DNA of 64,000 nucleotides from Octopus bimaculoides. Its lineage: Eukaryota. The translations under genes and the position numbers were made by a program. Of the stretch, positions 1 through 64,000 are shown piece by piece. Positions within the stretch are counted from its first letter, which is position 1, and the number at the start of each line of letters is the position of its first letter. The stretch lies in contig NC_068987.1 in NCBI RefSeq assembly GCF_001194135.2, positions 109,606,982-109,670,981 on the forward strand, given 5' to 3'. Under the pieces are notes generated by a model. That model had not been told where the DNA came from, made no database searches, and saw only the letters and a list, made by a program, of their open reading frames with translations.

Positions 1-69
<69 letters not shown>

Positions 70-2307
70 ATGTATGGTGCTGTGTGACAATCTGGATTCG
101 TTGTACTCTCTCCAGTGTCCAGAATATTCCCATATGCTTGTGGATTCTGGTATTAGCTACATCACAGACGAGTCTGGTGGAATCAGTCAGATTTGACAGT
201 AGCTGTTCCTGAACACTTCATGGTGGTGATATGTATCCCAATCCCGGAAGCAACAGCTCTGGATTTTAACATCGCCCCATCGTTGTCTCAAAGCTGACTC
301 GTTTGCCGCCATATTGACAATGAAAATGCTTTGTAAAGGTCTCGTAAAATCATGGAATATACAAAGTTATATAAAAACGAAGAGAATACCGAAGAAATTA
401 TACAACACACACTCTCACACACATTAATTATTCAAACTTGTGAACATATCGAAACAATATTTATTAAACGATATAATCTATAAATCTATAAAGAAAAACA
501 ACACAAGAAGCAAATGAGAGCACGTCATACGTACGCAAGTGAGAGCTTGCAACATAAATTAGACCAGAGCTCCTACGTCCCTCGACTTTATTCCCCTGTC
601 ACTCAGCGCATTGGAACTTGGTGTACACAAGGCGCTCGCGAATATTTTCTCTGTTAAACGGGGCAAGTAATACTACTTGCTCCGTTCTTGGGCTGGAATT
701 TTCTAGTTTATTATGGATTATTGATGTGGTTTTCACCAATAGCTTAGCCACTGACTGTTTGTTGAACTCTGGTTCTATTTCATCCCTTTCCGTTCTCCAT
801 TTAACTTATCGTCTTCATCGCCAAACTTAAAAATCTTCGATCATATTTATGAAGACACAGCTAGTTAATCAAACGACCGTGAAACTCGAATCTTCTTGAA
901 CAAAACATCCTCGTACGTTCAACTCACGTTTTTTTCGGCTACATTTTTCTTTTTGAAAGGTCTTTCCTCTTTTCTTTTATTCTTTCTATTTCTCTCAATA
1001 ATTTGTCACTCCTGTTCATTGTTCATCTCCTCCTCATCGTCGCAAGACAATAGGTTAATGCTTCTGGTCATAAGTGGGAGCGTGGGGTCCCTGAATGAGC
1101 GAGGCAGCGTCTTCCGCTACAACTTGTAATACTTTGATTACAAAAGATTCTGTAATTTGCTGTTGTTGTTGCGTCTGTCTCTGTTGTTCTCTTCTTTTCT
1201 GTTTTGCAAGATCCATCAAAGTAAATCTTCTTTTGATCGTTGCTTCCACACTTGTAGTAGCTGGATTCCTCATTTGAATCATCTACGTCATTGCTTTTTT
1301 TCCCCCTTAGCCACAACGGAAAACTGCTTCGGATTGGTACTATGGTCCTCAGAGGAGGAGATTAATGGGACTATTTGTCTGTGCATACCTACCCAACCAC
1401 ATGTCGTTTCTAGTTGTTGCACCACTCACCACCAGCCCATAATGTGTCGTTATGGTGACAACGACCCAAGAGCCAACCTTATTACAAACATCCATAACCG
1501 CGACCCTCTTGTTGTATCAACCTATGTATTGAGGAAGTCATCGATGGGCATATGTCTCTTTCGCCGAGTCTAGTCCTACCCGACCGATGTTGAAAATATA
1601 GCTGCATACTTCGGCCAGGACTACTTCTAGTTGTTACTTTGAGGTCATTAAAGAAAACTCCTGTACTTTTAGAGATGAACTCCCATTTTTGTTTGCTCAG
1701 CGATAAAGACCCCAGACAAGGAGGTGTTTTCCCTGTGCCATGTGCCTCTCCTATTTAAATCTATTCTATTAGGTTATTCGTGTTTATCGCCTCAGCTGCT
1801 ATCGACAAAACTGTTTTCCTCGTTTGGCAAAATATGTATGCATTCGCGGTTGCTGTCGCAGTTGTTATTGTAACTGCTGCGGTTGTACTGTTGTTTTTGG
1901 TGACGGCAATGTTGTTACTACTGCTGCTGTTTAATGCCTTTGTTCAAAACTGTTCAAACTGACATTTTTAATTGCTAAATTATTACTTTTCGTGTACAAA
2001 AAGTGGGTTTTGCTCTAAAATTAAATTTGCTCTTTTATTTGTTTGTTTGTTCGTTTTCTGCGTAGTTATGTTTAATTTCCCTTTTTTATTGTGTTTTTGT
2101 TTTTGGTTTTTGACAAGGAAACATCTTAAGTTGAATGTGAACACAAAACAGAAAAATATAACTCTACCCCATCCCAATAAATGACAGACTTTATGTCTCC
2201 CTTGGCGAGAGGTAAACGTACAGCGCATTCCCAGAGCTTTTTTTGTTGGAAATTATCCAAAAAGAAATGTTTTCCCTTCAGTTGTGCTCAGCACAAAAAT
2301 ATAAATA

Positions 2308-2381
<74 letters not shown>

Positions 2382-3146
2382 AATTCTCGGAAAGAAACGA
2401 AGATACATCTGCTCACGGCAACATTTAATGATACTAATAATAATAATTCACGTATATATTCAATTATTGGCAAAAATGATTTTTCTAAACTATAACACAA
2501 CGTACATATATGCACGCAGAATACTACAGATGCACACACGCACGCATTTTTATGCAACACAGTTTGATAAATGTTCTGTAAGGAAATTGTTACTTACGAT
2601 ATCCTGTGGAAGCAAACGATTGCAATTCAGAGAGGAAAGAGATGGGAAAAATAGGCATTATTAGTTAGAATGAGCGGGAAGAAAAAGAACAGTATTATTA
2701 ATCTCGAGAATATTTTTTTTTCTCTTGTAAACTTATGGACAGATTTACACAGACATAATAAGTAAAATAAATAAATAAAAACGGGAAAAGGGAAATAAAA
2801 AAATCACTTAAGACAGATTAGCTAAAGTAATATTTCTTATTAGATACGCTACTGTCTTGGAAGCTTAGCTACCTACTGTCAGTACCCCGATAATCTATAG
2901 CGTATAGCGTGAAAACTATGTGCGGGTATGTCCGGACAATGCATACGTAAGAATCAATTCAAATATGAAATAGATGCAGCGCTAGTGCAATAAAACATTA
3001 CCGACCACATATACTTAACGAACATGCATCGTGTATTTGCCGCTAGGCTCCGATTTGGCGTGGTGGAGAATACTCTCTCAAAACGCCAAGAGTTAAAACG
3101 CCAAGAGTTAAAACGCCTGAAAGTCATGGACATGCGAGATAACTAG

Positions 3147-3203
<57 letters not shown>

Positions 3204-3884
3204 TTGTCTGTCTGTCTGTCTATATTAATGTATTAATGTTTGATTTTGTGTTCGGTGACAATGGTTTCAAATTTTGTCATAAGGGCAGCAGTTTTGAGGA
3301 AAGGTATGAGTGGATTACATCAACTCCAGTGTTCAATTGGTATTATTTTATCGACCTCGAAAGGATGAAAGGCAAAGTCGACCTCGGCGGAATTTGAATG
3401 TTCAGTGATAATAAAAAACAAAAACAATTTTGCATTAATCTGATCGGTTAATCTATACTTGTGTACAATACAAATTTATTATTCTTAAGCAGGAATGTTG
3501 TTGACAGAATCTTCGAAGTTTCAGCAAGCGGATGCTTTATATGAACAGACTATCAACCAAATTCAATTCATCATATAATTGTTTTAGTTAGTCGCAAGAT
3601 CATGAATAAGTGACATAAAATTGTTGATACTAATCTTTTTAATGTCTTAGTCAGAGTGTGAAGAGTGCTACCTGTAGGCCTCTTTATGGCTTCCGAGAAT
3701 TGTGGGCCACCGATAAACTGAACGGAATATACTTTGCCAATGTCACTGAAAGGTCAGGTGATGGACATAAAGTTAGCGATGGATTAAGTTTACTACCCAA
3801 GAGCAGGAAAGATCTTCTTGTAGTCTTCCACTTAATTTCTGCCAACAACATTTCATTCACAGCCTATACAGAATTTGTACAATA

Positions 3885-4065
3885 GAGTTTATACAACAGA
3901 ATTTCCTGTATTTACTCAACAAAATATCCCTATATTTGCACAACAATAGCTTCTTGTATTTACATAACAAAACACTTCTGTCTTTACACAACAAAATATC
4001 CATGTTGTTACACAACAAAAATTTTCGTTTTTATACAAACAGATTTCTTCATACGTACAACCATA
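3885..4065. repeat. About 24-bp degenerate minisatellite (tttacacaacaaaatat...)
   Basis: acaacaaaa recurs at about 24-bp spacing. Confidence 0.6.
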
Positions 4066-4840
4066 GCTACGTCTGACATTTCAAAAATAAAATGTCTGGT
4101 TTGTTACAACATACACTACTCAGACAAAATCTTAGTAGCTCTGTAGTATTTGCGAAACAGCAGTCTTGAGAAAATAGTGATAATTCATATCAAATATTTG
4201 TAGCTAGTTTACAATATTCACACTGCAAGCTTGCTAATTTAGTTATACATACTTGTTTGGTATTTTCGTTTATAAGGCAATCAGAGAATTAGGGTTAGCA
4301 TGCATGTTATTTGCGCGGTCTTCCAGATTGATGTAGTTGACGCTAAACTTGAATATCTATAGACTGGCGTTTGTAGGAAATATTGAGGCTGTGTTGGTGG
4401 TGGTTGAGAGTTTCCAGAGGGATATACTTCCGAGAAAGAAAGATTCGGCAAAACATACAGTGCAGGGCCTGGTATACGAGACACAGTAAAGTGAAGGGAG
4501 AAGGAAAGTTGAGTAGTATTTGTGGGCCTACGTGGAAGGAGTATGCAAATAACGAAATTAGAGGAGTAGAAGCCATTGCAGTAGTGGTAGGAAATAGATA
4601 TATAGATAGAGATGAGGAAATAGATAGATAGACAGAGATGAGGAGAGAGAAAGAGTTAGAGAAAAGGCGAGAAAGAGAGAGAAAGAGATGAAATGCGTCT
4701 GTGATCTAATGGTTGTAGTGTGTTCGTGATTAAGTAGTTGATAAGCTGTTTGCTTTCTTTTGGATACGGTCGTGTCGGTTATTTTTAATTTGCTAACGAA
4801 ATAGATTTAACATGAAGGACAAGCAAATGTTAAACCTTAC

Positions 4841-4942
4841 CATACTGTTCATGGACACCAGTTCTTGTTTGTGTTTGAGAAATAACTTGACGACTTCAGA
4901 GTGGTCATTTTTGGCAGCCAAGTGAAGAGGCGTTTGACCAAG
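4841..4942 (-). CDS. TRPN1: TRPN1-like exon (LGQTPLHLAAKNDHSEVVKLFLKHKQELVSMNSM); most 3' exon in window
   Basis: ttctgcag acceptor, GTAAGG donor, 102 nt. Confidence 0.94.
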
Positions 4943-5005
4943 CTGCAGAAAAACAAATACATATAAGTTTCTATTCAAGATATTTAAGATAATTTAGTAT
5001 GTTAA

Positions 5006-5263
5006 AGAAGTGATTTTTAAATTCTCAAACGCAGGATAATGCTAATAATATAGCCTGAACAGGATTAAAATGGCGGGAAGATGCGTGGTGTGGGCAGTTT
5101 AGCTTAATCGGTCTAAGAGCACCGCGACGCGTAATCACGGAGGTGTGAGTTCGAGTCTCATAGCTGGCGGCCAACACTTTTTTCTGCAAATTGGGGGTAG
5201 CTTATCCTGTTCAGGCTATATTATTAGCATTATCCTGCGTTCGAGAATTTAAAAATCACTTCT
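5006..5263. mobile_element. Non-autonomous TIR element, Kolobok-like, carrying a tRNA-like cassette
   Basis: 60-bp TIRs (5006-5065 and 5204-5263) with 1 mismatch; 5'-AG...CT-3' termini; TTAA on both sides (5002-5005, 5264-5267). Confidence 0.75.
5093..5169 (+). tRNA. tRNA-like sequence/pseudogene; nominal anticodon CGT (Thr)
   Basis: Hand-folded cloverleaf: acceptor ggcagtt/agctggc (one G:G), D stem gctt/gagc, T stem gtgag/ctcat with TTCGAGT loop; T6 at 5178-5183. Atypical 6-bp anticodon stem and G33. Confidence 0.55.
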
Positions 5264-6052
5264 TTAACTTTCTAAGACATCTCAACGGTTCTAAAAGCAA
5301 ACTTCGTTTGTTTGTTTAAGTTTATCGTATTGAATTTAACATAATTTAGTATATTTCTGATGTCAATAGACAAAAAGAAAAAAACAATTAATGAAACCAA
5401 CTGTCACTAAACTTGATGGACTAACCAACTAAAGAGAAAAGATTTTATTGTGTGACGTCGAATATACCAATTTTTGACATCGACAGGCTAGCTCTGATTT
5501 TTAAGTGATATTGCATGCATGAAGTTTGAAGGTTATAACTTAGCTGTTATATTTGACTATTACTTGACAAACCAGTTAATATTTTTACCCGTGAAGTGAT
5601 ACCCCAGTTAGTAACTTTAACTGTTTCAATAAGTTTTACTGTCAAGTAATATAAGCGTTGTGTTTTTTCTACAAGTATTTTCATGGTCATTGCTTTGATG
5701 AACTTCGTGGTTTAGTCCTTTCTGTCAATACTTTTAAACGTGTCACCCGCTTCTCTTGCCATTTGCATCGATTCTCTGTTGAACTTTTTGTTAGTCATAA
5801 TTTCTTTTATTCTTTTAGTTTACTTCCTCGAACAGCCATCAACTTGTTCTTTTTCTTCTGTTATATTTAATCCCTTAAACTTCCTGTCAATAAGCCCCTT
5901 TTTTTTGTCCCTTATGCTAAAATGGCCTCAAGAATTATTTGGGACAAGATCATATTAAAATAAATACTAACCAGTAAATTTGACTAACAAGCGATATGCG
6001 AATTTACAATTTTTGGTCGGTGATATACAATTTACAAAGTATGACTATAAAG

Positions 6053-6235
6053 CGGTGCTCCGCAACCGTTTCCCTTGCGGGATACGTATATTCTTTTCAA
6101 AATTCGGCGGCACATTTGAACTAAAAATATAACTAAAAGTATAGGGGAAAAATTATATTCAGGTTACATTGTGGCACATCTATCATCGTCTCGTGGTTCA
6201 CTAGTGTGCCGCGGCATACCGGTTGCGGAGCACTA
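6053..6235. mobile_element. hAT-type MITE
   Basis: TIR cggtgctccgcaaccg / cggttgcggagcacta; exact 8-bp TSD ctataaag (6045-6052, 6236-6243). Confidence 0.85.
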
Positions 6236-7157
6236 CTATAAAGTGATATACCAACAAGTAAATTTGACTGTCTAATGTGATATTTTATTTTACTGTCAAG
6301 CGATATATCAGTTAATAAGGGAGTAGCTAATAATATGCTTGTTAATAATCTTTACCATCGAGTGATATGTCAATTATGTGTTTAATTATCAGCGATATAT
6401 CAGTTATTCAGTTCGACTTTTAAATGGCATGTAAGTTACTAAGTTTGACTGTTACGCAATATACAACAGTATTTGAAATTCTAAGTGAGCACATGTCACT
6501 TCAAAACGAGACCGTGCCACTTCAAATAAGATTAAGACTTCAAAATGTGATTTTGTCACTTTAAAGTGAAGATAGCAATTTTAAAGAGAAATTAACTCAG
6601 AATAATGTAATAGAAAAATATAACATCACAACGGTGTTTTATTAGTGATTTTATTCCAAATCCAATCTTATCTCTTCACTTATCTTCCGCAAAGCAATTG
6701 AAGAATTGTTATTCATTAACGTGTATGGATATGCTTCTCATCATTATGCTATAAAATGCATCTACCACTTACCTTGCCTTTATATATATTTAAAACGGTT
6801 CTGTCTGCAATCTTTCAATTAATGTTTATGGATAGAGAAAGGTAGAGACTGATCTATGATCCTAACAATCCATGAGCTGAGAACAAACGATCTTGGATAC
6901 TAGCGTCTTTGTCCACAAAAAAAAAAGCATAAGCTAAACAAGGGAAATAACTTTTTGCATTACTGCGTACATAATTTGATTTCCTGTCACTGAAAAATAG
7001 TGTTTTTTTTCTTTCGTTTAGTTTTATTTATAACATCACAGCAACTTACACTCCGACTGATGACGTATTCCTTGCTATATTTCTATGTAAAGATGCATGG
7101 TTGATGAGTAATTAAAACAAAGTAGATTTAAGTTTTCTTAGAGTGAAATGTGTTATC

Positions 7158-7350
7158 GTTGAAATCGCTATTCTCACTTTTATGTGATGTACTCACGTTG
7201 AAATAGCGATTAACACTTTGAAGTAACGTACTCACATTGAAATAGCTATTTTCACTTTGAAGCAACATGCTCACGTTGCAAATCACTATCCTCACTTTGA
7301 AGTAACGCGCTCATGTTGAAATCTTTATTCTCACTTTGAAGTGACGTGTG
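7158..7350. repeat. 39-bp minisatellite, about 5 degenerate units
   Basis: Recurring unit ttgaaatagctattctcactttgaagtaacgtactcacg. Confidence 0.75.
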
Positions 7351-7892
7351 TTTCCTCTCGAATTACAAATATTCTTTTACTAAAATTAACAGACATATTA
7401 TGTTAGCTATACTAAGTTTGAAAAGGCCAATTATTCACCAGTGAAACATTAACTCCCATCAAAGAAATGATAATTATTTATAATACAGGCGAGAGGACTT
7501 CACGTTTCAAGGAAGAGGGTTTTATCATGCTGTGACGCTTTTGATAAATTATCTGTTAGCAAACTTGCTACAGTTATAAACTATTAAGGAACCAATCGAT
7601 GATCGATCAACTTTTCAGATTTGATAATACAAAATTAGTTCGCGACAACATAGATATTACACAATGAAGTTTGCCCCACGAGGAATTTTGTACTTTTGGC
7701 GAGTGTTTATATTTTATTTGTTTAGTTTTATAAATCCGTTTCATAGGCCGTTTTCGGGTTTTGACGATTGTTTTATAAGGACAATCGCCAAAACCCGACA
7801 GCGGCCTATCAAAAATAAAACCACTTCTGCATTTGATGTCATAGTGTTAATCAGACAAGAGATAATTCTTCTCTGGAAATATGACACAATTA

Positions 7893-8112
7893 TACGAGAG
7901 GGTGCTGAAAAATTGCAGACTTTAAGAGTATCGCGAGAGGCCTGATTGGAGGTCCAACCTTTCGAGTTCTTTTACAGGGCTTAGGAAAACTGAAGGACCG
8001 CTACAATAAGTGTGTGAATCTGAGAGGGGAACGTGTTGAATAAAATCATAATTAACTGATCCACTGGAATTTTCTTTTACCCAAATCCAGGAACTTTTCA
8101 GCACCCCTCGTA
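7893..8112 (+). mobile_element. Mariner-derived MITE
   Basis: ta-cgagagggtgctgaaaa...ttttcagcacccctcg-ta TIRs; internal KLKDRYNKCVNLRGERVE* resembles a mariner transposase C-terminus. Confidence 0.85.
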
Positions 8113-8527
8113 TTGCAAGGAACATATAGACTTGTTCGTATTCCCAAAAGCTGAAGAACATAGAATTAAGTTTAATTCTACGAAGATAACGGAACTCCAC
8201 ATTTACAGTAAATTTCAACTTTTGATCGATTGGCTTCGAATCCAATAAGTTTAGGTATTCGTCTTCTTTCTTCATACTTTAAATATTTCGAGAGATCGAA
8301 GGAAACTTTATGTAGTCGTTAGATTTTGTTATACAAAAAAAAAAAACCCAAACCTTTCTCAAATTACAAGTTTCCGTTTAAATAAAGAGAGGACACCGTA
8401 TCCTTGATACAGTGTCTTAAATGAAGATGAGTACTTAAGGCTGGAACATCTTTGGTGGTAGATCTCCTTAACCAGGAATGATCTGAGGTTAAACAATATT
8501 TTCTTATATTTTCACAAAGCCGGAAAT

Positions 8528-8572
<45 letters not shown>

Positions 8573-9937
8573 GTGAGAGAGAGAGAGAGAGAGAGATTGA
8601 GAGAAATTGAGAAAGAGATGAACAATCGACTATATTGATCCCAGTACTTGATTAATACTTATTCTATAGATCTCGAAAAGATGAAGGATAAAATGGTTCA
8701 TGGCAGGATTTGAACTCAAGACGAAAAGAACTACAACTAAATGCCACAATGAATTTCGTCCGATTCTAACGATTCTGCCATTCACCACTCTTAACACAGG
8801 TCGACAGGTCTCGATTGTGGCCCAGGTAGATGCATTTAATTTATGGGCGTTTGCTGGGGGTCTAATGTCACTCAAACGCTCCGATAACCCCCAGAATGCA
8901 AGAGGACTAATAGTCCAACTAATGACTTTTCAGATGATGTAAAACTTGCCACTATTGTATACTAAGAAGATATTTTAACTATTTTTTGTTTTTTATGTGT
9001 GCATAGTAGTCTCATTTTCATAAAATTTGCTCATCAGTCCATGCTATGTAAGTGCAAATCCCAGCGCTTTATGGCTTAATTGAGATCAAATAACCGTATC
9101 AATTTTTCGTACAAATCAAGCAGTTTTTAAGTGGAGGAGGAAATCGATTACATCGACACCAGCGCTCGACTGATACTATTTTTAATCGATCCCGAAAGGA
9201 TAGTAGGCAATGTCGACCCGGCAGACTGAGCCCAGAACTCAAAGAATCGGAAGAAATATCATTAAGCATTTTTTCTGACTTGTTAACGATTGTACCTGTC
9301 TGCTTGTTGGTAAATAATGATTTCTAACTTATGCGTAGGGCCACATATTTTGGAGGGGGAAATAATCGATATATCGACCTTAGTATAAGTATGGTGCTTA
9401 CTGAGTCGACACCGGCAAAATCAAAGTCTATTTTGACGGTGAGGATTCAATTATTTTCAGCTCATTTAATTAGCATGTAAGCGACTGAGTATACCACAGA
9501 CCAGACACGTATACCTTAAACGTAATTCGCACGCAAAATCAGAATGACATATTGTGACAAGAATGTACCTTTCTATAACAGGAACAATCTATCCGACGAG
9601 TTTCAATAGAGTTTCTGTCAACGCAAGCTTACACACAATGTATGAGTCGATTCCAAGTTGAAGAAAATAATATTTCCTCATGATACCAGCAGTGAGATCG
9701 AACGTGAAACCTTGTAATTGCCCAGCAAACTTCTTAACGATTCCATCCTTTTACGCTTCCCTCTCTCTCTCCCTCCCTCTCTCTCTCCCATCCTCTCTCT
9801 CCCTCCCTNNNNNNNNNNNNNNNNNNNNNNNNNNNNNNNNNNNNNNNNNNNNNNNNNNNNNNNNNNNNNNNNNNNNNNNNNNNNNNNNNNNNNNNNNNNN
9901 NNNNNNNNNNNNNNNNNNNNNNNNNNNNNNNNNNNNN

Positions 9938-9993
<56 letters not shown>

Positions 9994-10115
9994 TATATTA
10001 TATATTATATATATATGTATATTATATATATATATATAAATATATTATATATTGTATATATGAATATTATATATTATATATATAAATATATTATATATTA
10101 TATATATAAATATAT

Positions 10116-10153
<38 letters not shown>

Positions 10154-10647
10154 AAATGAGAAACCAGTAAATGAATTATAGATATGATTCATAATTCCAA
10201 ATGGGTGTGCACGCACGATCACGTCCATACACACAAGCCTGCACTCACCCACTTACACATATTCACTCACACGCACAAACATACAAATACTTGGATACAC
10301 TCACTTTTTCATAATAATAATAAAAAGCCCCACCCACTTAAATACATAGAGACGTTCATTCGCTGACACTTACACACACCCGCACACCCGCATATACATT
10401 CATTCTTTCATATACGGAAGTAGACACACATTCACTGACACAACCAAGCTCATAAGATATACATACACACATTGTACCACGGGCATACACGTACATATAA
10501 CACAAATAAATAAACCCAAATACACATTATTCCCTCACAAACATACATGCACTCTCATATACAGACGCTTACCGGCACATATTCTCTCACACCCGCACGT
10601 ACTCACATTAAAAGAAATGCAATAAAGGAAGAGATTTTAATACAGAC

Positions 10648-10848
10648 CAGCGTAAGGGCATCAATCGATGCATTGTGTTTCTCAATGAGTAACTTTACTA
10701 AGTTACAGTAGCCATTTTGTGCGGCTAAATGAAGTGGCGTCACTCCGATTTTGGATTTTGCATTCACAAAAGCTTTATATTCCAGCAATAAATCTGCAAC
10801 TTCTTCATGACCATTCTCTGCTGCTAAATGCAATGCTGCTTTTCCATG
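10648..10848 (-). CDS. TRPN1: TRPN1-like double-ankyrin exon (HGKAALHLAAENGH...KAFVNAKSKIGVTPLHLAAQNGY...HNASIDALTL)
   Basis: tttccag acceptor, GTCTGT donor, 201 nt; KAFVNAKS and HNAxIDxLTL motifs as in NompC. Confidence 0.95.
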
Positions 10849-10959
10849 CTGGAAACAGAATAAAAAAGAATCAGGAACGAGTTAATAAATATAAAGCAAA
10901 AAAGTGGAAATATTTTTATCTGTAAAATAGCGAATCATTGGGAAGTATTTGCTGAGACT

Positions 10960-11700
10960 TGTATAAGTTTTACGAAAATAGGTTTAGTAACAGCCAAAAT
11001 AAGATTGGCAATTGTCAAAGTAGGACCGAGAACTCTTAGAATAGAATTGGCAATTGTCAAGGAGTGACAACTGTTAAAACAGGACTGGCAGTTGTCAAAA
11101 CTAGGACTGGCAATTGCCAATGTAGAATTGACTACTGTAAATTGACAGTCGTCAGAATGGGATTGGCAATCTTCGAAGTAGGATTGAAAATAGAATTGAA
11201 AGCTGTCAAAAGAGAATTGAAAATCGTTAATAATTGATTGGAAATTATCAAAAATAGTATCTGCAACCTACGAAATAAGATTGGTAACCTTAAAAATAGG
11301 TTAGTTAGTAGAATTCTTATTTGTAAAGAAGATAGGCAACCATCGAAAATATAGTTATTTAGCCGCACAAAATAGGTTATCATCGGCCGTCAAAATTGAC
11401 AGTTGTCAAAATAGAACTTGCCATTGTCAAAATAGAACTTGCCATTGTCAAAATAGAACATGCCGTTGTCAAAATATAATGTTGGTAAGAGTTAAAGTAA
11501 TTTTACTAGCGTCATGCTCGATTGGCAATCATCACAATATTACTGACCACCGTCAAAAAAAAAAAAAAAAAAAAAAGAATTAGCAACTGTTAAAATAGAA
11601 TTAGCAACCATGAAAAATAGAAATTGTAATTACCAAAATAACATTAGCAGTTATCAAAATAGAATTCACAATCGTCAAAATAAGTTTCACAACAGTCGAA
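10960..11700. repeat. Degenerate 21-bp minisatellite (aaaatagaattggcaattgtc)
   Basis: Many diverged units, with exact triplication at about 11408-11470. Confidence 0.8.
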
Positions 11701-12557
11701 AATTGTCTTTTGCCTTGAGGGCTGATGAAATTTAGTACATGACCAGATATTTATAAGGAAGAGCTATAGAGAATTTAATCGCTTGCGGTGATATTTATTT
11801 TATTATCGATACTAATTTTATTATCGATCCCGGATTTGAAAGGCAAATTTAACTCAGTTTGATTTGAACTTAGGCTTGAACCCCCCTTCTCCCAAATGGG
11901 AAATCTAACGAATACTGCGTGACACATATTCTGACATTCTATCATAAATTTCGATCAGTTTTTCACCTGTGAATAAGTAATATTGAAATAATTCGTTTTT
12001 TAACGTTTGAACTCGAAATAGAAAAGCTATGGATAATAGCGAGGAAATATTGGGCTAAAATAGCTTTTAGTTAGAAAAATTCGAAGGTTGCTCGTGAGCT
12101 ACGAATCCCTTTCTGTAAAAATGACACATATTCTACAATTGGATCAAAGCAATCTTTCAAATTTCTCTACAAATTTCAGAAACTTTATTCTTACCAGCGA
12201 GAATTGTATGTTATTGACGATGACGTCATAAGAATTTAGAAACTTCGAGTGTACGTGAAATAATTTGTTTTTTTAACAGAATTTTTCTATCCAAGGTTTT
12301 TTAAACCCAATATTTATACGCTATTATTTGTAGTTTTTCTACTTCGAGTTCAATCATTAAAAACAAATTATTTCATGTTCAATCGAAGTTTCTAAATTCT
12401 CATGATATCAAACAACACTACTTTTAAACATAAAAACATAAAAAAAACATTGATTATATAAACTCCAGAATTTGGTTTGGACTTATTTTATCGTCCCACT
12501 CCACTCCACCTCGTGTAATAAACTTATAAAGAAATAGAGTTTTGTAGAGAATCTTAC

Positions 12558-12656
12558 CTCATCAAATACATCTATACGTGCGTTGTTCTGCAGGAGAATC
12601 TTGACAATTTCCAACTGGCCTTTCTCACTTGCAACTAGCAGAGGTGACCAACCATT
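12558..12656 (-). CDS. TRPN1: TRPN1-like exon (NGWSPLLVASEKGQLEIVKILLQNNARIDVFDE)
   Basis: ttgcag acceptor, GTAAGA donor, 99 nt; GWxPLL...ARxDVFD motif. Confidence 0.95.
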
Positions 12657-12895
12657 CTGCAAGAAGAAGAGGAAAAAAGAAAACAGAAAGAAAACAATTG
12701 AAGAATTTGGAGACGAAAAAGGGAGAAAGATCAGAAAGACGAATAAGGGTTTATAAAGTTTTAACACAACTTGGAAGAAATTTGTGTAACTGATTTAGTT
12801 GACTCTACAGTTCTATATTTAAGAGATGAGGAATTATGTACATTATTTACATTATTTACATTTGACGGATATTTGTCCTCATCTTGTTTGTTGTT

Positions 12896-12941
12896 AACAC
12901 AACGTTTCGGCTGATTTACCCTCCAGCCTCCATCAGGTGTC
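12896..12941 (-). ncRNA. Hammerhead motif with altered core (CTGATGG)
   Basis: Reverse-complement copy of 13599-13644 with A9->G. Confidence 0.6.
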
Positions 12942-12988
12942 TTGGGCAAATTTCGAACCTGGATTCTCATTTCTAAGGTATTTTTCGA

Positions 12989-13059
<71 letters not shown>

Positions 13060-13598
13060 CAGTGACCTGAATAATAATNNNNNNNNNNNNNNNNNNNNNN
13101 NNNNNNNNNNNNNNNNNNNNNNNNNNNNNNNNNNNNNNNNNNNNNNNNNNNNNNNNNNNNNNNNNNNNNNNNNNNNNNNNNNNNNNNNNNNNNNNNNNNN
13201 NNNNNNNNNNNNNNNNNNNNNNNNNNNNNNNNNNNNNNNNNNNNNNNNNNNNNNNNNNNNNNNNNNNNNNNNNNNNNNNNNNNNNNNNNNNNNNNNNNNN
13301 NNNNNNNNNNNNNNNNNNNNNNNNNNNNNNNNNNNNNNNNNNNNNNNNNNNNNNNNNNNNNNNNNNNNNNNGAACAAAACTGTACAAATCCAAATATATG
13401 GTACCCTAGGCATAACACCTACATGAACTTCTAACTTGTTGTCTCTTGAGGTCTCTGGGTGAGACTTGGATCCAACTTGTACAAATGCAAAGCAAAAGTC
13501 AAACATAAAATAATAATAATAATGATAATAATAATAATAATAATAATAACACCGAAAAATACATTAGGAATGAGAACCCAGATTCGAAATTTCCCCAA

Positions 13599-26201: not shown

Positions 26202-27142
26202 CTCTCTCTCTCTATATATATTTATGTGTGTTTGTGTGTGTGTGTGTGTGTCTGTGTCTGTGTTTGCCTGCCGCCATCGCTCGCTTGGCAACCGATGTTG
26301 GTTCGTTTACGTTCCCATAACCTATTAGTGGTTCAGCTGAAGACACTGACAGAATAGGTACGAAGCTTTGAAAATAAGTATCGGGGGTCGATTTATTCGG
26401 TTAGACCCTTCAGAGTGGTGCTCCAGCATGACCACAGTCCAATGACTGAAAGAAGTGAAAGATAAAAGTTAACAGGCCTAGCTCGAATCTTTGTCGCAGA
26501 TTTGACTCTGCTAAAAGCATTTGTGGGCCATGCGGTGTTGTTTAACCGAATGAAGTATTAAGTTTATCATCCAGAAAATATGAAAGGTCCCTCTGACGGG
26601 TCTGTGATTGAACTCACAACGTCGTAGCTGTAAGACGAACTGGTTAATCCACACAGCCATTGATGAATATTAAGTCTTTCTAATTCTGGCACAAGGCCAG
26701 CAATTTTAGAGAGAGGAGTAAGTCGATAACATCGATTCAAGTGCTCAACTGGTACTTATTTTGTTGACCTCGAAAGAAGCAAAGAGCAAAGTTGACTTCC
26801 GCAGTGTTTAAACTTAGAATGTAAAAACAGGAATAAATGCTACTAGGCATTTTTGTTCGACGCACTAAAAACTCTGCAGATTCGCTGCCTCGCTATTATT
26901 CTTTTATTCTTTTACTTGTTTCAATCATTTGATTGCGGCCATGCTGGAGCACCACCTTACAGGGTTTTTTTAGTCGAAGAATTCGACCGATCTCAGGACT
27001 TATTCTTTGTAAGCCTAGTACTTATTCTATCGGCCTCTTTTGCCGAACCGCTAAGTTACTCTTTCTGAACTCCATTACCCCAGAATCTGCAAAAAACCCG
27101 TCCACCATTTGGCACCTTGGCTAGATTTGGCTGATACTTTAC

Positions 27143-27244
27143 CTCCAGTCTCACATTCGGGTCAGCTCCACTCTTTAATAACATCTCGGCACACAACTCT
27201 CCGTCTTTGGCTTTCGCTGCCAGGTGAAGCGGCATCTCATGTGA
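27143..27244 (-). CDS. TRPN1: TRPN1-like exon (SHEMPLHLAAKAKDGELCAEMLLKSGADPNVRLE)
   Basis: ttccag acceptor, GTAAAG donor, 102 nt; KDGxxCAxMLLKSGA is characteristic of NompC. Confidence 0.95.
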
Positions 27245-28160
27245 CTGGAAGAAAAATACGATAACGGCCATTGCTTGTAATTGAAATTATATAAAGTGTA
27301 ATGTACATGTATAGACTTACGCACGCTCGCACGCACTCACGCACACACTCACACACACACACATATACGCACACGCTCACATATACACGAAACGCGTACA
27401 CACGCAGACATACATACAAATACAAAACGCATACACACATATACACAAACGCATTCGCATGAGAACTAACTCACACACAAACAAATACGAGACAAACATG
27501 CACGTAGTTATACACTCAGATTTAAAAACGAACATACACATATATAATTGCAAATACGAATATGTACACGCACACAAACTTAAACGCACACACACACACA
27601 CACTCATACAAATGTTCATACTCACACATTTCCCCACACATACATAACCACATACGGATACACTGCAGACAACGCCCACTCTACTCTGCATTTATAAATG
27701 AAGTTATTCCATTCAGTACAAAGAAAAGAAAAGAGGCAAAAAACGCACATATAAAAAATATTAAATTTACGTTTTTTCTTGCATAAGACAAGATGATGTA
27801 ATTTATGCAACACAATTATGAAGCAACCTCTCCATCACTCCTCTCCAAATGAGCTCCATTGTTTTCTCAGAGGAAATATCGAAAGCTTCGGGGATCGAGC
27901 TTTTTGGAATATTTTTTAGAGTCAATGATATTTCTATATTATGGGGCGTTAAGAAAATTTTATGATAGTATTTTCGTAATATGAAAATTTTCACTTATAA
28001 AAAGCGTAGATACTGCTGTGTTTAAAAATGTTTGTTTCACTACCACATTGTAGTTCGATGAAAGACATTTCCATCGGTGACCATCCTTTCTGTTTTTTCG
28101 AAAGTGTGTGTGGTTCGTCTCTTTATAAATTGTCAAGTAAACATTATGTATAATGACGAT

Positions 28161-28719
28161 CACGAGGGGCATTCCAGAAGTTTTTAGACTATTTTAGAAT
28201 AAGTAGTTATAACTGTCATAGATTATTGTAATTATAGAATATCCTTTCTGTACATCTAATAAGCTGACCTGCCGACTTTTGTTATTCCAGATTGAAGGAA
28301 ACGGCTGTAACGGCACTTTGAACTCACAGCTTGTCACAGCTTATTAAACTCTGCTTGTCACAATTCCATCCAGATAACGGACTACTTGACAGATATGAGC
28401 CTCAAAACTGCCCCTCACCCTCCCTACAGTCCAGACCTTATACCCTGTAAGTTTTGGTTGTTCCTCCCCCCACCCCAAGCTGAAGGAAAATCTCAGGGTC
28501 AGTCGTTTTGAAGACATTAAGAAAATGGAGGCTGTGACAAGAGTCCCGGACACATTCACCTTGGAGGTTTTCCACGGGGCCTTCACGAACTGGCTGGTGT
28601 GCTACAAGTGCATTGAAGTTAGAGGATTCTACTTTGAAGGAAATTAGAACTTTGTGCTTCTTTGAAATTAATAAATGTCTCTCTCCTTAAAAAGTCTAAA
28701 ATCTGGAAGACGCCTCGTA
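28161..28719 (+). mobile_element. Internally deleted mariner transposon
   Basis: TIRs cgaggggcattccagaag / ctggaagacgcctcg-ta; decayed SPDL-PC-FWLF-PKLKENLR..RFEDI C-terminal motifs. Confidence 0.85.
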
Positions 28720-29012
28720 TTTATTCATCATCATACAAAGAAAGTATCAACGAGCAATATATATTTGATAATATGCTATTTCTAAGCAAGTTGAGCAACC
28801 ACACGGAGACTTCACACAGAGGCCTCAAATACAGGCCTGTTCATTGGCTTAGATACTTGCGCTAAGGTGCGAATCTATATACTAAGGTTCGAACCTTGAA
28901 TGTTATTTACAATACTGCTACAGATATTTGTGTTATATACTAAGGCATGACCCCTGAATATTATATACAATGTTGCTACTCTGGTGAATTATATAGCTAC
29001 GCTAGGTATGAC

Positions 29013-29659
29013 CAAGGCCGGTCTTAAATGAATTAGACAGACTTGTTTAAATTGGGCCTCGCACCAAGAGAGGGCTCTGCGCCAATAGAGAGTCCCGCAC
29101 CAAGAGAGGGTCCCGCGCACATGCTCGAACGGAGGACGCCATGATGAATTTTTAGTATATCATTGTGGCTAATGTGGTGGAGTGGAGGCACAATGGCCCA
29201 GTGGTTAGAGCAGCGGACTCGCGGTCGGAGGGTCGCGGTTTCGATTCCCAGACCGGGCGTTGTGTGTGTGTTTATTGAGCGAAAATACCTAAGGCTCCAC
29301 GAGGCTCTGGCAGGGGGGTGGGGTGACCCCTGTCGTACTCTTTCGCCCCAACTTTCTCTCACTCTTTCTTCCTGTTACTTGGGTAAAGCTGCGATGGACT
29401 GGCGTCCCGTCCAGCTGGTGGTGGTGGTGGTGGGGCAACACATACGCCATAGAAACCGAGAAACCGGGCCCATGAGCTTGGCTAGGCTTTGAAAGGGTGA
29501 AAGAAGAAAGAATGTGGTGGAACCTCAAGCCTCCAAAGCTTTTTGGCTGGGAATAGTGTACTACACAAACTATAAAGCATCAATCTTCAGTTTTACAGAG
29601 TAGAGGGTTCCACTGACAATTCTCTAATTGGGTCCCGCACTTCTTAGCGCCGGCCCTTG
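29013..29659. mobile_element. hAT (Tip100-like) non-autonomous element with a nested SINE
   Basis: Imperfect TIR caaggccggtctt / agcgccggcccttg; subterminal gggtcccgcacc repeats; no clear TSD. Confidence 0.5.
29184..29500 (+). mobile_element. tRNA-derived SINE family C; second copy at 56855-57140
   Basis: A box tggcccagtggttag, B box ggtttcgattccc; two copies align along their length. Confidence 0.88.
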
Positions 29660-29842
29660 GTTTGAGATCTTTATATTAGATGGTCATATGTAACTCATGT
29701 GTATTCTGACATGTACTTTGACTGTACTGGATGCCAAACAAGGATCCTTGAAGAATCTTTATTTTCAAGGTTTTTAAAATGAAAATAAGGCAGAGTAAAA
29801 AAATCAAAACAAACAAAACAAAATAACAATTTTGATGCTCAC

Positions 29843-29944
29843 CTTTCCTGCTTTACCATCAACCCGTGCTCCGAAACCAAGCAAAACTTGTACAACTTCA
29901 GGATGCGAGTGTTTCACTGCTAAGTGCAGGGCTGTGTAACCATC
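29843..29944 (-). CDS. TRPN1: TRPN1-like exon (DGYTALHLAVKHSHPEVVQVLLGFGARVDGKAGK)
   Basis: acacag acceptor, GTGAGC donor, 102 nt; LLGFGA motif as in NompC. Confidence 0.94.
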
Positions 29945-29974
29945 CTGTGTGCGTTGGGGAGTAAAAAAAAAACA

Positions 29975-30310
29975 GTGTAATGAGTGACGACGTGGTAGGG
30001 AGAATGTGGGTGAGGGGAAAGATCGTCTTGGAAATAATATGTGGGGCTTAGTGTAATGGAATATAGCGTGGTGAGAAGTAGAATGATGGGAAATAATCCT
30101 GTGGGAAATTGTGAAGTGGGAAGTGGTATGGTGAGATGTAGTGTGGTGGGAAACAGTGTGGTGGGAGATAGAGAGATGGGAAAGAGTGGTGGGAAATGAA
30201 GTGATAGGACGAAGAGTGGTGGGAAATAACGTTTTGGGGGAGATAAGAATGTGGGAAACAGAGTGGTAGGAAAATGGTGGGAAATAGTGTGGTGGGAAAT
30301 AGTGTGACGT
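29975..30310. repeat. G-rich degenerate repeat (agtgtggtgggaaat)
   Basis: More than 10 recurrences of gtggtgggaaa-like units. Confidence 0.75.
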
Positions 30311-30379
30311 GAAATATAATTTGGTAGATAGTAAATTTTCATGAATGATTTACTATGAACCAAATGAGAATAACCTAGG

Positions 30380-30565
30380 CATCTTGAACACCCAAGAAAC
30401 TGCTGGCAATTGTAAAGACAAGGAAACTGAAATGGTGTGGCCATGTCACAAGAATCTCCAGCATAGTAAATAACAGTCCTGCAGGGCACAGTGGAAGATA
30501 GACGAAAATAGGGCAGGCCAAAGAAAAGATGGGATTGTAATATCAAAAAGGGGACAGGCTTCAAT
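30380..30565 (+). mobile_element. RTE LINE 3' fragment
   Basis: IVKTRKLKWCGHVTR...VLQGTVEDRRK*GRPKKRW. Confidence 0.75.
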
Positions 30566-31292
30566 TACGCCGACTCACAACAGAGGGTAGTAGAAGACCG
30601 AGAGAAGAAGCGTAGTTTAGTGTGACGTCATCAGTGAAGGCACCAACGACCAAACGGACAAAGGATAGATAGAGTAAGAACAGGAAATACAACTGGACTA
30701 CTCTGCATTCTTTGTGTGTATATACGTATATGTATGTATGGAGGTAGGTATGTAGGTATGTATGCTTATGTATGTATGTATGTGTGTGTGTATGTATGTA
30801 TGTATGTATGCATGCATGCATGTATGTATGTATGTATGTATGTATGTATGCATGTATGTATGTATGCATGTATGTATGTATGTTTATGTATGTATGTTTA
30901 TGTATGTGTGTTGGTATGTATGTTATGTATCTATGTGTGTATGAAAGGTGAGCAAATAATGAAAAAATTGTATTGACAAAATGAGGAAAATTCCAATTCC
31001 ATTAAAATGCTTTTTGCAGTTTTGTAGTTGTTGTTGTTATTGTTGCTACTGCTGCTGCTGGTGTTGTTGATGTTAATATTGTTTAACTCCGGGTCAAATT
31101 TTATCGAACTTACTTATAATCAAAAGCATTCCAAGTGTGACGACCCCGTCTTTTTACATTATCAAATGTTGAGGTTCACTTATTGGATTGTCGATAACAA
31201 TGATGATGGCGGTGGCGATGATAGTTTTGATGATGACGATGATGATGATGATGATGATGACGACGACGACGACGATGACGATGATGACTTAC

Positions 31293-31391
31293 CTTGGTTT
31301 CTGTATCCACCGCAGCCCCTTTTTGCAATAGTGCCTTCACCACAGACACATGGCCGTTCATTGCAGCAACGTGAAGGGCGACAGCTCCTGA
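31293..31391 (-). CDS. TRPN1: TRPN1-like exon (SGAVALHVAAMNGHVSVVKALLQKGAAVDTETK)
   Basis: catacag acceptor, GTAAGT donor, 99 nt. Confidence 0.93.
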
Positions 31392-31619
31392 CTGTATGAA
31401 AGGAAGACAAAAAAAAAACAAAGCATAAAAGACATACCACAGCAGCCTTGTTTGCACGGAAATATACATGATCACACACACACACACACACACACACNNN
31501 NNNNNNNNNNNNNNNNNNNNNNNNNNNNNNNNNNNNNNNNNNNNNNNNNNNNNNNNNNNNNNNNNNNNNNNNNNNNNNNNNNNNNNNNNNNNNNNNNNNN
31601 NNNNNNNNNCACATACAAA

Positions 31620-33060
31620 ACTTCCCGCACGTATACATTGAGTATTGAGGATTAGGCTGGCGAGATCACGAATAACCCACTTTCTTGAAAGGAGCAGCCT
31701 GCTGAACCCCAACCAACGTGGGTTCCATAATGGAAGGAACTGCCTAACGCAGCTCCTGCATCACTTTGATGACATTTTGAGAGCTTTGGGAGAAGGCTCC
31801 AAAACCGATGTCATCTACCTTGATTTCAACAACGCTTTTCACAGGGGTGGTCATAAGATTCTTTTGGAAAAAAAACCTATCCAACATTGGTTTCTCTGGA
31901 AAGTTACTACGCTGGATCAAGTGTTTCCTGACAGACAGAACCCAGCACATTGCAGTCGAAGGAGTAAAATCAAGCCCGGTCAAAGTCAGTAGTGGTGTTC
32001 CACAAGGCACTGTGTTGGACCCACTTCTCTTCATCATCTACATTAATGCCATTACTGACATCATCAAGCACAGCAACATAAGAATTTTTGCAGATGATTC
32101 CAAGCTCCAGAAGGTTATCAACGAAGTGGGTGACTGGACATGCCTTCAGTCAGACCTACTGGCTGTTATCCAATGGGCGGAAAAGAATAATATGCTGCTG
32201 AATGAGGACAAATTTGAGTTAATACGCTTTGGAAAAGAGGATACTCTGAAACTCCCATACTCCCTTCACTCAGGTGAAACTCTCATGACATCCAACAACA
32301 TCGGAATCTTGGGAGTAATTGCGAACAACAACATAAGCTGGACCGCTTATATAAACAGCGAAGTTGACATGGCCCTCAGAATGTGTTCCTGGATTCTTAG
32401 AACTTTCAAATCAAGAGATATCCACACCATTATCCTTCTCTACTCTACTTTTGCCCGACTCCACCTTGAATACTGTTGTCCACTGTGGTCTCCACACACG
32501 AAACAAAGTATCATGAAAACTGAAGCACCTCAAAGGTCAATTACAAACAAGATAGATGATATGACATGCCTTGACTATTAGGGTCGATTAGAAAAGCTCA
32601 ACCATTATTCTTTTCAACGCCGCCGTGAGCGCTACATCATCTGCGGGATGTAGAAAATATTCCATCATAATTTCCCAAATGATATTGGCATCGCCTTTAA
32701 GATACACCCAAGACTTGGACCCCGTGCTATCCGCCCACAACATAAATCATACTTGCATCTCATAACAACAATACGGCACAATTATTTCACCTCAATTGTC
32801 TCCACTCTCTTTAACATTACACCAAAACACATTAAAGTAGAAACAGACCCCACAAAGTCCAAGAAGTCTTTGGACAGATTCCTTGAAGAAATCCCGGATA
32901 AACCTCCTACATCCGGATGTATCTCCGTAAACAATAACCCTCTACTTGAGTGGGCCGTGTTGTCCGAATACTGATTTGAATGACTTCGCCAGGTGGTTTT
33001 ATTAAGGTAGACATGGCCTGGACCAGTACTAACTGAAACCTATCAAAGCATCAAAGTATA
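31620..33060 (+). mobile_element. 5'-truncated CR1-clade LINE (RT domain, frameshifted)
   Basis: NQRGFHNGRNCLTQLL, DVIYLDFNNAF, SGVPQGTVLDPLLFIIYIN, FADDSK, HLEYCCPLWSPH motifs. Confidence 0.93.
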
Positions 33061-33299
33061 CGTGCTTGGGCGTAAACAAGTATTTTTGCAGTCAAATATG
33101 TGTATTTGTTAATGTGGTACAGGAGTGTGTTTATACGCAATATCGTATCCGTTGGGCGGGTGTGAGTTCTGTATCTATGTCAGAATGCAACGTATACGTA
33201 TGCCATTCACACACCAAATATCCCATCCTCTCATCCAATGAACTATGCCCATGCCAGCTAATGATTACCCTCTCCTCGAAGCAATCAGTTTAACTAACC

Positions 33300-33316
33300 T
33301 CCTTCCCGTCATTTAT

Positions 33317-33367
<51 letters not shown>

Positions 33368-33800
33368 TCGATTAATTGATTCAAATTCCCTCTCATGTTA
33401 TCTTTTTTACTAACCACACACCTCCTCTCAGCACTTTTTCTCACCCATACATGCACTTAGCCACCCAGTTATTCAAACATCTGCACAACAAACCAATCGA
33501 AGCATCTCACTTAAACAGCCATCTAACTATCCAACCAGCCAGCCAGCCAGCCAACCAACCAAGCAACCAATCAACCAAGAAAGCAATCAAGCAACCAAAC
33601 AAACAATCAAGCCACAAAAACACCAATAAACAAACAGATTAACCAAACCAACAACAAACCAACTGAGCAACTGGCCAACGAATTAACCAACCAGCCAGCC
33701 AGCCGGCCAAACAATCAGCTGTTAACCTAACCAATCAATAAACCGACTGACCACCAAACCAACAAGTCAACCAGCTTGCATTCCCTCCTTAATGTACCAA
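33300..33800. repeat. (CCAG)n and degenerate (CAAC)n array
   Basis: Direct reading of the sequence. Confidence 0.85.
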
Positions 33801-33836
33801 CCAATTAATCGATAATTAATACATCATATGATCTAC

Positions 33837-34037
33837 CTTGTTTGGCATGTTGAGAGGAACTCCTTTCTTCAAGAAGAACAAAACGGTGTTTTGGTGACCA
33901 GCATTGGCAGCGAAGTGCATGAGTGTGTTACCGTTTTTAGCTCGTGCCACAATGCTGGCTTTGAATTTCTCAATGAGTATATCCATTGCTTCAGTGTTGT
34001 CTCGTTCGGCGGCGATGTGAAGCGGAGTCTTGTCCAG
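33837..34037 (-). CDS. TRPN1: TRPN1-like double-ankyrin exon (LDKTPLHIAAERDN...KFKASIVARAKNGNTLMHFAA...KKGVPLNMPNK)
   Basis: cttgtag acceptor, GTAGAT donor, 201 nt; KFKAS and KKGVxLxMPNK motifs are characteristic of NompC/TRPN1. Confidence 0.95.
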
Positions 34038-34081
34038 CTACAAGCAAAGAAATACATGACATTACGTAAACATCTTCGACT

Positions 34082-34277
34082 CCGTATTTGATGGTATAAA
34101 AAACGAACGGCCATATAAGACGAACTCCAATTTCAGCAGCGCACATTCGGAGAAAGAAGCTTTTAGTGCTTTAAAGCTTATGGGAGGCTTAACTCTGCAT
34201 ATAGGACCTGGGGTAATTTTTGGGGAAATTTTTGTGGAAAAAGAAAAAAAACGTGTTATATATACCATTAAATACGG
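34082..34277. mobile_element. Tigger/pogo-like MITE
   Basis: TIR ccgtatttgatggtata / tataccattaaatacgg-ta. Confidence 0.65.
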
Positions 34278-34388
34278 TAAGTGATATAATACTGCATTTA
34301 GACTGATACATTGCTATTCGCGCAAACTGTATCACCATAACACACATATAGACACAAGCATACACTCACTCACACACAGACACACACA

Positions 34389-34464
<76 letters not shown>

Positions 34465-35428
34465 CATTTACTGAGTTTACTTCGTCACACACTGCAGACG
34501 TGTATCGGCCTTAGGATATCATCAAGCAAATAATATTAACGTTTGATTGTATTATTCAAAGAGTGAAACATGATTGCAAGGCATATCGAAATTAATCAAA
34601 TAAATTAATAAATATTATTTCCTAATATCCCGGCGGTTCTCTAATTTACAAACTAGTATGGTTTATAGTAATTTTTTAACGACGATGAATTATTTCCTTT
34701 TTGGTTTTGAATTACGTCTAGCCATCTCAATTATTTTATAATTTTCACATTACCACTTTGCGAAATCAGCCGCTATTTCCTATGGTAAATTCTATAAATA
34801 CTGACAAGTGAAATTTCAGCTTTACCACTCTCAGTGGAATAAGCAGAACTGATGAGCATTCATTTTCATGCGGAATCGGCCAGTCTAATGTCGTCGCTTG
34901 CAGTAGGGAAGTTGTCACCCTTGTGAGTACATAGAACATGTGCTTTTGTGGCTAAAGAGTCTTTAACTTTTATTTCTGGCCATGCTGGTGCTTCCTGCAC
35001 CCTTGGTCACTTTTTAGTGACGGTGAATAAGTTCCTTTTTGGTTTTAAATTGCGTCTAGTCACCTTAATTTTATNNNNNNNNNNATATATGATATTTAGT
35101 ATATCTTACATTGTCTCTGGTTCTCAAATTCATGCTACTGGCTACTGTAAGTTATTTCTCTTAGATTTCTTTGCTACACAGCCTGGATGTTATCTACTCC
35201 ATTTCCTAAATTTGGATTTTTATTCTCAAACACAGCAACCCCAGTTCCTCACCGTGAACTATAAAATAACTCTTTTCAGCTCATCGAACTTCGATATGTA
35301 AAAGACTTGCAACCTTCTCTGTCAATAACTACAGTTGTTACTGAAAGTTGATTTTATACATTCTACGGATCGCCCGACGCTTACTAACTTCCTACACCTG
35401 GATCCGTGGATCTTACCTTTACATATTA

Positions 35429-35482
<54 letters not shown>

Positions 35483-35621
35483 ATGTATGTATGTATTAGG
35501 AAGTTAAATGTTAAGCACTTTATTGTGAAACTAATGGTCACTCTATGACCAGCCGTAACATTTAACTTCCTAAAAATATACTATTGCTCGGATATATGCT
35601 CGGACGATATGTATGTATATA

Positions 35622-35849
35622 TTGGGTTGTCCGGAAAGTTCGTGCCGATATTTAAAGGAAAGAAAAAGGTCAATAAATACTTGCCATTACATTTTTAATC
35701 AACCAAATACGAAGCATTTTGTTGCACAATGCGTCTCCATCTTTCCTTTAACTTGAAAACACCCTCTTTCCAGAATTGAGGTGGTTTCGTGGCAAATAAG
35801 TCGAAAGGTAAGCTACTATAAATCGGCACGAAATTTCCGGACAACCCGA
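35622..35849 (-). mobile_element. Mariner MITE
   Basis: About 28-bp TIRs ttgggttgtccggaaagttcgtgccgat / atcggcacgaaatttccggacaacccga, TA flanks; FWKEGVFKLKERWRRIVQQNASYLVD* transposase end. Confidence 0.88.
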
Positions 35850-36538
35850 TATATATGTGTGTATGTGTGTGTGTGTTTGTGTATCCTCCTCTCATTCCTT
35901 AGTCCCTCCACCACACTTCCTCTCTCCTACCTCGTGAGCGGTGTCCAGTCAAAGCAGATCGTTCTTTTTCAACTTGCTGCTGACGCAGCCAGACACGTTT
36001 GTATTCAGTCTGTCAAAGATTTTTTTCCATTTCTTTGCGCTACCCGTATACGTATAATTATTCCTTCTGCTTATTGTACAGCCGTAAAGGCATTTTCTAT
36101 TGTGTATAACCTTATTTTGTCCTGTCCTCGCACACATTCGTCAGCTTTTTCCTATAGCTCTACGCTCTGGCGCTCCCGTTAGATAACAGTGGTCTTGGTT
36201 TAAATAACGTGAAACCATCATAACTTCTCAGCTACCAACTGATGAGAAAGTCAGTTGCAAATGTTCCTTGTATCGTGTTTTTGTCTCCATTTTCTGTCCG
36301 TCATGTTTTTGCCCAGTTTTCGTCTATTTTCCCCTTCTCTGTCTAAGTTTATATATAATATAATATAATATAATATAACTTTGTATTTGTATATTTTAGC
36401 TTGTGTGTGAGTTATATCAAACGCTGATAATGTATTATAAATGACAGAACTAAAATTTCTGCGAAAAAAATAAACAAATAAAAAACAAAACAAAAGACTA
36501 AAAAAAAAGAAGCGAAAACGATCGGTGTTGACTGAAAC

Positions 36539-36640
36539 CTTGTCCCCGATGTTAGGATCAGCACGTAGTTGCTGTAAGCATTTCAATACCACTTCGTCTC
36601 CATCATATGCTCCTAAGTGTAGAACAGTCTGAAGATTGCT
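36539..36640 (-). CDS. TRPN1: TRPN1-like exon (SNLQTVLHLGAYDGDEVVLKCLQQLRADPNIGDK)
   Basis: atttcag acceptor, GTTTCA donor, 102 nt, phase 0. Confidence 0.88.
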
Positions 36641-37286
36641 CTGAAATCAAAGGAAATATTGTTTAAAAATACAATCGATAGGATAACATTCGTAAGCTTA
36701 CACTAAGCATTGAGTAAACAGAACACAGGATATTTGAGGAACTGTATATTTAAAGCTTGTGTATTTGAGGTATTGGTTATGTAACTGTCTTTATTGATTT
36801 GATTTGGAGGAAAGCGTATGAAGAAGGTAGCGGAGAGACTGCAAGGAAGTCCTTCTGCGATCAATGAGATTGGGTTGGTTAATTACCCGTGAACAGAGAC
36901 CTCGAAATTCGAATTCAGGTGCGTCTCACGATGGAATACTGCTTTCAATATACATACATAATTATTACAATTAAAAGGGTAAAGGATTATCAATTTATCA
37001 ATAAATTAATAATTAATAATTTTTACCAAGCCCTTCGGTATGTAAGCACCATTATCGGTGTGGAACTTATTTAAAAGTTCTTATACATTTATAAACAAAA
37101 TTAAGGGATCAGCAACAGGTTGCTTCACCACATACCGAAGTTCAGAAATAGCAGCTAAAAGATGCTGAAACTCCAACAGATAGCAGTTACCCGCAACTCA
37201 CATAGGCAAAACAAGAAGAAAAATAACGAACTAAACTAGCCATAGTTAATCATAGTTAATAGTCATAGTTTTGTGTACATACATAC

Positions 37287-38027
37287 ATATGTGTTTTTAT
37301 ATTATTAATAAATTCATAAACTTATCAATAATATACTCAGGAAATCAATATTTAATATTTCGAAAGACATACATCCAATATGACGCGGCAACATAATAAA
37401 TTTAAAATTTAAAATATAAATATACGAAATATAAATATCAATATGTATAAAAATCTGAATGTAGATAAATATACGTGTGAATATAGATGCGTATAAAAAT
37501 TTATGCGTAACTAAGCATGAATATTGTAAAGTCTAAAATATAAAATATAAAAGAACCTAAAATTTAAAGAGTTAAATATCTTACGATCGTTTCGCGGATA
37601 TTACTATAATCACAAAGTGATCCAAAGATCAGCTTATCAGTAATTCCGCTCTTAAAAGAATGCCTTCCATCTCATTCTTTTGATTAGGTCATTTGTTTTC
37701 TGTAGTAATAATAATAGATAAGTGTCATTAGATGGAATTGGTATATCTTTCAATGAAATCCCTAAATATTGTTTTTCCATGTTGAATAAGTTCAGTATTA
37801 AGTGCTCGTTATATATGGAGCCAAGCATAACTTTTATAAGTAATATTCTAAAAGATGTATGTCTTTCGAAATATTAAATATTGATTTCCTGAGTATATTA
37901 TTGATAAGTTTATGAATTTATTAATAATATAAAAACACATATATACACATTTATTTGCTCAAAATAATTGAGCACTCAATATAAGTTCAGTTATATATTC
38001 TTTTAGAATATTACTTATAAAAGTTAT
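37287..38027 (-). mobile_element. Penelope-like 5' fragment bracketed by perfect 89-bp inverted repeats
   Basis: MEKQYLGISLKDIPIPSNDTYLLLLLQKTNDLIKRMRWKAFF* matches the PLE N-terminal SLKNIPIP..RMRWKA motif; 37287-37375 is the reverse complement of 37854-37942. Confidence 0.8.
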
Positions 38028-38104
38028 ACATGCATACATATGCATATATCCAAATATATATGTACATACCTACATCTATATGTATACATACATGCATATA
38101 TGGG

Positions 38105-38490
38105 TACAGGATATCACAAAAAACGTTAAACACAATGAGAAAAGAAAACACAAAGACCCCCTTCATATAGGACCCCCTTCAGTCATGAATGACCATGGGA
38201 TTGCACCTGGAAAGTTCCACTCCAATCAGGTTGTTTGTGGAAGACCAGCAGTCGCCCATGCATACCAGCCTACCCTCTCTACGTCACTGATGTTAACCAC
38301 GAGAAAGGCAAAGGCCGGCCGATACAGCTTGGCACCAGTGATGTCGCAACTCATTTCTACAGCTGAGTAGAACTGGAGCAACGTAAAATGAAGTGTCTTG
38401 TTCAAGAATACAGCACGCAGCCCGTTCCGGGAATAGAAAACTCACAATCGTAAGCTCGACGTTCTAACCACTGAGCCATTCGCCTTCACA
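38105..38490 (-). mobile_element. tRNA-headed SINE with RTE-like 3' part
   Basis: Head gtgaaggcgaatggctcagtggttagaac on the - strand; body differs from families A-C. Confidence 0.6.
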
Positions 38491-39054
38491 CACACNNNNN
38501 NNNNNNNNNNNNNNNNNNNNNNNNNNNNNNNNNNNNNNNNNNNNNNNNNNNNNNNNNNNNNNNNNNNNNNNNNNNTGATATCATTTACAACATCTCTTAA
38601 AATATCACCTGACTCATTTGTATATCTTCACCAGTGAATATCCTTTGACAAGCAATGACTATTGCAGGTGACCACTACGTATTTCGGACACTGAATATTA
38701 GGGTCTCCTAGCGGCATTTTATATCAACAAAAATCATATTCAATGTTGTTAGACAGGGGAAGACCAATAAAGGGCAAAAATCAATACAATGAAGTTTATT
38801 AACCTGGCCCCTAAAAAACCCAAACCCCGAAGACTTATAGTGTGCCATGATGAGAATAAGAATTCAAGCAACAGTAGCAACAACAACGACAGTAACAAGG
38901 CGATGACAACAAGGACGACGACGGCCACCACATGGACGATAGCAACAACATCAACAATAACAACAAAAACAACAGCAACAACAACGATACTGTTTTACTA
39001 TGTCTTATTTCAATAAAACTTTATTTTTAGTTTTTGAGGTAGACAAAAACTCAC

Positions 39055-39153
39055 ATTCTGAATATTCACAGGAGTTCCGGATTCGACCAACAACCGCAAA
39101 ATTTCAATGTTTTTCTTCCGGCAAGCGATATGTAACGCCGTATCACCAATTGT
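39055..39153 (-). CDS. TRPN1: TRPN1-like exon (TIGDTALHIACRKKNIEILRLLVESGTPVNIQN)
   Basis: actcag acceptor, GTGAGT donor, 99 nt; canonical ankyrin repeat similar to NompC GDTALHLAARRRDVDMVRILVDYG. Confidence 0.92.
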
Positions 39154-39499
39154 CTGAGTCAAAAGAGAGAGATAAAAAAGATGGTGGAACAATATAGTAC
39201 ATGCAGCTTCTTTTATCACTGACTCGTTCATCACTGATCCAGGATAACACGGTACTCGCAATTGTGAACCACGTTACGTTTATCACGGTTTGATCTGTGA
39301 CAATACGGGCCGGCGATTAGTCGAGGTTTTGCTTGTATAGCAAAAATGCGCATCAGTGACTAACCACAATGCTTAACTACCCAGAATTCACTGACCATCG
39401 TTTGAGTTTATTTGCATCACCGTGGTGCAAGGTTTCTTTTTTTTTTTATATATATGAATTTTCGCACTCGTGTCCACCGACATGGGACCAATGTTAGCT

Positions 39500-39769
39500 T
39501 GGGAAGTTAAGTAGTTGTGGTTGATGAAAAAAGGCAGTGGTAGTATCAATAATTGTCGGAGCCCTGGAAACGGTGAGCAAGAATCTCGAGAAGTACGAGG
39601 AACAAATAGGGGCTGCAATAAGGGTGGAGCACTTGCAGAAAACACCACTGCTTGGAACCATTCGAATACTCCGGAAGGTGCTCGGAAAATAAGAGGTGTT
39701 ACCTTAGTTCACTGGTAGTGAACAGCTGACACCGTAGTACATCTCCAGCGTTAGAAGCTGTGCAAAGGC

Positions 39770-39830
<61 letters not shown>
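39500..39830 (+). mobile_element. Dong/R4-like LINE 3' end with (AAT)n tail
   Basis: VVSIIVGALETVSKNLEKY...LQKTPLLGTIRILRKVLGK*, then UTR and (AAT)n. Confidence 0.85.
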
Positions 39831-39831
<1 letters not shown>

Positions 39832-39936
39832 CTTAGTTTTTATGTATAGTTGCTGTTTATTCCCAACTCGAATGAGTTCCTTGCATGCGGCTACATTATC
39901 AGATAGGACAGCTAACATCAAAGCTGTGTGGGAATC
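39832..39936 (-). CDS. TRPN1: TRPN1-like exon (DSHTALMLAVLSDNVAACKELIRVGNKQQLYIKTK)
   Basis: atgcag acceptor, GTATTA donor, 105 nt, phase 0; ankyrin motif. Confidence 0.85.
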
Positions 39937-40133
39937 CTGCATTGAAAGAACATGTTGGAAAGCGGAGCTGCGAAAAGCATCAATCATAGATATCATAGAA
40001 TAAGAAATGCGAAGACGGATGGACTTCTATGTGGTCGTTGGGCCTTCCAGAAATAAGAAACAACCGCCAAATCTTTAAATAACACCCGCGTTTTAAAAAG
40101 GGCTACATTGGGTAATGCAGTTCGATACACACA

Positions 40134-40178
<45 letters not shown>

Positions 40179-41072
40179 ACATAGATGTGTGTGTGTATAA
40201 GCTCCATTCGACCCATGCAGGAATGGGAGGGTGGATGTTAAAACAGTGATGATGATGTCTGTTGCTATAAATACCCTCGTGCTCCAGAGGTGTAAATACC
40301 AATGCAAGCTGATTACAAGTTTTTATCCTCTTCTTAACCGTTGCGAGTTAAAAAAAAAATATTGTCGGGTAATTTCTTAGACTAGCCTTGAAGTCGCCTT
40401 TCAGGGGGCATTCAGGCTGGCTCCTGCGGAGGGCACCTTTGAGGCCTTCGGGCTGCATCGCGGCCCCTCTACCCTTGTGTAATGAAACTTATTTCTGCAA
40501 ATGTGATCAGCACTGATACTGGTCATAGTTTAATCATTAAGCGTAGGAGAGAAATAAATGCAGTAAAAAGGAGCGGAGTGTTAGTGGGGCCCCATTTAAG
40601 CGGCCTTGAGAAATTGAACCTCCTTACGATACTCCCTAGGGGTTTATGGTATGAAATTCATTGTCATTGCTCCGATTTGGTCGCCAATGCCATGTATTTA
40701 GCTTAAAATGCAGTAAAAATAGGAGTCAGTAGGGCCTTAAAATAATAGACCTCCTTAGGACATTCCTTGGGATAAGGCGAGTTGCTGGTTTGAGTTTCGT
40801 TGTCCTTGCACCAACGGTCTAAGAGAAGTTAACGAACATAAAAACGAAACAGAGAAACATCACTCAAATTTGTATTAAGATTAGCAGAAATTGCTTCAGG
40901 GTTGAGTCAAGGATCTAGAATGTTGACAAATTGCTTGGCCTGAAACCCTAGGCCCTTCAGTATTTACTCCTCAAACTATCACAGCTAATAGCAATAACAT
41001 AAAATGCATATACTCTGCGTCATGTACTGAATTCTCTTTTTCTTGTTTGTAATAACAAATGCATTTATGTAC

Positions 41073-41127
<55 letters not shown>

Positions 41128-41274
41128 GCGGCATGGGTAAGATCTGTATTTCTATTAATAGAGCTTCGCCTGTTCTCAAGCAAAATCATATTTCCCCATG
41201 ATAAGACATGTTTTCCACGAAAGAAAAGTCCTGCTGGGCTGGACGTATCATTGGCTTCACAGACAACACATCAG

Positions 41275-41508
41275 GCGGCGAGCTGGCCGAGTGGTTAGCA
41301 CACCGGGCGAAATGCTTAGCAGTATTTCGTCTGCCGTTACGTTCTGAGTTCAAAGTCCGTCGAGGTCGACTTTGCCTTTCATCCTTTCGGGGTCGATAAA
41401 TTAAGTACCAGTTACGCACTGGAGTCGATATAATCGACTTAGTCCCTTTGTCTGTTCTTGTTTGTCTCCTCTATGTTTAGCCCCTCGTGAGCAATAAAGA
41501 AATAAGAC
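41275..41508 (+). mobile_element. tRNA-derived SINE family B
   Basis: Head ggcggcgagctggc..gttcaaattccg; core gaggtcgactttgcctttcatcctttcggggtcgataaa. Copies near 20416, 20608, 48960, 60050, 60215 (+) and 3255, 8635, 9120, 26680, 56770, 62065 (-). Confidence 0.88.
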
Positions 41509-41828
41509 AACAGATGAACTCATGCAATTGCGAGTGGTACCCAAGAGATCAGAATAGGCCACTTGGAAGGTCTTTATAAATGATGGGAAGACAATTTTAG
41601 TTAAGTAATTGGGGGCACACACTAGACTGAAACTTCTTCCACAAAGGTTAGCGAAGTTCTGATAAAGCATTTAGTTGAACAAACCGATACCAGTACTTAT
41701 TTTTCTAAGTCTGGTATTTACTCTATCGATTTCTTTTGCCGAGCCGCGAAGTTTCAGGGATGTAAACAAATCAACACGGGTTGTCAAGCAGTAAAGGGAT
41801 ACACAAGCTGAAAGACACACACAGTTAA

Positions 41829-41861
<33 letters not shown>

Positions 41862-41862
41862 A

Positions 41863-41950
<88 letters not shown>

Positions 41951-42463
41951 ATGTATATATCGGTCTCTTTTGCCGAACCGCAAAGTTACGGGGACGTAAA
42001 CACACCAACATCGATTGTCAAGCAATGGCGGAGGGACAAACATAGACACACGAATCCACTCACATGACTTTGGTAGGCCCGAGGCTATGGCAGAAGACAC
42101 TTGCCATAGGTGCCACACAGTGGGACTGAACCCCGAACCATGTGAAGTGCATAAAATAGATATCACTTAATCAACGATGTACAATCAAAAGCCCAAACAT
42201 GCAAATTAGGCTACTCACAACGGTGCTAACCTAATTTATAATTACCACACACGCACACACACATGGCAAATGAGGATAAATATAGGATAAAGTCCACAAC
42301 ACTGAAAGAATAGTAAAACGTTCATGCGAATGAAGCAATGTTAAACAGGATGGACGAAGCAACCGATAGGATTATGATAATTACGTTTATGATGAGGAGG
42401 AAAAAAATATTAACAACGACGGAAAAGGAGACAGAGAAGAAGCGTTGACGTTGTTTATCGAAC

Positions 42464-42577
42464 CTGATTGGTATTTAAAGTCGTGTCAGCACCGACGGAT
42501 TTTAATAGGCAGGTAATGATACCTATCGTTGGGTTAGGTTTTGAACTTGCCCAGTGCAGCGGTATGTTCTTCTTGGG
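42464..42577 (-). CDS. TRPN1: TRPN1-like exon (PKKNIPLHWASSKPNPTIGIITCLLKSVGADTTLNTNQ)
   Basis: ctttttgcag acceptor, GTTCGA donor, 114 nt, phase 0; ankyrin-like PLH motif in the expected collinear position; not in the ORF track. Confidence 0.75.
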
Positions 42578-42699
42578 CTGCAAAAAGAAGAAAAAGAAAA
42601 CGAGATAAAGATGCTTGAAAAACAGAGTGAAGTGTCTTGTATTTCATATATAAGTTCTATTACTTATAGAGTGATACGTACGTTGAAAACATAAGCAAT

Positions 42700-43010
42700 A
42701 TGGAGCTATGGCAAAGAACAAATCAAGTTCCGATTAGAGAGCAAATATTTAAGAAAAAGTGGAAGTGGATTGGTAGCACAATTATAAAGGACACACCAAA
42801 TGCAGCGAAAAGCGCTTTACAGTGGAATCCGGATGGATATAGAAAGAGGGGTAGACCTAAGAACTTGTGGCGTAGATCAACACAAAAAGAACTAGAGAAA
42901 GGGGGACATTCATGGCAGAGTATAAGAACAGAAGCGAAAAATTATGCGACATGGAATGCAATTATAAGTGGCTTATACTCCGCGTTGGAGAGTTAAAGGC
43001 TTGTTACTTA
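42700..43010 (+). mobile_element. RTE LINE 3' fragment
   Basis: KKKWKWIG...ALQWNPDGYRKRGRPKNLWRRS. Confidence 0.85.
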
Positions 43011-46000
43011 CATACGTTGAGCTGCGCAAAGTAAGTATTTGACGAAAACATACGTATATTTTTTACTAAAGTAGATTCAGAAAACATTTATGCAAATATA
43101 AACAAGTGAGGAAAATTGTATTTTGAAAAGCAAAGGAGCAATCATAATAGTTGTTAATAATTATGTTTATAGTACTAATTAATAGTTAATCATAATATAG
43201 TGCCCAACAATTAATTTCAATTATTTACTTACTGACATGTCATAAAGTCCAACTACCTATTGCCCGTAATGGGATAGACCAAGGTCCAGCGTTCGATATA
43301 ATTGGTCAGTTGAATTTAAAAACAGAGGTCAAGCTATTAAGACCGTTAGAAGAGTAGATGAAAATAAAAAAATAAAATAAATAAAAGTATGGAAAATTAT
43401 TAAGAACAATTATGATTACTTCAAAACGTTATGGCACTCTCACTCCCTCTTTCTCTAAACCTATTGGCGTATCCCGTTATTGTAAATTTTTTTTATTACT
43501 TATCCACCCTGTTACCCCCATAGATAAATTAACCCACCAATTACTATTTTAAGTTTAGTCATTTACTCAAAGTCCGAAAGCGACACATAAACAAACGGGT
43601 ATGATTTAAACATATTCAGCCTTTCATCTTCTTCTCGAGGCTCTTCTTTTCTTTTATGTATTTTTCTTCACTCTGATGAAGCTCCGTGTTCCAGATCGGA
43701 TGTATTACCAAATATAATGAGCATTATTTTAAGAATTTTCAATGGCAATACCGTATACCATTGGAAGCAGAAATAGCTGTTAGATGGGATACAGTCTATT
43801 TGTATTGAATTAAAAAATAATAATTGATGTAAGTCAGTTGTTGTTGATCAATATTTCTCCATTTTCTGTTTACTTTAAATTTCATTCCTGATAAACTCAT
43901 GTCTATCTTTGTCATTTCCTGTAACCTATGAGCATGATATGCTTATATGTATGTCCAGGGTTAACATAGGTAATTATACCGGTAGTATAACGGATACTTT
44001 TATCCCTTAGACGGTTATTCCATCGTCTAACTCTACTAGCCTATATATATATATATATATATATNNNNNNNNNNNNNNNNNNNNNNNNNNNNNNNNNNNN
44101 NNNNNNNNNNNNNNNNNNNNNNNNNNNNNNNNNNNNNNNNNNNNNNNNNNNNNNNNNNNNNNNNNNNNNNNNNNNNNNNNNNNNNNNNNNNNNNNNNNNN
44201 NNNNNNNNNNNNNNNNNNNNNNNNNNNNNNNNNNNNNNNNNNNNNNNNNNNNNNNNNNNNNNNNNNNNNNNNNNNNNNNNNNNNNNNNNNNNNNNNNNNN
44301 NNNNNNNNNNNNNNNNNNNNNNNTGTGTGTGTGTATATATTCATACACGCGCGCACACACAGACTTATATAAATTAAGAGAGAGAGAAAGAGAGGGGGAA
44401 GCAGACATATTCTTTTACTCTCTCTTACTTGTTTCAATCATTTGACTGCGGCCATGCTGGAGCACAGCATTTAGTCGAACAAATCGACCCCATGATTTAT
44501 TCTTTGTAAGCCTAGTACTTATTCTATCGGTATTTTTTGCCGAACCGCTAAGTTACGGGGACATAAACACACTAGCATCGGCGTGGGGTGGGGGACAAAC
44601 ACAGTTTCTGTCTACCAAATCCACTCACAAGGCTTTGGTCAGCCCAAGGCTATAGTAGAAGATACTTGCTCAAGGTGCTACGCAGTGGGACTGAACCAGG
44701 AACTATTTGATTGGGAAGCAAGCTTCTTACAACACAGTCACGGCTGTGCCTATATGTATATATAGTTATATAAATACAAAGGATTATAGTAATAGAGAAA
44801 CTGTACTATAGGACATGGTGGATTTGCATTAGTATGCTTTGCAATTAAGCGAAAATGCACTCAGTATTGTTAAGTACAGTAGAATGATGTTGTTTATTTA
44901 AAGGTGAGGCTGTGTGGGTCGTTGGTCGAGGTTTCTCGTATCCGGTCCTCAGACGATTTATGAAGCAGAGATTAATGGTTACAAACTTTGACAAGGTTTA
45001 TTGGTCAAACGTATTGGTAGTTAATAATGTGTGGGCAAAGGAAAGAGAAGAGAGGAATAAAGGAATTTTTAAAAATAAAAATACAAAAAATAGAGAGCTG
45101 TAAAGAAAAAGGAGACAATAAACTGAGAAGTGGAACGAAGGCAGAAAAAGCAGAAGTAAAACGGAAGAAGACGTAGGTGGGGGGCCGAGAGAAGGAAACG
45201 TAGAAGATTAATAAGAAGGAAAAGAAGAATTAGAAAGGAAAGAAGAATGACAAGCGCCATGCTCATCATCATCATCATCATTCTCATGGCTGGTAGTAAC
45301 GGGGGAAGGAGAAAAGAGGAAGAAGGAGGAGGAGGAGGAGAAGAAGAAAACGAAGATTATAATGACGAGAGAGAAAGAGATGGATAGGAGGAGGAGAAAG
45401 AGAGTGAGGAGAAAGAAGACAAAATGGAGGAGAAAGAAGACAAAATGGAGGAGAAATGAATAAAGAAAAAAGTAGAAAAATGTTGAAAAAATCCCAAGGA
45501 AGTGGTGCTACAAATGTTTAGACATTTCGGTAGATTTGAATTAAGAGGCATTTGTGTGCAGTGCAAAATTTATATGGTTTGATGGCTCAATTGACCTGTG
45601 GCTGAACAAGAAAAACATAAGTGAGGGATGATATGAAGGAGTCAAGAAGGCATCGTATGTCTTACACTATCTTTTTGTTTTGATGAATAGATTTATAAGA
45701 AAAGAAGAAATTGGTGGATTTATATGAAAAGAGAGTCAGGAAAAGAAAAAGAAAATGAACGATGGGGGTCTATGTCGTGTCATACGAGGGCGAATGTTGT
45801 AAGTCTCGAAGCTTATAGCTGGCTTCTGTGTTTTCAAGGTTTAGAGGCTATTTTGATAGTATATCTATGCACAAATACTGCAGTACACACACACACATGC
45901 ACAAACTCACACACACGCACAAACACCTCCATATGCATGCATACTCGTACAAATACAAAATACATAAAAAACATAAAAATGCAGATATACAAAAACGTAT

Positions 46001-46249
46001 CAGTTTACATCTGTATGAGTAGGAGTGTGTGTGTGTATGTGTGTATGTATGTGTGTATGTATGTATGTATGTGTGTATGTATGTGTGTGTGTAACATGTG
46101 TGTATGTATGTGTGTGTAACGTGTGTATATGTGTGTTTGTGTGTAGCATGTAATTCAATCTGTAAGTATATATATATATATGTGTGTGTATATATGTTGG
46201 CATGTCTATCTCTGCGTGTATGTATGTATGTATGTATGACTATATGTCA

Positions 46250-46710
46250 TGCCTGGTCGCTCTCGAGCGCTACTAGTAACATGTAATTCAATCTGTTGCA
46301 TAGTCGGGTCGTCGGCAACTAAACCTGTATCACCGCCAAGCCTGCTTGGATAGTAGCATACTTTTTGCACACCAAACGGGATGAAAGACAAGACCCGTAA
46401 AAGGGTGGATGAACTCAGGCGAGTCCACAACCATCCAACTAAAATCACTGGGAGTGATTAGTGCCTAGTTGTTCTCACAGCATCCTTCGTGGAGAGGGAC
46501 ACTCTGGTGTAAATCTTGCGGTTTTACATGATTTACTGTTCATCTTGCTCCGGCCTGTCACTGGGTACTAACCGCAGAGACTCCGAATGTGACGCTCGTG
46601 TCGCACAAGCGATCATCATATGAGCCAATGATGTACAGATGACTCTTCATTGTGACCTCATTAGTGATTCCATTAACCGAAAGACCTGTGACAATGGAAG
46701 AGTCGTGATG
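46250..46710 (+). mobile_element. Probable RTE-type LINE 5' UTR fragment
   Basis: gggtcgtcggcaactaaacctgta and gggacactctggtgtaaa motifs recalled from RTE 5' ends; no ORF. Confidence 0.35.
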
Positions 46711-47724
46711 TACTCTCTCTCTCTTTTACTCTTTTACTTGTTTCAGTCATTTGACTGTGGCCATGCTGGAGCACCGCCTTTAGTCGAGCAAATCGACCCC
46801 AGGACTTATTCTTTGGAAGCCTAGAACTTATTCTATCGGTCTCTTTTGCCGAATCGCTAAGTTACGGGGACGTAAACACACCAGCATCGGTTGTCAANNN
46901 NNNNNNNNNNNNNNNNNNNNNNNNNNNNNNNNNNNNNNNNNNNNNNNNNNNNNNNNNNNNNNNNNNNNNNNNNNNNNNNNNNNNNNNNNNNNNNNNNNNN
47001 NNNNNNNNNNNNNNNNNNNNNNNNNNNNNNNNNNNNNNNNNNNNNNNNNNNNNNNNNNNNNNNNNNNNNNNNNNNNNNNNNNNNNNNNNNNNNNNNNNNN
47101 NNNNNNNNNNNNNNNNNNNNNNNNNNNNNNNNNNNNNNNNNNNNNNNNNNNNNNNNNNNNNNNNNNNNNATATATATATATATATATATATATATATACG
47201 ACGGTCTTCTTTCAGTTTCCGTCTACCAAATCCACTCAGAAGGCTTTGGTCGGCCCGAGGCTATAGTAGAAGACACTTGCCCAAGGTGCCACGCAGTGGG
47301 ACTGAACCCGGAACCATGTGGTTGGTAAGCAAGCTACTTACCACACAGCCACTCCAACGCCTATATGTGTAGGCTGAATTTGCTGAAAATGCAGTTATTG
47401 AAATTTGCATCGGGGCTGCATAGTCACCTGGGATGTCATGGACAGAGTGTCAGAAATTCCATTGACAACGAGGAAGCAAAAGAGGCGGCAATCGTTTAGA
47501 AAGATTTGCACGATTGTATGATTGAATACAGGTATGCCTGATCGGGGTATAATCCGGGTATAATCAAGCGTGGATAGCTTCGTATATGAAAGCATGACGA
47601 AATCAATCAAGAATGTTTGTTTAAAATATTGGCTTCATATTCTTAAAGTGTATAATTTCTATTCTGCATAAGCTGCAGCGCAGAATTGATTTCATAAATA
47701 AAATCTGTTTTAAAGGGTACTTAC

Positions 47725-47823
47725 ACCTCCAGCTATTAAGGCATCTGCTTTCTTGGACACAAGAAGTTTCACCACATCGTCTTTCGATGAGACAGCTGCC
47801 ATTGCCAGAGCTGTTCGTCCATC
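47725..47823 (-). CDS. TRPN1: TRPN1/NompC-like ankyrin exon (DGRTALAMAAVSSKDDVVKLLVSKKADALIAGG); most 5' exon found
   Basis: ctatttcag acceptor, GTAAGT donor, 99 nt, phase 0; corresponds to the NompC repeat DNYNVLHIAAMYSREDVVKLLLTKRGVDPFSTGG (recalled sequence). Confidence 0.85.
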
Positions 47824-47862
47824 CTGAAATAGAAGACATAGTAAAGAACATTATTATTATTA

Positions 47863-47940
<78 letters not shown>

Positions 47941-48449
47941 CCATTATTATTTATTTATTGATTTTTTCTTCTTTCTTCAAATTTTCTTCNNNNNNNNNNN
48001 NNNNNNNNNNNNNNNNNNNNNNNNNNNNNNNNNNNNNNNNNNNNNNNNNNNNNNNNNNNNNNNNNNNNNNNNNNNNNNNNNNNNNNNNNNNNNNNNNNNN
48101 NNNNNNNNNNNNNNNNNNNNNNNNNNNNNNNNNNNNNNNNNNNNNNNNNNNNNNNNNNNNNNNNNNNNNNNNNNNNNNNNNNNNNNNNNNNNNNNNNNNN
48201 NNNNNNNNNNNNNNNNNNNNNNNNNNNNNNNNNNNNNNNNNNNNNNNNNNNNNNNNNNNNNNNNNNNNNNNNNNNNNNNNNNNNNNNNNNNNNNNNNNNN
48301 NNNNNNNNNNNNNNNNNNNNNNNNNNNNNNNNNNNNNNNNNNNNNNNNNNNNNNNNNNNNNNNNNNNNNNNNNNNNNNNNNNNNNNNNNNNNNNNNNNNN
48401 NNNNNNNNNNNNNNNNNNNNNNNNNNNNNNNNNNNNNNNNNNNNNAATG

Positions 48450-48850
48450 GATGTTGTTTTCACAGCGATAATGCTCTTCTCAGTACATGAGTCGTTCCAG
48501 TTAACATGATTTTTTGCACTTCCTGTAGGGATGGTAAGCCTGGTATCATTTTCAAATAGGTTCCAGTACCTTTTTTTTTATCATTCCTAGAGATCCTACA
48601 ATCACTGGTATGGTAGTCGCCTTGAGGTGCCACATTTTTTCAATTTCTATTTGCAAGTCTTTATATTTACTGATCTTGTCAAATTCTTTCGCTGCTATAT
48701 TATGATCAGAGGGAATACTGATGTCAATTAATAAACACGTCTTCTTCGTCTGGTCTTTTATAATAATATCCGGTTTAGCCTTTTAAATTTTGTCGGTATG
48801 TACGGCGAAGTCCCAGAGAATCAACACATTTTCTCCCTTAGTCACAGCTT
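48450..48850 (-). mobile_element. Dong/R4-like LINE endonuclease/C-terminal fragment
   Basis: ILWDF..KPDIIIKDQTKKTCLLIDISIP..VIVGSLG..QKIMLTGTTHVLRRALSL*; (TTA)n flanks. Confidence 0.88.
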
Positions 48851-48898
48851 CAGGATGGGGTTTATACCATTTGTCAGCGGTTTTGATTTTATAGTGCC

Positions 48899-48964
<66 letters not shown>

Positions 48965-49119
48965 TGCCTTTCATCCTTTCGGGTTTAATAAAATAAGTAT
49001 ATCATTTGAGCACGGGAGGGGGGATGTATTCGACTTACCCCACTAAAATTCCTGGCCTTCCGTCAAAATTTGAAAGAATTATTACTATAATAATAATGAT
49101 AACAACAGTAATAATAATA

Positions 49120-49400
49120 GATGCCATAGGAATGATAGCAACTGCCCATATCCTACGTAAAATGCTGTCTTTGTAATCTCAGATTTTAAAACAAACTCAT
49201 AATTTTCTTGATTTCTTAAGCATTCTCTAGAACAATACTATCTACAAAACCAAATATACGACACCCTAGGCATAACACCAACATGAACTTCTAACTTGTT
49301 GTCTCTTGAGGTCTCCGAGTGAGACTTGGAGCCAACTTGTACAAATGCAAAGCAAAAGTCAAACATAGAATAATAATAATAGTAATAATATAATAATAAT
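49120..49400 (+). mobile_element. Dong/R4-like LINE 3' end; same UTR also at 13372-13545
   Basis: ATAHILRKMLSL*, then a UTR nearly identical to 13372-13505, then (AAT)n. Confidence 0.8.
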
Positions 49401-50861
49401 AATAATAACAACAACAACATCAACAACAATAACAACAGTAATTGTTGTTGTTGATGTTGTTGTTGTTGTTGCTGCTGTCATTGCTGTTGTTGTTAGGGCG
49501 GCAGAAATGTTAGCACGCCGGACGAANNNNNNNNNNNNNNNNNNNNNNNNNNNNNNNNNNNNNNNNNNNNNNNNNNNNNNNNNNNNNNNNNNNNNNNNNN
49601 NNNNNNNNNNNNNNNNNNNNNNNNNNNNNNNNNNNNNNNNNNNNNNNNNNNNNNNAATGTAGAAAGGGTAGTTTGCTGTTGTTTTTGTTTTTATGGTTTA
49701 CTCTGCTACCCAACAAATCGCTCCTACTGGAATTCACCGATGAGAAAATGTATTCAATGACCAACATTACTCTTTTACTCTTTTACTTGTTTCAGTCATT
49801 TGACCGCGGCCATGCTGGAGCACCGCCTTTAGTCGAGCAAATCGACCCCAGGACTTATTCCTTGGAAGCCTAGTATTTATTCTATTGGTCTTTTCTGCCG
49901 AACCTCTAAGTTACGGGGACGTAAACACACCAGCATCAGTTGTCAAGCGATGTTGGGGGTGGGGGATAAACAGACACACAAACACACACACACATATATA
50001 CATATACATATCTACGACGGGCTTCTTTCAGTTTCCGTCTACCAAATCCACTCACAGGGCTTTGGTCGGCCCGAGGCTATAGTAGAAGACACTTGCCCAA
50101 AGTGCCACGTAGTGGGACTGAACCAGGAACCATGTGGTTGGTGAGCAAGCTACTTACCACACAGCCACTAACATTGACAAGTTTTTCTTTAAGCTATCGT
50201 ATCGATGGCTACATAATCATGGCTGTAAATATCCTCTTTCCCTTTTAAGGTGGTTGAGTGTGTTTTAGAAGAGATTTTAAACTCTTTCTTGAAAGTCAAG
50301 TAGCAACCCAGAATAAAGGTTCTCAATTATTTATTTTTGTTTCTTTTTTTTTTTGACCTTTGGATTACTATCTCATTCTATGGCTCCTTGAGCCATTCAG
50401 TATTTAAAAGAGAGTTATACAGATACTTCTTTCAAAATTCCTGTTTTTCACCCATCCGCTTGTGTAGGTTCGCAAGAGAACTCATCGAGCGAACATGTTT
50501 CAGTGGCTGGAAACATATTAAACTATGTTAAATGTTAGAGAAATAAGCGTAGTTGTCTCCTGCAATTAATACGGCCAAGCCAAAATCTTTTCACGGACCC
50601 GTAAAATACTCCTATATACATCTAATTTACTATTTTGCATGCGTGGATTCCGCAAAATCTTACACGTATCCCCAGGGGTCATATGGAACCCAGTTGAGAA
50701 CCAGGGTCTCATAGACTCCCTCTTTCGCTCGTTGTCGTTGTCGTCACTTTTGCTGTCGTTGCTTAACTCCAAGTCATTTCTCATTGACAAATCTATAATG
50801 GAAGGTGTTACAACCGTGACTATCTTGTCTTCTTAAATTTATCTAGGACTACATCATTTAT

Positions 50862-52967
50862 TGTTGTAGGGAACTAGTAATAATGGTACACCCCACCCAC
50901 GTGACGAATGGAATAACTTAGTCACTATCAGTAAAGAGAGTACGTAGTAGGCGGTCAGAGATAGTCGTGTCTTTACTGGTTTTACTAAGTATGCTGTACA
51001 CCGAAGAAGGCGTTATAACAATCCAACATTTCAGGGAATATAACAGCGGCGACGAGGATTTGAACAGCTCACGAGGAATTAGCAACTCACGAGGAGTTAA
51101 CAAACTCACAAAAGATTTTGCTGAGCGAATTTTATGGAAAACAAAAAATCGTAAAATTATGGAAAATTTGTTGGCCGGTTTGCTCGAGTTGCAAAAACAG
51201 CATCAACAGCAGCTGAAAGAACAGCAGCAGCAGCAGCAGATAGACCTGCAACAGCAACAACAAATAATATTACAGCAACAAATGCTGCAATTATTGAAGT
51301 CGTCAGGAAAGTCATAAAAAGTGTTCTCGACAGACTGAGTGGCGAACTCCATAACANNNNNNNNNNNNNNNNNNNNNNNNNNNNNNNNNNNNNNNNNNNN
51401 NNNNNNNNNNNNNNNNNNNNNNNNNNNNNNNNNNNNNNNNNNNNNNNNNNNNNNNNNNNNNNNNNNNNNNNNNNNNNNNNNNNNNNNNNNNNNNNNNNNN
51501 NNNNNNNNNNNNNNNNNNNNNNNNNNNNNNNNNNNNNNNNNNNNNNNNNNNNNNNNNNNNNNNNNNNNNNNNNNNNNNNNNNNNNNNNNNNNNNNNNNNN
51601 NNNNNNNNNNNNNNNNACAGCAATTATGCACTCTCAAGAAAACCAATAACTTTAATGACACAATAGATATATTGTGTTAAAATTTTCAGTGAAAAAAGCT
51701 CATTGTTCAACACACGTTGGAAGTGTCTGAACATAGAGAAAAACAACAACGAGGACTACACCACATATGCTGGTAGAGTAAACAAGGAAAGCGAGAAGTT
51801 TGAACTGGACGAATTAACGCCAGATATGTTCAAATGCCTGATTTTTACACGGGAGAAAAAGTAAACATTGTCCAAAAGTAGATGTTCCGTGGTCGAGACT
51901 GCACATTGATTTCGCTGGTCCGTTAAACGGTTCATACTACTTAGTAGTGGAAGTTGATAGTTTTTCGAAATGGCCTGAAATTTGCAAGTGTAAAAAACCA
52001 ACCTCTTCAACTGTGATAAATATTTTACACGAATTGTTTGCAAGATTTGGCATCCCAGACAAGATAATGTCAGACAATGGAACGCAATTTGTGTCTAGCG
52101 AATTAATAAAATTTTGTGAAACGTTTGCGGTAGAACATATACCTACGGTGCCATACCATCCCAGATCTAATGGACAGGCAGAACGCTTTGTCTATACCTT
52201 CAAAAGAGCCCTAAGAAAATCGAATAAGGAAGTCACGACTGAGGTAGCTCTACAACAATTCTTAAGAGTGTATCGTGTGACATCAAATCCGAATACACCA
52301 GCGGGTAGCTCACAAGTAGAGCTGATGTTTGCAAGGAATGTAAAATAAGTTTTTGCTAGGGAAGACATAGCAAGATTCTTTAAAGTTGGTGAAAAGGTGT
52401 ATATGACAGCATATAAGAATGGAAAGCAGAGTTGAGAAGATGGCGTAATTACCAAATGCATAAGTAAAGTGATGTATTGGGTAAGAAGCAGAAAACGCAT
52501 ACAAAAGAGATACAGGAACCAACTGAAAAAAAGATTCGTGGAAAATGAACCAAAGAAGTTGGAGAAACCGACAGAATGGTTGTATGATACGTTCCAAGTA
52601 CCAACATCAGTGCAGGTGATTGAATCCAGGTGTACAAGTGAGAGAAAAAGAAAACAAAGTTCCTGAAAATAGAGCCAAGGGAAGAAAGTATCAATTGTAC
52701 CAAAAAAAACCCCAAAAAACCTCAAAAAAGAGAGGTGGGGGAATAAAAGATTATTGCTGAATAAAACGACACTTCCTAAGAAAAACTTAAAAGGGGAGAT
52801 GTTGTAGGGAATTATTAATTATGGTACACTCCTCCTACGTGACGAATGGAATAACCTAGTCACTATAAATAAAGAGAGTACGATAGTAGGCGGTCAGAGA
52901 TAGTTGAGTCTTTACTGGTTTTACTAAGTATACTGTATACCAAAGCGGGCGTTATGACAATCCAACA
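50862..52967 (+). mobile_element. Internally deleted Ty3/gypsy LTR retrotransposon
   Basis: LTRs 50862-51028 and 52800-52967 (TGTTG...CAACA); PBS-like ggcgacgagga; PPT aaaaggggaga; Q-rich gag start; flanks tttat/ttttt. Confidence 0.92.
51947..52348 (+). pseudogene. Integrase core fragment of the LTR element
   Basis: VDSFSKWPE, FARFGIPDKIMSDNGTQFVS, PYHPRSNGQAERFV. Confidence 0.9.
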
Positions 52968-54070
52968 TTTTTAAGGATCTAATATTTATGTATCGTGTTT
53001 TTTTAAGGTGGGAGAATGATATTTTAGTGAGATTTGACTGGTATTTCTTGCAGTCCAAAAGATTGTCATGTCTAGAAGAGCAAGGGCCATCGTAGTAGTA
53101 GTAGTAGTAATAATAGCAGGAAATAACACAGGGAGACTCAGTTACTTAATAAGTAATGATTTAATGATTTAATTAAGTAATTGTCATGTCAAAGCCAATA
53201 AATAAATAAATACTAAAGTAGAAAAAATATTTACAAAGCAAAAATATTTTGAATTTGATTTTTTACCGGATGGATTCAGACAGGGGTTGCTGCCATTCAT
53301 GGACGTAATAAATAAATTAAATACAATAAAATAAATAGCAGTGCCATCTGGTGACCGAGTGCAGCAATGAATGAATCTACTCAAAATACATTGATCAGCA
53401 AACACTATTGATATCAATTATTATGTTCGAAGGATTCTTCTAAGTGCTGCATAAACAACACTTTGTAATTTCTTCATTGGTCATGAATCAACGTTGAGGA
53501 ATAGCAGTACAGCAGCATAAGGGTGTAGAAGGATAGTTGTATGGCGATATACCGGTATGAATAGCATAGCAGTATAGTACGAATGGCAAAATAACAGTGC
53601 AGCAGATTAGATGCATAGTGGTACTGAGCATAAGAGGTCAGGTGACCGGCTGATCTGAATATCTCTTAGAAAATCGAAGACAAAAGCTTCGAAACATTCA
53701 GGTTCTACACCCAGATTATAAATTCACATTTTCACCAATGATAACAGGTGCACTTGATTTTGTTAATAAATGCTCAAGTAACGATCTCGAAAAGTGAGGC
53801 TTTCCAGAAAAAGAAATCAACCAGCTAACACGTACTTTGCAAATACAATCTGTAGAAATACATGATACTATTCTCAACCTCAACATGACATTGCTTTTGT
53901 TATCTACATTCTAATGATGAAATTTAGTATCTTTGTTAATGTGTGTGTGTGTGTGTGTGTGTGTGTGAGTGTGAACAAAAATATGCACACATACACACAC
54001 ATGTAATGGATGAGAAAAACAAGTAAAACAAGGTAGTCGATATAGAATGAAATGTTTCATTCCATATCGA

Positions 54071-54153
54071 CTACCTCTGATGAGCGCAGGGTTACATAAT
54101 CGTATTGTTACCTATCACTCTGTTGAATCCCTAGCGCGAAACTGATCGGTAAG
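54071..54153 (+). ncRNA. Hammerhead-like motif with long stem II loop
   Basis: CTGATGA-gcgcaggg...ccct(a)gcgc-GAAAC-tgatcg-GTA; stem I is weak. Confidence 0.5.
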
Positions 54154-54252
54154 ATCGGCCGTAATAGATATATAACACTCTATACTTCCGATATGTGTGT
54201 GTGTATGTGTGCGTGTGTGTATGTGTGCGTGTGTGTATGTGTGTGTGTAAAC

Positions 54253-54305
54253 GGTTCGTTGGTCTAGGGGTATAATTGTCGCTTAGGGTGCGAGAGGTCC
54301 CGGAC
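54253..54305 (+). pseudogene. tRNA-Pro(AGG) fragment lacking the T arm, fused to a SINE tail
   Basis: ggttcgttggtctaggggtataattgtcgcttAGGgtgcgagaggtcccggac is close to the conserved eukaryotic tRNA-Pro sequence. Confidence 0.75.
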
Positions 54306-54841
54306 TTAAGGCAGTGCCCCAGCATGGTAGCAGTCTAATTACTGAAGCTAGAAAAAAATGTAAAAAATAAGATATATATGTATATAAACATACTTATACA
54401 CACACGCGAGCGTGCACATACACGTGTGTATGTGTGAGTGTGTGCCTGTGTGTGCCTGTGTTGACGTTTACATTGCTTAAAAACCGGTGTTGTTGCTTAG
54501 TTCCCGTACATTAGCGGTTCGATAAATAGAATTAATAAAATAATGCCAGACTTAAATAAATAATGGAGTCGATATGATCGACAAAGTGTTTAAAGGCGGT
54601 GCTCTAGCATGGCCGCAGCCCTATGTCTGAAACCAATAAGCAAATAAAAGAATATAAGATTGTATATGTGTATGTGTATATAGGTGTGTGTAAATGTGTA
54701 TACATTCATGTATAATTTAAGAGATCGATCCGTATCAATTGACAACTGCTGAATGAATGGTTTAGTTCATTTAAATTTAACCACTGTGATTGGGCTATGG
54801 AATGAAGTAGAGGGTGTTTGTGTGTGTGCGTGAGAGAGAGA

Positions 54842-54900
<59 letters not shown>

Positions 54901-55038
54901 NNNNNNNNNNNNNNNNNNNNNNNNNNNNNNNNNNNNNNNNNNNNNNNNNNNNNNNNNNNNNNNNNNNNNNNNNNNNNNNNNNNNNNNNNNNNNNNNNNNN
55001 NNNNNNNNNNNNNNNNNNNNNNNNNNNNNNNNNNNNNN

Positions 55039-55092
<54 letters not shown>

Positions 55093-55217
55093 GAGAGTCG
55101 GACAGAGAGATAGGGAGAGAAAGAGAGAAAAGGAGGCAGACTGAGCGATGGGGAGAGAGAAAGAGAGACAGGCAGAGAGATTAGGAGAGAGAGGAAGAGA
55201 GGCAAACAGAGAGATGG

Positions 55218-55249
<32 letters not shown>

Positions 55250-56541
55250 GAGACCGATACATGGTGCTATGGATCCTCATTCAGCACAATAATTATTCTT
55301 GAAATTGTTGGCCGACATTTGATAGTTTAATTTTTACGTCTGAGCCTCCGTTTCATAGGTAGGCACGTCAATGGAGGATTCTGGTGCCCATCGATACCAT
55401 TGCTATCTACCAATGAGCCGATCAAGTCAACAGTTAACAGGTCGTTTGATCTGTTAGAAACAGCAGCTAAATCGCTCCACAAGTCGCATCCTACCGCCTT
55501 AAAAATTAGAAGAAAATGCTGGGATAATGAGGTTTTGGATACAGTCGGAATGTATTTGAGCTTAAACCTCTCCAATCACGTCTGACCGAGAGTCATACAA
55601 CAACAACAACAACAACAACAGTCAACGAATTGCTGAAGGAATCCTTACAAGGTTACTGAACATGCTAGAAATAGCAACCAAGTCTCCAACAACTCACACT
55701 CTTCCTTCGTTTTATGAATGAAAGAAAAAAATAATTGGATAATTTTATATACACTATGTCTGGAAACAGGGCAACATGACCAGGTTGGAATGAATTTGAC
55801 CATAAGTCTACTGGATCTGAGATGACCTGGTGTTAAAAGAAAAAAAAACAAAACAGAAATATAAAATATAAAAATAAACGTTGATATTGCCGCTTTCTCC
55901 ATCACCACCGCCACCGCCGCTGCTGCTGCTGCCGTCACCACCACCAACATCTACATCACTGCCACCGCCACTGCCAGTAAACACTAACCCCAGCGCAGAA
56001 TCCACCACCGACATACCACCGCTGCGGCCGCCACCACTGGACAATGTAACTCTATTATTAACTCTTCTGTACATAACGCGATCGCAATTGTGGGTGGTTT
56101 GGACATGTCGAGACAGGACGTGAAGCACTGATTTGATAACAGAGCCAAGCAATTTACGCAGCTACTACTACCACCACTACTACTACTACTACTACCACCA
56201 TCACCACCATCACCACCACCTACACCATCAGCATCACCAGCAGCGCCACCAGTCGCCGTCGTCGTGGTGATGCTTTCAATCGTTGCATCACTAGTCGTAC
56301 CCCGTTATACCTGATGCGTGTATGATATTGCCCTTTTGTTTCTTTCCTTTTTTTTCTTCAGTATAATACGGGTATAATACGGGTATTTAGGATTGTTACA
56401 TTTGTTTTGTTTTGCTGTGGTGGTGGTGATGGTGGTGGGGTTTGTTTTCTTTCTGGTTATTTGTTTCGTTGTTTCGCCGACTTGCGTAGATCATGTATGA
56501 GTTATGCGAATCGTGTTAAATATTTTGTTGGATTAGGATTA

Positions 56542-56605
<64 letters not shown>

Positions 56606-57941
56606 GTCACGTGGGTTGTGTTTTATGGTGATTGCATTGCGCAGAATATGTTCTGGTTTATTTTTCTTGACCCTAAGAACTGACAAGGTCTGCTACCCGG
56701 TTTCCATGCTCTATAGGTGAATGAGATTGCGGCATTTCCTCTGGAGTGGATGCAGGATTCAACGCCAGTAATTTGGAGGGGAGGGGCCAAGTCGATTACA
56801 TCGACCATACCGTGCTTGACTGGTTCTTTATTTTATCGACCCCAAAGTGATATTACGTGGCCCAGTGGTTAGGGTAGCGGACTCGCGGTCGGAGGATCGC
56901 GGTTCGATTCCCAGACCGGGCGTTGTGTGTGTGTTTATTGAGCGAAAACACCTAAAGCTACACGAGGCATCGGCAGGGGGTGGTGGCGACCCCTGTCGTA
57001 CTCTTTCGCCCCAACTTTCTCCCACTCTTTCTTCCTGTTTCTTGAGTAAAGCTGCGATGGACAGGCTGGGGTGGGGAACACATATGCCATAGAAACCGGG
57101 AAACCGGGCCAATGAGCCTGGCTAGGCTTTGAAAGGGCGAAAAAAAAGTGATATCACACAAAAGGCGAATGGTGCGAATATGGATAAGTTAAAGGGTATC
57201 GAGGNNNNNNNNNNNNNNNNNNNNNNNNNNNNNNNNNNNNNNNNNNNNNNNNNNNNNNNNNNNNNNNNNNNNNNNNNNNNNNNNNNNNNNNNNNNNNNNN
57301 NNNNNNNNNNNNNNNNNNNNNNNNNNNNNNNNNNNNNNNNNNNNNNNNNNNNNNNNNNNNNNNNNNNNNNNNNNNNNNNNNNNNNNNNNNNNNNNNNNNN
57401 NNNNNNNNNNNNNNNNNNNNNNNNNNNNNNNNNNNNNNNNNNNNNNNNNNNNNNNNNNNNNNNNNNNNNNNNNNNNNNNNNNNNNNNNNNNNNNNNNNNN
57501 NNNNNNNNNNNNNNNNNNNNNNNNNNNNNNNNNNNNNNNNNNNNNNNNNNNNNNNNNNNNNNNNNNNNNNNNNNNNNNNNNNNNNNNNNNNNNNNNNNNN
57601 NNNNNNNNNNNNNNNNNNNNNNNNNNNNNNNNNNNNNNNNNNNNNNNNNNNNNNNNNNNNNNNNNNNNNNNNNNNNNNNNNNNNNNNNNNNNNNNNNNNN
57701 NNNNNNNNNNNNNNNNNNNNNNNNNNNNNNNNNNNNNNNNNNNNNNNNNNNNNNNNNNNNNNNNNNNNNNNNNNNNNNNNNNNNNNNNNNNNNNNNNNNN
57801 NNNNNNNNNNNNNNNNNNNNNNNNNNNNNNNNNNNNNNNNNNNNNNNNNNNNNNNNNNNNNNNNNNNNNNNNNNNNNNNNNNNNNNNNNNNNNNNNNNNN
57901 NNNNNNNNNNNNNNNTATATATATATATGTATGTATGTATG

Positions 57942-57985
<44 letters not shown>

Positions 57986-58246
57986 GAGTAATCCCGCAAC
58001 TAACGCGGGTGCTACGTTCTAAAAACCCCCGCGATAGGTGAAAATCCGCGAAGTAGAAACAGTTCTGTACTGTATTTTGTAATCACTTTTATGATTTGTA
58101 TTTATTTATTTTATCATAAATGCAAAACAACACCACGGAGGAATCGATGTAAGCTTAAATAATAAACCGCGATAGGTGAACCGCGATAAGTGAACCGCGA
58201 TAGGTGAACCGCGATAGGTGAACCGCAATATGGTGAGGGATTACTG
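57986..58246 (+). mobile_element. Tigger/MER2-like MITE with internal 14-bp tandem aaccgcgataggtg x4-5
   Basis: agtaatccc...gggattactg-ta termini; partial inverted copy at about 61080-61162. Confidence 0.8.
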
Positions 58247-58911
58247 TATATATACTTTATCACAAACAATATTGTAACTCAAAATTTCCTCCTTAACGAA
58301 ATATACAGAAAACCCAGCGGTAATTGTTAGTGACTCACCTAGAGAAGGGGAGATAATAAAAAAGAGATTTAAGTCTCTAACAAGTAAACTTACATACTTG
58401 GGGTAGGGGAAGGAAATTCTGATGTTCGTAGACAAAGAACAACAGCTATGAACCTGTTACGGTCTAGTAGACCTCATCAGTGTAGTAAATTCTCTAATCA
58501 AGCTTGGCGATCAGCTGACAAAGATTTTTAGGATATAGATTAAACGCCGAGAGTAATTTTAGTTCAGTGTTTGGTCCCAAGTCAGCTATCATTGAGCATA
58601 ATTAAACCTTTATACACTCTTCTGCGTAAAAACACGCGCAGTAACGCATATACACGTAGCCACACATACGCACGTATACACCGAAAGATAGTTAAATAAT
58701 AACTATTATTAAAGGTTAAAGCTAGTTGTAGAATAAATAATGCATCCTAGTCTGGTACATAATAAAGCTGGCGGTTAAATGGTGGACAGATCGATTCTTC
58801 CCAATAGTACATTTTACGCCTTTTGTATCCATTCTTGCCAATATGTTTTTTCCATTCGAGATTTGTTTATGTAACTCCTCTAGGTTATTTAAACAAATAC
58901 ACACACACAAA

Positions 58912-58961
<50 letters not shown>

Positions 58962-59289
58962 NNNNNNNNNNNNNNNNNNNNNNNNNNNNNNNNNNNNNNN
59001 NNNNNNNNNNNNNNNNNNNNNNNNNNNNNNNNNNNNNNNNNNNNNNNNNNNNNNNNNNNNNNNNNNNNNNNNNNNNNNNNNNNNNNNNNNNNNNNNNNNN
59101 NNNNNNNNNNNNNNNNNNNNNNNNNNNNNNNNNNNNNNNNNNNNNNNNNNNNNNNNNNNNNNNNNNNNNNNNNNNNNNNNNNNNNNNNNNNNNNNNNNNN
59201 NNNNNNNNNNNNNNNNNNNNNNNNNNNNNNNNNNNNNNNNNNNNNNNNNNNNNNNNNNNNNNNNNNNNNNNNNNNNNNNNNNNNNNNNN

Positions 59290-59352
<63 letters not shown>

Positions 59353-59700
59353 TATATATACACACATATATTCATATTTATATATATATATATCTATGTA
59401 TATTATATATACATGTACACATGCGTGCGTGTATGTGTGTGCGCGTACATACACAGCCCATATATATCTACGATTAAATCAGTGTGTGCAAACACGACAA
59501 ACACACACACACGTACACAATGTATATGCAAACAGTTATACTTATGCATACATGTATGTGAGTGTGTGTGTGTGTACGCATATATACATACGCATATATA
59601 TATATTTAATCATTTATGTATACTTGTATGTAAATATACACATACAAACAGAAACATACAAACACACACGTGCACGCATACACACACATACACACACACT

Positions 59701-59747
<47 letters not shown>

Positions 59748-61407
59748 GCACACACGTTACATTCACCCAAGCGACTGAGTACATAAAAAAGGAAGAAAAA
59801 AAAGTGGGGACAAACGACAAGAACTGAATGCAACGCTAAAATATCCAAATAGCCAATGATATTGTTTAAGGAAACCTTTTAAATGTGCAAATATTGTAAA
59901 GCTGAGCCAAAGAAAACAAACAGACGCAGTGTTATTTTGGGTTACCAGGACGAAGGCATGCCGGGAAAAAGAAAGTTAGACTTTTCTGCTAGAAACACAT
60001 TGTCATAGATGCATGGCGCATGGCGGTGTCGATATCTATGTGTGTGGTCTTACGTTCCGAGTTCATATTCCGCCGAGGTCGACTTTGCTTTTCCTCCTTT
60101 TGGCGTCGATAAATTAAGTACCAGGGAAAACACTGGGGTCGATGTGATCGACTAGTGCCTCCTCCCGAATTCCAGGCCTTGTGCCTATAGTAGAAAGGAT
60201 ATCTGTGTGTGTGGTTTCACGTTCTGAGTTCAAATTCCGCCGAGGTCGATTTTGCCTTTCATCCTTTCAGGGTCGATAAATTAAGTACCAGTGAAACACT
60301 GGGGTTGATTTAATCGACTTAAACCGCTCCCTCGAAATCACTAGACTCGTGCTAAAATGTGAAACCAAAATTTATATTCTGTTATTTACAGCTTTGAAGT
60401 GTATTCTTCGAGATATTTCGCAAAAGAGTTTGTTCACGTTTCCTCGAAACTTTCCAAAATTCTTCTGACCAAAGGTATTTAAGTCTTTTATTTGTTTCCG
60501 CGAATGTGCTGAGACCATGCCGAGGCATCGGCCCTAGTATTTACTTTTTAAGTCTGGTACTTATTCTATCGGTATCTTGAACCGAACCACTAAGTTACAC
60601 GAACTTAGATAATCCAACACCGTTTGTCAAGCAGTGGAGGACAAACACACCACAAACACAAAGACACATACACACGCATACATATATGTATATACGCTGC
60701 GCTTCCATACAGTTTCCGTCAATCAATTCCACTTACAAAGCATTGATCAGCCCGATGCTACTGTAGAAGACACTTGCCCCGAGACAGCGTGCAATAGGAG
60801 TGAACCCCAAACCTCCTACTTTGCGGAGCAAGTTTCTTCACAACATCGCCTTGTCCACGCGTATAACCATGCCAGCGCCTATATGTAAATGAAAATGAAT
60901 GTGGAATGTAAACGCGGGCAAATGAAAGTTGGAAGCAATAAAATCCTATTATAGAAAATCAGTATAACTCAATAGCAAAGGGGTTTTTTTAAAGTCTGTA
61001 CATACTTTCACTTTTACACATAAACACACTCTGCGTTATATTCAGGCCAACTTTTTCTTCTCTGCAGGTTATATATACAGTAGTACTGTTTCTACTTCGC
61101 GGATTTTCAACTATCGCGGGGCGTTTTGGAACATAACACCCGCGATAGTCGAGAGATTACTATATATATATATTTAGATATACACTCTTTACTCTTTTAC
61201 TTGTTTCAGTCATTTGACTGTGGCCATGCTGGAGCACCGCCTTTAGTCGAGCAAATCGATCCCCAGGACTTATTCTTTGGAAGCCTGGTACTTATTCTAT
61301 CGGTCTCTTTTGCCGAACCGCTAAGTTACGGGGATGTAAACACACCACCATCGGTTGTCAAGCGATGTTGGGGGGACAAACACAGACACACAAACATATA
61401 TACACTC

Positions 61408-61490
<83 letters not shown>

Positions 61491-62342
61491 NNNNNNNNNN
61501 NNNNNNNNNNNNNNNNNNNNNNNNNNNNNNNNNNNNNNNNNNNNNNNNNNNNNNNNNNNNNNNNNNNNNNNNNNNNNNNNNNNNNNNNNNNATATATATA
61601 CGACGGGCTTCTTTCAGTTTCCGTCTACCAAATCCACTCACAAGGCTTTGGTCGGCCCGAGGCTATAGTGGAAGACACTTGCCCAAGGTGCCACGCGGTG
61701 GGACTGAACCCGGAACCATGTAGTTGGTAAGCAAGCTACTTACCACATTGCCACTCCCACATGTTCATACTTATTTAATTTAATCTTATGGAAAACAAAT
61801 ATTCACTGAATTTTATCGATGACTATCGATTGAATACTGGACACGTGACTCAGTATTGAATCGAAAGAATTTGTCATTAGAAGAAGATAAATATAATCTA
61901 TTATGTTCAGAGAAGATGTGGGTTCGAGTTCCACGGGTAGCCTTCGATTTTTTTCATCTAAAGATTTCGTTAATCCAGTATTCAACAAACTATTATCTAT
62001 AACTTAATCTACTTCGTGTTCCGCCGACAAAAACGATTATTTCATATTCGATAATAATGGATTTAAATTTTGGTACAAGACCAGCAAGATCGGGGGCAAG
62101 GGTATATCGATTACATCGATCCCAGAACTCAACTGGTACTTATTTTATCGACCCCAAAAGGAGTCGGCCTCAACGGAATTTGAATTCAGAACGAGAAGAC
62201 GGATGAAATGTTGATAAGCATTTTGCCCGGCGTGCTAACAATTTTGCCAGCTCGCCACCACCATAATAATAATGATAATGATAATAATAATAATAATGAT
62301 AATAATAATAATAATAATATTAATAATAATAATAATAATAAA

Positions 62343-63116
62343 CTAATACAAATAGCCACAAAACACGAGCAAAACAAAAAACTGTTTTCAGTATTTAAGG
62401 AAGCTGACAAATACAAACAAGAAATCAATCTACCTAACAAATACGAAGAAGAAGAAAAAGAAGAAACAACAAAAGCTATAAAACAAATGAAATCCAAACT
62501 AAAACTAGAGCAGCAACGGACCATGATAAAACGATGGCAAGAAAAGCCCCTACATGGTAAATACTGGGCTAAACTAAACTAACTACATAACAAGTAACTG
62601 TAGAATATGTGGAGATGGACAAGAAACAATAAATCATATTATATCTGGCTGCCCAGTCCTGGCTAAGAAGGAATATATTCACAGACACGACAGAGCTGGG
62701 ACCTATATACACTGGAAGCTATGCCAACACTATGGAATAACAACAGAAAAAAGATGGTATAAACACACNNNNNNNNNNNNNNNNNNNNNNNNNNNNNNNN
62801 NNNNNNNNNNNNNNNNNNNNNNNNNNNNNNNNNNNNNNNNNNNNNNNNNNAAAAACAGAAACAATTCCTATCATAGTAGGTGCCTTAGGTATAATAAAAA
62901 AATATTCAGACAAATACATAACAAAAACACCAGGACTTACAAATATATATAACATACAGAAAATTGCACTACTGGGTACTGCACACATTCTACGCAAAAC
63001 ACTTTCAATACAGTAAACATAAGAGCACCACAGCAAACCACAGCACATACCCAAGGCGCACAGAGCTGCGCTCGGTAGTGAAGTGAAAGCACGTTATAAA
63101 AATAAAACTACTGAAC

Positions 63117-63166
<50 letters not shown>

Positions 63167-63180
63167 TAATAATGATCATA
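62343..63180 (+). mobile_element. 5'-truncated Dong/R4-like (RLE) LINE within (AAT)n
   Basis: WQEKPLHG; CCHC finger CRICGDGQETINHIISGC; RHD; IIVGALG; QKIALLGTAHILRKTLSIQ*; (AAT)n on both sides. Confidence 0.9.
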
Positions 63181-63410
63181 ATTCAAAGCTTATAATGTGC
63201 GGATAGAGACCCTGTGAGACTTCTGACAGCAGACTGCTCTCTACTCTCACAGAATCTACCAGAGAAAACAAGACCGAGAGCTCTGAGAAGTTAAACGATA
63301 GTAAAGATCTGTGTGTGTGTGTGTGTGTGTGTATGTTTGTGTTTATACGTATGCGCGCACATATGTCTGTGTGTGTGTGTATCTATACACGTTTCCCGCT
63401 ATATATATCC

Positions 63411-63444
<34 letters not shown>

Positions 63445-64000
63445 ATGTATGTTGATGTTTGAGTATATTGTATGTGTGCTTGTGTTTATGCGTTCGCTTT
63501 TACACGCACCCACAAACACATACACACACACACACACTCATACATACACAGTACGTGTTATTCATCACTGGAGATTCCTTAACACAAGTTTGCTCAGTCA
63601 GGAATAACCTTGGGCTGAAAAACAAGAAACAGTTTTGAGCGAACAAGAATCCTCTGCATCATTGATAATCACCTTTTCTTTTTCTTATTTACACCTTTGG
63701 CTTGGTGGATGTTATTCCACCATTTCCCTGCTTATTCCCTTGCAAAAATATACGCTAAATAATCTCGCTCTATAAAAGACAATGTCACTAACAAAAGATG
63801 GCGTGATAGCGCTAGTGATTGTCATTATTTTAAAGTTTATAATAAATTTGAACACAAAGTTGGAGATTGTTCAGTTTTCTGTTATAACATCGACTGTTGT
63901 TCAGCAACAGTAATACGTACTTAGAAGACAAACGGCAGTCATCTTATTAATCCTTCCATTTTAAGTGCCTTAACATGTTTGGTTAAATATTTTCAAGAAG

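What the first reader, a model, noticed from the sequence alone, without database searches (positions are those of the whole stretch)
5002..5267. TTAA-flanked TIR element whose cargo is a tRNA-like Pol III unit
Seen: 60-bp inverted repeats (59/60 identical) with AG...CT ends and TTAA on both sides. They enclose an AAAATGGCGG (YY1-consensus-like) motif, a 77-nt cloverleaf with A and B boxes (5093-5169, nominal anticodon CGT) and a T6 terminator, with no SINE body. Established: a TTAA TSD with purine-purine termini is the Kolobok signature, whereas piggyBac ends start with pyrimidines. Inference: a DNA-transposon family may be mobilising a tRNA or tRNA-mimic gene, as a Pol III promoter, insulator or small-RNA source. 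Near-identical TIRs suggest recent activity. The element sits about 60 bp upstream of a TRPN1 acceptor.
Basis: partly seen in the sequence, partly recalled or inferred. Interest (0 to 1): 0.8.

Follow-up and report, generated by a model that had tools for sequence, protein, structure and literature searches.

The report
tRNA-like gene inside an octopus MITE
A 258-bp piece of hairpin-ended mobile DNA in an intron of an octopus mechanosensory-channel-like gene carries a degenerate threonine-tRNA-like gene as its only cargo; the structure is real, but I could not test whether it belongs to a jumping family.

Summary
There are TTAA at 5002-5005 and 5264-5267, and 60-nt inverted repeats (59/60) with AG...CT ends. 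A 138-bp G+C-rich core holds a 77-nt tRNA-Thr(CGU)-like sequence (ARAGORN; Rfam tRNA 36.9 bits, threshold 29), followed by T6. The host is an octopod genome. The element lies 59 bp upstream of an ankyrin exon of a TRPN/NompC-like gene, with the tRNA-like unit antisense to that gene.

The best reading is a TTAA-specific non-autonomous TIR transposon (MITE) with Kolobok-like termini. Its whole core is a DNA-captured tRNA-gene cassette comprising leader, A and B boxes, trailer and terminator. The tRNA-like part is not a credible decoding tRNA: it has a G2·G71 mismatch, G at position 33, an irregular anticodon arm and a low score.

The decisive test, a dispersed family that keeps TIRs, TTAA and tRNA together, could not be run. 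No second copy occurs in the window, in about 41 kb of other octopod DNA, or in the metagenome and protein collections. A mollusc survey found Kolobok almost only in bivalves, so the superfamily call is open.

This is a new variant of a known kind (compare MER6, mariner TIRs plus a SINE domain). Interest is moderate.

The parts
5002..5005 (.). Left TTAA, putative target-site duplication
   Evidence: Read directly from the sequence. Complementarity of the arms drops from 98% to 59% just outside it.
5006..5065 (+). Left terminal inverted repeat, 60 nt, starting AGAAGTG; 32% G+C
5066..5092 (+). 27-nt 5' leader of the tRNA-like unit. It holds a TATA-like TAAAAT at -27 to -22 and the AAAATGGCGG motif at 5067-5076.
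   Evidence: Sequence. The motif occurs twice in the window against 0.17 expected. The function of either motif is inferred only.
5093..5169 (+). 77-nt tRNA-Thr(CGU)-like sequence. It has an A box (TAGCTTAATCGG, nt 8-19) and a B box (AGTTCGAGTCT). It also has a G2·G71 mismatch, an 11-nt D loop, a 6-bp anticodon stem with a C·A mismatch, and G at position 33.
   Evidence: ARAGORN. Rfam tRNA 36.9 bits against a gathering score of 29. The cloverleaf evaluates to -15.4 kcal/mol against an MFE of -18.9, and the free fold has z = +0.56.
5178..5183 (+). T6 run 9 nt after the tRNA-like 3' end; a Pol III terminator by sequence
   Evidence: it is the only T run of 4 or more in the core.
5204..5263 (-). 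Right terminal inverted repeat, 60 nt, ending CACTTCT
5264..5267 (.). Right TTAA, putative target-site duplication
4965..5001 (.). Left arm of an older, degenerate inverted repeat that brackets the insertion site; it pairs with 5268-5304.
   Evidence: 22/37 complementary. P is about 1e-4 against local and 6e-4 against window-wide control pairs. It is not related to the TIRs.
5268..5304 (.). Right arm of the older degenerate inverted repeat
4841..4942 (-). Host ankyrin-repeat exon (LGQTPLHLAAKNDHSEVVKLFLKHKQELVSMNSM) of a TRPN/NompC-like gene. The element lies in the intron 59 nt upstream, with the tRNA-like unit antisense to the gene.
   Evidence: ORF and splice signals read. Concatenated ankyrin exons hit TRPN1- and trp-4-like proteins at 38-50% identity. 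Exon borders were judged by eye.

Best explanation
The element is a 258-bp non-autonomous cut-and-paste DNA transposon (a MITE). It inserted at a TTAA in an intron of a TRPN/NompC-like gene of an octopod. A TTAA-specific transposase supplied in trans would recognise its 60-nt arms. The AG...CT ends resemble those of Kolobok.

The 138-bp core is compositionally foreign: 51% G+C against 32% in the arms. It consists almost entirely of one complete tRNA-gene cassette, with a 27-nt leader carrying a TATA-like box, a tRNA-Thr(CGU)-derived body with A and B boxes, a 9-nt trailer and T6.

This layout fits capture of a genomic tRNA (pseudo)gene at the DNA level, as filler between two inverted copies of one transposon end. 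It does not fit retroposition. The cassette looks competent for Pol III transcription by sequence, but its product is too irregular to be a decoding tRNA.

Shown: the anatomy and the tRNA relatedness. Inferred: insertion by transposition, the existence of a family and of a transposase partner, the capture mechanism, and Pol III transcription.
For: - The arms are 59/60 identical, have AG...CT ends, and TTAA lies on both sides.
- The arms occur nowhere else in the window, so this is not simple sequence.
- Complementarity steps from 98% to 59% at the TTAA.
- As single-stranded DNA the element folds into one hairpin, -82.6 kcal/mol, z = -17.8.
- It has no coding capacity: the longest ORF is 54 aa, with no homologue.
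- The TTAA target plus RR/AG termini is the published Kolobok/T2-MITE signature (PMC6004289).
- The tRNA match is above the Rfam threshold and unique in the window.
- The core is 51% G+C against 32-33% in the arms.
- There is no significant direct repeat around the tRNA unit (P = 0.2), no A-rich tail and no CCA, while a leader and a terminator are present. This argues for DNA-level capture rather than retroposition.
- Foldback-type long-TIR elements are frequent in octopod DNA, so the architecture fits the host.
- A MITE built from transposon TIRs plus a SINE-derived core has a precedent in MER6 (PMC6887750).
Against: - Only one copy is known. There is none in the rest of the 64 kb, none in 41 kb of Octopus sinensis and Argonauta DNA, none in JGI metagenome contigs, and no translated trace in the protein collections.
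- Kolobok is reported almost exclusively from bivalves among molluscs (PMC10294476), and no transposase partner was seen.
- The flanks outside the TTAA are themselves weakly inverted-repeated (22/37), so the repeat does not fall to background at the TTAA.
- TTAA is common in this A+T-rich DNA, and symmetric TTAA pairs occur inside any long palindrome.
Confidence: 0.5

Rival explanations
1. The same kind of element, a TTAA-specific MITE with a tRNA-like core, but mobilised by a piggyBac-type or other TTAA-targeting transposase rather than by Kolobok.
For: piggyBac is found in all molluscs surveyed, including cephalopods, whereas Kolobok is almost restricted to bivalves (PMC10294476). A TTAA duplication is shared by both superfamilies.
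Against: The termini are AG...CT. From my own knowledge, piggyBac ends start CCC/CCY. All full-length Xenopus Kolobok copies start AG. Automated TE libraries can miss a superfamily, so its absence from the survey is weak evidence.
Confidence: 0.15
2. There was no transposition. The structure is a local palindrome (inverted duplication) that formed around a tRNA pseudogene, with TTAA at the edge by chance.
For: Only a single copy is known. The inverted repeat continues weakly for about 37-50 nt beyond the TTAA. TTAA is frequent locally, at 1.1% of positions. Hairpin structures of several kinds are common in this genome.
Against: There is an abrupt step from 64/65 to 22/37 complementarity exactly at a palindromic tetranucleotide that is a known transposon target. 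The ends are AG...CT. The outer arms are unrelated to the inner arms, which is more simply explained by a young element nested in an older palindrome.
Confidence: 0.15
3. Nested event: a tRNA-derived SINE or a retro-copied pre-tRNA inserted secondarily into the loop of a pre-existing MITE, so the tRNA-like core is private to this copy.
For: Cephalopod genomes hold thousands of tRNA-derived loci, about 17,000 in the giant squid (PMC6962438). A weak 10/13 direct repeat (AAATGGCGGGAAG and AAATTGGGGGTAG) flanks the unit.
Against: That repeat is not significant (P = 0.2). There is no A-rich or simple-repeat tail, no SINE body and no CCA. The unit keeps a 5' leader and a 3' trailer with terminator. 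The tRNA-like sequence matches none of the SINE families in the window or in the O. sinensis and Argonauta loci. Removing it would leave a MITE with almost no core.
Confidence: 0.12
4. A working tRNA-Thr(CGU) gene whose flanking inverted repeats are incidental or serve the gene.
For: ARAGORN and Rfam both call it a tRNA. A and B boxes and a T6 terminator are in place.
Against: The score of 36.9 bits is low. There is a G2·G71 mismatch in the acceptor stem, G instead of the near-universal U at position 33, two extra nucleotides and a C·A mismatch in the anticodon arm, and an 11-nt D loop. The cloverleaf is 3.5 kcal/mol above the MFE, and the free fold is no better than shuffles.
Confidence: 0.04

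Closest known systems
Kolobok superfamily non-autonomous elements (Xenopus T2-MITEs such as Xmix)
   Same: TTAA target-site duplication. Purine-purine termini: AG here, AGGRR in T2-MITEs, and AG in all full-length Xenopus Kolobok copies (PMC6004289). Small size with no coding capacity.
   Different: The terminal motif here is AGAAG, not AGGRR. No tRNA-like core is described in the T2-MITE paper I read (PMC6004289). No Kolobok transposase partner was found, and the superfamily is reported as nearly absent from cephalopods. Multi-copy status is unknown here.
MER6/MER6A MITEs of primates and other mammals (mariner TIRs plus a V-SINE domain)
   Same: A MITE whose core derives from a Pol III retroelement-type sequence and is carried passively by DNA-transposon ends (PMC6887750).
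   Different: MER6 uses Tc1/mariner ends and carries the conserved V domain of a SINE body, not a tRNA-type promoter unit. Here the cargo is the tRNA-like head itself, with leader and terminator and no SINE body.
piggyBac-type TTAA-specific MITEs
   Same: TTAA duplication, short size, inverted ends. piggyBac is present in cephalopods.
   Different: From my own knowledge, piggyBac ends begin CCC/CCY. This element begins AG.
tRNA-derived SINEs of cephalopods
   Same: A tRNA-related sequence with an internal Pol III promoter. Such loci are very abundant in cephalopod genomes (PMC6962438).
   Different: There is no body, no tail and no variable-length target duplication. The unit is instead enclosed by 60-nt inverted repeats and TTAA.
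Gene-fragment capture by DNA transposons (Pack-MULEs, Helitron captures; from my own knowledge)
   Same: Host DNA acquired between transposon ends and moved passively.
   Different: Those elements carry protein-gene fragments in much larger elements of other superfamilies. Here the cargo is a single small Pol III unit in a 258-bp element.

Membership tests
MITE (non-autonomous TIR DNA transposon) | Terminal inverted repeats | tested here: met
   60-nt arms, 59/60 complementary.
MITE (non-autonomous TIR DNA transposon) | Target-site duplication directly outside the arms | tested here: met
   TTAA at 5002-5005 and 5264-5267. No alternative duplication fits if the ends are shifted. Because TTAA is a palindrome, it could also be read as 4 more nt of the repeat.
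MITE (non-autonomous TIR DNA transposon) | Small size and no transposase gene | tested here: met
   258 bp. The longest ORF is 54 aa and has no homologue.
MITE (non-autonomous TIR DNA transposon) | Many dispersed, similar copies in the genome | tested here: inconclusive
   There are 0 further copies in the window, in 41 kb of O. sinensis and Argonauta DNA, and in JGI metagenome contigs.
MITE (non-autonomous TIR DNA transposon) | An autonomous relative sharing the ends | not testable with these tools
   ORFs in the window show only a LINE reverse transcriptase fragment and an LTR integrase fragment. No eukaryotic genome search is available.
Kolobok superfamily | TTAA target site | tested here: met
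   criterion taken from PMC6004289.
Kolobok superfamily | Purine-purine (RR, typically AG) termini | tested here: met
   AGAAGTG...CACTTCT; criterion taken from PMC6004289.
Kolobok superfamily | Mobilised by a transposase with THAP, DDE and H2CH motifs | not testable with these tools
   No partner element is available. A literature survey reports Kolobok almost exclusively in bivalves among molluscs.
piggyBac superfamily | TTAA target site | tested here: met
piggyBac superfamily | Termini beginning CCC/CCY (criterion from my own knowledge) | tested here: not met
   The ends are AG...CT.
Functional tRNA gene | Covariance-model score above the family threshold | tested here: met
   RF00005 gives 36.9 bits against 29. 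ARAGORN calls tRNA-Thr(cgt). From my own experience, this is low for a genuine nuclear tRNA.
Functional tRNA gene | Fully paired 7-bp acceptor stem, 5-bp anticodon stem, 7-nt loop with U33 | tested here: not met
   G2·G71 mismatch. The anticodon arm has 2 extra nt and a C·A mismatch. G precedes the anticodon.
Functional tRNA gene | Internal A and B boxes and a downstream oligo-T terminator | tested here: met
   TAGCTTAATCGG at nt 8-19, AGTTCGAGTCT in the T arm, and T6 at 5178-5183. Judged by eye against the textbook consensus.
tRNA-derived SINE | tRNA-related head followed by a body and an A-rich or simple-repeat tail | tested here: not met
   Only 34 nt follow the head before the right arm, and there is no tail.
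tRNA-derived SINE | Flanking target duplication of variable length | tested here: not met
   The best direct repeat around the unit is 10/13, P = 0.2.

The most novel reading that the evidence does not exclude
Octopods may harbour an active TTAA-specific DNA-transposon family whose non-autonomous members are built around a tRNA-derived Pol III unit. Such a 'DNA-transposed SINE head' would spread Pol III promoters, TFIIIC sites and 60-bp intronic hairpins through genes. In host pre-mRNAs these near-perfect hairpins could act as double-stranded RNA entry points for the unusually active cephalopod ADAR editing system, here 59 nt from a coding exon of a neuronal channel-like gene.
Probability: 0.12. 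Interest if true: 0.65.

Novelty: new variant of a known kind. Interest (0 to 1): 0.4.

Why it matters
If a family exists, it would show a route by which tRNA-type Pol III promoters multiply by cut-and-paste DNA transposition rather than by retroposition. Part of the very large count of 'tRNA-derived' loci in cephalopod genomes is usually put down to SINEs and could then have another origin. It would also place Kolobok-like activity in a lineage where surveys have not found it. Finally, it would seed genes with long perfect hairpins that matter for RNA editing, small-RNA production and splicing. If it is a one-off, it is a minor curiosity of an intron.

Tried and rejected
**Searches for further copies (all negative)**
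- I searched the window with both halves of the arm, allowing 3 mismatches, and ran sensitive blastn with the whole element. Only the element itself was found.
- The 58-aa ORF that spans the arm plus the tRNA found nothing in the 5.8-billion-protein index.
- A full HMMER scan of 1.84 billion representatives gave two repeat-inflated, irrelevant hits: a bacterial repeat protein and an unnamed tandem-repeat peptide.
- Exact scans of JGI metagenome contigs with a 25-mer of the arm and a 26-mer of the tRNA 3' half found nothing.
- A scan of prokaryotic genome contigs with a 21-mer of the tRNA 3' half found nothing, so the sequence is not a bacterial tRNA or a contaminant.

**Attempts to reach more octopod DNA**
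- An LINE RT ORF from the window identified the lineage: Octopus sinensis 65% and Argonauta hians 63% identity.
- It also let me fetch 20 kb from each species. The window's SINEs match O. sinensis at 85-95%. Neither locus holds a copy of the element or any tRNA.
- A third locus turned out not to be octopod.
- Exact look-up of ten window ORFs found none in the collection. The concatenated ankyrin exons found no same-genus orthologue. The orthologous empty-site test was therefore impossible.

**Ideas rejected**
- Assembly artefact: the region 4401-5900 has no N, the arms differ at one base, and there is a unique 138-bp core.
- The outer degenerate palindrome being an older copy of the same family: no significant similarity.
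- An internal 'empty-site paralogue' at 5316-5388: only the 22-mer is convincing.

**Literature**
Searches for a described MITE with a tRNA-type core found only the MER6/V-SINE precedent.

Full report
**What is there**

The sequence reads ...GTATG TTAA | AGAAGTGATTTTTAAATTCTCAAACGCAGGATAATGCTAATAATATAGCCTGAACAGGAT | 138-bp core | ATCCTGTTCAGG...GAGAATTTAAAAATCACTTCT | TTAA CTTTC....
- The arms, 5006-5065 and 5204-5263, are 59/60 complementary.
- Each half of the arm occurs exactly twice in the 64 kb, where none is expected. This is not low-complexity coincidence.
- As single-stranded DNA the whole element folds into one hairpin, -82.6 kcal/mol, z = -17.8.
- Complementarity is 64/65 through the TTAA and one base beyond, then falls at once to 22/37.

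That step is what makes TTAA the boundary. Symmetric TTAA, AATT and TATA pairs also occur inside the arms, as they must in any A+T-rich palindrome. TTAA alone would therefore prove nothing.

**The core**

Rfam's tRNA model gives 36.9 bits against a gathering score of 29, over the full model. It is the only tRNA match in the window even at E <= 10. The relatedness to tRNA is real.

The quality is poor in several respects:
- a G2·G71 mismatch in the acceptor stem;
- an 11-nt D loop;
- an anticodon arm with two extra nucleotides and a C·A mismatch;
- G where U33 should be.

The cloverleaf evaluates to -15.4 kcal/mol against an MFE of -18.9, and the free fold is no better than shuffles. I conclude it is a tRNA-Thr-derived pseudogene-like unit, not a decoding tRNA.

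By sequence it keeps what Pol III needs. The A box is TAGCTTAATCGG and the B box is AGTTCGAGTCT, about 33 nt apart. A TATA-like TAAAAT lies at -27. T6 at 5178-5183 lies 9 nt after the 3' end and is the only T run in the core.

The unit has a leader and a trailer, no CCA, no A tail, and no significant flanking direct repeat (P = 0.2). The core is 51% G+C against 32-33% in the arms. I infer that a genomic tRNA (pseudo)gene was captured as DNA between two inverted copies of a transposon end.

**Host and position**

The window is a draft eukaryotic assembly with 4113 N and many microsatellites.
- An LINE RT ORF is closest to Octopus sinensis (65%) and Argonauta hians (63%).
- The window's SINEs match an O. 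sinensis contig at 85-95%. The source is therefore an octopod.
- Ankyrin exons on the minus strand resemble TRPN1/trp-4-type proteins at 38-50% identity. Only the ankyrin part is in view, so 'TRPN1' is plausible but not proven.
- The element lies in an intron 59 nt upstream of the exon at about 4942-4841, with the tRNA-like unit antisense to the gene.

**Classification**

Published criteria for Kolobok are a TTAA target and RR termini. Xenopus T2-MITEs end AGGRR, and all full-length Xenopus Kolobok copies end AG (PMC6004289). This element meets both criteria, and it fails the piggyBac CCC-end rule (my own knowledge).

Against a Kolobok call, a survey of mollusc genomes found Kolobok almost exclusively in bivalves and piggyBac in all species, including the two cephalopods (PMC10294476). 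No transposase partner is available. I therefore call it a TTAA-specific MITE with Kolobok-like ends, superfamily unproven.

**The untested point**

I found no second copy in any of these:
- the window;
- 41 kb of O. sinensis and Argonauta DNA;
- JGI metagenome contigs;
- translated ORFs in two protein collections.

None of these samples is large enough to say that a family is absent. No eukaryotic genome search or orthologous locus could be reached. The claim of mobilisation is neither shown nor refuted.

**Context that tempers the reading**

- Foldback-type elements with long near-perfect arms are common in octopod DNA. I counted three in this window and one in each of the two fetched loci. 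Arm identity is therefore a property of the class, not a clock.
- The insertion site lies at the centre of an older, unrelated degenerate palindrome: 22/37 complementary, P about 1e-4 to 6e-4, with no similarity to the arms. This suggests nesting into an older hairpin element.
- A 22-nt direct repeat (20/22) abuts the left TTAA and recurs at 5334-5355. A longer 'empty-site paralogue' is only suggestive.

**Comparison and verdict**

The closest described analogue in logic is MER6, a MITE made of mariner ends plus a SINE V domain (PMC6887750). Cephalopod genomes carry thousands of tRNA-derived loci that are usually ascribed to SINEs (PMC6962438). I found no description of a MITE whose core is a tRNA-type Pol III unit, though the library is incomplete.

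I rate it a new variant of a known kind, with interest 0.4 pending a genome-wide copy census and an empty-site comparison.

Noticed in passing
window 4965-5001 and 5268-5304: The flanks just outside the two TTAA are themselves an imperfect inverted repeat (22/37, P about 1e-4 to 6e-4) and are unrelated to the element's arms. The element seems to sit at the centre of an older degenerate palindrome that includes the polypyrimidine tract of the host acceptor.
   Followed up: partly
window 4982-5003 and 5334-5355: A 22-nt direct repeat (20/22) whose first copy abuts the left TTAA. A gapped alignment hints that about 75 bp of the uninterrupted target is duplicated at 5316-5388 without the element. 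The parts beyond the 22-mer are not significant on their own.
   Followed up: partly
window 25936-26210: A roughly 270-bp near-perfect hairpin with 126-nt arms (98%) and a 5-nt loop. It has tandem TTAA TTAA near both ends and AGAAAAAAA...TTTTTTTCT outer ends. It scores against several plant miRNA-precursor models, all below threshold. Possibly another foldback MITE.
   Followed up: no
window 37284-37945: A 662-bp element with 92-nt terminal inverted repeats (99%), TGTG...CACA ends and TA-like flanks. It is an unrelated TIR element.
   Followed up: no
window 12795-13712: Two inverted SINE-like units (192 nt, 93%) with (ATT)n tails face each other across an assembly gap. The 13-nt direct repeat TTAGTTGACTCTA lies at 12795-12807 and 13700-13712.
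   Followed up: no
window 31645-32581 (+) and 51947-52348 (+): Retroelement remains lie in introns of the host gene: an LINE reverse-transcriptase fragment (RVT_1), closest to Octopus sinensis and Argonauta copies, and an LTR-type integrase core (rve).
   Followed up: partly
window 16183-16643, 44420-44767, 46727-47366, 49776-50169, 61175-61757; L001 15503-15927: One SINE family recurs at least five times in the window and matches an O. sinensis contig at 85-95%. None of the copies is recognised as tRNA-like by Rfam even at E <= 10.
   Followed up: partly
L001 12890-13120 (O. sinensis); L002 17808-18444 (Argonauta hians): Further foldback-type elements with 74-nt to about 160-nt near-perfect arms and non-TTAA flanks. 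Long-arm hairpin elements appear to be a general feature of octopod genomes.
   Followed up: no
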